A stretch of 64,000 nucleotides of DNA from Squalus acanthias. Taxonomy: Eukaryota. The stretch covers positions 27,840,001-27,904,000 of the forward strand of contig CM059432.1 of assembly GCA_030390025.1 (NCBI GenBank). Direction: 5' to 3'. The notes below the pieces were generated by a model that saw only the letters and a list, made by a program, of their open reading frames with translations, was not told where the DNA came from and made no database searches. How positions within the stretch are numbered: position 1 is the first letter of the stretch; each line of letters starts with the position of its first letter. Position numbers and translations under genes: made by a program. Below, in pieces: positions 1-64,000 of the stretch.

Positions 1-459
1 CTCCAGCAGGAAAGGAATATGGGTTTCCCCCTTCCCCCAATATTCAGCCCCTTTCCCCCCTCCTCTGCTGAAAGCATTGCCTCATGATTGCTCCGCTGCT
101 ACTGCAAGCCCTCTAGTATCTAGTCTAGGTAGTCATTCTTCATGTGTAAACCTGGATAGTAAGTACTGACAAAGTGTTTGACCATGCTGGGGGAGCTGGG
201 GGAGCTGGGAGGGTATCAGGATGGACTTTGATTCCAGCGGGAATCACTAGGCAGCAATCGAGCATGAACCCTGTCTGATTTTTTTCCCTTCTGAAGACAG
301 GGGTCCGGCTCAGACAGCTGATTCAACACAGACCAGAGGACGAAACAGGAACCTTACTGGTCTGTATGGCTTGGTACCACACTGCATTTATTCAGCGAGT
401 CACTGGGATGGCCCTGGGAGTACGAATTTAATGATGTCAAATAAGACTGAGAATGTTAC

Positions 460-653
460 CTTGATATGCTTCGTAATGTCAATGTCGCAGGGTCGTAAGT
501 AGCAAAGGCGCCTTTCTTTCGCCAGTTTGCACTGGTTGTTTTCATTTGAAATCCTTGTCGATATTCCCATTCCACAAGATTTTGAGCAGGTGCTCCAAGG
601 CGTAGTTTGCCCCAAGCAGTTCTGGCGCCACACTTCCGATTCGCCTGTGTAAG
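460..653 (-). CDS. CCN4: CCN4/WISP1 exon 4, TSP1 domain (exon 5, cystine knot, lies outside the window)
   Basis: Acceptor ttccag|CT, donor AAG|gtaaca, 194 nt, phase 1-0. Encodes AYTGESEVWRQNCLGQTTPWSTCSKSCGMGISTRISNENNQCKLAKERRLCYLRPCDIDITKHIK, which includes the WSxCSxSCG motif. Confidence 0.96.
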
Positions 654-850
654 CTGGAACACGGGAGAATCGACAACTGAGTTAGCATCATTCTCAACCC
701 AGTCCTGCTAAAACCGCCATGGCCATTTCTGTTCTCTGCTTCCCAAATATTCAAAAACGTAGCAGCAAGACCTTTACTAGGTTCAGCATGTGGCACAATT
801 GGCAGCACAAAGTGTAACACTTCCTCTACAGTAACCTGCCTGCTGAAATA

Positions 851-985
851 TCTATCTATATATGCTTTGGCGATTCTGTATCTCTTTACTTCACCTGAGG
901 AAGGGGCGATCGATAGCTCCGAAAGCTTGTGATTTCAAATAAAACTGTTGGACTATAACCTGGTGTTGTGCGACTTCACATTTTT
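851..985 (+). mobile_element. Penelope pseudo-LTR fragment with hammerhead motif (891-932) in CCN4 intron 3
   Basis: Homologous to 21904-22035. TCAC-CTGAGGA-A-GGGGC GATCGATA GCTCC-GAAA-GCTT-GTGA. Confidence 0.85.
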
Positions 986-1065
986 GCTGACATATAGGCC
1001 ACCTTTGTGGCAATTTAGAGCTGCATTATAGGGTGGATTTGTGCTGATTCAAAGCCAAATGATGA

Positions 1066-1225
1066 TAGAATTATAGAATCATACAGCATAGGAGGAGGTC
1101 ATTTTGCCCATCGTGCCTGTGCTGGTTCTTTGAAAGAGCTATCCAATTAGTCCTATTCCCCTGCTCTTTCCCCACAGCCCTGCAATTTTTTTCCCCTTCA
1201 AGTATTTATCCAATTCCCTTTTGAA
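1066..1225 (-). mobile_element. CR1 3' UTR tail (second copy at 2250-2438)
   Basis: ATAGAATCATACAGCATAGGAGGAGGTCATTTTGCCCATCGTGCCTGTGCTGG..TTTATCCAATTCCCTTTTGAA is shared by both sites. Confidence 0.75.
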
Positions 1226-1849
1226 TCAATGAGAAAAATGCATGCTATTCTCCTAAGTCAGGCCTACTAGGACTGCCTGTGACTGATGGAGAAGAGGACA
1301 CAAGAAGAAGGTCTGAGGAATCTCTCATTAAAATTTGAAGTGATGTTACCAAAGGGAGAAGATGACAAATTTAATAATGAAACGTGTACATCTCACACAA
1401 CTGAAATATATGGACAAAATATTTAAGTGTGGGTCTTTTTAGAAGGTAAAGTGGTCAATTGAGATTTGAGGGGCGATCATGTAGGCAACATCATAACATA
1501 AGAAGGGTTTGAATGAGAAAAGGCCATTCGGATATTCAAATCTGCTCCTTTCACAATCCGCTGCATGACTCCATCAATTATTGATTCTCCACCCTATCCA
1601 AGATGTCCATACTCTCTTCCCAACCCTTACATGAAGCAAACAGCTATAGTAACATATCTACCAACCTCAAACTCCTTTTTTGACAAGTATTGGGCCAAAC
1701 CTTTTTAAAGGCATCAATTGACCTAGAATTAATTACTTTTGCAGGGAATCTGTTCCACATATGCACATCTGTCACTGACATCAATTATGTCAAAAATGAC
1801 TAAACTGTCCCATTTCTCAGTGGTCGCACTCCCGTGGAATGTGAAACTA

Positions 1850-2215
1850 AGGCACACAGACTGGGACGGTCTCAGGTTCGATATCTGGTCTGTGCTAAGT
1901 TAGCTGATATCAGCTGGGATAGAGGAAGGGGTGGCAAAACTGGCGTCAGTGCCCCTGGGCTAGAGACGGGAAACCATCCAGGATTCCCACTGGTGATTGG
2001 CATCCAGTGACTGTTGCTGGCATGTGTGCATGTGTCGCTGAGTACACACTCAAGTTGGCTGTGATTCCTCCCCCTCCTCCTGCACCCATTCCTACTGTCA
2101 ATTAGCCTGCTGAGAAACACTGTCATAGTTCACAAATGAAGAAATGTCACTTGGACAAGGTATTAGAGGCTGAGAACCCACTCCAGCAAGCATCAGCGCC
2201 TTCAGGAGAGGACAG
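1850..2215 (+). mobile_element. Second, unclassified tRNA-like SINE family
   Basis: CAGGTTCGA..CTGGTCTGTGCT.AGTTAGCTGAT.TCAGC..CAGTGCCCCTGGGCTAG..ATCCAGTGAC. Related copies lie at ~1-410 (-), 4690-4935, 6230-6545, 7730-7975 plus 8830-8930 (-), 9110-9265, 24690-24890 (-), 38915-39090 and 50220-50425. Confidence 0.65.
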
Positions 2216-2514
2216 AAGAAGAATGGAGGGGAGGGGGAGCAGAAGGATCATTGAATCATAGAATGATACAGGAGGCCATTTGACCCATTGTGCCTGTGCT
2301 GGCTCTTTGAAAGAGCTTTCCAATTAGTCTCACTTATCTGCCCCATAGCCATGCAAATTTTTCCCCTTCCAGTATTTATCCAATTCCCTTTTGAAAGTTA
2401 TTATTGAATCTGCTTCCACCACCTTTTCAGGCAGTGCCTCAATTTACAAAGATCTGCAGAAACCTCAACTGATCCAGAACATGAGTATTCCTCTTTACGC
2501 TCACGTTCTCCTAC

Positions 2515-2772
2515 CTGACATGGACACATGGCGAGGGGCAGTCTTCCTGAGCTTCTTCGACTCGTCACAGATCCACTTCTCGCAGCATTTTCCTGGCATT
2601 TTAATACGTTTGGGGTTCTGACACCAGACGAGTGGAGGTCGGGACTGCCTGCACACAGGGATGCAGCCAATAGCACCGTTCACACATGTACATTTGTACT
2701 TGCAGTTGGGTTGAAAGCTTTGGCCATTGGAATATATGGCTCCATTGAGCTCACACCCTACTCCAACCAGAT
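2515..2772 (-). CDS. CCN4: CCN4/WISP1 exon 3, VWC domain
   Basis: Acceptor ttttag|AT, donor TCAG|gtagga, 258 nt, phase 1-1. Encodes [56 protein letters not shown]. The full VWC cysteine set and RPPxxWC motif favour CCN4 over CCN6. Confidence 0.96.
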
Positions 2773-4071
2773 CTAAAAGTAACAAAATGAAAGATTCATT
2801 CCAAACCTATGAAACAAGCTCATAATATTATTTAATCTTTAATATAGGAAAACAATTTATTTGCTTTGCCATGATAGTGACATCAGTCCATTCAAATCAA
2901 TGGTAACAATAATAGTAATTCCTGCTATTCTTACTTCCTCCAGAGGATGACACTGTTACCTTAAAAAGATTCCAATATTACATGTTATTCTTACATGCTC
3001 TACAGATGGCACTATAACCTCTCTCAGCCTGTTACAACAAACACACCTAAAAGTCATATTGCTCCTGATATTTCTTTCCTTCCCCTGCGCTGAAGCTTTA
3101 GTCAACCACAGTGCACCATGAAGGTCAAGTCACCTGACCTGGCCCGGACCTGCAAATATTTGCAGATTCAGGTCATTAGCCCTGATAGGCCCACCATCTG
3201 GGAGGAGCCTGGGCCCAGAATTGGGGAGCGCAAAGGCAGCCTCTGTAAGGGGTTTAACAAAAACAGCAGTGAAAGGGCCTCCAGACCTGAGGATCCAATG
3301 GGTCCCTGTTGGAGAAAGGGCCATTCACTCTTTTAGGCCCCTTTGCCTTGCAGGCTGTCCCTCTCAGATTCTCCAATGTGAGGGGAGACAGTGGGCACAA
3401 CAACTACCACCAATTTCTTCAGGGGCCCTCCAAATGAGAGACTTAACAGCGTTCCGACAGGAAAATGAGGTGGGAGGAGTCACATTTCTATCCTATTACA
3501 ATGTGTGCGCCTGTTATGGTTGTACCCTTGGGGAAAGCCTCAGAAGTACTAGTGTAAAGTAATGGGAGAGGAGAGCTGCTGTCACGGGTCTCTGCCACCT
3601 TGTCTGTTCCTTTGTGTATGGGAACTGCATGTCCCCAGGTACGTAGGAGAGCAATATCAGGGTCACCATTTAATTTGGCTAGCCGTGAGCAATGCCACAA
3701 GAGATTTCCTAGTATGTTTTCAGATATAATATTTCTCTTTCTTTTACTCTCGGGATTTGGGCGAGGCCGGCATTTATTGCCCATCCCTAATTGCCCTGAG
3801 AAGGTGGTGGTAGTCCTTCTTCAGATGCTGTGGTTTGATACAACTGAGTGGCTTGCTAGGCCAGTTCAGAGGGCAGTTAAGAGTCAAATACATTAGTGTG
3901 GGACTGGAGTCACATACAGGTCAGACCAGGTAAGGACAGGTAAAGGACATTAGGGAAGCAGTTGGGTTAAAGGTGCTGTATGTCTGTTTTTATATTGGGT
4001 TTAATAGCATGCCTGTGCTGCATGCTGCTGGCACATGGGCCTTGCACACTTAACTGCAACTTGTTAATAAA

Positions 4072-4560
4072 CAAAAACAACAACATCAACTTGTATTTAT
4101 ATAGCACCTTTAATGTAGTAAATCATCCCAAGGCGCTGCACAGGAGTATTAAAAGACAACATTTTTTACACCAAGCCACATGAGGAGAAATTAGGGCAGG
4201 TGACCAAAAGCTTGGTCAAAGTGGTTGGTTTTAAGGAGCGTCTTAAATGAGGAAAGAGAGGTAGAGGGGCGGAAAGGTTTAGGCAGGGAATTCCAGAGAT
4301 TAGGGCCTAGGCAACAGAAGGCACGGCCACCAATGGTTGAGCGATTATAATCAGGGATGCTCAAGAGGGCAGAATTAGAGGAGCACAGATATCTCGGGGG
4401 GTTGTGGGGCTGAAGGAGATTACAGAGATAGGGAGGGGCGAGGCCAAGGAGGAATTTGAAAACAAGGATGAGAATTTTGAAATCGAGGCGTTGCTTAACC
4501 GGGAGCCAATGTAGGTCAGCGAGCCCAGGGGTGATGGGCGAACGGGACTTGGTGCGAGTT
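4072..4560 (-). mobile_element. L2 LINE 3' end
   Basis: RSPITPGLADLHWLPVKQRLDFKIL..LAPPYL..GGRAF..P.LWNSLP..FKTLLKT, with a (GTT)n tail. Related tails lie at 54735-54912 and 55400-55502. Confidence 0.9.
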
Positions 4561-5047
4561 TCACTAAGGCTAGTGGTTTGAAAGATCCAGTAAAACACCT
4601 AAGGAAGTCACGTGGCATGCAGCCAGCCCAATGAACACTGGTAACAGATAGATGAAAGTAAATTTGACCAGCCCAGTGATAGAATAAAGCAGAACCATGT
4701 AACCAGGTTCAACCCCTGGTCTGAGCTGAGTTGAATAATCTTACCCAGGACAGTCCTACTGTTACATTCATCACTGGGGTAGGGTCGGGGAAAAAGGATC
4801 AGACCGGGCTCCTGCTATTGATTGCTATCCAATGACCCTTGTTGGAAAATGTGTATGCATGTGAAAATTAAGGACATGATTGAGCTCGAGTGTGATGCTT
4901 GCTATGGTTAAATAGCCTGCTGATAGTCATTGCTTAGGCATGAAGGCATGTTGCTTTGGTGATGTATCTGAGGGCTACAAGAGCTGTACTCCAGTAGCAG
5001 TCAGCAGTTTCAGCAGAAAAGAGCAGTAACTTTGGGGGAAAAAACTG

Positions 5048-5392
5048 ATAAAGGGCTTTGATAGGGAAGACGCAGAGAAGATATTTCCACTTGTGGGGGA
5101 GGCTAGGGGCCATAAATATAAGATAGTCGCCAATAAATCCAATAGGGAATTCAGGAGAAATCTCTTTACCCAGAGTGGTAGAAATTTGCAACTCACTATC
5201 ACAAGGTGAGGTGAATAGCATAGATGCATTTAAGGGGAAGCTGGATAAGCACAAGAGAAAGGAATAGAAGGATATGCTGATAGGGGTAGATGAAGAGGGG
5301 TGGGAGAAGACTTGTGTGGAGCATAAATACCAGCATAAACCAGATGGGCTGAATGGTTTGTTTCTGTGCTGTAACTTCGATGTAATTCTATT
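5048..5392 (+). mobile_element. Degraded CR1 3' end
   Basis: Similar to 9707-10053 (CCAATAGGGAATTCAGGAGAAA..TTTACCCAGAGTGGT). Confidence 0.8.
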
Positions 5393-5884
5393 CAGTTCAC
5401 ACCTGACTGCTGTGGCTCTCCTATCACTCCCAGATCTCTTTCAGCCTCTTCCCTAATTAGTTGAACGTTATTCAGCAAGTCTGCACCTAATTTTTCCTTC
5501 CAACGTGTTTCTGAATCCTGGTTGTTTATGTAGAACAGGAACAGTAGGAGTTGCGGCACTGATTCCTAGGGCCCTCTACTCAGTGCAGCTCCCTAGCCTG
5601 AAATCACACCCTTAATCCTGCTTCCTCTCGTTCAATGAATTCTTTATCCATCTACACATTTTACCTGGTATACCCATTGCCTTAAGCTGTGTAGCAAGCC
5701 TTTCATGTGGCACTTATTGAAGGCTTTCTGAACGTTGAGAAGTAATTGATAGTTGCCACAACCTTTCTAGTGAGTACTTTAGATTGAATGAGCAGCCCTT
5801 GTCCTCCAAGAGTGATGTGTCCCTTTAAATCTCTCACAAATGTATTTATTTTGTGTAAGTTACCAAAATATATATTTCACTTAC

Positions 5885-6173
5885 ATGCACATATTCCTAC
5901 TTCGTACCTAGGGGCGTCCCCACTATAGTCGCAGTACAGTCCTTTGTGATAATCGCAGGTGTCTGCCTCCGTGCAGTTCTCTCCCAGCTGCTTGGCGCAT
6001 GCCTTACAGCACTCGCAGCCATCCATCACCAAGCTAACTCCGGGAGGGCACCTGGGCATGCGCTTCGGACACTGGCAGGGCCAATGGCAGTACTGCGTGC
6101 GGTTATACGGGTGGACGAAATCCGTCGAGTTCTCGTCCCCCTCTGAAGCTGCCTTGGAATCCTGGGTGAGGCC
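5885..6173 (-). CDS. CCN4: CCN4/WISP1 exon 2, IGFBP domain
   Basis: Acceptor ttcttcacag|GGC, donor GCAT|gtaagt, 289 nt. Encodes [65 protein letters not shown], which includes the GCxCCxxC IGFBP motif. Confidence 0.96.
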
Positions 6174-6654
6174 CTGTGAAGAAGAGATAGCAGAGTTAGA
6201 AAAGGGGCAGTGGTGAGCTGCCACTGACTCATCAGTGATCGCTCAGTCTATAAAATGTATGACACCAGGAACGTCCCAGGTTGCATCCCTGGCCTTTGCA
6301 AGTTAACTAATATCAGTTGGGTGCAGCAATTTGGATGGTATAATTGACCTTAGGTCCCTTGGACTGGGAACAAAGAGGGGAAATCAGGTAGGATGGCTGC
6401 TCCTGATCACAATCCAGCGACCTCTGCTGGAAAGTGCCACGAGTCGAGTGAAGATGGGATCAGTTTCTGCTGTGACACTTTCACAGCCGATTATCCTATT
6501 GAGGCTCACATGGAAAGAATGATCATTTAGCTGAAGTACCAGAAAGTGGTTGGCGATCCTCTCCAGCATGACCCGGCGCCTGGAGAGGAGGGGAGACAAT
6601 TGGAATGGGAACAAAAATAAGACCGAGTATCTCAATTAAATATAGGGCCCAGTG

Positions 6655-6930
6655 CTCAGCCATGGCCAGTGAGTAGCACGCTCGCCTCTGAGTCCAAAGG
6701 TTGTGGGTTCAAGTTCCACTCCAGAGCCTTGAGCACAAAATCCAGGCTGACACTCCAGTGCAGTGCTGAGGGAGTGCTGCACTATCAGAGGTGTTGTCTT
6801 TTGGATTAGATGTTAAACCGAGGCCCTGTCTGCCCTCTCAGGTGGACATAAAAGATCCCATGACACTATTTCGAAGAAGAGTGGGGAGTTCTCCCCGGTG
6901 TCCTGGCCAATATTTATCTCTCAACCAACA
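6655..6930 (+). mobile_element. tRNA-headed Deu-domain SINE (SacSINE1/AmnSINE1-like)
   Basis: tRNA-like head (GGTTCAAGT B box) plus the core GGAGTGCTGCACT..GATGTTAAACCGAGG..AAAGATCCCATG..CCCCGGTGTCCTGGCCAA recognised as the Deu domain. Confidence 0.75.
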
Positions 6931-7975
6931 TGTGTGTTCCCTTTTCCATGTGGGAGGGACAGGGTGGCACACTGGGTTACTACATTGTCCTTTCACTTCG
7001 GAGTTCAGAATCCAGCCCAGACTTCCTCCTATGTTAAATGACTTTGTGCAATCTCCATCCAGTCCTCACATCACAAAACTGTCCTTAATTTGACACTGGA
7101 GCTGTTTCAAGGAATATATAATCTCAGATGACCACCCCTATTGTGGAAGTGCGATTTCCCAGACCAGTCAGTCTGAGTCAGTTAGGCTGATGTGGAAGCT
7201 GCAAATGTCCAATTGGTGCAGTTGTGGGCACTTTTCTGAGTTTGGGATTAAGACATATTGCCAGGGCAGTGGGAGAGCTTTACGTTGCGTTAAATATAAG
7301 GGTGCTACTGTACTATGCCTGACCTGGGAATGTTTAATGCTGACACTAAAATGTCAGAATTTCCATTCCCCAGCATCTTGAAAACATGGAACCTGATGAG
7401 TATCAGTCTAACATCTACATGGGAGGCACTCCAGTCATGCTGTCCAGCAAGCAGGTCCAACTTGCCAAGCAGGACGGGCAACATTCTGTCTCTTCCACTA
7501 AAAGAAGCGCAGTAAATGATCAGAAAAGCAAGTATCATCTTGATAAGTTAAAAGTTCAGATAGAACTCCAATGTGAATGGAATGTGTCTGTTAACATCTG
7601 CTCAGTACCTTAAAGTAATGTCACACCAGGGGTAATGCTTGCCTCTGGTCATCATTCAGCACTGCACTGAGGCTCTGGGGTACCACTATCACCAGTGAGG
7701 AATGTTTTAAAAATAAACCTGTTCATTTTCCCCCTTCTACTTCTTTCCTCAAGACTTTGACCCTTTGCTGATGTGGCATTGCCTGTTGCCTACTTTATAC
7801 CCAGTACCTCTCCCAAGTGGCCTTACTTCATCTGTGGTTCTTGATATTGAATGTCACAAGGCTATCTTATCCTCACCTGATGTCACACAGTGAATGTCCA
7901 GCAGAGGTTGTTGGATCTCAGTTAGGAGTTTGAACTCTGGCCGATTGTCCCCCTCCCTATTGTCACACTACCTGA

Positions 7976-8832
7976 GATAGAAACATAGAAACATAGAAGA
8001 GTACAGCACAGTACAGGCCCTTCGGCCCTCGATGTTGTGCCGAGCATTGTCCGAGACCAAGATCAAGCTATCACACTCCCTATCACTCTGGTGTGCTCCA
8101 TGTGCTTATCCAATAACCGCTTGAAAGTTCCTAAAGTGTCCGACTCCACTATCACAGCAGGCAGTCCATTCCACACCCCAACCACTCTCTGAGTAAAGAA
8201 TCTACCTCGGACATCCCTTCTATATCTCCCCCCATGCACCTTATAGTTATGCCCCCTTGTAACAGCTGCCTCTACCCGAGGAAATAGTCTCTGAACATCC
8301 ACTCTATCTATCCCCCTCATCATCTTATAAACCTCTATTAAGTCGCCTCTCATCCTCCTCCGCTCTAAAGAGAAAAGCCCCAACTCCCTCAATCTTTCCT
8401 CATAAGACCTCCCCCCCAAACCAGGCAGCATCCTGGTAAATCTCCTTTGCACTCTTTCCAATGCTTCCACGTCCTTCCTATAGTGAGGTGACCAGAACTG
8501 CACACAATATTCCAAATGTGGTCTCACCAAGGTCCTGTACAGTTGCAGCATAACCTCACGGTTCTTAAACTCAAACCCTCTGTTAATAAACGCCAACACA
8601 CCATAGGCCTTCTTTACTGCTCTATCCACTTGAGTGGCAACCTTCAGAGATCTGTGGATATGAACCCCCAGATCCCTCTGCTCCTCCACGTTCCTCAGAA
8701 CCCTGCCGTTGACCCTGTAATCCTTATTCAAATTTGCCCTACCAAAATGAATCACCTCGCACTTATCAGGGTTAAATTCCATCTGCCATTTTTCGGCCCA
8801 GCTCTGCATCCTATCAATGTCTCTTTGCAGAT
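7976..8832 (-). mobile_element. Young 5'-truncated CR1 (ORF2 C-terminus open to the stop at 8063) inserted in a SINE
   Basis: LQRDID..WQMEFNPDKC..RPHLEYCVQFWSP..FFTQRVVGVWN, with an (ATAGAAAC)n tail on the plus strand and AGAT at both junctions. Confidence 0.93.
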
Positions 8833-9706
8833 CACCTAAGTCAGAACAGACCAGGGGACAGAATCTGGGGCCTTGCGCTTTGTATGGCTCAGCTATCACT
8901 GGATAAACTGGCTGAGTCATTAGAGAGGGTCCATGACACCAACTTCTGTTTGAATTAGAATGATCCCAATAAAATAGTGAGCATTTTATTTTATCAAGTA
9001 CTCCTCTGACTTGACAGATATAAATGGTGGAGATGTGCATCAACACAATTGGCAGCACTCTGATATCTTTGGGTCATCGTTTCATTCTTTTACCAAATCA
9101 TTCTGGCTTTGGCTCCTTATCTGTACTGAGTAAGGTGACCTCATCCAAGTTGCGTTTGGGTCACAACAATTGGTCTCAGTGTCTCTGGGCTACAGAGGAG
9201 AGAGAAAAAAAATTCAGAGCTCCTGTCTCTGATTGATATCATGTTGATTTTGAATGAGGACATGATAAGTCAGTGACTTCAGTCAGGAAAAGAAAAGTCA
9301 CGTCAAGAAAACTGGGAATAAAAGCTTAATAACTAACATCTGCATAAATAAGACACATAAATACAAAGGAGAAAAAGAAATGATTAAAACCCAGACTTGA
9401 ACCTAGCAATTACTGACTATTTTAATGGAAGAGGGAAATACCATGCACTGAGAAATGGTGAATATGGCTGTAACTACAGAGAATAATTCAAGCACATAGG
9501 AATATACAGGGCTGGAAAAGAGGACCCTGGCCAATCCTGAAATAGTTTTAAAAAATCTCATACACGACACTATCTCTCCTAACTCTCAATTACTTTCCAG
9601 GACTTGAGCAGATAATCCAGGCTCTTCAGTGTGGTACTGTGGGAGTGCTGCATTGTCAGGGGTGCCGTCTTTCAGATGGGACATTAAACTTCTCAGGTGG
9701 ATGTAA

Positions 9707-10053
9707 GAGTAGACACAGAGAGAGTGCTTCCACTTGTGGGGAAGGACAAAACTAGAGGCCATCAATATAAGATAGTCAAGAAATCCAATAGGGAATTGAG
9801 AAGAAACTTCTTTACCCAGAGAGTGGTGAGAATGTGGAACTCGCTACCACAGGGAGTGGTTGAGACGAATAGTATAGATGCATTTAAGGGGAAGCTAGAT
9901 AAGCATATTAGGGAGAAGGGAATAGAGGGTTATTCTGATAGATTTGGATGAGGAAAGACGGGAGGAGGCTCGAGTGGAGCATAAACATCGGCGTGGACTG
10001 GTTGGGCCGAATGGCCTGTTTCTGTGCTGTGTATCCTATGTAATCCTATGTAA
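9707..10053 (+). mobile_element. CR1 3' end (same subfamily as 43215-44065) inserted in a Deu-SINE
   Basis: Highly similar to 43720-44065, with ATGTAA at both junctions. Confidence 0.88.
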
Positions 10054-12019
10054 AAAGATCCCATGGCATTATTCAATGAACACCGTCATGCACAAAAAAC
10101 AGGTGGCGCTCCTTCCTGCTCCACTTTAAGAGCGTTTGTAAGGAGTGGCATATTAGCCGGGAGCTCCTTTTGTGTAAACGTGTCCACAGGGCAGAAATTT
10201 AAACAAAACAGGCTGGAGAATTTTGTGCTCATCAAGGTGGGGACATCAGTGCTGGGGGAATGGAATGTTTTCTCAGTTTCTGCACTCGGTGTCAGAATTG
10301 AGCACTTCTAAGTCAAATACAGCATAAATTAGCTGCAGAGTAAAGCTCCCTCGACTTTATCCTTACAATGCGGCTAAACCATGAACTCAGAAGAGCACCA
10401 GTATAATACTTCCCCTTAGTGGCCCCTTAGTGGTCTGCCAATTCATCATGAATTCTGTGACTATTTTTAGAACTTTCCAAGAAAATACGATACAGTCTCT
10501 CAGTATAATTGTGAAGCTATTGGTCCATGGTGGGTTAGATTTATATTTCACTCTAGCCCTGACTGATGGCCCTACACTTGGGCACTCTTCTAATCCAGTG
10601 GGTACGAGTATGCAGCATTAAACCACTCATTACCGGCATTAAAAAGCATAAGCATTGAGAGGCCACAAGGACTTCTCATGTGGGAAGTGGAAATGTATAG
10701 CTGCTGCAGTAGGTAGTGCTTTTCTGAGGCTGGAATTAAGCCATATTGCCATTCCTGCCCTGGGAGTGCTTGATAGTGACATCTGGTGTCCAAATTGGAA
10801 AGTGTTCCATTCCTTATCCTCAGCATCCTTAAACTTGACGTGTACAAAAAAGAATTCACCAACAAATCATTAAAAAAAATGAAATAGCACTTCTTTTATT
10901 ATGTACTAATTATTGCTGTTATTTCATCCCCCTGTTTCAAAACATATTTCCCTCTTGCTTCAGTTCTACCCTAATATGCATCACATATTCAACCAGAGAG
11001 AGAAAGAAGGGAGACGTGAAGAGAGAATAAAGAGAGAGAGAGAAAGAGAAAAAAAAAGAGAAAGAAAGATGCAAGAGAGAAAAACAGCCTGCTTCTAGGC
11101 CTCTGGCAGTCCTGGGTTGTAACAGAGCACTAAGTGCATGGGCTGGTTTGCCAATACTCCTTAGGAGCACTTAAGCCCTACTTGCACCACCAGTACTGGA
11201 GAGCCTGCTGAGATCGAGAATTCAGTGGTGACTGAGGGGGAAGAGGGAAATCACACAGAGAGAGACCCAAGTCCCACTGGGCCTTAGGCCAATTGCCTGT
11301 CACCCAACTACTTACATGAATAAAATTCTAGGAAATAAAAAGAAAACGACAAATGCTAGAATTCCACAGCTGGTCAAAGCCAAAAAACACTTAAAATATT
11401 AACCTGTTTTTCTCTTTCAGATACTGACTGACCTGCCATGAATTTCCAGAATTTTCTCTTAACACTTTTTATGCACTTTAGCTGCATCCTGGCACAATTA
11501 GATGGCAAATATTTTGAGGACACAACAGGAAACCGGGGGCCGGAATACCAATCATTCCATCTCATCAACTGAGAATGTGAAGGGTTAGAAGTTACAGAGC
11601 CTAGTTTTGGGACCAAGTTACGGATGGGAGGTGGGAGGAGGGGAAGGGAGGCATACCAGAACTCAGCACCCTCAGAGGAGCAATAAATCTAACAATCCTC
11701 ATCTTTGTGTTGCCCAAATGGAGCTTGAATATTAAAACCAGAAAGAAGCAAGGGTCAAGCAGCCTTGTGTTTTGCAAATAAAGCTAAGAATACATGTGTG
11801 GTAGAGAAAATTTTGGAATATTCAATTAAACATGAAAACATTAAACACGATAAGGCTCCTGTGCCTATTTCCAGACCCGCTACCAAAATTGGTGAAAAGT
11901 AGTCACAGCTTGTGTTGCCGCAAGTGCTGACTAATTTTTCAGACTCGACAGCGGCTTTATCAACAGTCCTTTTAAGACCCACTGGAGACCGCAAAGGAAG
12001 CCTGCAGGTAAGTTTTTTT

Positions 12020-12482
12020 AACTCGACACCATCCAGGACAAAGCAGCCCGCTTGACTGGCACCCCATCTACTACCTTAAACATTCACTCCCTCCACCACC
12101 AGCGTACTGTGGCTGCAGTGTGTACCATCTACAAGATGCACTGCAACAACTCGCCAAGGCTTCTTCGGCAGCACCTCCCAAACCCGCGACCTCTTCCACC
12201 TAGAAGGACAAGGGCAGCAGGCGCATGGGAACACCACCACCTCCAAGTTTCCCTCCAAGTCACACACCATCCTCACTTAGAAGTATATCGCCGATCCTTC
12301 ATCGTCGCTGGGTCAAAATCCTGGCACTCCCTTCCTAACAGCACTGTGGGAGTACCTTCACCACACGGACTGCAGTGGTTCAAGAAGGCGGCTCACCACC
12401 ACCTTCTCAAGGGCAATTAGGGATGGGCAATAAATGCTGGCTTTGCCAGCGATGCCCACATCCCATGAACAAATTTTAAAAA
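12020..12482 (+). mobile_element. 3' end of an L2/CR1-group LINE (separate family)
   Basis: DTIQDKAARL..IHSLHHQRTVAAVCTIYKMH..SW.SLP. The 3' UTR GGGCAATTAGGGATGGGCAATAAATGCTGGC recurs at ~3750-3810, 15365-15470, 29025-29095, 52870-52990 and 56580-56635. Confidence 0.8.
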
Positions 12483-14274
12483 ACTTACCTTAATGTGAAG
12501 CCAGGAGGAGCAGGCACGCTCACCGAACTCACCTGTGTGCCTCGGCCGGCATCCGAACCGGTTGAAATTCGAAGGCCACGGACTGGCGTGCTGCGTTGGG
12601 ACGCCCGATTGGCGCTTGCAGTTCACTACAATTACTATGATGGGTCCGAGGGAAAATTTAGGTTGGTCCTCGGGCTTCTCCGCCTTGGCTTAAATGTAAG
12701 AGATTTAGGACCAACAGCAGGAGAATTCCTTTTATGCAGAGGGTTGTGAGGCCGTGAAATGTAGTACCAGAGTAAGTGATTGAAGCAGAGACCATGTCAA
12801 TATGTCTGGTAGGAATAGGATAGGCCTTAACTGTAATGCCTGTTCCAAGGTCAAATAGCTGACGCTCCATGTCCAGGCTCATGAATGCAGAATGGCCTAT
12901 TGGGCAAGATACTGAAGGGCACCTGCCACCCCTGGCTCCATATGTACTGTGGACGGCACACACACTGGGGCTAATTACTGTAATTTTACCTTCTTCAACT
13001 CTTTGTTAAAAGAACCTAAAATATCAGGCTTGGATTGGAGCCACGTGGACGGGTACATTTTGAGCTATTTCTGCACCCCACCCCTCCTTAAAAAATGGGT
13101 AAAGCCAAAGGCAAATTGAGGTTTGTATTCTGTGTCTGTACCATTAACAAAATGGATGCCCCTTCCAGCCCCTCCTCCCCAACATCCCCACAGCGTGATG
13201 ATACAGCCCCTGGAATTATTTTCATAGATTACATTTTTACAGGCGCAGAGAGAAAAAGCATCAGTACAGCATCTGCATCCATCAATCAATACCGTCTCAC
13301 TGTAACCGTGACGGAGTCAAACCTCCAGGCACCACCTTCGACTCCAAAAAAGATAAGCACACATTTTCGATGCCAATCATATTTGCTGCACCTGGGCCCC
13401 CTTCTCTCCACTGTGCACCCTTTAGATTGCTTTGATTGATGAGAAAATATTTGGCATCTCAATATAAGCAGCACCTGGTTATTTGAACAGTTAAACACAG
13501 TGCGCTGATCTCTGTTTACTTGACTTTCAAAGAAAAGGGGATTTATCAGGAGGAATCAAGAAATCCAATATGTTGACATTTGATCCTAGCTTTTATACTT
13601 TGAACTATTGAAAGTGAACAGTAACTTGCCTCCAGATCCTGTATCTGACTGGAAACTAGGTTTTTGGAGCTGTGTAGATGCTCAGTTAGTGCCAAAATGG
13701 ATTTCAGGACTTCAGTTATTTTCTTGAATTGAGGCATCTTGGTGAAGACATGTGAGGAACTTCACTTCAGCAAGACAGGAGGAGATGAACAAAAGATCTT
13801 AAAATGCCTACTTTGAAGGGAGCTCAGGGAGAAACAAGCCACCTTAGTGCAAGCTGCAGACTCCCATGACAGTCAGCTAGTCAGGTTAAACGCAATGATG
13901 GGATTTGTCCATCTGGCACTTTAGATAGGGAGCTGCTGTGATCAACCTCTATTAGGAAAATTTTGAAAGGAAATACAATTATCAAAATGTATTGGTTTTG
14001 CTCAACTCATGGGCTTGGCAATTCCTTGCAGGCCGGTGTGCCACCGACTTCCGCCCATCAGGCTGGCCCTGGTGCTGACCCCATCCCAAATCCCAGGGAC
14101 AGGGTCATAGATTTAAAATGGGCAACCTGGGGGAAGCCTGATGGGTGGAAGTGTCTGCCCATAGAATTTCAGAGTGATACCTTGCTGCTCTGTTGGTGAG
14201 AGGAGTTGGAGATTGGTCGAACTGGTCGGAGAACAATTATTTTTATCTCCTGAAGTCATATGTGGTTGCTTCTT

Positions 14275-14690
14275 TCATAATGGCATAGAAATCAAAAGCA
14301 AGGAAGTTATGCGAAATCTTTAAAAAAACTGGTTCGGCTTCAGCTGGAGTATTGTGTCCAATTCTGTACACCACACTTTAGGAAGGATGTCAAGATTTTA
14401 GAATGGTACCAAGGATGTGGGACTTCAGTTATGTGGATAAACAAGAGACGCTGGGATTGTTCTCCTTAGAGCAGAGAAGGTTAAGAGAAGGTTTAATAGA
14501 GATGTTCAAAAATTATGAGGGGTCTTGGTACAGTAAATAAGGAGAAACTGTTTCCACTGGCAGGAGAGTCAGTAACCAGAGGACACAGATTTAAGCTAAT
14601 TGGCAAAAGAATCAGAGGGGAGATGAGAAGAATTTTTTTACGCAGCGAGTTATGATGATCTGGAATGCACTGCCTGAAAGGATGATTCTG
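14275..14690 (+). mobile_element. Degraded CR1 ORF2 C-terminal fragment
   Basis: CAGCTGGAGTATTGTGTCCAATTCTG...TTTTTACGCAGCGAGTT..TGGAATGCACTGCCTG. Confidence 0.82.
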
Positions 14691-16580
14691 TAATTAACCT
14701 CTCTGAGATCAATTACTGTTAGGAAACAGAATTGTGGGTCCCACTTATGCTTGTTGTACGGAAAGTAAGCTTGCATAATGCAGGCATACTAAACGTTGGT
14801 TGTACTATACGTTGGATTTCCTGTGAACATCATCCTGCCAGTGTCTCCTCTTACACTGACTTCACACAGTCGAAATTCTGCATCGGTGCATGAAAGGGGA
14901 GATATCCTGTGGAACCAAGTTCTGACACAAATTCCTCCCTCTCCCCCCCCGATCCAGATTATGTGATTTCCTCACCAAGAAATGGTATGAATTTTGGGAC
15001 TATGACACTTGATATCATGAAGGACACATAGAAGAAACTGTAAGGCAGAATCTGAAAATTATGAGCTGTGTTTATAATTGTAATAAAAACAGTTGGTTAA
15101 AACAGCAAGTCTAACATGGTTTGCATTCCTTACTTTACGTAACACACGTCAGCTAAATGTAGATTACTCTTCCCTGCTTTCTCATTCCACCATAACCCCC
15201 ACACAAACTGCAGTGGCATAAGTGTGGCTATTATCTCCTAATACCACCTTGCATATCGCTCTACTCCTCCCCTCTTTCTCTACCTTTGAACAGGTCACCT
15301 ATTATCACCTATTATCCCACCATTCCTTCAAAGCTCTCCTCATCTATCATCAGCCTACATTAAAAAAAAAAAATTCTTGGGATGTGGGCATCGCTGGCAA
15401 AACTGGCATTTATTGCCCATCCCTAGTTTACCTTGAGAAGATGGTGGGTATGCCTTCTTCTTGAAGGTGCTCCCACACAAGTCCCTGGGTGTTTTCTTCA
15501 CTGAAATCTCTGCCTGCCCTGTGACTTGGTGCTAAGTGACTTCTTATCCCTGATGGTTTTGACTTCCATCTAGCCTCCAATGACTTCCTTGCCTCTTTGT
15601 TTCCCTGAACTTCATCTTCCACATCTACTCCCTGCCCATGCACATGCACATGCACACCCCCTTGATCTCATCAAGATACAGGAGATCGAAATCTCCAAGA
15701 ACTCTATGACTGGCAAAGTTCTCTCAGGGCAGCAGATTTGTAATATGGGTTTCACACTTTAGATTATGTAACACTGGTCTGATAAATGTAGTGATTGTGA
15801 ATACCTTGTACAATGCTGTGCAATATCACTGACTTTCTCATCTCCTGCGTTATACAAAGCACACTGACAACCAAATCCCCTCGACTTTGATCCGGATTCC
15901 TTGGGAAAAAAATGCCCTCTAACTCTCATTAACCTTCTCAAACTCAACCTTTCCCTTTTACCTTTAATGATATTGGTGCTTCCATTGATCACCGCCATTG
16001 CTACCTTGCCTCCCCATTAGATCCCAGATTGTCTCTATCTCCCGTTGTTTTTCCTGGTTCAACAGCTACCTCTGGGTCTAACATCTGTGGGCCGAAAGCT
16101 CAAATGCACTTGGCAAGAGATCACCTCACGATTTCTTGTCGCTTCTTTTCAAGACTAAATCAGACATTTTGCAGACCCCTATGCAGCCATTTATCTTTAA
16201 GTTGTTCAACACTACCAGTAAGGGGAAGATGGACCATTAGTGCTCCCCTGTCCATACACTGAGTAGCAGTACCGTACATGCTCTATAGAGATTGAGTAGA
16301 GTTTGTCCTGATATATGTTACATAGAGTTCACGCAGTTTATATAATATAAATTGCAGTCCATTCATATTATTTGAAATTATATAGTTATTGCAGATAATA
16401 AACTATATATAATCTAAAAATAAAAATGACATAACCACTATATATTGCATAGAATTTACATTTACTGTATATAAATTGAAGGTACATATTATATATTACA
16501 TACATGGTATGTGCTGAGTTATACAACCTTGGCTGGGATAGTATAGTGGGTACTAGAATTGACCAGAATCTCCCCAGACC

Positions 16581-17385
16581 AGAAACATAGAAACATAGAA
16601 GATAGGAGCAGGAGTCGGCCATTTGGCCCCTCGAGCCTGCTCCGCCATTCGATGAGATCATGGCTGATCATCCAAACTCAGTACCCTGTCCCTGCCTTCT
16701 CCCCATATCCCTTGATACCTTTAGCCTTAAGAAATATATCTAACTCCTTCTTGAATATATTTACTGACTTGGCCTCAACTGCCTTCTGTGGTAGAGAATT
16801 CCACAGGTTCACCACTCTCTGGGTGAAGAAATTCCTCCTCATCTCTGTCCTAAATGGCTTACCCCTTATCTTTAGACTGTGACCTCTTGTTCTGGACTCA
16901 CCCGCCATCGGGAACATCCTTCCTGCATCCAGTCTGTCTAGCCCTGTTAGAATTTTATAAGTTTCAATGAGATCACCTCTCATTCTTCTAAATTCCAGCG
17001 AGTATAAGCCCAATCGACCCAATCTCTCCTCGTACGTCATTCCTGCCATCCCAGGTATCAGTCTGGTGAATCTTCGCTGCACTCCCTCCATGGCAAGAAC
17101 ATCCTTCCACAGATAAGGCGACCAAAACTGCACACAATACTCAAGGTGTGGTTTCACCAAGGCCCTGCACAGCTGCATCAAAATTGAGAGGTCGCACAAC
17201 ACCAGGTTATAGTCCAACAGTTTTATTTTAAATCACAAGCTTTCGGAGTTACAACTCCTTCGTCAGGTGAAGTGTCAAGACATCCTTGTTCCTGTACTCG
17301 AACCCTCTTGCTACGAAGGCCAACATACCATTTCCCTTCTTAACCGCCTGCTGCACCTGCATGCTTACCTTCAGCGACTGGTGAC
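16581..17385 (-). mobile_element. CR1 3' fragment interrupted by a Penelope LTR piece
   Basis: KPHLEYCVQFWSP...FFTQRVVNLWNSLP with an AGAAACAT tail. The ORF continues upstream of 17275. Confidence 0.92.
17179..17274 (-). mobile_element. Penelope pseudo-LTR fragment with canonical-core hammerhead motif (17233-17270), inserted in a CR1
   Basis: Reverse complement of 21940-22035 with core CTGACGA. TCAA is repeated at both junctions with the interrupted CR1. Confidence 0.88.
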
Positions 17386-20300
17386 TAGAGAGGGAAAAAA
17401 GAAGCACCCGGCCTGGATTACCTTCCTGATTGTTACGTAGCTCAGAAAACATCCTGCAGTCGTGCAAGCCATGAATGGAGGCCAAGAGGCAGTAATTCTA
17501 TGTAATTCTATGCCAGAAATGAAGAGGAGACAGCCTGAAAGTGAGCCCCAGGGCCATAAATCAGAAACAGTCACAGGGTTAGCATGTGGAGTGCAATAAA
17601 ATTAAACACAGACAGGAAAAAAAATACTTTGAAGCTGGGGTGGAGAGGTGGGTGATAACAGGATTAAGCCTGCAGTGAAATCCATTAGCGGCCTGCAGCG
17701 TCATTTCACTCAGAGGTCTTCCATGTTTTATGATAATACCAGCACAAAACTTTAACCAGACAGGGGCAGAAAGAACGAAAGTGACTCTCAGTATATCTGA
17801 GCAGACAAGCCAGTGATTGGTCCCCACCAGCACGGACACTCCACCGTTATCTGGTCACCAGCAATAATTTGTTTTCATTTAGTTCTTTTGTGCTCATAAA
17901 GACAAGTGCTAGGTGCTAGAAGACTTTCAAATATAATATTTAATAAAACTACTCGAACACTATTATTATAGTAATGAGATGACATAAACCAACACTAATA
18001 CTACAGTAATAAAACTACTCAACATTAATATTACATTGGTAAAAACACTCAAAATAAACACTAATAAGACTACTCAAATATTACAGTAACACTCAGGTAT
18101 CAGGAATAACCTTACCTTAATATTAACACTAAACTACTAAAGTAAACGCCCAGCACACGACTTTACAAAACTAAAATAAAATTACAGTATATACATACTG
18201 CATATGTTCACCTTATCTCTTTTTCCTTCTGTTCTCAATTCTCTCTATATCCTAATTTTAATGATCACTTTAATTCTAATTAATATTCACTATTTTTACC
18301 AATTTTGAACTGCCCCTCTGTTAGTTTTAATGGATGTTTATTCTCTGCCTCTCCCCTCCCAATATCCGTTTTAGCGGTGGAGGCATTTTTTTTTAAACAA
18401 AAAGGTTTTCATTGGTTGAAAACTGGATTAAAGACTAGTTTTCTAGCCAATCAAATTCTGATAGGCTGGAAAACTGGGCTTTAAAGCTGATTCTGAAGAC
18501 TGAAATGGTAGTTTATTCGGATCAACCTATGTTACATAAAAAACATGTGAAAATGTGTGCAAGTGGTCATCATTGAGCGCACTTTCTACCAGACCCTGCA
18601 ACCCAATGCTGATTAAACTTGCCCACTGCACCCAAGTTTATTTCTCCCACATCATCAATGTGCAACACAGCCATCCAGCTCTGAGTTTCCACCCATTTCT
18701 TCCAACTCCAATTCACTTCCCTGGCACTAGTTGGCTCTAAGATTCCTCACCCTGATGCTATGTGATAACTCGTATTGCAAAGTTGTACAACAGATGGTAA
18801 TGATAGAGAAGAAGCCCCTTCAGTTCATGTAGGCCATCGGATTAGTGCCTGGATGACCAGAATGGTTGCCATGTAAATTCTCTACACTCTGGGGAACCCT
18901 ACGACTACAAGACATCCTGTCCCCTGTTGCATTAATGGCAACATTCCCGAGGGGGAAGTGATGAATGTGCTTCCCCTTGCAAATAAAACTGCTGCATCTG
19001 TGGACAGCTGACCAATTGACTTGGCATATGCCTTCGGTGGTTCATTGGATAGATCTGATGGTGTGAAAGGTTAATGTACTAGCGCTCTTCATCAGCACAG
19101 GAAGAGCCCGCCATGAGGTAAAAGTTGTCTGCAGGTCAGACTCCAGGAGATGTCTTAGCTATGTGACAGACTCCCTCATGAAGTAGAAGTGCCAAAGGCA
19201 AACCTTCTCTAACAAACCCAGGAAGGACTATCTGGGTCAGTAATTACAAGTCTTGGAGTCAAGTGAGTGCGTACGTACGTCTTGAGGTGTAGTCGCATCA
19301 GCCTTTCTAACTGGAGGCATATTATACAAAGTCCCCGCCTCCAGCTCCGCCTTCCCTTACAATTATGGTCATAGAGTTAGAAACACCACAGAAAGAGGCC
19401 CTTCGGCCCATCGTGTCTGCGCCGGCCGTTGAGCCCTGTCCATTCTAATTCCATTTTCCAGCACTTGGTTCACAGCCTTGTATGCTATGGTGTTTCAAGT
19501 GCCCATCTAAATGCTTCTTGAATGTTGTGAGGGTTCCTGCCTCTACCACCCTTTCAGGCAGTGAGTTCCAGATTCCAACCACCCTCTGGGTGAAAAAGTT
19601 TTCCTCAAATCCCCTCTAAACCTCTTGCCCCTTACCTTGAAACTATGCCCCCTTGTTATTGACCCCTCTACTAAGGGGAAAAGTTCCTTTCTATCTATCC
19701 TATCTATGCCCCATATAATTTTGTACACCTCAATCAGGTCCCCCCTCAGCCTTCTCTGCTCTCAGGAAAACAACCCCAGCCTGTCCAGTCTCTCTTCATA
19801 GTTGAAGCGCTGCAGCCCAGGTAACATCCTGGTGAATCTCCTCTGCACCCTCTCCAATGCAATCACATCCTTCCTATCGTGTGGCAACCAGAACTGCACA
19901 CAGTATTCCAACTGTGGCCTATCTAGCGTTTTGTACAGCTCCATCATAACCTTCCTGCTCTTATATTCAATGCCTTGGCTAATGAAGGCAAGTATCCCAT
20001 ATGCCTTTTTAACCACCTTATCTACCTGTCCTGCTGCCTTCAGGGATCTATGTACATGCACACCAAGGTCCCTCTGATCCTCTGTCCTTCCTAGGGTCCT
20101 ACCATTCATTGTGTATTCCCTTGCCTTGTTAGTCCTCCCAAAATGCATCACCTCACACTTTTCAGGGTTAAATTCCATTTGCCACTGTTCTGCCCATCTA
20201 ACCAACCCATCTATATCGTCCTGTAGCCTGAGGCTTCCCTCCTCGCTATTTACCACCCCACCAATTTTCGTGTCATCTGCGAACTTACTGATCATACCTC

Positions 20301-20835
20301 CTACATTCATATCTAAATCATTAATGTACACTACAAACTGCAAAGGACCCAGCACCGATCCCTGAGGTACACCACTGGACACAGGCTTCCAGTCACAAAA
20401 ACAACCTTCGACCATCACCCTCTGCCTCCTGCCACTAAGCCAATTTTGGATCCAATGTGCCAAATTGCCCTCGATCCCATGGGCTCTTACCTTCTTGACC
20501 AGTCTCCTATGCGGGACTTTGTCAAAAGCCTTACTGAAGTCCATGTAGACCACATCAACTGCACTACCCTCATCCACACACCTAGTCACCCCCTCGAAAA
20601 ATTCAATCAAATTGGTCAGACATGATCTCCCCCTGACAAAGCCATGCTGACTATCCTTGATTAATCCTTGCCTCTCCAAGTGGAGACTAATTCTGTCCCT
20701 CAGAATTTTTTGCAATAATTTCCCTACCACTGATGTTAGGCTCACTGGCCTGTAATTCCTTGGTTTATCCCTACTACCCTTCTTGAGTAATGGTACTATG
20801 TTAGCTGTTCTCCAGTCCTCTGGCACCTCCCCTGC

Positions 20836-22071
20836 TCAGACGAGGAGGAACGCGATGGACACCTACGGACGCTGAAAAACGCCCTCGTAAGAACGGGATA
20901 TGACGCTCGACTCATCGATCGACAGTTCCGACGGGCCACAGCGAAAAATCGCATAGACCTCCTCAGAAGGCAAACACGGGACACAACCAACAGGGTACCC
21001 TACGTCGTCCAGTACTTCCCCGGAGCGGAGAAACTACGCCATGTTCTTCGCAGCCTTCAACATGTCATCGATGACGACAAACACCTCGCTAAGGCCATCC
21101 CCACGCCTCCACTACTTGCCTTCAAACAGCCGCCTAACCTCAGAAGTACCATCGTTCGCAGCAAATTACCCAGCTTTCAGGATAACAGCGACCACGACAC
21201 CACACAACCCTGCCATGGCAAACTCTGCAAGACATGCCAGATCATCAACACAGATACCATCATCACACGTGAGGACACTACCCACCAGGTACATGGTACA
21301 TACTCATGTGACTCGGCCAACGTTGTCTACCTCATACGTTGCAGGAAAGAATGCACCGCGGCATGGTACATCGGCGAGACCATGCAGACACTGAGACAAC
21401 GTATGAACGAGCACCACGCAACAATCGCCAGGCAGGATTGTTACCTCCCAGTCGGGGAACACTTCAGCAGTCAAGGACATTCAGCCTCGGATCTGCGGGT
21501 AAGCGTTCTCCAAGGCGGCCTTAGGAAAACACGACAACGCAAAATCATCCAGCAGAAAATGATAGCCAAGTTCCGCACTCATGAAGACGGTCTCAATCGG
21601 GATCTTGGGTTTATGTCACGATACATGACGTGATCCGGACTCGAGTTGTCGTTGGCTTGTTCACAGATGTGATTCCCAGCAAAAAAGTAAAAATTTTAAA
21701 GTTAATCGTTTTACATACAGACGGCAGCTTTTGACACGTTAGACCCCATGCGACTCCACCTCATTGTCTCAGTTGTATCTTGCTATGTCTTTGATGTGGT
21801 ACCTTCCTGGCTGACCTGATTAACTTTATCACACCTCGGCAGATAAACAGTCAGGATGATTGAATTTAGTTGTCTGCAATTGTAAGTTACACATGCATTG
21901 TTCTCTATCTATATATGCTTTGACGATTCTGTATCTCCTCACTTCACCCGACGAAGGAGTTGTAACTCCGAAAGCTTGTGATTTAAAATAAAACTGTTGG
22001 ACTATAACCTGGTGTTGTGCGACCTCTCAATTTTGTCCACCCCAGTCCAACACCGGCATCTCCGCATCATG
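20836..22071 (+). mobile_element. 5'-truncated Penelope-like retroelement (Neptune-like), GIY-YIG endonuclease ORF plus 3' pseudo-LTR, inserted in a CR1
   Basis: Open frame 20833-21633: CSDEEERD..GY..VPYVVQY..AFKQPPNL..PCHGKLCKTC..YSCDSANVVYLIRC..C..WYIGET..LRQRMNEH..VGEHF..H..GLN. Flanked by the 11-bp TSD ACCTCCCCTGC (20825-20835 and 22072-22082). Confidence 0.93.
21944..21981 (+). ncRNA. Minimal hammerhead ribozyme motif in the Penelope pseudo-LTR (core variant CCGACGA)
   Basis: TCAC-CCGACGA-A-GGAGT TGTA ACTCC-GAAA-GC-TT-GTGA. Stem I is TCAC/GTGA, stem II is 5 bp, and a palindromic AGCT replaces stem III. Confidence 0.75.
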
Positions 22072-24969
22072 ACCTCCCCTGCGGCCAGAGAGGTTCTGAA
22101 AATTTGTGTCAGAGCCCCTGCAATCTCCTTCCTTGCTTCACACAGCAGCCTGGGATACATCTCGTCTGGGCCTGGGGATTTATCCACTTTTAAGCCCGCT
22201 AAAACCACTAGTACCTCCTCCCTCTCAATGCTAATTTGTTCAAGTATATCACAATCCCCCTGCCTGATTTCTATGCCTACATCACCCTTCTCCATGGTGA
22301 ACACAGATGCAAAATATTCATTTGAAACCCCACCTACATCTTCTGGCTCTACACACAGATTGCCAATTTGGTTCCTAATGGTCCCTACTCTTTCCCTGGT
22401 TATCCTCTTGCCCTTAATATACTTATAAAACACCTTGGGATTTTCCTTTATTTTGCCCGCCAGTGTTATTTCATGCCCCCTCTTCACTCTCCTAATTTTT
22501 TTTTTAAGTACCCCCCTGCACTTTCTATACTCCTCTAGGGCTTCCACTGTTTTTAGTCCTTTGTATCTGCCAAAAGCCTCCCTTTTTTTCCTAATCCATT
22601 CTTGTATATCCCTTGACATCCAGGGTTCCCTGGGCTTGTTGGTCCCACCCTTGATCTTTACAGGAACATATTGCTGTTGTACTCTCTCTATTTCCTTTCT
22701 GAAAGACACCCACTGCTCTGATGTGGATTTTCCTACAAGTAGCTGATCCCAGTCCACTCTGGCCAGATCCTGCCTTATCATATGAAAATCGGCCTTCCCC
22801 CAATTTAGAACCTTTATTTCCGGTCCATCTTTGTCCTTTTCCATGACTACCTTAAATCTCACCGAATTATGGTCACTGTCACCAAAATGCTCTCCTACTA
22901 ACACTTCTACCACTTGCCCGGCTACATTCCCTAGAATTAGGTCCAGTACTGCCCCTCTCTTGTAGGACTTTCTACATGCTGGCTCAAAAAGCTCTCCTGG
23001 ATGCACTTTAAGAATTCCGCACCCTCTAAGCCTTTCACACTCTGACTATCCCAGTTACTATTGGGGAAGTTGAAATCCCCTACTATTATTACCCTATTAT
23101 TTCTATACTTCTCTGAGATTTGTCTACATATCTGTTCCTCTATCTCCCCCTGACTGTTTGGGGGCCTATAGTACACTCCCAGCAAAGTGCTTGCCCCCTT
23201 TTTGTTTTTAAGTTCTACCCATATGGCCTCATTAGAGGAACCTGCTAAGATAGCATCCCTCCTTACAACAGTAATTGACTCCTTGATTAATATTGTGACA
23301 CCCCCTCCTCTTTTACACCCCCCTCTGTCTCGCCTGAAGATTCTATACCCCGGAATATTGAGCTGCCAGTCCTGCCCCTCCCTCAACCATGTCTCTGTGA
23401 TAGCAACAATATCATACTCCCATGTGTTCATCAACACCTTCAATTCATCTGCCTTACTCGCAAGACTCCTTGCATTAAAATAAATGCCATCCAGCCTTGC
23501 CATACTCCCTTGTGCCGTTACATATTTGCTCTGCCTTCCAGGCTGACTTGTTTTTTCTTTTATATTTGGCTGTGCATCACCCCCTACTATAGCTCCACTC
23601 CGTATCCCATCCCCCTGCCAAGTTAGTTTAAACCCTCCCCAACAAACCTCCCCGCAAGGATGTTGGTCCCGTTCCGGTTCAGGTGCAACCCATCCGACTT
23701 GTACAGGTCCCATCTTCCCCAAAAGCAGACCCAGTGATCCAGTAAACTAAAGCCCTCCCTCCTGTACCAACTCTTTAGCCACGCATTCATCTGCTCTATC
23801 CTCCTATTCCTATACTCACTAGCACGTGGCACCGGGAGTAATCCAGAGATTACAACCTTTGAGGTCCTGCTTTTTAATCTGCTACCTAGCTCCCTAAATT
23901 CTTGTTGCAGGACCTCATCCCTCTTTCTACCCATGTCGTTGGTACCAATGTGAACCACGACCTCTGACTGTTCGCCCTTCCCCTTCAGAATGCCCTGCAG
24001 CCATTCAGTGACATCCTTGACCCTGGCACCAGGGAGGCAACATACCATCCTGGAGTCACGTCTGCGGCCACAGGAACATCTATCTGTTCCCCTTACGATA
24101 GAATCCCCTATCACTATTGCTCTCCCACTCTTTTTCCTCCCCTCCCGTGCAGCTGAGCCACTTGTAGTACCACGGAAAGGGGTGGGCAGAGGCTACAACC
24201 CCACAAAGGCTTTCTGGATTCTTCTGCGCTAGATCAGGACTCAGTTTAGGTTCTGGTTGCTCCCTCAGTGGGTCCTTGTCTTTGATTGGAGAGCTTTTGG
24301 ACAAGTTCAGTTATCTGCCTTGAAAACTCTGTTTAGCATCCACTGTGTTGATCTGTTGGGGAGAGTTTGTATTGTGCCCAATGCAGCATCTCCTACAGCG
24401 TGAACTTTCGCAATGTGTCTTTTTTTTGTCCGACTTTCTGAGAAAATTAATAACAAAGACCAGTACTAAAAAATAGGTGAAGCAGTACATCTGGCTCTCA
24501 CAGTGAAAGAAATTACATTTCAAAATAAAATTCTGCAGATCACGTTTTCCTCCAGTATTCTCCCCTTCTTGAAGTTGCTGATGCCTTGCTGCAATATGGT
24601 TCCACAGGAACCAGCTGTTATCTAATATTTCACACATTCTTCCTGTGTGAGACAGTGAGTATCAGCAAGCATGCAACTTTGGTGGGCAAACAACATTTTA
24701 TGTCTATACAGCAGGGATCACTGAGCAGAGATTAGGAGCAGGAACTGTGGCTGTGGTCAATCGTAGAACCTTTAACCACTCTGGCTGAAATCAGCTAGCT
24801 TAGCACAGACTGGACAACTGAAACTGGGACTTACTGATCTGAAGGGTTTACCAACTCACCGGGTAAACTCACTGAGCCGCTGGTGGACCATAGCAGCTTT
24901 GTTTTAACAGCACTATCAGCTCTGTGACTTATTATAACTATCAACAGGGAGAGGGATTGACCTTCAAAG

Positions 24970-25400
24970 AAGGAACTTTCACACCTCAGGATTTTCCAAA
25001 GTCTTTTACAGCCATTTAAGTACTTTGGAAATGTAATCACTGGTGTAATGTAGGAAAAGCAGTAGCCAATTTGCTCACAGTAAGGTCCCACAAAAAGCAA
25101 TGACCAGATAATCTGTTCTAGTGATGTTGATTGAGGGATTAATATTGGCCAGGACACCATGGAGAACACCCTTGCTTTTCGTTTGAACAGTGCCATGGGA
25201 TCGCTTACGCCCAGCTGAGAGGGCAGACGAGACCTCAGTTTACTGTCTCATCCGAAAGACGGCACCTCTGACAGTTCAGCTGTCCGTTAGTACTGCATCA
25301 GAGTGTCAGCCTAGATTTTTTTGCTCAAGTCTCTGGAGCGGGACTTGAACTCACAACCTTCTTGACTCAGAGGCCAGATGTGCTACTATTGAGCCATGGT
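24970..25400 (-). mobile_element. Deu-domain SINE
   Basis: Reverse complement of the 6655 and 60075 family. Confidence 0.75.
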
Positions 25401-26299
25401 TGAAACTGCCCTGGAAGATGATAGTGAAAAACAATGCCACAAAGTGACTGAAATATCAAAATTGAACTTGAATTCTGCTTTAACCAAATTGGCCTAATCA
25501 GGCTTGGACTCACAATTTTGTGGTTAATGCAGGTGTGGTGTAAATGAAGGCTTGACAGCTTGCCCAGATAAACAGCTGTTTTAGTGTTCACAGTGATTGA
25601 TGTGGTTCGGGAGTTTGGCTAAATTTCTTAGCATCAGAAAAGCGTATAAATCAGGGCTGTGTGAAATCCCTCTCTCCCCACCTTCTCCTCAAACACATCA
25701 GGTCAAGGCTTGGATTCTGCCAGCTAGAAACATCTATTTACCAGAATTAGACATGAGGGCTTTGCAACTTATGATAAATTAATTCCAGGTTTTATGGATG
25801 GAAAATACGAGGCAATTCTCTGAGTTCTAGTAAGTGTTACTTAATGCTTAGCTGCCCGATTTTAGGAATTCCTCTCAGATTGATTATTGGCTGAGGAGGA
25901 GCTGCGCTGGACTAAGGGCAACTTTGTGCTCTGTGGATTCATGCTCATTAAGGAGCGAATTGAGACTGCCCCATTTCACTGAAAAGCCTTACAACCATCA
26001 GATAGAGAGTTTCATCCCATTAGTCTGCATGATTCAAACTTAGGTCCCATAGGTGAAAGGATATTGGGAAAAGGATTCCTTTGTAATTAAATGTTTATAA
26101 AGCAGATACAGAGAAAATTGTAGCCTAGTGGTTCTGGTACTGGACTAAAGACCTAAATGGTTTAAACTCTACCATAGATTGTTGTAAAAGCCGAACTGGT
26201 TCACTTCAGTCAAATGCTACATGGTTGACTTTTAGTGTCCTCATTTGTAAACAATCACGACAAAATTCAATAATAAGACGAAAATCAGTCAGATCCAGG

Positions 26300-27510
26300 C
26301 CTTGTATCAGAATATGTCCTGTCACACTGACAGGAAGACCCACCATAGGCAGGGCACAATGATATACGGCAGTCTGAGATTGGCTCTAGGAGTCCTCAAC
26401 ATTGACTCCGGACCCAATGAAGTCTTATGGATCAGGTCAAACAAAGTCAAAGAAACCTACCCCTCTCCCCCTTCAATTGATGAATTAGTACTCTTCCATG
26501 TTGCACATTACTTGAAGGAAGCTCAGAAGGAAGTAAAGGCACAGAATGTATTCTGGATAAGGGAGTTATGCATCCACCACTAAAAGTGACTCAGTGGAAT
26601 TGCCCTGATGATGTGTCCTATCAACACATGATAAATCTAAACAGACCAATAACCACCCTATCTGCCTCCTCCCAATCATTAGTAATGTAATAGAAGCAGT
26701 TATCAATAGTGCCATGAAGCAACACCTATACACCAATAATCTGCTCACCGAAGCTCAGTTCTGGTTCTGCTAGAACTACCTGGCTCCAGACCTTGATCCA
26801 GACATGGACACAAGAGCTGAATCACAAGAGGTGAGGTGAGAGTCACAGCACTTGATGTCAAGCCAGCATTCGACCAAGTATGGATCTCAGGGGCCCTAGC
26901 AAAATTGAAGTCAATGGGGGTCAAAGGGAAAAACTTCCAGTGGCTGGAGTCTTACCTGACACAAAGGAAGATAAAGAAAGAGATTGTATTTATATAGCAC
27001 CTTTGACACCCTCAAAATGTCCCAAAGCAATATACAGCCAATGAAGTACAGTCACTGTTGGTATTCCCACAAACAGATTTGAGATAAATGACCAGATAAA
27101 CTGTTTTAGTGATATTGGGTGTGGGATGAATGTTGGCCAAGTCACCAAGATAATTTTCCTGCTCTTCTTCATTATAGCCATGGGATATTTTACATCCACC
27201 TGAAAGAGCAGATGGGGCCTCAGTTTAACAACTCATCCGAAAGACTGCCCTTCCGACAGTATAGTACTGCACTGAAGTGTCAGCCTAGATTATGTGCTCA
27301 AGTCTGGAAAGGGGAGCTTGAACCCACATCTTCTGACTCAGAGATGAGAGTGCTACCACTGAGCCACGACTGACACACAAGATGACTGTAGTTGTTAGAG
27401 GCCAGTCATCACAGGCCCAGGACATCACTGCAAAAGTTCCTCAGGTAGTGTAATCAGCACAGCTATCTTCAGCCGCTGGATCAATGGCCTTTTCTTCATC
27501 ATAAGGCCAT
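26300..27510 (+). mobile_element. Degraded LINE ORF2 fragment (endonuclease and RT pieces) split by a Deu-SINE
   Basis: LDVKPAFDQVW..WLESYLTQRK| then resumes GACTGTAGTTGTTAGAGGCCAG..GTTCCTCAGG after the SINE, with AAGAT at both junctions. Confidence 0.7.
26973..27378 (-). mobile_element. Deu-domain SINE, full length, with TSD AAGAT
   Basis: Head at ~27375 and L2-like tail at ~26975; it interrupts a LINE. Confidence 0.78.
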
Positions 27511-28781
27511 CTGAGATCTGGTCATTTGATGAACCAGGGATTGCTTTGACCAAGATGAGAAACAACAGAAAGGCATCTCAAATTTCATGTGATTTCCTTA
27601 GTTCTACGCAGCACTCATTTTTAACTTGCTCAGATAAGTAGATGTCCTCTAGGTGTTTGGTCCACATTTATTTTGGTGGGGAGGAGTTGTCAGATTGTGT
27701 TACATTTGAAGGGTGCAGCTTCTGGCTGCCAGAATTGAGAACTGGGTCAGGAAGGATAATGTTCTAAGACCGCATTCTAAACTATAATACATACACACAC
27801 TAATTAAAAAAAAATTAATTATATATTTAATCATTTATATCGGGATGGGCTCTTCGCTGATGGAACTCTTTGCTAGGAACTAGAAAGTATACTGTTATTA
27901 GAGTCAAGCTCCTCACTGAGGGCCAATGCATGGATAAAAAGGCCCAACCCACTGCCTCAGAACAAACCAGTCTTGCAGAGGAGGCCTGAAACAGGCGGCC
28001 CCTTATTTTCATATGCAAAGCGCCTAATGCCTGTCTTAGGCGTGGTCACCGCACAACATCTTTATTGTCCTGTTCCAATGTGGCTGGTGGCGCACTTTCG
28101 TCCCCACCATATTGGGGCTTAGTAGGCCAGTTAGCACCTGAAAATAGGCCAGATTTATAGGTCCCTATATTTTAACAGTTGCTTGTGATAATGCTGTTGC
28201 AGGCTCTGGCCAATGGGTGGTGTTGCAGTTTCTGAAGTCTTTCTCTACTCCATCACCAGCTTGTGTGTAAAATGAATTATATTCATCAAATCAACTATGG
28301 GCAAGACCATGGGCAATTTACTAGTCACTATTAAAAGGTTTGCCACTGACAATCTGCTAGCTGAATTCCCGGCAGTTCCATCAATGGGAGGGCACCTAAT
28401 TTCCATAGAAGGGCACCCCACCACCCCAATGCCCACCTGGCCCATGCAACTGGAAAATCTGGTGCCTGCTCACCATTGGGGAGGTGGGGGACTTGCCCAA
28501 GCTCCTCCCAGAATACATCCCTACAGGCCCCTGTGTAAGGTTATCAATTAATTTATCCATTCTTCTGAGGTTCAGGCCATTTGATTGGTCTGGACACTCC
28601 CGTCCCCCCTCGCCCCCCATGGGACCCACCTGCACCCTTCTAGAGGCTAGTACCCTTCATCTCACTATGTGTACCGACTCCAGCATTGGGTTAAGAATGA
28701 GCCAAGGAAGTGGGAAACCCCCAGAATAGGGAACCCACATCCCCAGTTCCGCCCCACTGACAACGTCTGTCTTATGAGGGA

Positions 28782-28980
28782 CATGATGCGGAGATGCTGG
28801 TGTTGGACTGGGGTGGACAAAATTGAGAGGTCGCATAACACCAGGTTATAGTCCAACAGTTTTATTTTAAATCACAAGCTTTCGGAGTTACAACTCCTTC
28901 GTCGGGTGAGTAACTCCGAAAGCTTGTGATTTAAAATAAAACTGTTGGACTATAACCTGGTGTTGTGCGACCTCTCATTT
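28782..28980. mobile_element. Inverted pair of Penelope pseudo-LTR ends with TSD; complete hammerhead motif on the minus arm (28872-28909)
   Basis: Minus arm 28782-28909 and plus arm 28910-28980. TTATGAGGGACA occurs on both sides (28772-28783 and 28981-28992). Confidence 0.9.
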
Positions 28981-29102
28981 TTATGAGGGACAGGCAGAGG
29001 TTCTATCTCTTACAAGGCACACGGATTGCAGCGGTTCAAGAAGGCGGCTAGCCACCACCTTCTCAAGGGCAATTAGGGATGGGCAATAAATGCTATCAGA
29101 TA

Positions 29103-31826
29103 CTGAGAGCTAAATACTGCAGAAAGTCTAGAGGAGTATAGAAAGTGCAGGGGTGAAATTAAAAAGGAAATTAGGAAAGCAAAGAGAGGGCATGAAAAAA
29201 GATTGGCAAGTAAAATCAAGGAAAACCCAAAGATGTTTTATAAATACATAAAGAGCAAGAGGATAACTAAAGAAAGAGTCGGGCCTATTAGAGACCAAAT
29301 AGGGAGCTTAGGTGTGGAGGCAGAAGATATGGGTGTGGTTCTTAATGAATACTTTGCATCTGTCTTCACAAAAGAGAGGGACGATGCAGACATTGGCCTG
29401 AAAATTAAACCTAATACGCGAGAGTACGCACTGTGTACTCTCGTGTATTAGATCCCGAATTGCCGGTTTCCTGCATGCACTGCGCATGCGCGGGAAACCG
29501 GCACTTCGTGAATTGAAAAGGGGGCGGTTCCTAAGTGAACCGCATGTGCACTACAGGCTGCGCGCACGCAGTGCACTCAGTTTTTTTTTCAGCTTTGAAC
29601 ACGCAGGTAAGTGGTGAAGATTTTACACATAAAGAAAGCAGGCGTAGGACCCCCTTTTAACAAGGTAAGTAGTTAATTAAGTGTTATTTTTAAATTTTTT
29701 CAACAGGTTTATCTTTTTTAGAGACTTTAAAGAAAGGTAAGTTTATTTTTATAACTTTTAAAAAGATTTTAAATTTTTTCAAAAATTTAATTTTTTGTTT
29801 AAAGTGGTTAATTTATTTAACTATAGTTATTTTATTAATGCGATCGCTTTTTAAAAAAATTTAATTGAGGTTTAGCTGTTCTTTTGGGGGTTTGTAGTAT
29901 TCATAGCTTTGACAGCCCTTGCTGTTAAAGCTATGAATGAAAGATGGTGTGCTGCCATTGGCTCTAACTGAATCACGTGATCCCAGAGCTCGCACGAACT
30001 AATTGCGCCTCTGGGACACGCAAGCACTGCACGGTTGCAACAGAGAGAGGCTTTGAAACTAAAGTTCGTGTGGGCCTGGAGCAAAAAGGTCGGCGCGGAG
30101 TGCGATATCGCGGGGAATCCTTACCCCCGCGGGAACCCTCACTGTTTAATTTCTGGGCCATTGTAGTTAAGGAGCAGGAGTGTGAAATATTAGATGAGAT
30201 AAACATAGTGAGAGAGGAAGTATTAAGGGGTTTAGCATTTTTGAAAGTAGATAAATTGCCAGGCCCGGATAAAATGTATCCCAGGCTGTTAAGAGAAGCA
30301 AGGGAGGAAATAGCAAAGGCTCCGACCATCATTTTTCAATCCTCTCTGGCTACAGGTGTGGTGCCGGAGGACTACTAACATTGTACAGTTGTTTAAAAAG
30401 GGAGAAAGGGATAGACCGAGTAATTACAGACCAATCAGTCTAACCTTGGTGGTGGGCAAATTATTGGAAAAAATTCTGAGGGACAGTATTAATCGTCATT
30501 TAGAAAGGCATGGATTAATCAAGGAGGCATACGGGATACTTTCCTTTATCAGCATGGATTTGTTAAGGGAAGGTCGTGTCTGACTAACTTGATTGAATTT
30601 TTTGAAGAGGCAACAAGGAGGATTGATGAGGGTAGTGCATTTGATGTAGTCTACAAGAATTTTAGCAAGGCTTTTGACAGGGTCCCACATGGCAGATTGG
30701 TCAGGAAAGTAAAAGCCCATGGGATCCAAGGGAAAGTGGCAAGTTGGATCCAAAATTGGCTCAGTGGCAGGAAGCAAAGGGTAATGGTTGGTGGATGTTT
30801 TTGTGACTGGAAAGCTGTTCTGTCCAATGGGGTTCTGCAGGGCTCAGTACTAGGTCACTTGCTTTTTGTGGTATATATCAATGATTTAGACTTTAACGTA
30901 GGAGGCATAATGATGAAGTTTGCAGATGATACAAAATTTGGCCATGTGGTTGGTAGTGAGGAAGAAAGATGTAGACTGCAGGAAGATATCAATGGACTGG
31001 TCAGGTGGGCAGAAAAGTGGCAAATGGAATTCAATCCAGAGAAGTGTGAGGTAATGCATTTGGGGAGGGCTAACAAGGCAAGGGACTACACAATAAATGG
31101 TAGGACACTGAGTAGTGTAGAGGAACAGAGGGACCTTGGAGTGCATGCCCACAGATCCCTGAAGGTAGCAGGACAGGTAGATAAGGTGGTTAAGGAGGTA
31201 TACGGGATACTTTCCTTTATTAGCCGAGGCATAGAATATAAGAGCATGAAGGTTATGCTTGAACTGTATAAAACACTAGTCAGGCCACACCTAATGTACT
31301 GTTTACAGTTCTGGTCATCAATTTACAGGAAAGATGTGATTGCACTAGAGAGCGTACAGAGGAGGTTTATGGGGATGTTGCCAGGTCTAGAGAATTTTAC
31401 CTATGAGGAAAGATTGGATAGGCTGGGGTTGTTTTCTTTGGAACAGAGGAGGCTGAGGGGAGACTTAATTGAGGTGTATAAAATTATGAGGGGCCTGGAT
31501 AGAGTGGATAGGAAGGACCTATTTCTCCTAGCAGAGAGGTCAATAACCAGGGAGCCTAGATTTAAAGTAACTGGTAGAAGGATTAGAGGGGAGTTGAGAA
31601 GAATTTTCTTCACCCAGAGGGTGGTGGGGGTCTGGAACTCACTGCCTGAAAGGGTGGTAGAGGCAGAAACCCTCATCACATTTAAAAAGTACTTGTATAT
31701 GCACTTGAACTGCCGTAACCTACAAGGCTACGGGCCAAGAGCTGGAAAGTGGGATTAGGCTGGATAGCACTTTTTTGACCGGTCGAATGGCCTCCTACTG
31801 TGCTGTAAATTTCTCTGATTCTATGA
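29103..31826 (+). mobile_element. 5'-truncated CR1 LINE ORF2 + 3' UTR, split by a DNA transposon at 29395-30159
   Basis: IKENPKMFYKYIKSKR...DADI|VVKEQECEIL joins across the insert. RT motifs are FSKAFD, QGSVLG and KFADD, followed by FFTQRVV..WNSLP and the tail TTCTCTGATTCTATGA. Confidence 0.95.
29395..30159. mobile_element. MITE-like non-autonomous DNA transposon inserted in a CR1
   Basis: Imperfect TIR GGCCTGAAAATTAAAC / GTTTAATTTCTGGGCC and TSD ATT. The CR1 frame is restored when the insert is removed. Internal palindromes lie at 29413-29451 and 29461-29503. Confidence 0.88.
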
Positions 31827-32561
31827 ATTTATGCCAGTGATGCCCACATTCCATGAACGAATAAAAAAAAAAGGCAGCTCAGGAAATCCCATGGAAGACG
31901 CCCTAGGAAGACGGTGAAATCAGTTTGTATTGATTAATTCAAATGCAAATTAGACAGACTTCTTTCAGAAAATAACATTTTGGGATACAGTATATGAGTA
32001 ATTTGAGACCTGACATGTGGTAATGTTTGTGAGGAAAAGGGTGACTTTGGATCTATGATTCCCAAAGCTCTCCACCACTGGGAATTTTCCGCACCTCATG
32101 CCTGAGTCTGTTGTAGATTAATTGATAGAGATTGATTGCTCTGATTAGTCAACAACTTCATTATTGTTATATCATGTGACTACCAGAACAGCAAACCAGA
32201 TGGACTTGAATCTTTTTTGTCTAGCAATTCCTATGTTCCCACAGTTTTCCGGTGGGTTCTGCTGGTCTCCTGTCATGGAATCCAGTGGAACTCCCTGGAA
32301 ATTCGGGGCATTTGTGTCTCTATGAATTAATGTAGCATAACAGAGTCTGTGTTTCCTTCTTTCGGTCCATGGTAACTACCCGACATTATTGGTCATTTGC
32401 TTAGCAGGGACCAACCAGTCTGGAAAACAAAAAGAGGCTATTACGGTTCCCAGCCAACTTCTCCTTCAGGGTCAACAACCAGCCTGAGCGAACCGAGTGC
32501 TGGATAATGTCACACCCAGCAAACATCCCCTCAACCCCACCCCCACCCAGCCTTTGCTGCC

Positions 32562-33688
32562 TTTGCACCCTGGGCCCAGACCCCGATCGCTCTGTGCCCA
32601 GGGCCCAGCACCCGCTCACTCTGGGCACAGCCCCCTTGCCCCCTGTACCCTGGGCCCAGCCCCCACTCCCTCTCTGCCCTGGGACCAGCCCTCACTCCCT
32701 CTCTGCCCTGGGCCCAGACCCCGATCGCTCTGTGCCCAGGGCCCAGCCCCCGCTCACTCTGGGCACAGCCCCCTTGCCCCCTGTACCCTGGGCCCAGCCC
32801 CCACTCCCACTCTGCCCTGGGCCCAGCCCCCACTCACTCTGTGCCCTGGGCCCAGCCCCCGATCGCTCTGTGCCCAGGGCCCAGCCCCCACTCACTCTGT
32901 GCCCAGCCCCAGCCCCTGCTCCATCTGCCCTGAGCCCAGCCCCCTCTCCCTCTGTGCCCTGGGCCCAGCCCCCGCTCACTCTGTGCCCAGCCCCCGCTCC
33001 ATCTGCCCTGGGCCCAGCCCCCTCTAACTCTGTGCCCTGGGCCCAGCCCCCGCTCCCTCTGTGCTCTGGGCCCAGACCCCAATCGTTTTGTGCCCTGGGC
33101 CCAGCCCCCGCTCCCTCTGTGCCCTGGGCCCAGCCCCCTCTCCCTCTGTGCCCTGGGCCCAGCCTCCTCTCCCTCTGTGCCCTGGGCCCAGCCCCCAATC
33201 GTTTTGTGCCCTGGGCCCAGCCCCCGCTCCCTCTGTGCCCTGGGCCCAGCCCCCTCTCCCTCTGTGCCCTGGGCCCAGCCTCCTCTCACTCTGTGCCCTG
33301 GGCCCAGCCCCCTCTCACTCTGTGCCCTGGGCCCAGCCCCCTCTCCCTCTGTGCCCTGGGCCCAGCCCCCTCTCACTCTGTGCCCTGGGCCCAGCCCCCT
33401 CTCCCTCTGTGCCCTGGGCCCAGCCCCCTCTCACTCTGTGCCCTGGGCCCAGCCCCCTCTCCCTCTGTGCCCTGGGCCCAGCCCCCTCTCACTCTGTGCC
33501 CTGGGCCCAGCCCCCTCTCCCTCTGTGCCCTGGGCCCAGCCCCCTCTCCCTCTGTGCCCTGGGCCCAGCCCCCTCTCACTCTGTGCCCTGGGCCCAGCCC
33601 CCTCTCCCTCTGTGCCCTGGGCCCAGCCTTCTCTCCCTCTGTGCCCTGGGCCAAGCCCTCGCTCCCCATGTGCCCTGGGCCCAGCCTG
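32562..33688. repeat. 29-bp GC-rich minisatellite (TGTGCCCTGGGCCCAGCCCCCTCTCCCTC), roughly 39 units
   Basis: Directly visible tandem array; it accounts for the overlapping Pro/Gly-rich spurious ORFs. Confidence 0.97.
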
Positions 33689-34328
33689 CCTTTAAGAGGC
33701 TCGAGGACAAAAATTTAAAAAAAGCAAGTAACACTTGCCACGGAATGTAGCTTCTCTGTTGGCCTACGTTAGTGAAGAGTTTTCTGCACTGTTAAGCCAG
33801 GGATTGGATCTGTCTTGGAAAAAACAAAAGTGTAATAAATTATCTCTCTAAATTCTGCCTTCTCTTTTCCAAAATAGAATGTATAAAATCTGACAAACTC
33901 TTACCATTTTATAGTAGCTGGGGATCAAAGGTCTTGAGAGCAGAATGAAGAACAGCAGGACAGAAAATTGGAAAAAGATATCACACAAATCATCTATGTT
34001 TTCTCAGGAAAGCAGAAGTGAAGAACCCAATTAAAATAACAAATCAGTTTAAAAGTTTTTCAAGGAATCTCATGCTGTCCCTTCGATCACTGCTTGCTTG
34101 CACAGAACTGACTCATCTGCTCCCCATATTAACTACAGGACTTGACATTCAGGGTTTCTGCCTGGCTCTCTTGTCAGACATTCCTGTCAAATCACCAGCT
34201 GAACCCTTTACATTTCACATGGAGCTTCTCCCATCACAGCTGCTTTACCTCACATTGTATCGACGTGAGATAATTTGCTTTTAATTAAATGATAGTAAAA
34301 TCTGAGAGAAGATGACCTTTCTAATGAC

Positions 34329-34422
34329 CAGTTCTGATGAGAGGCCATTGACCTGAAACATTAACTTGGGTTCTCTCGCCACAGATTTTGCCTGACCTGC
34401 TGCGTGTTTCCAGTATTTTCTG
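34329..34422 (+). mobile_element. Short repeat of a second hammerhead-bearing family (probably Penelope-derived)
   Basis: CAGTT-CTGATGA-GAGGCCATTGACCT-GAAA-CATT-AACT followed by ..ACAGATTTTGCCTGACCTGCTGCGTGTTTCCAGTATTTTCTG. Related pieces lie at ~11345-11458, 44975-45092, 48650-48750 and 61570-61625. Confidence 0.6.
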
Positions 34423-34498
34423 CGGCTATATATTTAAGGTTTCATCTAATAGTGCATCACTCCTTTGAAAAAAGGAAACCTATTTGTTGCTGAATTAT

Positions 34499-35194
34499 GG
34501 CCCGGAATTTGTGGTCAGCTTCGCATAAAGATCTTGTGACCTCTGTGCTGAGAATTTCGGGTTTTCCGAACGTAATTCCAATCGAGGAAAGTTAATGGGG
34601 ATTCCCAGCGAAGAGCTGCCGTGATGTAAACAAGCTGTCTAAGCAGCCAATCAAAATGCAGAATTCTCACAGACAGTGAACCAGGAAGTGGGTAAGCTCC
34701 TAAAATTCTAAATGTTAGAGCGAGCAAAACAAAGATTCAGGTTCTCACATGGGGAAAAGGCAAACCTGAAATAAAGATGAATTCGTTTTTTTTAAAGTTT
34801 CTTAAAAATTTAAATTTTTATTCAAATGAATAAATTTGACACTGCACAAAATTAAAATTAATTTTTCACGGCCTTAACCTTTTTGTTTACCAGTCAATAC
34901 GTTGTTAAAACCCCAGTTACACCTGATCCCTTTGGGTTTAACTTTTAATGGGGTATTTAACAGCGTAATTACTGCGAAGGAGCCGAAGTTGTCTTCAGTT
35001 TCCATGATTTGAGAGATTTCACTGATTGCCAGCTCTGTGTGGGGGTTGGCGGTGGTGGGGGTCACAGAGCGCAGCCTGTGGAGGAGCAGTGAATGACAGA
35101 CCGCAACTTCAGGATTTCCACGTTAGGCTGCGCGTGCGCTGAATCCTGAAGTTGCGGTCAGTTTCAACGGTGAAACGACTGCAGATTGCGGGCC
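34499..35194. mobile_element. Older MITE-like element
   Basis: Imperfect 18-bp TIR (14/18) GGCCCGGAATTTGTGGTC / GACTGCAGATTGCGGGCC with an AT-rich centre. The TSD is not conserved. Confidence 0.55.
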
Positions 35195-35407
35195 TGCACA
35201 AAAGATTTCACAAGTGGGACGTTTTTATTTTTACAGTTTTTGTTCCTAATATCAGCATCAAGCAGCTTCGGATAGGGTAGGGCACTGAGTAGCTTCAAAG
35301 TGAAGCTTCCTGTATTGTGGCACAGAGATGAAGGAAGATTCTTTCTGGTGTCCATGAGGTAAAATTTTGTCTTTAGCGCTCCCGGCACCAAACTTCGCCA
35401 CCTTCAC

Positions 35408-35830
35408 ATTTTTTCAAATTCATTCTTGGGGTTGTGGGCATTGCTACTAGGCCAGCATTTATTGCCCATCCCTAGTTGTCCTTGAAAAGGTGCATTCTTC
35501 TTGAACCATTGCAGTCCATGTAGTGAAGGTAGTGAAGGTACTCCCACAATGCTGTTAGGTAGAGAGTTCAAGGATTTTGACCCAGCGACGATGAAGGAAC
35601 AATGGTATATATCCATATCGGGATAGTGTGTGACTTGGAGGGGAACTTGCAGGTGACGATGTTCCCATGTATCTGCTGCCATTGTCCTTCTAGGTGGTGG
35701 AGGTCACGAGTTTGGGAGGTGCTGTCAAAGAAGACTTGGCGACTTGCTGCAACGCATCCTGTAGATAATACACACTACAGCCACGATACGCCTATGGGGG
35801 AGGGAGTGGATATTTAAGGTGGTGGCTGGG
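35408..35830 (-). mobile_element. Second copy of the 12020-12482 LINE 3' end
   Basis: Its reverse complement aligns by eye with 12060-12480. Confidence 0.8.
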
Positions 35831-37350
35831 CATGTGCCTGTCTTTTAAAATGCTTGGATGGTAGACTGTGAGGTGTGCCACCAAATGGTGAAACGTGCTT
35901 CTGGTACGTGAAGCTCTGGTCTGTGATTGCTAAAAAAGCTTTGACCTCAGAACTCTATCTGTTAGCAACAAAGTGGGAAGAATTCCTTCATATGCTACTG
36001 CTAGTGAAAATGTGAAAATATCTGATGGCAAAATCTTATCCTAGATCCACAAAGAGCACCAGCAGAATGGAATAAACAACCCCCCACTCTGCATATTTCT
36101 TAGTGGCTTTTCTATGTGAGATTGACAATCCTTTGCCCATTAGTATTTAATTATGGACAGTGCTGCACAAACAAGGGGACTGGATTTAAGACTGGCCAAA
36201 TTCATTTACTTTACTTCAGATTCTTGCAACTGGCAGACAGGAAATTTTTATCCAATCAGTTTGAAATGAATACCAATTAATGTTGAATTAGGGGCCTTTT
36301 TACTTTTTGGGCTCATTCCCACAAAGATCCAATACCGTTTAATTTCTGTTCCAAATCCCTATTGCTTGGTTTTAAAGTTATAGCTGAAATAGATGGAAGC
36401 CAATGAAGATTTGAAGAGTCCAAGGAAAATACATGAAATAAGCTTGGTTTGAATCCAACCCATTGGCGAGATGAAAGGGTTCTTGGGAGACTAGTTATTG
36501 AGTTTGGGACCCTAAAGGCCTCAGTTCAACAAAACGTTCCATAATTTAACAGTACATTGGCATTAGTTATGCACATAAATTCAGTCAGACCAACAAGGTA
36601 ATTAAAGGGGATGAGATTCTTTTAATGACAAACAAGAGAGTGCCCATTATTCCTCCATTATTAAAAGTTTACTCACAAAATTGCAAGAATGAGGGGCTTT
36701 GAAATGGATGATTCGTAAGAATGCAATTTTATTAACAGGGTATTAATTATAGTACATTCTCTTGCTTTTTATTAAAAGAGGAATTTCACCCCCAGTGCGT
36801 CAATTGGAAACACTGCATTGGGCTTGTGTTTTTGCTCTTGTCTGTGTGTTACTGGGAGCTGGGTTTTCACTGAGGAGACCGTACTTTCCTAATAAAATAT
36901 GAAATATAACTTCACACTAAAATGAATATGTGGAATAACCTACCCTGGATTGTAAAGGAAGCAAAGAATGTTATAAATTTCAAGAAGGAGATTTTTGGCA
37001 GCTAGGGCTATCGAGAGTATGAGAGAGAAAGTGGGTTAGGAAATCTAATTCTTTTGGAACTGGCCCAATGGATAGCGGCGATCTTTTCTCGTCCTGTGAA
37101 GTCTTCTGTTCCTAAGGACATTGGGGCATTTTAAAGTGGGTTAATCTTTTGTGCAATATTCACAATATTCAACTCAGGTGATGTCCTGGAAAGCTACAGG
37201 CTCCTATGAAACCATATCCCATTGTCAGTCAGTGTGTTCTGGAGAGGAAGGGGAAATTTAGGGCAAAAATAAAAGAAATAGAATGTTGGTCTAGCAGGCT
37301 TCGGTTGCTTCTATTTGTGGGCTGTTGTTAAATATTTTCACCTACTCAAG

Positions 37351-37525
37351 ATCACCACTCCCATTTAGGCAGGTCTTCTTATCAACACTCCCATTTAGAC
37401 AGATCCTCTTAATGCCTATCCCACTTTGAGAGGAATTCTCATCACTACTCCCACTTTACCAGATCCTTTTATCACCTACCCCACTTAGGGAAGTCATCTT
37501 ATCATTATTCCCACTTCGGAAGGTT
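37351..37525. repeat. Degenerate 30-bp tandem repeat, ~6 units
   Basis: ATCACyACTCCCAyTT... recurs at 37351, 37381, 37411, 37441, 37471 and 37501. Confidence 0.85.
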
Positions 37526-37993
37526 TCAGTTGGAGCTTGGTTGAGCTCAAAAATATCTGCTTAAGTGGAAGTGATGACAAAGAGACCTCCCTTGTGGAAG
37601 TAGTGAGCAAGAAAGAGAGGAAAACAGAGCCCCGAATAGTTTCTGGAATTTTGGTGTGATCTCTTTCAGGAATTATTGCATACAAATATGTATTTGTTTA
37701 TAATTGTAACATACTTTACTTATACCATGTGTCCTAAACTCTGCTCTGTCTGTGTTTATTGAACATTCGCACAGAGGTAAATATCAGTTTAGGAATGCAT
37801 CAAGTAAACGTTTCAAATTTAAAGAAAGAAGCACAGTACGTTTTAAATTGGTTGATGTAAGGTTCAAATTGCTCAATGAATTCTTGGAAAGTAGCTTGGA
37901 CTTTCTGTTCTGGCTTCAGTCAAGTAAATGTACACTAACTAAAAATATCTGGCTATTTTGGTGTGTTGTCCTCAGTCAGAACCATAACTCAAT

Positions 37994-38886
37994 GGGGGAA
38001 AAATTCAGTTGGTTGCGCCTCCCGTTAGCGCCTTAAGAGGGCGCTAATGGGGCGCAAAGCATCCAGCGCCCAGGCGCGGCGAAGTTTGCGCCGCTCGTGA
38101 AATTAACTAGACATTTTGCGGCGGCGCTAAACACTACCGCCACGATCTCCTGCGCCGGCAGATCGTGACGTCAGTCGAGTGCGCAACGCCCCGGTATCAC
38201 CCCGGAGCGGATATTGAGTGGCGCCCCCTGCCTTACCGCCTGACGCTAGCAACGACAGGTTGATAGGAGCGTTCTTCTGTCATGAAGGGAAAGGGGGAGC
38301 GCTATTTAAAGGTGACCGCTTCCTGCCTTTTATTGTTGGTGCCATTTTTGAACTACGCATTCTGAGAGAGAGTGAGAGAGACTTCTGGAGAGATTCAACG
38401 TTGTGTGAAGGAGTTTTGGGTACTGAGCAGCACTTTGCAGGTTCATTTTGATTTGCCATTCCTTGTATCGATTTAGAAGAAACTGTGGGGGCTGCACTCT
38501 GAGCTCTTTGCCTGGTACTCTCCATTGTTCTTTCCAGCACATTTGATGTGCAAGTCTCTCCAGGCCGAGATTCAAGGCTGCAATGAGCAGGATGTGGATG
38601 GAAAGCAAGATCAACCATCCCCTTTAAGAACTGGCCGGTGCCATTGTGTGTGTGTTCCATTGCTGACTGACATTACATGAGCTTCGCCAGCGCTCTGAGT
38701 TAGCGCCTCACTCCTCAGCCTTTGCGCCTTAAGACAGGTGTGCAGCGCCTGATTTAGCGCTCCAATCACCTCCCGGGGCGTTAAAAGTGAAGTTTCCAGT
38801 CAGTGGCGATAATTAGCGCCAGGCGCTAAACTTTGCGCCCGGACGATATTTGCGCCCCAAACGGAGCGCGACTGAATTTTTCCCCC
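37994..38886. mobile_element. Non-autonomous PIF/Harbinger-type DNA transposon
   Basis: Perfect 16-bp TIR GGGGGAAAAATTCAGT / ACTGAATTTTTCCCCC, 3-bp TSD AAT, and CpG-rich subterminal (TA)GCGCC repeats. Confidence 0.88.
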
Positions 38887-39268
38887 AATATGTTTAAAAT
38901 AAAATGGAATAGGTTTGATCTGTGTTGAATAAGTTCATCCAAGTCAGGATGGAAGTAATGGCATTACAGTTGGCCTCAGTGCCCCTAGGCTAGGGACTGC
39001 AAAACTCATCCAGGCTGCCTGCACTTGATCATAGTCTAGTGATTCTTGCTGGAAAAGTGCAGCTATGTCGATGTTGGGTGAGGACATTGCACTTCGAAAT
39101 AAGTTGATGGATCGTTCTCTCTTGCCTCTTTTTCCATTAACTTAAGGGTTCCGCAGGACTTTCTCCCCTCTCGCACTCTGTTCCTTCTTTATATCAATAA
39201 CTCCCGCCACTTATCATCTAATTGTGCGCATTCACAGACCCTCAGTGCCCACAACCTTCAGACACTCT

Positions 39269-39985
39269 GGGCTGGATTTTCATTGACCCGTTGAGGTGGG
39301 TTTGGAGGCGTGTGGGGGGTTAAAATTGCGAAAACTGGTGGGCGGGCACAAGCCTGCCTCCATCCCGCCTCCACGCAATTTTCATTAAATCGTGTCTGCT
39401 GGTCCCGACTCCGTCCCGCCTCTAAGAGGCGGGATAGGCTGTTAAGGCCCTTAACAAGCACTAAATTGCCTCTATAATGCCATTTTGAAAGGCCTTTGTG
39501 ATTTTAACCCTTTTTCTACGTGAAGCACGCCTGTTCGGAACCACGAATGTGAAACCTGGTGGGAGCACATTTGGATAGCTGACTAGCAGGCAGGCAGGCA
39601 GGCAGGCTGGCTGGCTGGATGGATGGATGGATGGATGGATGACATATCTGGGAGTGGTGGTGGATGGGAGACATATCTGGGAGTGGTGGTGCAAAAATAT
39701 CTGGGAGCAGACTTAGGGCTGCTGCTGCTCATTTTGCATCCAGGTCCTCTCACAGCAAAGGCCAGGCAGTCTTTGCAGACCTTCAATGCAGCAGCAATGA
39801 TGACATCATCAGAGGCGCTTTTCAGACTGAAAACACTAATTGGGTCATGGGTTCCCACATGCTGGAACTCAATTGCCCAATTAGCTGAAAATCGCATCAA
39901 TCTCCCACATCCAATTGCAGTCGGGTGGATAACACGAAAAGTGGATGACATGACCCCAACCCCCCCCAGTATCAAAATCCAGCCC
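39269..39985. mobile_element. Non-autonomous Harbinger-type element containing a (GGCA)n(GGCT)n(GGAT)n microsatellite
   Basis: Perfect 12-bp TIR GGGCTGGATTTT / AAAATCCAGCCC and TSD TCT. Confidence 0.8.
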
Positions 39986-40929
39986 TCTAAGTGCGATGAC
40001 TGGGTCACTATTTCTTGATCTCCTCCATGCCCTTCAAATCAACAGGAAATATCTTGTTCCATTCAACATTTCAAAGACGCTAGCCTTGATTTATCAATCG
40101 CGTGAGCCTGACTGGAAGCAGAGCAATACAGGATTTGAAACTGCTCAACACTTTGAGCACTGGTCCCACGGAGTTTATGGGGTCAGCCTCACTAAAATAT
40201 TTTATGAAAAACTTCAGACACAAGAAATGCCCCTGATTGGAAGCTTGTCCAATGGCAGGAGGATATTGCATGCTGCTGTAAGCCCTGCAGCAGCCAGCTG
40301 AAAGGGGCAGACATCACATTAGTTCATATTGATAGTGAAGCAAAATTGTGCATGCCTGGAAGGTGCCCGAGATCAGCCAGGGTTCCTGATGGGGTTGTAC
40401 TAGAAGTTAGACAAAGTAGGGGGGCCATTGTTGGCACACAGACAGACGAAGGGCCCTAAAATGAGCTGCCCAAAGGAAATGGGGCATCAATAATGGTAAC
40501 ACATCTGATCTCTCCCATCAGCCCCTCCAATGCCCGTATAGGTAGTAGAAAGAAATCATGGAACTGCTGAATTCTACAGCGTCCATCTTAGGGCTCAGAT
40601 GCCACCTCAATCCCAATGCCCAGCAGGCAGCCTCCTCACATACTCCTGCCAGGAGGTAGCACTTAGAAATAGCTCCAAATTAGAGTCATAATCAGCCTTG
40701 ACTTAGTTGTAGCACCTCTGAGTCAGCCTCATGTAGGTTCAAATCCCACTCCAGAGAATTGAACACAAAGGCTGACTACCGAGAGGGTACTGCACTGTTG
40801 GAGGTGCTGTTTTTCAGATGAGACGTTAAATCGAGACCCCATCTGCCCTCTCAGGTGGACGTACAAAATCCCATGACACTATTCAAAGAAGAACAAGGAA
40901 GTTCTCCCTGGTGTCTTGGTCAACATTTA

Positions 40930-41820
40930 CCAAATGAGCGCATGGAATTGGAGGCAACCTATTGGCTTGGATAGGGAATTGGTTAGGAGACAGAAAGTAG
41001 GGATAATAGCTATGTACTCAGATTGGCAGGATGTGACTAGTGGCAGCTGGAGTTCAATGTGGGAAAGTGTGAGGTCATCCACTTTGGACCTAAGAAAGAT
41101 AGATTTTCTAAATGGTGAGAACTGTGGAACTGTGGATGAGCAGAGGGGTCCAAGTACAGAAAACACTTAGTGGACAGTTACAAAAAATAATTTAAACAGC
41201 TAATGGAATGTTGGCCTTTATCTTAAGGCTTGACTACAAAGGGGTGGAAGATATGTTACAGCTGTTCAGAGTTTTGGTTGGACCGCATCTGGTGTACTGT
41301 GTTCAGGTCTGGGCACCGCAACTCAGGAAGAATATATTGGCCTTGGAGGGAGTGCAGAGCAGATTCAATAGAATGATACCTGGGCTAAAAGAGTCAAAAT
41401 ATGGGGACATGTTACATAGAAGAGGCTTGTATTCCTTTGTATATAGGAGATTAAGGGGTGAGCTAAGTGAAGTGTTTAAGATGATTAAAGAATTTGATAG
41501 GGCAGATAATGAGAAACTATTTCTCCTAATGGAGGAGTCCAGATCAAAGGAGAATAACCTTAAAATTAGAGCGAGGCAGTTCAGGGGCGATGTTGGAAGC
41601 ACTTCTTCATAAACCTGGAACTGTCCCTCCCAAAAAGCGATTGAGGCTGGGTCAATTGAAAATTTCAAAACTGAGGTTAATGGATTTTTGTTAGGCAAGA
41701 GTATTAAGGATTATGGAACCAAGACGGGTAGATGGAGTTAAGATACAGATCAGCAACGATCAAATTAAAACAGGCTCAAGGAGCTGAATGGCCTGCTCCT
41801 GTTCCTATGTTGTTCCTGTG
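40930..41820 (+). mobile_element. Degraded, internally deleted CR1 inserted in a Deu-SINE
   Basis: GPHLVYCVQVWAP..ALEGVQSRF, with a GTTCCTAT tail. SINE halves lie at 40700-40930 and 41821-42020. Confidence 0.85.
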
Positions 41821-43214
41821 TACCCTTCAGCCAACATCACCACAAAAAGAATATCTTGTCATTATCTCCTTGCTGTTTGTGGGAACTTGCTGTGTGCAAA
41901 TTGGCCGCTGCGTTTTCCTACTTTACAATAGTGACTACACTTCAAAAGTATTTCATTGGCTGTAAAGCGTTTTGCGATGTCCTGAGGTCGTGATGTATAA
42001 ATGCAAGTCTTTCTTTCCTTTTACTTCACACACTGTCACCCAAGGGGAAGCACCGTGGCGGCAAACAGTAGACACACATAAAAATATTTGGAGACTTAAA
42101 AAAATGGCTGCAGTTCAATTGTTGTTTGTACAGAAAGTGTTTGTGACAAGGTTTCTGATCAGGTTTGAGCAGGTGGTATGAGCAGCAGGGTTGTGAGCTG
42201 AGCTGAAAAAGGAGGCGACTGTCACTGAAGGCATGCAGAGGACAGGGGAAAGATGTCAATACAGTCAGCATATGATCAGGCTGTGCGCAGGTCTCCTGTA
42301 CCAGAGCTGCATGAATTTTTCTAGCTGTTGGCGAAAGGTTCTCTCCTGCTTCTTCTTGGTGTTCATCCAGCGCCGCCTGATGGTCTCCTTGCTGCACGTG
42401 GGGCCTTCTTACTTCGCTGCCTCCATCATGATGCCTGGTTGTGGGCAAAGTTAGGCAACATGCAGCACTCCTGGTAATCCTCACTGCTCTGTATTGAAGA
42501 ATGCCCCTAGTGTTACTGTGGATGGTGCTGGGGCCATTTCAAATTCAAATGGTCCACAAGCCTGCGGAATCAATCACCACATTTTTTTCCCCTTCCAGTT
42601 CTGGCCTCTGAGGGCTGCAGCAAATAAACTCTGCCCCCACTCTAGTCGCACTTCTCGGCGGACTCCGCCGAAAATATGTTAATGACCTCAAGTCTGGAAG
42701 AACTTCTGGGGTCAAGGGGAGCATCATTGGGACAACTAGAAGTGGCGCTACACCGGAAATGTTCCCCAAAGCGGAAGCTCCAGGCTTGATTGTGGGTGTG
42801 GGCGGGAAGAGAATCAGTCTCAGCTGTGATGTCACCGGCAGTTGAATAGTCTGCCGGCATTCAATGACAAATGTGGAATGGCCACTTGGGAGAGGTGTCA
42901 GAGGGCTGTTCAAGCTTACAGAATTGCATTGTGGCAAAAAAAGAAAGGGAGGAAAAGTGGGAAAATATAATTAAAGGACAACTTCAGAAGAGGAATCAAT
43001 CACTCATCCATTCGTTTCCCGCTCTCGAATTCTAGACCTAACTTGCAGACTGTGCCAGCAGAGGGCGATGTTGACCTAGTGCTGAATGGGATCCAGGAGC
43101 CAAACATTTTAATTGGATATCGGACTATATTTTCATCTGTTCACCAATTTAATGTGGGTATAAAGCAGGTAATACCACGTTACACTCAGCTACTTTCTCG
43201 CTAAAGTAAACATT

Positions 43215-44065
43215 GCAGAATGGGCATATCATTGGCAAATGAAGTTCAACACAGATAAATGTGAGGTATTACATTTTGGTAGGAAAAATAGGGAGGTCAC
43301 TTATTACTTGGAGGGTGTGAGCCTAGGTGGGGTAGAGGAGCAAAGGGATCTCCGAGTACAAATATACTAATCAGTAAAAGCTGCGACACAGGTTAACAAG
43401 GCCATAAAAAAAGCAAACCAAGCACTAGGGTTTATTTCTGGAGGTATAGAATTGAAAAGTAGGGAAGTTATACTAAACCTGTATCGAACCTTGGTTAGAC
43501 CCCACTTGGAGTACTGCATACAATTCTGGTCGCCATATTATAAAAAGGTTATTATAGAGGCACTGGAGAGGGTGCAGAGAATATTTACAAGGATGATACC
43601 AGAAATGCAAGGGTATACATATCAGGAAAGGATGAACAGGCTGGGTCTCTTTTTTCTTGAAAATAGAAGGCTGAGGGGTGACCTAATAGAGGTCTTTAAA
43701 ATTATTAAAGGTTTTGATAGAGTGGGTACAGAGAGAATGTTTCCACTTGTGGGGAAGAGCATAACTAGAGGCCACCAATATAAGATAGTCACCAAGAAAT
43801 CCAATAGGGAATTCAGAAGAAACTCTTTTACCCAAATAGTGGTGAGAATGCGGAACTCGCTACCACAGGGAGTGGTTGAAGCGAATAGTGATGCATTTAA
43901 GGGGCGGCTGGACAAGCATATGAGGGGGAAGGGAATAGAGGGTTATGCTGATAGATTTAGATGAGGAAAGACGGGAGGAGGCTCGAGTGGAGCATAAACG
44001 CCGGCATGGACTGGTTGGGTTGAATGGCCTGTTTCTATGCCATATATCCTATGTAATCCTATGTA
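43215..44065 (+). mobile_element. CR1 3' fragment
   Basis: WQMKFNTDKC...RPHLEYCIQFWSP...; tail ATCCTATGTAATCCTATGTA. Confidence 0.92.
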
Positions 44066-44490
44066 GCTAAATGTACCCATCTCTGTGACGAACTATTAAC
44101 TGTCTGAGGATTGAGGTGTACTCCCTGCACCGAACACTGTAAACAGAATAATTTTGCGATTTTCTAGAAGGCAATTTCAAAAGCACAACAAATGAAGTAA
44201 TTGCCTGCGGTTGTTTTTTGTGTGGTGTAGATCTGGGACAAGCCAAAAAGGGGCCAGGTGAGCACCAGCACCAAAGCCCAGCAGGAAGGAGCAATGAGGC
44301 AACAGTACTGTAGCATTTCCAATAATAGAAAAAAAGCTGTAAATGTTTCAGGCCCACATAACAATACTAAGTGCACTTTGAGACCTTTCAACAACGTGAT
44401 AAAGTGTTATATAAATTCAAGTATTGCTTTCTTCTTTCAAGCACATTCCCTCAGTTTGATTACATGATTTAGAACATCGGCATACAAACT

Positions 44491-46253
44491 GGGCGCAAAA
44501 TTCGGGGGCTTTACGCCACCCGTTACTGGCAAAAAATGGCAAAAGAGCGACAGCCGTCGCTCTTTCGCCAGCTGGTGGTGGGTCCTGCGGCGTCCGCCAT
44601 TTTTGACGTTCCCTTTGCGCTGCCGGTAACTGGCAGCGCCCTGGAGAACAAAATGGCAGTGTGGTGACGTCAATCGGCATGCAACGCCAAATTAACGTCA
44701 CCAATCCGAACTTCGGCCCTAGCGCTGAATTCAGTGCTGGATCCTAAGCATGTCAGGTAAACCTGGCATTCAAGCAGGCTGACAGTGGCGATGACAGCAT
44801 CTCTTAAAGGGACACACACATCATTCAGGTAAGTTTGGATTTAAGCTCTTGGACTGGGTTTTTATGATTTTATTGAAGTAGTGGCTTGCAGAAATAGATG
44901 TTAAAAGTTTTTTAAGTGTGTAGGGATTGCTGCTGGATGCTTGAAAAGCCTTGGATGGTAAAGGAAAGCCTCTGAGAAGACAGAAATGCTGCAAATACTC
45001 AGCAGGTCAGGCAACATCCGTGGAGAGAGAAACAGAGTTCACGTCTCAGGTCGAGATGTTGCCTGATATGGAGTATTTCCAGCATTTTATGCTGGCACTT
45101 CAGATTTACAGCATCCGCTCGCAGAGGTGGCTGGGTGTGTCAAATCAATCCTCTTCTTCTTCTTCTTCTTCACTCTCCTCTCCCTCTTCTTGGTCAACCA
45201 CTGGCTGGGCAGGCTGCATTTCTTGGGTGTATGAAATGAGGAAGGCACAAGGGTGCAGTTGTGCTGGGGGGAGGGCGGGAAAGCAAGAGGTGCATGCGAG
45301 AAGGAGGATAACGTATGAGGATACTGGCATCTTGTATTCTTTCAGCCCCGCCGCTGGCCAAGGGCTCAGCCATGCCCCTGCCAAGAATGGCCTGCACCAT
45401 CTTCTCCAAGGGCATAAGGTGAGGCTAGGAATGGGAGATGTGCCTCGTGATTGGTGCGGATTGTTGGTAGGTGAGTGATTGGGTGGGGGTCGTGCATTGA
45501 GCAGTGTGTGAGGCTAGTGATGCAGTTGGTGGGAGACGGTTTTTGAAGATGCATTCACTGACCTTGACCAGTGGTCTGAGGTTATGAAGCTTCTTTGGGC
45601 ACTGGAGCCAGGTGGTGGGGGTGACACTGCTGGCAGTGACGGCCTCGTTGATGTGGTCCCATATCGTTCTTTCTGTAGGGCCTCCTGGCCCCTGTGGGTA
45701 GAGGACCTCTCCTGCAGTGTTGACCCCCTGCCCAAAGCTGAAGTGTTTCGTGTGAGACCCTGGGTGCCCCTTCCCTGGCTTGCTTAGCCATTTGTGTTAG
45801 TGCTGAAGCACTTTTACCATTTTTTTAGGTGAGGAAGGCATTTCAGCTTTAAGAGCTGAAGACTGCTATTTGGGAATTCTTTTTAATGTTTATGTTTATT
45901 TTGAAAGGCAGTAAGGGCTGAAAATGCATGTTTTCACTTGATTTTAATTTTAATTAGTTTTGAATGCATTGCCCCTTTAATTCATTGCTCCTTTAAATTG
46001 CACACAATGCCTTGTGAACTCCACAGCCTCGCTCCCAGAGGCTGTGAGAAGCAGCAATGCCGACTGTGGACGGGTCGGAGGCCTATATTAACGCTACCAG
46101 GAGAGCGTTGCATGGTAAGTTAGTGCTGCGCTCCACATCGCCAACCTCCAGAGCCAATTTTGCACCGTTAGTGCTGCGGCCACTTTTAGTGGCCATTAAC
46201 TTGAGTTACCGGTGACACCAGCAATTCTGTTGGTGCACACAAATTTTTCGCCC
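44491..46253 (-). mobile_element. Harbinger deletion derivative with a Myb/SANT-like ORF remnant
   Basis: TIR GGGCGCAAAATT / AATTTTTCGCCC and TSD ACT. Minus strand ~45560-45791 encodes a frameshifted MAKQAREGAPRVS..EVLYP..IWDHINEAVTASSVTPTTWLQCPKKLHNL, followed by an acidic tract near 45150-45195. Confidence 0.82.
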
Positions 46254-49113
46254 ACTGTCTGCAGCTCTTGTAATGCAACCTCCCATCCCTTGTAATGTAG
46301 CCTTCAAAGCCCAGGCAACGCATAGGAACATAAGAATTGCAGATGTGAAAATATATCTAGTTCGCCTTCTACCATAGTCACATGCAACAATGATAATGGA
46401 GTTGTTGACGAATCAGAGCAATCAATCTCTAACAATTAGTCTACAACAGACTCAGACTTGATGTGAGGAAAACCCCCAGTGTTGGGGAGCATTGGGAACC
46501 ATAGGACCAAAGTCACCTGTTCCTCCCAAGAATGCGACACTTACCACATGCCATGTCTCAAATTACTCATATACTGTATCCCAAAATGTTATTTTCTGAA
46601 GGTCAAGTCATATCTGCTCCCCCATTTCTTACTCACTGCTTTGACCTGTTTGAATTTTGTGGGAAAGGCTGTTCTTAGCTGTTATGCCATTGATGGATAA
46701 ATCCTAAATCAGAACACCACGGTCTGTTGGTATCATCAATGTGAGATACAAGGGCCCATTTTATGAGCCTGCACAGATAGCGGGGTCTATATCTTAAATT
46801 CACTGTGTTCAGTGTTTACCCGAATTTCCGATATGCGCTGCTAATGGATGTGGTCCCCTGCTGGCAGAATGGACTCGTAGAATTACCCCTTGTGTAAATT
46901 AAGTGGTACATGATTACCCATTATTTAAATTAGGGGGAACATGGATTAAAATTTTGTATGTGGCCCCCAAGGCTCCATGGTAAGCACCTATGCAGCCCAC
47001 CCATACAAAAAGTTTGGACACCCCAGTTCAGGACATCATCAAACGGCTAGAGAGCGCATTACAGAATGCAGTATTATCACGAGGATTTCGGTATGTGTAA
47101 TGGTAGATGGTTGAAATTTTATCACAGTATCCAAATTAAGTAAAAAAATCATCCCACAGAACAATTACAATCCACTCCTCTTAATTCAAAGTCACTTCAT
47201 TCAAATTATCTGGTAAATTAATGTCTTTTTTGTTGCCTGAGGCCCACAGATCAACCTGGAATCCCAAATGAATCTCCTTACTTGTGCCTGCTTTAAACTG
47301 TGACCCCTGTAGATCCTCTGGTCCACGATGTTCCCGGCACAAGCCCCAATGCCAGATTTCCCTGGGCCCATCTCTATTTGGGCATCCAATGGTTACAGAG
47401 GAAACTGAGGCGGAACACCGGGAACACTCCATCGGCCTAATATAAATCCTTACGCTGGGCCTGCATCTGCTCAGGATGCCCAGGAAGTTCTGGGGCAGTG
47501 TAGTGGATGCACAGATCTGCAGCAATGAGTCTCCACCCTTTTTTTGCCTCTTCACTGTGCCTGGTAATTAAAATCTACCTTTATAGAATTTGTTCTTCCC
47601 AAACGTTGGCTGTGTCTGCAGACAGTATTTTGCATTACATAATACTAATGTGGAGTGCCGGAGGTTACAGGTTTGTCACTGGTAGTGGGAGCAATTTGAA
47701 GTGCTAAGTTAAGAGTATCACACAAACTGTTGTGACAGAGAATTCCACATTCTAAATGATATTAGACAGTTGCTTCAAAAAGAGAAATATTAAAGGGAAT
47801 GGAAAGCGAGCAGGAGAGAAGGATTACACCAGGTGGGTCATGTAAAAAAAACCACTGGCACAGAATGGGCTGTTTCTGTGCTGTACCATTCTATGATTCT
47901 GCGGCCTCGATCTTCCTATTGGTGTTATTCCAATGCATTTCACACCCTGTTGGTTAAAGCTGGCGCTAAAATAACACCAATCAGAAAATCTAGGTTTACC
48001 ATTCTTGTGTCAATGTGTATTGGTTTTATAAATGGGGCCACTAGTTTATTGTGCCTGAGTAGGTCAAACTACATGGATTGCTCCAGTGTTGTGGGGAGCA
48101 TTCCCTGATTCAGTTTGTTTTTCCATGAAAGCCTTCATTATAGACCATATTGACTGCCATTGCTCCCAATATAGTATTTGCGGCAATAGACGAATGATGA
48201 GATGCAACACTGTCCCAGCCATTGATTAAACTATACTTGTCTGAATCCTGTGATGGCTTTCACAACATGTACAGTGACTCATTCTCAAGGATTGAAGAGA
48301 GACTGACCTTTTACTACGTGATCAGATTTTCGTGTCTAATGTTACAGATGATGTGGTTTCATCATTCCTAGGAAAACAAGCATGGGATGATCCCTCATCC
48401 AGGGTCATTTCCTCATAGTCGCACCAGGAGACCCCAGTGGGGGCAGGGTGTGGTAATCCATTAGCAATGCTCAGGCACTGCAGTCATATCTCTATTGTTT
48501 GCAAAATAAAGCCCCCATTAAAATATCGTGACTTTAAAAGAAAAACAAGCTGAGCTCATGTGCAAAGCTGGCGTATTGCCTGCCCATAGCGACTCCTCTC
48601 TGTGGGCCCCACTTACATTGTTTTCTCTCTCCTAGAAGTTGGATTGTGGTATTGATGAAGGGTCACACTCGAAGCATTAACCTATCGTTGTCTTCTGTTG
48701 TTGATGAGGCTGCTGCGCTCTTTCATTATTTTCTATTTTCATTTCAATGTTCATGCAAACATTATTCACAAATTCTCTCCCTCTGCATCTCACAGCGCAA
48801 CTTAGCACTGTTTTTCTTTCTTTCTAAGAAGCTACATGGCTGTCAGTCTGTACTCTCTTTCTCTCGCTCTCTCCCTCTCTTTCTCTCTATGAGCCCTGTT
48901 TTTCCTCAGATCATTTTCTGTGCCACTTTCTCTCCTTTAAAATCAGCTGGAATGTTTTAGTCCATGGTGCCTCTGGTCCATCAGTTGAATTTGATTGGCT
49001 TTCCATCAGAACAATAATGATATCGAGATCAGATTGGAGCCTGGGCCATTGGGGTGGTGCGTCTCCTCTCATGAGTTCTGGTATGGCTCACTAAGCCATG
49101 GGACAGTGTAGCC

Positions 49114-49222
49114 GCCCATCCTTTGTAATGCAGCCTCCTATTCCCTGCAATGCAACCTCCCATCCTTTGTAATTCAGCCTGCTATCCCTTGTAACGCAGC
49201 CTCCCATCCCCTGTAATGCAGG
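49114..49222. repeat. 22-bp tandem repeat (CCCATCCCTTGTAATGCAGCCT), ~5 units
   Basis: Visible tandem; about two units of the same motif lie at 46266-46303. Confidence 0.8.
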
Positions 49223-49529
49223 CTATTGTGATATAAACCATTCTGCAAGATTCTAATTTAGGATGAGATCTAAAATACTTGCCCTGGAATGAGAAAGATG
49301 GATAATACAACTCGCCCATTATACATTAAACACAAAGGAAAACCAAATCCCTCAGGAGACGATGAGCTGGTTTAAACCAAGCTATAAACTCCACTCACCT
49401 ATTTGCTCAGGGCTTTGGTTATATTAAAATAACACCATCATTATCTTCTATCTTAGATCTTTCTCTTGATATTTCCTTTTGAATACATTGCAAATGGTAA
49501 GATTTTAAATGGAGTTAGATGAGCTTTGT

Positions 49530-49945
49530 GTGCAGAGACACAGGTTCTTTCGGAGGGGAGCGCAAGTAGACAAGGCTATAGCTAGGGCAAATGGAATCCT
49601 TGGTTTTCTTCCTAGAGACATAGAAGAAAAAGTAAGGAGGTAATTTAAAACTTGTACAAGATCTTAGTTAGGCTGCAGCTGTAGTATTGCATACAGTTTT
49701 GGGCATTCCATTATAGGAAGGATATCAAAGCAATAGAAAAATTGCAGGTTAGATTCAGTAGTGATGTGGGGTTACAGTCATAAAGAAAGAATGGAGAAGT
49801 TAGGGTATTTTCACTAGAGCTGTGAAGATGAAAGGGCGACCTGATGGAGGTTTTCAATAGTAAGAAGGCTTATGATGAAATAAATAATGGTAGATTGTTT
49901 CTATCTGTCAGTGAGATGGTAACAAGAGGATGCAAATATAATGTA
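49530..49945 (+). mobile_element. Old CR1 fragment
   Basis: Degenerate match to the RPQLEYCVQFW / RGDLIEV coding region. Confidence 0.65.
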
Positions 49946-51061
49946 TCTTCAGTGGAAGAACAGTGTAAATGGCAGATAATCGGGAGAACCCCCTACAGAT
50001 ATTCTATCCCCCCTGATGCCAGCTGCCCCATGAGAAGATACAGCTGCTTGCTCTCTGAAACTTTAAAAAGGAATATAAGAACAGAAGGAGGCCATTCAGC
50101 CCCTCGAGCCCGTTCCATCTTTCAATCAGGTCATGGCTGAACTGTACCTCAACTCCATTTGTCCGCATTTAATCCATATGCTTCGATACCCTTTCCTAAC
50201 AAAAATCTATCAATCTCAGTCTCTGCCAGGGCAGCACTAAAGTTGCTAAAATTGCCCAGGAGGAGAAAACAAAAATCAAGTAGGATTCCCGTTCCTGATC
50301 ACATTCCAGTGCTGTGTGTTGGAACAGTCCACATGTGGATTGCAGGTGAGGGCAAAATCAGGTTCAACTCTGATGCTCTCCTCTTTCCTCCCCCAGATGA
50401 AAAGCCTGCTGACACCCACTGTCAAGGATAGCATATGAAGAATACTGTCAGGGGATGTTGAGGAAGGAAATTAGTGTTCCCTAAAGTAGGGGGATCAACA
50501 GGTGGTATGGATGGGATGTCTATGATAGAATCATATATGGACTCTGAATAGGGTGGGCTCGATGGATTGAATGGCCGTTTCTTGCTCAGTTTCAAAATGG
50601 CTGTTTCAATAGCATTCAGGAGTGTTACTGGCAGCTGTAGAACCAAACACCACCCCCATCTTTAGGAGGATGAACAAAAAATTAAAAATAAAAGAAGGAT
50701 CACATGCTTCCCAATTTTGGTCTTCATTTCTGAAATACTTGGAATACGTTGCCAGTGACCACAAGTAATCCTCAATGAATGGGTGTGGTTTGAACCTCAG
50801 CAGCTCCATCATCAACCATCTGGCAAATTTAGATCCAATGTATACATGTTCTGTCTCATCTTATACAAATACATCTCTGTGATCTCTGTGTTCATTTAAA
50901 TGCTTCTTGTCATCGGTAAATATTTGCTGTGCCTGGGTATAGCACATGCCTGCCTTGTATCAGCTGAACAGGAGGAGGAACTCAACAGAAGCACAAAAAT
51001 GAAGGGTATTGAGGAAGCATCAACAACAAAATAGCAAAAATACCAGATAAATAAGGAACTG

Positions 51062-51275
51062 GGCGCTGTGGTGGGTTAGAAATTGACCTTTCACCTCTAG
51101 GACCTGGCTCCAAATCTAGCCTGAACAAGTTGGATGAAAGTTTCCTCTGCCTGTTGGCTATAATGGCCCTATCTTAAATGAGTATTGGCAGTCTCAATCC
51201 AGTTCCTAGTGGTACAAAACTGTCCGTGGTTCAATACTGATTGGCAATGTCACTCAGAAAAGTTACAAGCTGGCT
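51062..51275 (+). mobile_element. LF-SINE-like element (5' half)
   Basis: CCTTTCACCTCTAGG..CAAATCTAGCC..AAATGAGT..GTCTCAATCCAGTTCCTAGTGG matches the LF-SINE consensus blocks as I recall them. A related copy lies at 6960-7100. Confidence 0.6.
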
Positions 51276-54200
51276 GGTGTGGGAGATAGATTGCCATAAG
51301 ATGTTTAATGAGGAATGTAAACATACATGGTCTGGGTTTGGCAATTTTGATGAATTTCAACTCTCAATAGATGGTTAACATGTTCCATTCACACCTTTAA
51401 ATTAACTGATCAATTTGCAATCAAAAAGCAAGCAACCTTCTTCCTTCCATCCATCCTAATCAATACATAATCGGTCAATAACTTTGCTTCCTTCAAAGAG
51501 ATACAGTAGAAATTACCCAGGCATATTGGCTGGGATTTCTCACCCTCCATCCGATGATTTGCGCAGGCAGGGACAGGGTAAGGGATATGGAAATACTCCA
51601 CCACATCACTGACAATTTCTATAACCCTTGGATTTCCCGCTGGAATGGAGGAGTGTCAAAAGGAGTAGCATGGATACGATACATGCAAATTACAGAAATA
51701 CATCATACTCAACAACTGTTTTTTCCTCAAACCAAAAGTTGCCCTGGCAGCAGAGAAGTGGTTTGAATTTTTAAAATCTCAAAACTTTTGAGTTGCAGAG
51801 AAATTAACTTCATATGTCAAGAGGGTAGATTTCAATTTATTTTTTAAATGATAGATTTTGAAGTACCTTGGAGGCTACCAGCAACATTACACTGCCGAAG
51901 ACCTCGAGCGCTACCACATTAAAACTCCGCCTCCAATCCAGGTGGACTTGCAAGTGGAGCCAAAGATACGTTAATGACCTCAAGGACGGAAGACCATCAA
52001 GGGGCACATCTTTGTGGTGGGCGGAGGTCCCACCACGTCGAAGACGCGCCCCAACTCTGCATAAGCAGAAAGTCTGGGCTACTGTCTATGGTGTGACCTC
52101 CACTTTGAGTGTGGTGTTTTAAAACAGCTGGTTTGGACTTAGTGAAAATACAAGGAACCATAGACAACAAATTTCATTTATAGGATTTTAAAACCCTCCC
52201 TTCTCTGTTAGTGTTCTATTTACTGGTAATTGAATAGTTAAATAAAGAAGGAAAGAACTTGCATTTAAATGGCACCTTATCATATCCCAAAGTGTTTCAC
52301 AAACAAAATGAAGTGCAACCACAGTACAACAAGATCATAGAAGCAGAATGTGATGAATGATCAGTTAACCTATTTTTTGTAGAGGGCTGAATGTTGACCA
52401 GGATACAGGGAGAACTCTTCAAATAGTGCGATGGTATTTTTAACATCTACCTGAGCAGGGAGACGGGATCTTGGTTTAATATCTCAACCGAAGGACAGCT
52501 CCTCTGGCAATGCAGCTTGCCCTCAGTACTGCGCTGAAAACCAAACACCGTATGCCATCACATCTCCAATCCTTGGTGAGCTGAACTGCACAATTATCTG
52601 GTTGCATTCCGTACTTGGATGTCAGATCTATTCTTGGGTTTGGTGCATTATTTCCCAAAAGTGTTCAAGTATAAAAGCCCAGTAAGTGTCAGCTTTTTTC
52701 GCAATAAACCGAACGAGTGGTGCCTCCTGACAGACGGAGGTATATGCTGATGTGAGACGGATGTTGGGAGTATACAACCACCCATTCCAAGCATCACAAG
52801 AATTGTGACCCAAGCATGCCAGGACCACCATCAATAACACCCTGACCGTATTGTAACAGTACAACTGTAACAGTATTCACAACTGCAGCGGTTCAAGAAG
52901 AAGGCCTACCACCACCTTCTCAAGGGCTACCACTGATGGCCAATAAATGCTGGCCCTGCCAGTGACACCCACATCCTGAGAATGAATAAAAACAAAGTAT
53001 GGCAACAGGCTTACTGTATCAAAGCTCGCTACTGCAAATGAAATGTAAGCAAAATGTACAACCCTATCAACAAATAATGCAGGGTACAACTCCGGGGGGA
53101 AAAATTGTACATCTGAATTTACTCTAGTCGGGAATGCTGAAATAAATGATGAAGCACCTAAATGCTATTGGTCGATTATTAATTATTGTTCAAGGTGTTC
53201 TGGGCCTTTACATTCAAAATCTTTGCTGTCAGCATTTTGCTGCATCAAAGACAAGAAACAACAGTTCTAAGTTGACTCGAACAGCCAGCTCAGTTTGACC
53301 TGGTGTTATCTGATAGCAATTAAAAGGCTCCCAGATTAAATGCTTTTACTTATTTTTTTCTTTAAAATTCAATCCTAAATCTAGTTACTTTCTGAAGGTA
53401 AACTGGAATGAATGCTTTAAAAAAAAATGTTATTCAGTGATCAGGTGGGCCTCATTAGATTAGTACTCTGTATCCAAACTATGCCACACCTCACGGGACA
53501 ATCTTTCATGATGACACCAGATGCAAAAAGTGGGAAGGAGAGCCATCTCATAGCACTGAAATCCCTCAGTTTGAAAAGCACAAAGATTCACCAAAATATG
53601 GCCACTACATAAAAAATGGGCTACCATCTAGATATACAATCTCATTGAAATAGCAACAAGCATCTTCCTAACATTTTGAACATGCAATACAATAGATGGT
53701 TTAAAAAATACATGTAATTAGATATAGTTAGGCAATAATGAGATGGCCTGTGTAGTGAGTAGATTGACCATGCCAGTGTTTATGTTGGCACAAGTAAAGT
53801 CAATACACTTGAGTTCCCTCAGTCTGTGGGATTGCATATTTTGGCTTGTTTTCAATAAAATTAATGCCTTTATCACCATTATCTGCAAGTTCCTTGATTT
53901 CACAGCTGTCACACCGATGCACAACAATACAGTAAGAAATTTGACACAGAATGAAATTGGGAACAGATCCATGGGTTTTCTAATACAAATTAACCAAGCC
54001 AAAGCCTTCTTCATTATTGACCATACTAGCCTAATTGCTAGCTAATATCTTCCTTCTGTTTCTTGAGACCTTTCAGATAATTGATGGCCAAGTAGCCAGA
54101 TAGAGCGAGATCCATAAAACCAGCTGAAGGTACATCTCTTGATTTAAGAACTGGCAGGATCTTTGCTCATTTGATCATCAGCATTTTCCAAGAAAAACAT

Positions 54201-57200
54201 CAAGTCACTGTGGTGGCTCAACCCTGGGAAATCTATGGGTGAGTGGTTTGAACAATGCCAAAAGAGCCGGGGAACACCATTTGCTCTCTGTACAAGTCCC
54301 AATAGTGTGCCTCAACTGTAACCTCAGAAGAGCGGCCCCTACCTCATCAGTAGGAATTGTTCCATTTTCCATAGCAACTGTCCATATGGATTATCTTAAT
54401 AAGACTGTCAATTTTGGCCAAATTGACATCAGCTTTGTATTGTGGAGCTGTATTGGGATTGCCTTTAATTTTACTTAAAACCCTCACAACTGAGAGAAAG
54501 AAAAAGATCAGACTGTAGAACCAATTGTCTCTTTAATGGGAGGTTACTGGGTGGAATTAATTCTTCAAACAGTCCACACTGAAAACTTAGATGCCTCGCT
54601 GCCATGGGGATGGGGTCTGTAAGATTGTATTGCAGCAGTAGTTGCATCTCATGCAGTGAAACTTTTCCAGTGAGTTTTATTTTGCATTTAGCTGAAGCTT
54701 AATTTGTGGCACATAACATTGCATCACTACGCTTTATTTAATCTCTTTCCTCCTTTAAGATGCTCCTTAAAACCTATCTCTTTGATCAAGCTTTTGGTCA
54801 CCTGCCCTAATGTCTCCTTCTTTGGCTCGGTGTCAATTTTTGTCTGACTACACGCCTGTGAAAGTCCTTAGGCCGTTTTACTACATTAGAGGCGCTATAT
54901 AAATGTTGTTTTACTAACTCGGGGGGTTGATTTCGTCTGGTAGTGCAATGGTAAATGCATTCGTGTAAAATTCCTTTGTGAGCTACTTTAGTCAAATCAT
55001 TAACTCATTTACAACAACTATATCAAAGCCACTTTTATACGGATGCTCATCTGGTTTGGGCTCTGGAAGACTGGCATTCATGAGCCAACTCTTCATGTTT
55101 ACACTGCTCTTAGCCTGGCATAGTCCAGGGCTTTTTTCGTGGGCTTACAATTCTGCTGCTGGGATAAGGGATCCGGATTTAGTTGTGTAAACACGAGGAG
55201 AAGGCTCACAGACACTGGTCTTTCAGAATCCAAACTTACTAAGTGTTGGAATAAAAATAGCACACCAAAATATTTTGATGCTGTGCTATCAAAAGCAAAT
55301 TAAAGCTCTTAGCCTGATCTGCCAGGTGGCAATGTGCTCTCCTCGGGTCCATATTGCTAAGCGCCGCCTCCAATGTATTAAGTAGAACACCCTCCCCTTT
55401 CCAAGTGGCTCGGTGTCAAATTTTGTTTGATAACGCTCTTGTGATGCGTCTTGGGACGTTTTACTACATTGAAGTTGCTAGATAAATGCAAGTTGTTGTT
55501 GTAGTGTGGTTTATTTGTAATGCAGAGCCACTTTAAGCAGCAGCTCTGAGGTACCCGCTCACATCCTGGGTGCTGTAAAAAACCTGGTTTATATTAACTG
55601 CAGATCCCACAGCAGTTGGAATAAGCAGTGTTGTGCACATGCAGTTGCTTTTTAAGTTACGATTGCTGATAATTGTTTATGGCCACTGTGCCTTCTCCAA
55701 CAGGGATGCAAAAGTCGGACAAGCTGGTAGTCAGACAGCAAACATGGCTGCTCAATCTCTGATGATCTTTTGGTCTTGAAATGTCACTGAACGAAAATTA
55801 GCGTAGGAAAAAATAATGCATTCATGTAAAATATCTGTGCTCTTTTAACATGGCTTAGTGGTAGCATTCCTCGCATTTCGAGTCAGAAGGTGCCTGGTTT
55901 GAACCCTGCTCGAGACAGTCCTGGCGAGTGGAGACCAGAGCTCTGCCTCTGAGTTCTGGGTTTGCATCCAGTGAGATACTCCCGTCTGGCGGGCGTGAGT
56001 GGCACCCTCCCCATCGTATGGGTGGTGGAAGCCCATAAATCCCTCCCGTCGCATTTTATGCCCCCCTATCGGCTGGCATAAAGGTGGTCACGGCCACGAA
56101 AGAAGCGGTCACGTTGCAGCCTGTCAGACTGCTAATCAGCCTGCGAATCTTTCCGCCACTTTGCACTATTCTCCAAGAGAAGAGTGTGAAGATATGAAAA
56201 ATTAACAAAGAAAACCATTAACCCAAATAGGAACAAAAAGAATCTCATACAAACGTGACAATTATTGTGCTAATATTCTCACTGCATATTTTTAAGGACT
56301 TCAGTTTTATGATGTCTTTTGGGCAATGTTGCCTCAAGAGGGACCTAAGAGACCAGTTATTTTGATGGGTCTCTGACTCCCCCCCCCCACCCCCAAAAGC
56401 ACTATGCCATCTTGTTTATTTACTGCACTGTTACCAATAGCAACACCACCGTCAGTAGCAGCGAGCTAAAGTAAACTCACTGCAAAACTCTGTTAAAGAG
56501 GTACCGTGTTTGTGGAAAAGTGCCTTATGACCCCCCCTTTTCATCATTTTACAAACACGGCATAATTTGTTTCAAATATATTTCTTCTCGGGATGTGGGT
56601 GAGGCTGGCAAGGTCCCATTTATTGCCCATCACTAGCCAAATTGTCTCAGAGCTCCTCAGCCCATTAGGGACAGAATAAAAAGACACAAAGCTCTTGTCC
56701 CTCCCAAACAGAACTTTTCCATACATGTTATTCCACCAAAGACAAAGCCCCTTTAAAATGTGTTCAGGCCCCTCACTATCAGGATTAAATTCATCTGCTC
56801 AGCATGTACAGTCCACATCATTTATTCTCCATGGGGTTTCTCTGTACTTTTGTTTCCTGCCATGGAATCTTCCATTAGTTTTTTTTTTTAAGTCAGTCTC
56901 GTTTCAAACACGGTAATTAAGGCATTAAATCATTCCCATTAAAACATTAGAAACGCAGGTTCAGGCTTTCCGTTTTAACAAGACAGTTGGTACACAGCTG
57001 TGACTGCCACGACTTGGCACCTCACAGAAAACTTTACAGATGTTTCCAAGACACTTGTTCCCCAAGTCCCCCCTTCCTCTCACTCCCCAGCCCCAAAATA
57101 GTCAAGGAATCCAAATGCTTTCACGATACAGTATTTAAATTTGAAATCCCATTAAAACGAATTGTCATTTCGTTAATTGTCCTGATTTAAGCATTTTCCC

Positions 57201-57672
57201 AAATAATGTTGCCACGTGTTTAGTGGAGTTGAAGCATTACTCAAGACAGCCTGTTCTAACGCAGCTGTATTTTCCCAACCTTGCACTCATGTCAGAATCT
57301 CCCAGTGATATGAAATCCCTTTATCTCTTTTCCTACTTTCCTTTTTTAAAATTCCCAAACCGTGTTGCATTTTTCCCTCTCCCTCTTCAATCTCCTGCTG
57401 TCTCCCTAAAAATCCTTGCCCCCTGCCTTATTCTCATTCATAACACAAGTGTCCTTTTTTCTAATTCAGCGCTTCGCTCTCTCACTTTCCCCCTTGTTTT
57501 GGGCTCACTCCTCTTTTTTTAAATTCCCTCTTCCCCTTTAACCTAATCTCGCAGTTATCCTCGCCCATCACTTAAACACAACTCTTTTCTGTGGAGAAAC
57601 TTCTTTCAGGTTTTTTTTTAACGAAGAAAAGCTTTTCACACTAAAAGAGAAACAGAACCGACATCCATTCAC

Positions 57673-57720
57673 CTGAAGTATGTTGCTTGCCACTAGAATC
57701 CAGAGCAGCAGCCGCTTCAT
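57673..57720 (-). CDS. CCN4: CCN4/WISP1 coding exon 1 (signal peptide MKRLLLWILVASNILQ)
   Basis: Minus strand reads ATG AAG CGG CTG CTG CTC TGG ATT CTA GTG GCA AGC AAC ATA CTT CAG|GTGAAT. This is 16 codons, hydrophobic, resembling the MRWLLPW-type WISP1 N-terminus. Its phase-0 donor fits the phase-0 acceptor of exon 2 (giving ...NILQ-GLTQ...). A CRE lies about 170 bp upstream. Confidence 0.85.
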
Positions 57721-57849
57721 TCCTGTACAACGGTTGAAAATTCATTGAACCTTGAAGTTCAGGCTTTTGCAGATTCACAAACTCAGGATTCCACCAGTTT
57801 GCATTACTGAACACGTTATCCCAGTTAGTGCAATGCAGTCCTCCCTATA

Positions 57850-57910
57850 TTTCCCCTCTGTAAATTTAGCCTTTATTAATTCTCATGTGACGTCAGGATA
57901 GCTGACAAGT
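57850..57910 (-). promoter_or_regulatory. Putative CCN4 proximal promoter: perfect CRE TGACGTCA (57888-57895) followed by AT-rich TTAATAAA
   Basis: Palindromic CRE about 170 bp upstream of the ATG. A CREB site is a known functional element of the mammalian WISP1 promoter. Confidence 0.6.
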
Positions 57911-58376
57911 ATATTTTTCCCTTTTTTTTCCCTGGGTGTCTATCCCATTCTACCCACCTACTGTCGCATTCAGTGCATTGCTGAGCTAGGAGTTCTTAAA
58001 GGGACAGCGCACCCACCAAACAGAGTGCAACGGGAACGGACTGTTGCTGCTCTTGGTCCATTGAATGGACTCGGTGCCAAACTTCTCCATTTATTTTTTT
58101 TCATGTTCAGCACAATTTACGAAGCCAGGAGTTGCTGTTAAATTTCCTTTAAAGGATAAACGACACCCACCCAGCGGACAATTACAAAAATAAAAATCCC
58201 GGTTCTCTGCTTCCAGATCGCTGTCCCCAGAGACTCTCCTTTGCACTTAAAGTGGGTTTATCCTCAAATTTCACTAAAAACAGAAAAACCCCGAACAAGC
58301 GACACAGGCAATAGAGCCACTGAACAACGAAATACATCGAAATGGGTTCTTTCATTTATTGAGGAAAATTGAAGAG

Positions 58377-58562
58377 TTAAAATCATGAAATTATGAAAAT
58401 CAGAAAATAATACATACATATATATATATATATACACACACCCACACACATTTATATACACACATGTATATACATTGCTTACTCCAAAGGGTTAAAATCA
58501 TGAAATTATAAAAATCAGAAAATAATACATACATACACACACACACACATATATATATATAT
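58377..58562. repeat. Local ~114-bp tandem duplication with (TA)n/(CA)n microsatellites
   Basis: GTTAAAATCATGAAATTATrAAAATCAGAAAATAATACATACATA occurs at 58377 and 58491. Confidence 0.85.
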
Positions 58563-58839
58563 TACAACAGTGACTACACTTCAAAAAGTGCTTCATTGGC
58601 TGTAAAGCGCTTTGGGACGTTCGGTGGTCGTGAAAGGCGCTATAGAAATGCAAGTCTTTCTTTCTATACACACACACTCACATGTATATATATATACATT
58701 TAGATATGCCCAAATGCTGCCCCTTATTTATTGGAATATATTATTGGCCATGTACCTCACACAATTTTATTTAAATGAACACGTTATGTCTCTAAGTTTC
58801 GGCGTGTCTCCTCCTGGTTTAGGCGGTGGGGATTTCAGT

Positions 58840-58972
58840 CCTTTGATACATTTTGGGTGGAGAGACTCCCACCGCAGTGAAGGGAGGCGACAGGCGGCCG
58901 TGACTGGAAGCACGCACCGGCCCCATCCATTCCCACATTAATGCAAACGGAGTATTTCCAGGCGGATCAAAG
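58840..58972. promoter_or_regulatory. Two TCF/LEF consensus motifs (CCTTTGAT 58840-58847; GATCAAAG 58965-58972)
   Basis: Both match CTTTGWW, in opposite orientations, within a CpG-richer patch 1.1-1.25 kb upstream of a Wnt-induced gene. Confidence 0.35.
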
Positions 58973-59024
58973 TGTGGCTTGTGGCAGAGCCTTGTGCCGA
59001 CCGGGAAGTTTGTAGTGGGATACA

Positions 59025-59282
59025 AGGTAGGAAGGAAAAAATGAAGGGATGAGACTGGGAGAAGAAACGTTGAATTGAAAAAGTGAAAAGAGGGAAGCAG
59101 ATGGAATGGGAAGAGGGCGAGAATAAAAAGGAGGGAACAATCAAGTAAAGAAAAGTAAAAAGAAAGTGAATGGAAAATGAGGGGGAGAATGATAAGAGAA
59201 CAAAACAGAAAAGGAAAAGAGAATGGAGAGAAAGTGAATAGATGAAAAGAGGAATGAATAGAGGAAAAGAGAATGGAGAGTA
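59025..59282. repeat. Purine-rich low-complexity tract
   Basis: Mostly A/G on the plus strand. Similar tracts lie at 10995-11083 and 62740-63050, and a pyrimidine-rich tract at 57320-57545. Confidence 0.75.
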
Positions 59283-60071
59283 TTATTGTAGAGGTGTAAA
59301 AAAAGATTTTGATAAGCCCTTGAGCCGGGACAGTGATGGGATGAAGTGGCCGCCCAGTCTCCGCTGGCTCGGTCGGCTCTCACTGAACTGGTTGGACCCT
59401 GCGTTCTCGAAACAATGTTAAAGACGGCCAGTTATCACTGGAGGAGTCTCCTGGGCTGTGAGGGCAAAAAGGTGCCACCAGTGCCAGGGAACCTGCTGCC
59501 AATCAAGGTGTGTTTTATAGTTAAGCATCCGCATAATCAACCCCTTTGCTCTAACTTTTCAAAGTTGAAAAAGTGTTTCAAAATTAGCCTACAATCAGAT
59601 AAAACACCATCTCACAGTTTACGGGAAAGTTGAGAGGTTTTAAATTATATATCTGGCTCCTAAATGTGGGCAGAATCTGGACTAGTTTAGGGGACATCTC
59701 CAAAAAGAATCCCATCTCTGTTGTAAAGAAAAAGTAAAGGTCATCGAAAGTTCCTCTTTCCTGTCAATCACTGACTGCAATCTCCGGGGAGGATTAAAGG
59801 CAAGGAGGGAATAATAGACTAATTCCTTTAAAACGACTTCCATTTCATTCGACGAAACCGTCCGTGGACTTACATTTCAGAGATTGTTTTTCATTTAGAG
59901 ACGTTCCCTTGCTTTATGGCTCGTTACTATGAATCGAAGGGCTCATAAATTTAAAGGGATTTGTGTCTGAGCCTCACCAGGAACGGTGCACACTCCTCGG
60001 ATCACAAATAGATGCCGTCAGATTAAAAAAAGTATTGTGGGATTACTGTCCCCCCTTTATATTCTTCATTG

Positions 60072-60520
60072 GGTGTCAGTGGCAGCGCTCTCGCCTCTGA
60101 GTTAGAAAGTTGTGGGTTCAAGTCCCACTGGAGACTTGAGCACATACTCCAGACTGTACTGAGGGAGTGCTGCACTGCTGGGGGTGCCGTCTTTTGGACG
60201 AGACGTTAAACGGAAGAACGTTAAAGTGTCTGCCCTTTCAGGTGGTTGTAAGAGATCCCATGGAACAATTCTGAAGAAGAGCAGGGGAGTTTTCCCCAGT
60301 GTCCTGGTCAATATTTATCCCTCAACCAACATCACTAAAACAGATTATCCAGTCATTATCACATTGCTGTTTGTGGGACCTTGCTGTGCACAAATTGGCT
60401 GCTGCGTTTTTTTACATTACAACCATGACTACGCTTCAAAACTACTTCAGTGACTGTAAAGCTCTTTGGGATGTCTTGAGGTCATTAAAGGCGCTATATA
60501 AATGCACATTTTTCTTTCGT
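60072..60520 (+). mobile_element. Deu-domain SINE, near full length
   Basis: Head GTCAGTGGCAGCGCTCTCGCCTCTGAG..GGTTCAAGTCCC, Deu core, and tail AAAGGCGCTATATAAATGCA. Other copies lie at 9610-10080 (split), 40700-42020 (split), 52245-52535 (-) and 58560-58665. Confidence 0.8.
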
Positions 60521-61699
60521 TAAACATCTTGGGAAATTGTACATAAACAATCATGAATAACGAATGAAGGATGGAAAATTAAGAAAAAAGTTCCCCGTTC
60601 CCATTACAGCATCAAATTATTTGTAAAACGCTTCCAGGGTTTTCACCTCAGCTTCTGGGAGCGAGCCTTTGTCTTTGTGGTTGCATTCCCACCTCTGTGT
60701 CAGAAGGTGATCTCCCAACAGCCAATGTTCTCTTTAAGTTGCACGGCCGCGCAGCTGGCTTTCCAATGCGAAAAACCGCGCATGTGCGGTATTTTGAATG
60801 GGCCGCGCACTCAAAAAAAGGTAAGAGGGAACATTGCTGACAGCCCCGATGAGTGGAGGCTCTGAATTCTGGGTTGACATCCAGCGTGATACTTGCATCC
60901 GTTAGGTGTGGGTGGCTTCCCCCTCTTCGTATGGGTTGTGGGTTCACGTAGAACCTCCCACCTAGGACTAACCAACCTATTGGCTGGTATAAAGATGACC
61001 ATGGACGAAGTGTTCATGTCGCAGCCTGTCAGACTGCTAATCAGCCGACGAATCTTTTCATCACTTAACACTATTCTCCAAGGGAAGCATTAAGATAACG
61101 AAAACAACTACCTCCGCTACTGTCTCTGAAAGTGTGTTGATTGCTGTTTATATAAAGAATGTATACATTTATGAAAAACATATAACTAGCAAATGGTAAA
61201 TCACATACTCAACTGAGGGCAAGGCACACTGTTTTAAGAAACATGTCATTGCATAATATGCTCCACTGTTTATAATATAGACTCACTATTTTTCCTACTG
61301 AATTGCAGACGACCACTTTGCATTGATTATACATTATTAATATTTTAGTCAGCAAGTCATGAACCAGCTACAAGGAGTTCCTGCTCACCACGCTACCTGC
61401 CATTGGTAAAGAAAGAAGAAACTCCATGAAACAGTTCAGATGGCTGTAGTAAACTACCCAGTCTTTGTTCTGATTAAACGAAAAAGAAACTGCAAATGTT
61501 TTTGAGTATTGACCTTTGGTCAGAAGTGGAAACTGGGATATAAGAAAGATAAGCTCACTCATCATCCAGTTTCAGTTCTGACAAAGGGCATACACCCAGG
61601 ATGTTGACCTGCCATTTCAGAATCTCATCTTACCGAATAGTGTCTTTCCATTGCAGCATCTAGTTATTTCTTAAATGGTTCGGATGAAGTAGAATATAA

Positions 61700-62215
61700 G
61701 CTGGACGTGGTACAGTGCCCTGGACAGATTGCACTTTGAGTGCCATGTCTAATTTTGGTCAGTGAGACACACTCAAGCACTGGGGGCAATCCAGAGAAGA
61801 GCCACAAGGTTGATTCCTAACATCACAGGATTGAGTTAAGAGGTAAGACTGGAGAAACTTGGATTCTTCAGCCTTGAAAGGAAACAACTGAGAGGGGACC
61901 TCATAGAGATACAGAAGAGTAAAAGGTAAAGAAAAGATTTGCAGGTATCTGCGCTACATTAAGGAAAACCATGGCAGTATGGCAAGGGGACACAGGTTTT
62001 GAAAAGGTGAAAGGCCAGTTTAGACTGATGTCAAGAAGTTCTTCATATGAAGTGTGATCAAGAGTCGGAATGGACTTCTGAACAGAGTAATGGAGGCAAA
62101 ACCATTGGAATCATTTAAGAGACAATTAGATGCTGTGATTGGTGACTGTTGTTTTTCTAGATGGGTGAGATGAGATGGGCTAAATAGCCTTTTTTATTCA
62201 TATTAATCTTGTTTT
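61700..62215 (+). mobile_element. Old CR1 3' fragment
   Basis: Degenerate ORF2 C-terminus (CAGAGAAGAGCCACAAGG..GAGAGGGGACCTCATAGAG..TGGAATCATTTAAGAGACAATTAGAT). Confidence 0.7.
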
Positions 62216-63149
62216 CCTATGATTATATTCCAGTTGTAACTCACTCACAAGTATCTGTATTCTATTATAAATCATCTAAACATTTTGGTCAGATTACAGC
62301 CTGGAACCTAAGCCCATTATTTTTTATATATGTACAAGTATTTCAGGATGAGAAAAGGACATTCAGCTCATCCCTTTGGTATACTAACTTTTCCAGAATA
62401 GCAAACAACATCACTGCCCTCAATGTGTCAGTCTCTTATCATCGCACTGGCAGATTATTCCAGACATTTCTCACTCTTTAAGAAAGGAAATTCTCCCTAA
62501 TATCCCTTCTAGATTTTTTTTCTAATTTAAATTTATATCCTCTGGCCCTGCTAGCCTGACTTACTTTGAAGTAATATTCTTAGTTTAGCTTAAAGGTATG
62601 ATTAACTATTTAGAAAACCTTGATGAGGCACCTGTTCATTCTAGACTATATATTGCCTATTACTTCCTCGTAACCAACTGTGTTTTTATCACTTGTAATG
62701 TGCGCTTATGTGCAGCTTTGGATAATAAAACAAGCTAAAGGGGAAAGAGAGATACAAGAGAGGATAGTGGCTGTGTGAGAGGGGAAGCAGTGAGAATGTG
62801 AGACAACTGGAGTACAAAGGGTTATCAGGACAGTATGGGGCAGGGAGCAGTGGCAGTATGGGAAGGGACGGCAGGTATATGAGTCGGCACGGTAACCTTC
62901 TGGTGGGTAGGGGGGAGTGGGGGGAGCAGCATTAAAAGGGGAATCAGCAACAGTACAGGAAGGGAAATAGCAGTATAAGTGGGGGGAACAATGATATGGG
63001 AGGGGACAGCAATGGCTTGAGAGGGTAAAGTAGCAGTATTGGAGGGGAACAATTTACACTGGCTCTATAATACTGGCTGAAGGTGCCAGCTAGTCTTACC
63101 AATCATGACATGGGTGCTTTATTTTCTTTAATTAAAGAATTGTGTGATA

Positions 63150-63690
63150 TATAGAATTGCATAGACTCTACAGCACAGAAACAGGCCATTTGGCCCAAGA
63201 GGAGCCAGTGTTTATACTCCACATGAGCCTCCGCCCATTCGAATGACCTCTTCCCAGCCTGCCCCCCTCCCATATCAATCTATTCCCTTCTCCCTCATGT
63301 ATGCATCAAGCCTCTCCCTAAATGCATCAATGCTATCTACTTCAACCATTCCATGTGGCAGCGAGTTCCACATTCTCACCACTCTGTGTAAAGAACATCC
63401 TCCTAAATTTGTTGTTTGATCTGTTAGTGGCTATCTTATATTTATGCCCCCTTGTTTTGGACTTGCTCACAAGTAGAAACAGTTTCTCCACACCCTATCG
63501 AACCCATTCATGATTTTAAAGACCTTTATCAGGTCTCCTCTCAGCCTTCCTTTCCCAGAGAAAAAAGCTGGAGCCTACTCAATTCATCCTCTCCATTCTG
63601 GTAACATCCTTGTAAATAGTTTCTGCACTTTCTCCAGTGCTTCAATATCCTTTATGTAGTATGGAGATCAGAACTAACAGTGTGGCTTAT
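63150..63690 (-). mobile_element. CR1 3' fragment
   Basis: Reverse complement resembles the 43500-44060 CR1 end. Confidence 0.8.
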
Positions 63691-64000
63691 AAGAAAAAGT
63701 ATTAATCTATGATTTAACATTAAAGCAGCTGAGAATTTAACTGCAGCACCAATCATCATGGTTGTGTTGGTGGAATTAATTGGTTACTGTAATGAAACGC
63801 AAAAGCTCAGAGAGATTACAACAAGGAACATCCACTGAATTATTTCATGCAAGCTGACCTTTGAGGATGGGGACTTGGAGCTTAACAAAGATGGAAACTC
63901 TAGGGGGGGAAGTTTAACATAAAAAAGCAGATGGGTTGGGGTCATGTGGGAAGCCCCCAATCGTTGCCCCCCTCTCGCTTCTTTGGTCCCCCTCTCAATC

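Follow-up and report, generated by a model that had tools for sequence, protein, structure and literature searches.

Our analysis of a 64-kb stretch of shark DNA (64,000 nucleotides; hereafter the window) makes it very probable that the four hammerhead motifs found in it are passengers of independent 5′-truncated insertions of a Neptune-type Penelope-like element (PLE); that in a full tandem element the motif would act as a minimal hammerhead; and that it is most likely inert at its present locus. It is somewhat more likely than not that the source element of the youngest subfamily carried C rather than U at core position 4 (C4; the substitution is referred to as U4C).

Results

Location of the motifs

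All four motifs lie in introns of a CCN4/WISP1-like gene on the minus strand (Table 1), and a preliminary description of this DNA was thus right in placing the motif four times in one gene. Exon 2 of the gene matches ray proteins annotated as CCN family member 4-like at 86% and 81% identity, and intron 1 spans about 51.5 kb. Named by the first base of the motif on its own strand, copy 891 is found in intron 3 (antisense to the gene), and intron 1 contains copies 17270 and 28909, both sense, together with the antisense copy 21944. The presence of the motif in the CCN4-like gene is incidental, since each copy is a truncated insertion of its own and the two orientations are equally represented.

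Table 1. Features of the window, with positions counted from its first base
Feature	Position	Strand	Remark
Minimal type I hammerhead motif, U4C form, antisense to host gene (copy 21944)	21944–21981	+	pattern and descriptor
Stem I UCAC/GUGA of copy 21944	21944–47 / 21978–81	+	
Core CCGACGA of copy 21944	21948–54	+	C at position 4 is 21949
Extra A of copy 21944	21955	+	
Stem II GGAGU/ACUCC of copy 21944	21956–60 / 21965–69	+	
GAAA of copy 21944	21970–73	+	
Palindrome AGCU of copy 21944	21973–76	+	
Predicted cut site of copy 21944	between 21977 and 21978	+	
PLE copy 21944, left TSD, 11 bp	20825–20835	+	right TSD 22072–22082
5′-truncated PLE ORF, open to stop, C-terminal part after RT core	20836–21633	+	
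3′ region / pseudo-LTR (pLTR)	21634–22035	+	
Optional ~36-nt AC-rich tail	22036–22071	+	present in 21944 and 28909
Short, more divergent pLTR insertion (copy 891), 88% to copy 21944, intron 3 antisense	847–984	+	core CUGAGGA
Motif of that insertion, canonical core CUGAGGA, stem II GGGGC/GCUCC	891–932	+	
6-bp TSD of copy 891	841–846 / 985–990		
Short pLTR insertion inside LINE (copy 17270), canonical core CUGACGA	17179–17274	−	motif 17233–17270
Short pLTR insertion with tail (copy 28909), sense to host	28784–28909	−	U4C motif 28872–28909
Inverted 5′-truncated arm, begins in loop II, no CUGA box	28910–28980	+	
12-bp TSD around whole fold-back unit (copy 28909 and inverted arm)	28772–28783 / 28981–28992		
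CCN4/WISP1-like host gene, coding exons 1–4 within window	460–57720	−	
CCN4-like coding exon 1	57673–57720	−	tblastn
CCN4-like exon 2	~5886–6176	−	tblastn
CCN4-like exon 3	~2513–2764	−	tblastn
CCN4-like exon 4	~460–670	−	tblastn
Dispersed repeat with CPEB3-like sequence	~55850–56182	+	second copy 60860–61087 (+), 72% over 236 bp

Occurrence and anatomy of the motif

With up to one mismatch allowed, the pattern TCACCYGANGAAGG matched the 64-kb window at 891 (+), 17257–17270 (−), 21944 (+) and 28896–28909 (−), in all four cases with zero mismatches; the chance expectation is 0.14 matches per shuffle, and none of 100 shuffles reached four. A pattern for the 3′ half of the hammerhead gave five matches in the window against 0.01 by chance, the fifth being the inverted half-copy at 28910–28980 (+), which is without the 5′ strand of stem I and the CUGA box. 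A structural descriptor applied to both strands—C[U/C]GANGA, stem II of at least 4 bp, GAAA-NN-UH and stem I of at least 3 bp, with the C alternative at core position 4 admitted post hoc, the data having already been seen—returned precisely four motifs in the window and zero matches in 200 of 200 approximate dinucleotide shuffles. Both searches recovered, far above chance, the motifs placed earlier at 891–932 (+), 17233–17270 (−), 21944–21981 (+) and 28872–28909 (−); the description of these as four related repeats holds for the motifs but overlooked the inverted half-copy. The four matches belong to one repeat family; they attest that the copies are related and the motif is genuine, but not that it arose four times: three of the four copies are near-identical, and the window holds just two independent stem II versions. 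Rfam hammerhead models gave no match at the gathering score over the whole window and none at E up to 10 within 21000–23000, a result that does not count against a motif that is free of stem III. The exact 38-nt motif had zero matches in metagenome contigs.

The copies share a constant architecture: in four of four, a single extra base stands between positions 9 and 10.1 and is accompanied by a G10.1–C11.1 pair, stem II has 5 bp and is followed by GAAA, and an AGCU palindrome (15.2–16.2) with a CUU site replaces stem III. The type I fold is closed by a short stem I, UCAC/GUGA, and core positions other than 4 are kept in every copy. At position 4 the copies divide: two (891 and 17270) have the CUGANGA box and two (21944 and 28909) have CCGANGA, both of the latter reading CCGACGA. 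The common core proposed in the preliminary description, CYGANGA, therefore matches all four copies, but its “Y” masks C4 in two of them. The stem II difference reported there is as stated, copy 891 having GGGGC/GCUCC and the remaining copies GGAGU/ACUCC; both versions pair.

Conservation of pairing

Stem I is invariant across the window copies, which amount to three distinct sequences. Between subfamilies, pair 3 of stem II changes from A–U to G–U with pairing kept; pair 5, compared by eye, is U–A in some copies and C–G in others, again with pairing kept, and is omitted from the covariation test, being out of register through an alignment gap. The proposed check of stem II across copies thus showed preserved pairing but a covariation score no better than that of shuffles (500 of 500 as high, with three distinct sequences). 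Contig loose ends disclose sister subfamilies with CUGA and a GGAGC/GCUCC stem II, the variants being unphased. In 25 metagenome loci, whose choice rested on nothing but the single-stranded motif (letters of the core and of stem I), there are 17 distinct stem II strings; 13 of these form at least 4 bp, against 1.13 expected, and four do not. Because just one of the 25 loci (L018) has a PLE protein in its 400-bp flank, these loci support the motif type and not the shark family. In that contig, positions 313–378 and 659–778 (−) hold a related PLE with the same C-terminal endonuclease end; its hammerhead also has the AGCU palindrome, the pLTR sequence that follows is similar, and the order of ORF and then motif is that of the window.

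These data bear on whether the resemblance to a hammerhead is a chance feature of the repeat sequence. The four copies are one family and represent approximately one event, and the Rfam hammerhead models are silent; however, the motif sits in a PLE pseudo-LTR, exactly where such motifs have been described, its pairing is kept across subfamilies, and the excess of pairing strings for the motif type is large. We consider a chance resemblance extremely improbable.

The element and its insertions

The motif of copy 21944 begins 311 nt 3′ of the stop codon of a GIY-YIG ORF, which contains a CX2-5CxxC linker (CHGKLCKTC) and a GIY-YIG core (VVYLIRC..C...YIG) with two internal cysteines; the Pfam GIY-YIG match has an E value of 7e-4 and 20.2 bits, under the curated cut-off of 22.6. 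A homologue search with the ORF gave 154 matches among 353 candidates, the named best matches being shark proteins of about 66–84% identity, and one 57% identical homologue (P0017) has an RT (PF00078, YIDD) upstream of the region represented by the ORF. The CX2-5CxxC linker is characteristic of the Neptune and Nematis PLEs and missing in Penelope and Poseidon, according to the accessible text of PMC8557442. The element is, judging from its sequence, probably an endonuclease-positive Neptune-type PLE, the endonuclease linker being the character that places it in the clade and the RT core being missing from the window. Taken with the TSDs, the tail, the inverted arm and the fit to the consensus, the ORF bears out the earlier assignment to Penelope-like terminal repeats with a minimal type I hammerhead.

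Clear TSDs of 6, 11 and 12 bp flank three of the insertions, and the fourth, copy 17270, has a weak TSD of 4 bp at best; each of these truncated PLE 3′ ends brought the motif along. Copy 21944 was inserted into a minus-strand fragment of a CR1/L2-type LINE, and the insertions at 17179–17274 and 20836–22071 are both nested in older CR1/L2-type LINE copies. The ~36-nt tail is absent from copies 891 and 17270 and from the inverted arm (two of five arms are tailed), and contig loose ends at 22039 and 22070–22074 lie near the bounds of this optional segment. None of the five arms begins at the predicted cut site: two start at or 4 nt before stem I, copy 28909 beginning precisely at its first base; a third starts about 44 nt before stem I, and the remaining two start within loop II and within the ORF, respectively. 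Such starts away from the cut site fit uncut RNA as the template.

An AATAAA lies at 21987–21992 (+), 6 nt past the motif in all copies, and the sense copies 17270 and 28909 put this possible polyadenylation signal into intron 1 of CCN4.

At least half of the 31-letter words of the copy at 20830–22075 are contained in each of 18 public runs, from organisms coded A–F. The PLE subfamily of copy 21944 is either very young or common to related species almost unchanged.

C4 as the probable state of a young subfamily

Four of 24 listed public runs were aligned to 21860–22085 (X19–X24, with small or zero shares, were left out); the runs consist of contigs only, in which RNA starts, ends, strand and level are unreadable, and X8 is only presumed to be RNA. 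In the two runs from organism A, T at 21949 accounts for 14,063 of a depth of 116,775 (X1) and for 234 of 987 (X8); it is the majority base in X15 (206 of 294) and X18 (44 of 53), which are from other organisms and to which sister subfamilies contribute; as contig depth sums inflate the majority path, C:T is not a copy ratio and can be relied on for direction only. C4 and the reference loop base at 21960 have equal depths in X1 (~102,700 and ~102,900), an agreement suggesting that most of the UGUA-loop subfamily has C4. Contigs that span the motif with zero mismatches are present in X8 (123 nt) and in X18, from another organism (118 nt), and C4 is found in 3 of the 17 distinct metagenome motifs, two of them with an intact stem II. 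The contigs of the public runs suggest that C4 is the normal state of the young subfamily, not decay of single copies.

It might be argued instead that U4C is ordinary decay, a dead copy or small lineage having been duplicated while the source element had U4: U4 is the published consensus and is present in copies 891 and 17270 and, as loose ends, in sister subfamilies, and depth sums are a poor measure of copies. Yet C4 is common to two separate TSD-flanked insertions, forms the majority in both X1 and X8 and also occurs in X15 and X18, and a T-to-C change that creates a CpG runs opposite to the usual direction of decay in vertebrates. We hold decay of a U4 family to be unlikely.

Copy 17270, the only canonical-core copy on the host sense strand, matches copy 21944 at all but 1 of 92 bases; the exception is core position 4, in a CpG. 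Its U4 may have arisen through CpG decay, which would have brought back the canonical core; if the founder was indeed C4, CpG decay of C4 copies would restore the canonical core after insertion. We infer, with somewhat more confidence than doubt, that the source element of the UGUA-loop subfamily had C4 and kept retrotransposing, such that efficient cleavage would not be required for spread. The chances are about even for the fuller proposal that a young shark PLE subfamily expanded from a U4C source, with cleavage being dispensable in vivo, or with U4C being tolerated or tuned-down and rescued by the PLE protein or by pairing in trans with U4 sister copies. A true U4C subfamily would put the role of PLE hammerheads to a natural test: U4 and C4 sisters would allow cleavage rate to be compared with spreading success.

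Folding and cleavage

The type I hammerhead is the minimum-energy fold for copies 21944 and 17270 and not for copies 891 and 28909; three copies give z-scores of about 0 for the monomer fold, no better than chance. Copy 28909 and its inverted arm are predicted to form a fold-back of −27.4 kcal/mol that sequesters the motif. Nearest-neighbour energies are −16.7 for the swapped hammerhead dimer vs. −17.6 for two monomers vs. −26.8 for the stem II duplex, and so do not favour the swapped dimer. Two-strand folding favours a long stem II duplex over the hammerhead dimer in both subfamilies (21944–21981 and 891–932), aided by a near-palindromic loop II; in this folding model the stem II duplex may act as a competing inactive dimer.

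By analogy with S. mansoni and Anolis elements, we envisage that in a tandem source element two motifs would swap strands, the AGCU palindromes making a 4-bp stem III, and that the RNA would be cut after CUU (21977/21978), slowly and probably only with the element's own protein. The copies at the CCN4-like locus are most likely inert, because none has a tandem partner, two lie antisense, a fold-back is predicted to lock one and U4C affects two. Cleavage after CUU, which the preliminary description expected of the family, is a putative property of the U4 copies and doubtful for the C4 copies in light of their core sequence. The sharp rise in depth after 21964 was considered as a trace of RNA 5′ ends produced by cleavage, a reading that we rejected: among the loose ends listed, those at 21966 run into divergent sister-subfamily hammerheads.

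A more active role can be envisaged, in which the family, U4C included, is a dimer-dependent ribozyme whose protein or dimer geometry offsets U4C and for which cleavage at CUU is part of the cycle. The other core positions are kept in four of four copies and C4 recurs in metagenome motifs with intact stem II; a natural viroid hammerhead with U4C permits infectivity despite considerably decreased activity in vitro (cited in the accessible part of Perreault et al. 2011, PMC3088659); and the ribozyme of PAc, a Poseidon-type PLE of Anolis carolinensis, cut only with PLE protein (Frangieh et al. 2024, accessible text, PMC11167929). Against this, no insertion starts at the cut site, CCGANGA returned zero rows for its four variants in the searchable supplement of PMC4209133, and the Anolis RNA-seq had, in the accessible text of PMC11167929, no reads ending at the hammerhead site. 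The same text reports that catalytic mutants of the hammerhead left insertion in vitro unimpaired, and this Anolis work suggests that insertion does not need cleavage (PMC11167929). We judge an active ribozyme family to be rather unlikely and favour motifs that are inert passengers at this locus.

Copies 17270 and 28909 are both sense in intron 1 and 11.6 kb apart, which raises the question of whether the host has co-opted copy 17270 to cut CCN4 pre-mRNA, perhaps paired with copy 28909. Both copies, however, are recent insertions that hardly differ from the mobile family; the predicted fold-back would lock copy 28909; and the PLE family is so highly repeated that intronic copies are expected by chance. 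We therefore rejected co-option, which we consider very improbable.

Other features of the window

The only Rfam match at gathering level in the window is to the CPEB3 ribozyme model, at 56080–56154 (+), with 44.7 bits vs. a threshold of 35; a second, weaker match to this model lies at 60983–61046 (21.2 bits, E 0.042). Both fall in copies of a dispersed repeat that may be a DeuSINE, for which a matching consensus was not found; by eye, a tRNA-like head precedes the first copy, although an ARAGORN scan of the window returned no tRNA gene. The first CPEB3-like copy retains most of the fold: P2 has 6 of 6 pairs (with letters that differ from the model), P3 has 3 of 3, P4 has 6 of 7 and the catalytic C is kept; because P1 has only three pairs, it has probably lost its activity. 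Conservation of the CPEB3 ribozyme in mammals is described in the accessible text of PMC9901934 and PMC8233481, whereas the CPEB3-like (HDV-fold) sequence found here lies in a gene other than CPEB3 and in a cartilaginous fish. Judged by their listings, the papers in our literature search do not link the CPEB3 ribozyme to a SINE; the repeat hints that the mammalian ribozyme may derive from an old SINE or other retroelement.

At ~32400–33750 the window contains a GC-rich (about 60%) minisatellite-like tandem region with long repetitive open frames on both strands.

Discussion

The hammerheads of PLE pLTRs (min-HHRs) were defined by Cervera and De la Peña in 2014 by an extra base after A9, a G10.1–C11.1 pair and a palindromic 15.2–16.2 (accessible text of PMC4209133). 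The shark motifs are the same as these min-HHRs in being type I, with a 4-bp stem I and a palindrome in place of stem III; they resemble them also in occurring mostly as single motifs from truncated PLEs, with opposite-strand pairs close together, and in having U-rich 5′ and AU-rich 3′ flanks (PMC4209133). The searchable supplement of that study did not return a shark entry; its Chrysemys (turtle) row has the G–C palindrome and U–U site found here and its lamprey row has stem I UCAC/GUGA. The core variant given in its accessible text is U3–A8; U4C does not occur in the rows of the searchable supplement. Min-HHRs of PLEs were, in the same text, inactive in vitro as single motifs and weak as multimers.

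As in PAc, the hammerhead of the shark element lies in a pLTR, near an AC-rich tail region, and an optional tail, of 30–40 nt in the Anolis system, gives two 3′ ends, with uncut RNA as the likely template (accessible text of PMC11167929). Unlike the Poseidon-type PAc, the shark element has the CX2-5CxxC linker of Neptune and Nematis (PMC8557442). Craig et al. (2021) describe Neptune-clade EN+ PLEs with this common linker, Nematis having the linker motif too, and call the role of PLE hammerheads unclear, in the accessible text of PMC8557442. The 5′ truncation, inverted arms, TSDs and optional tail of the shark insertions are all described PLE traits (accessible text of PMC11167929 and PMC8557442).

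A non-LTR retrozyme, which would comprise at least two head-to-tail HHR units, was also considered and rejected: the copies are single and kilobases apart, and the only adjacent pair is inverted (retrozymes as described in the accessible part of bioRxiv 10.64898/2026.07.22.740005). This 2026 preprint covers PLEs and retrozymes across vertebrates and places retrozymes in one chondrichthyan. Lunse, Weinberg and Breaker reported small PLE hammerhead variants that cleave as dimers (as cited in the accessible text of PMC6765202), and their work may already cover sharks or U4C, which bears on the novelty of the latter. Judged by their listings, the papers in our literature search include none on a shark PLE ribozyme.

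The viroid hammerhead carries the same substitution in the CUGA turn as the shark copies; however, it is a full hammerhead (accessible part of PMC3088659), whereas here U4C affects a retroelement motif that lacks stem III and is weak to begin with. The shark PLE family is one more in the hammerhead class described in 2014.
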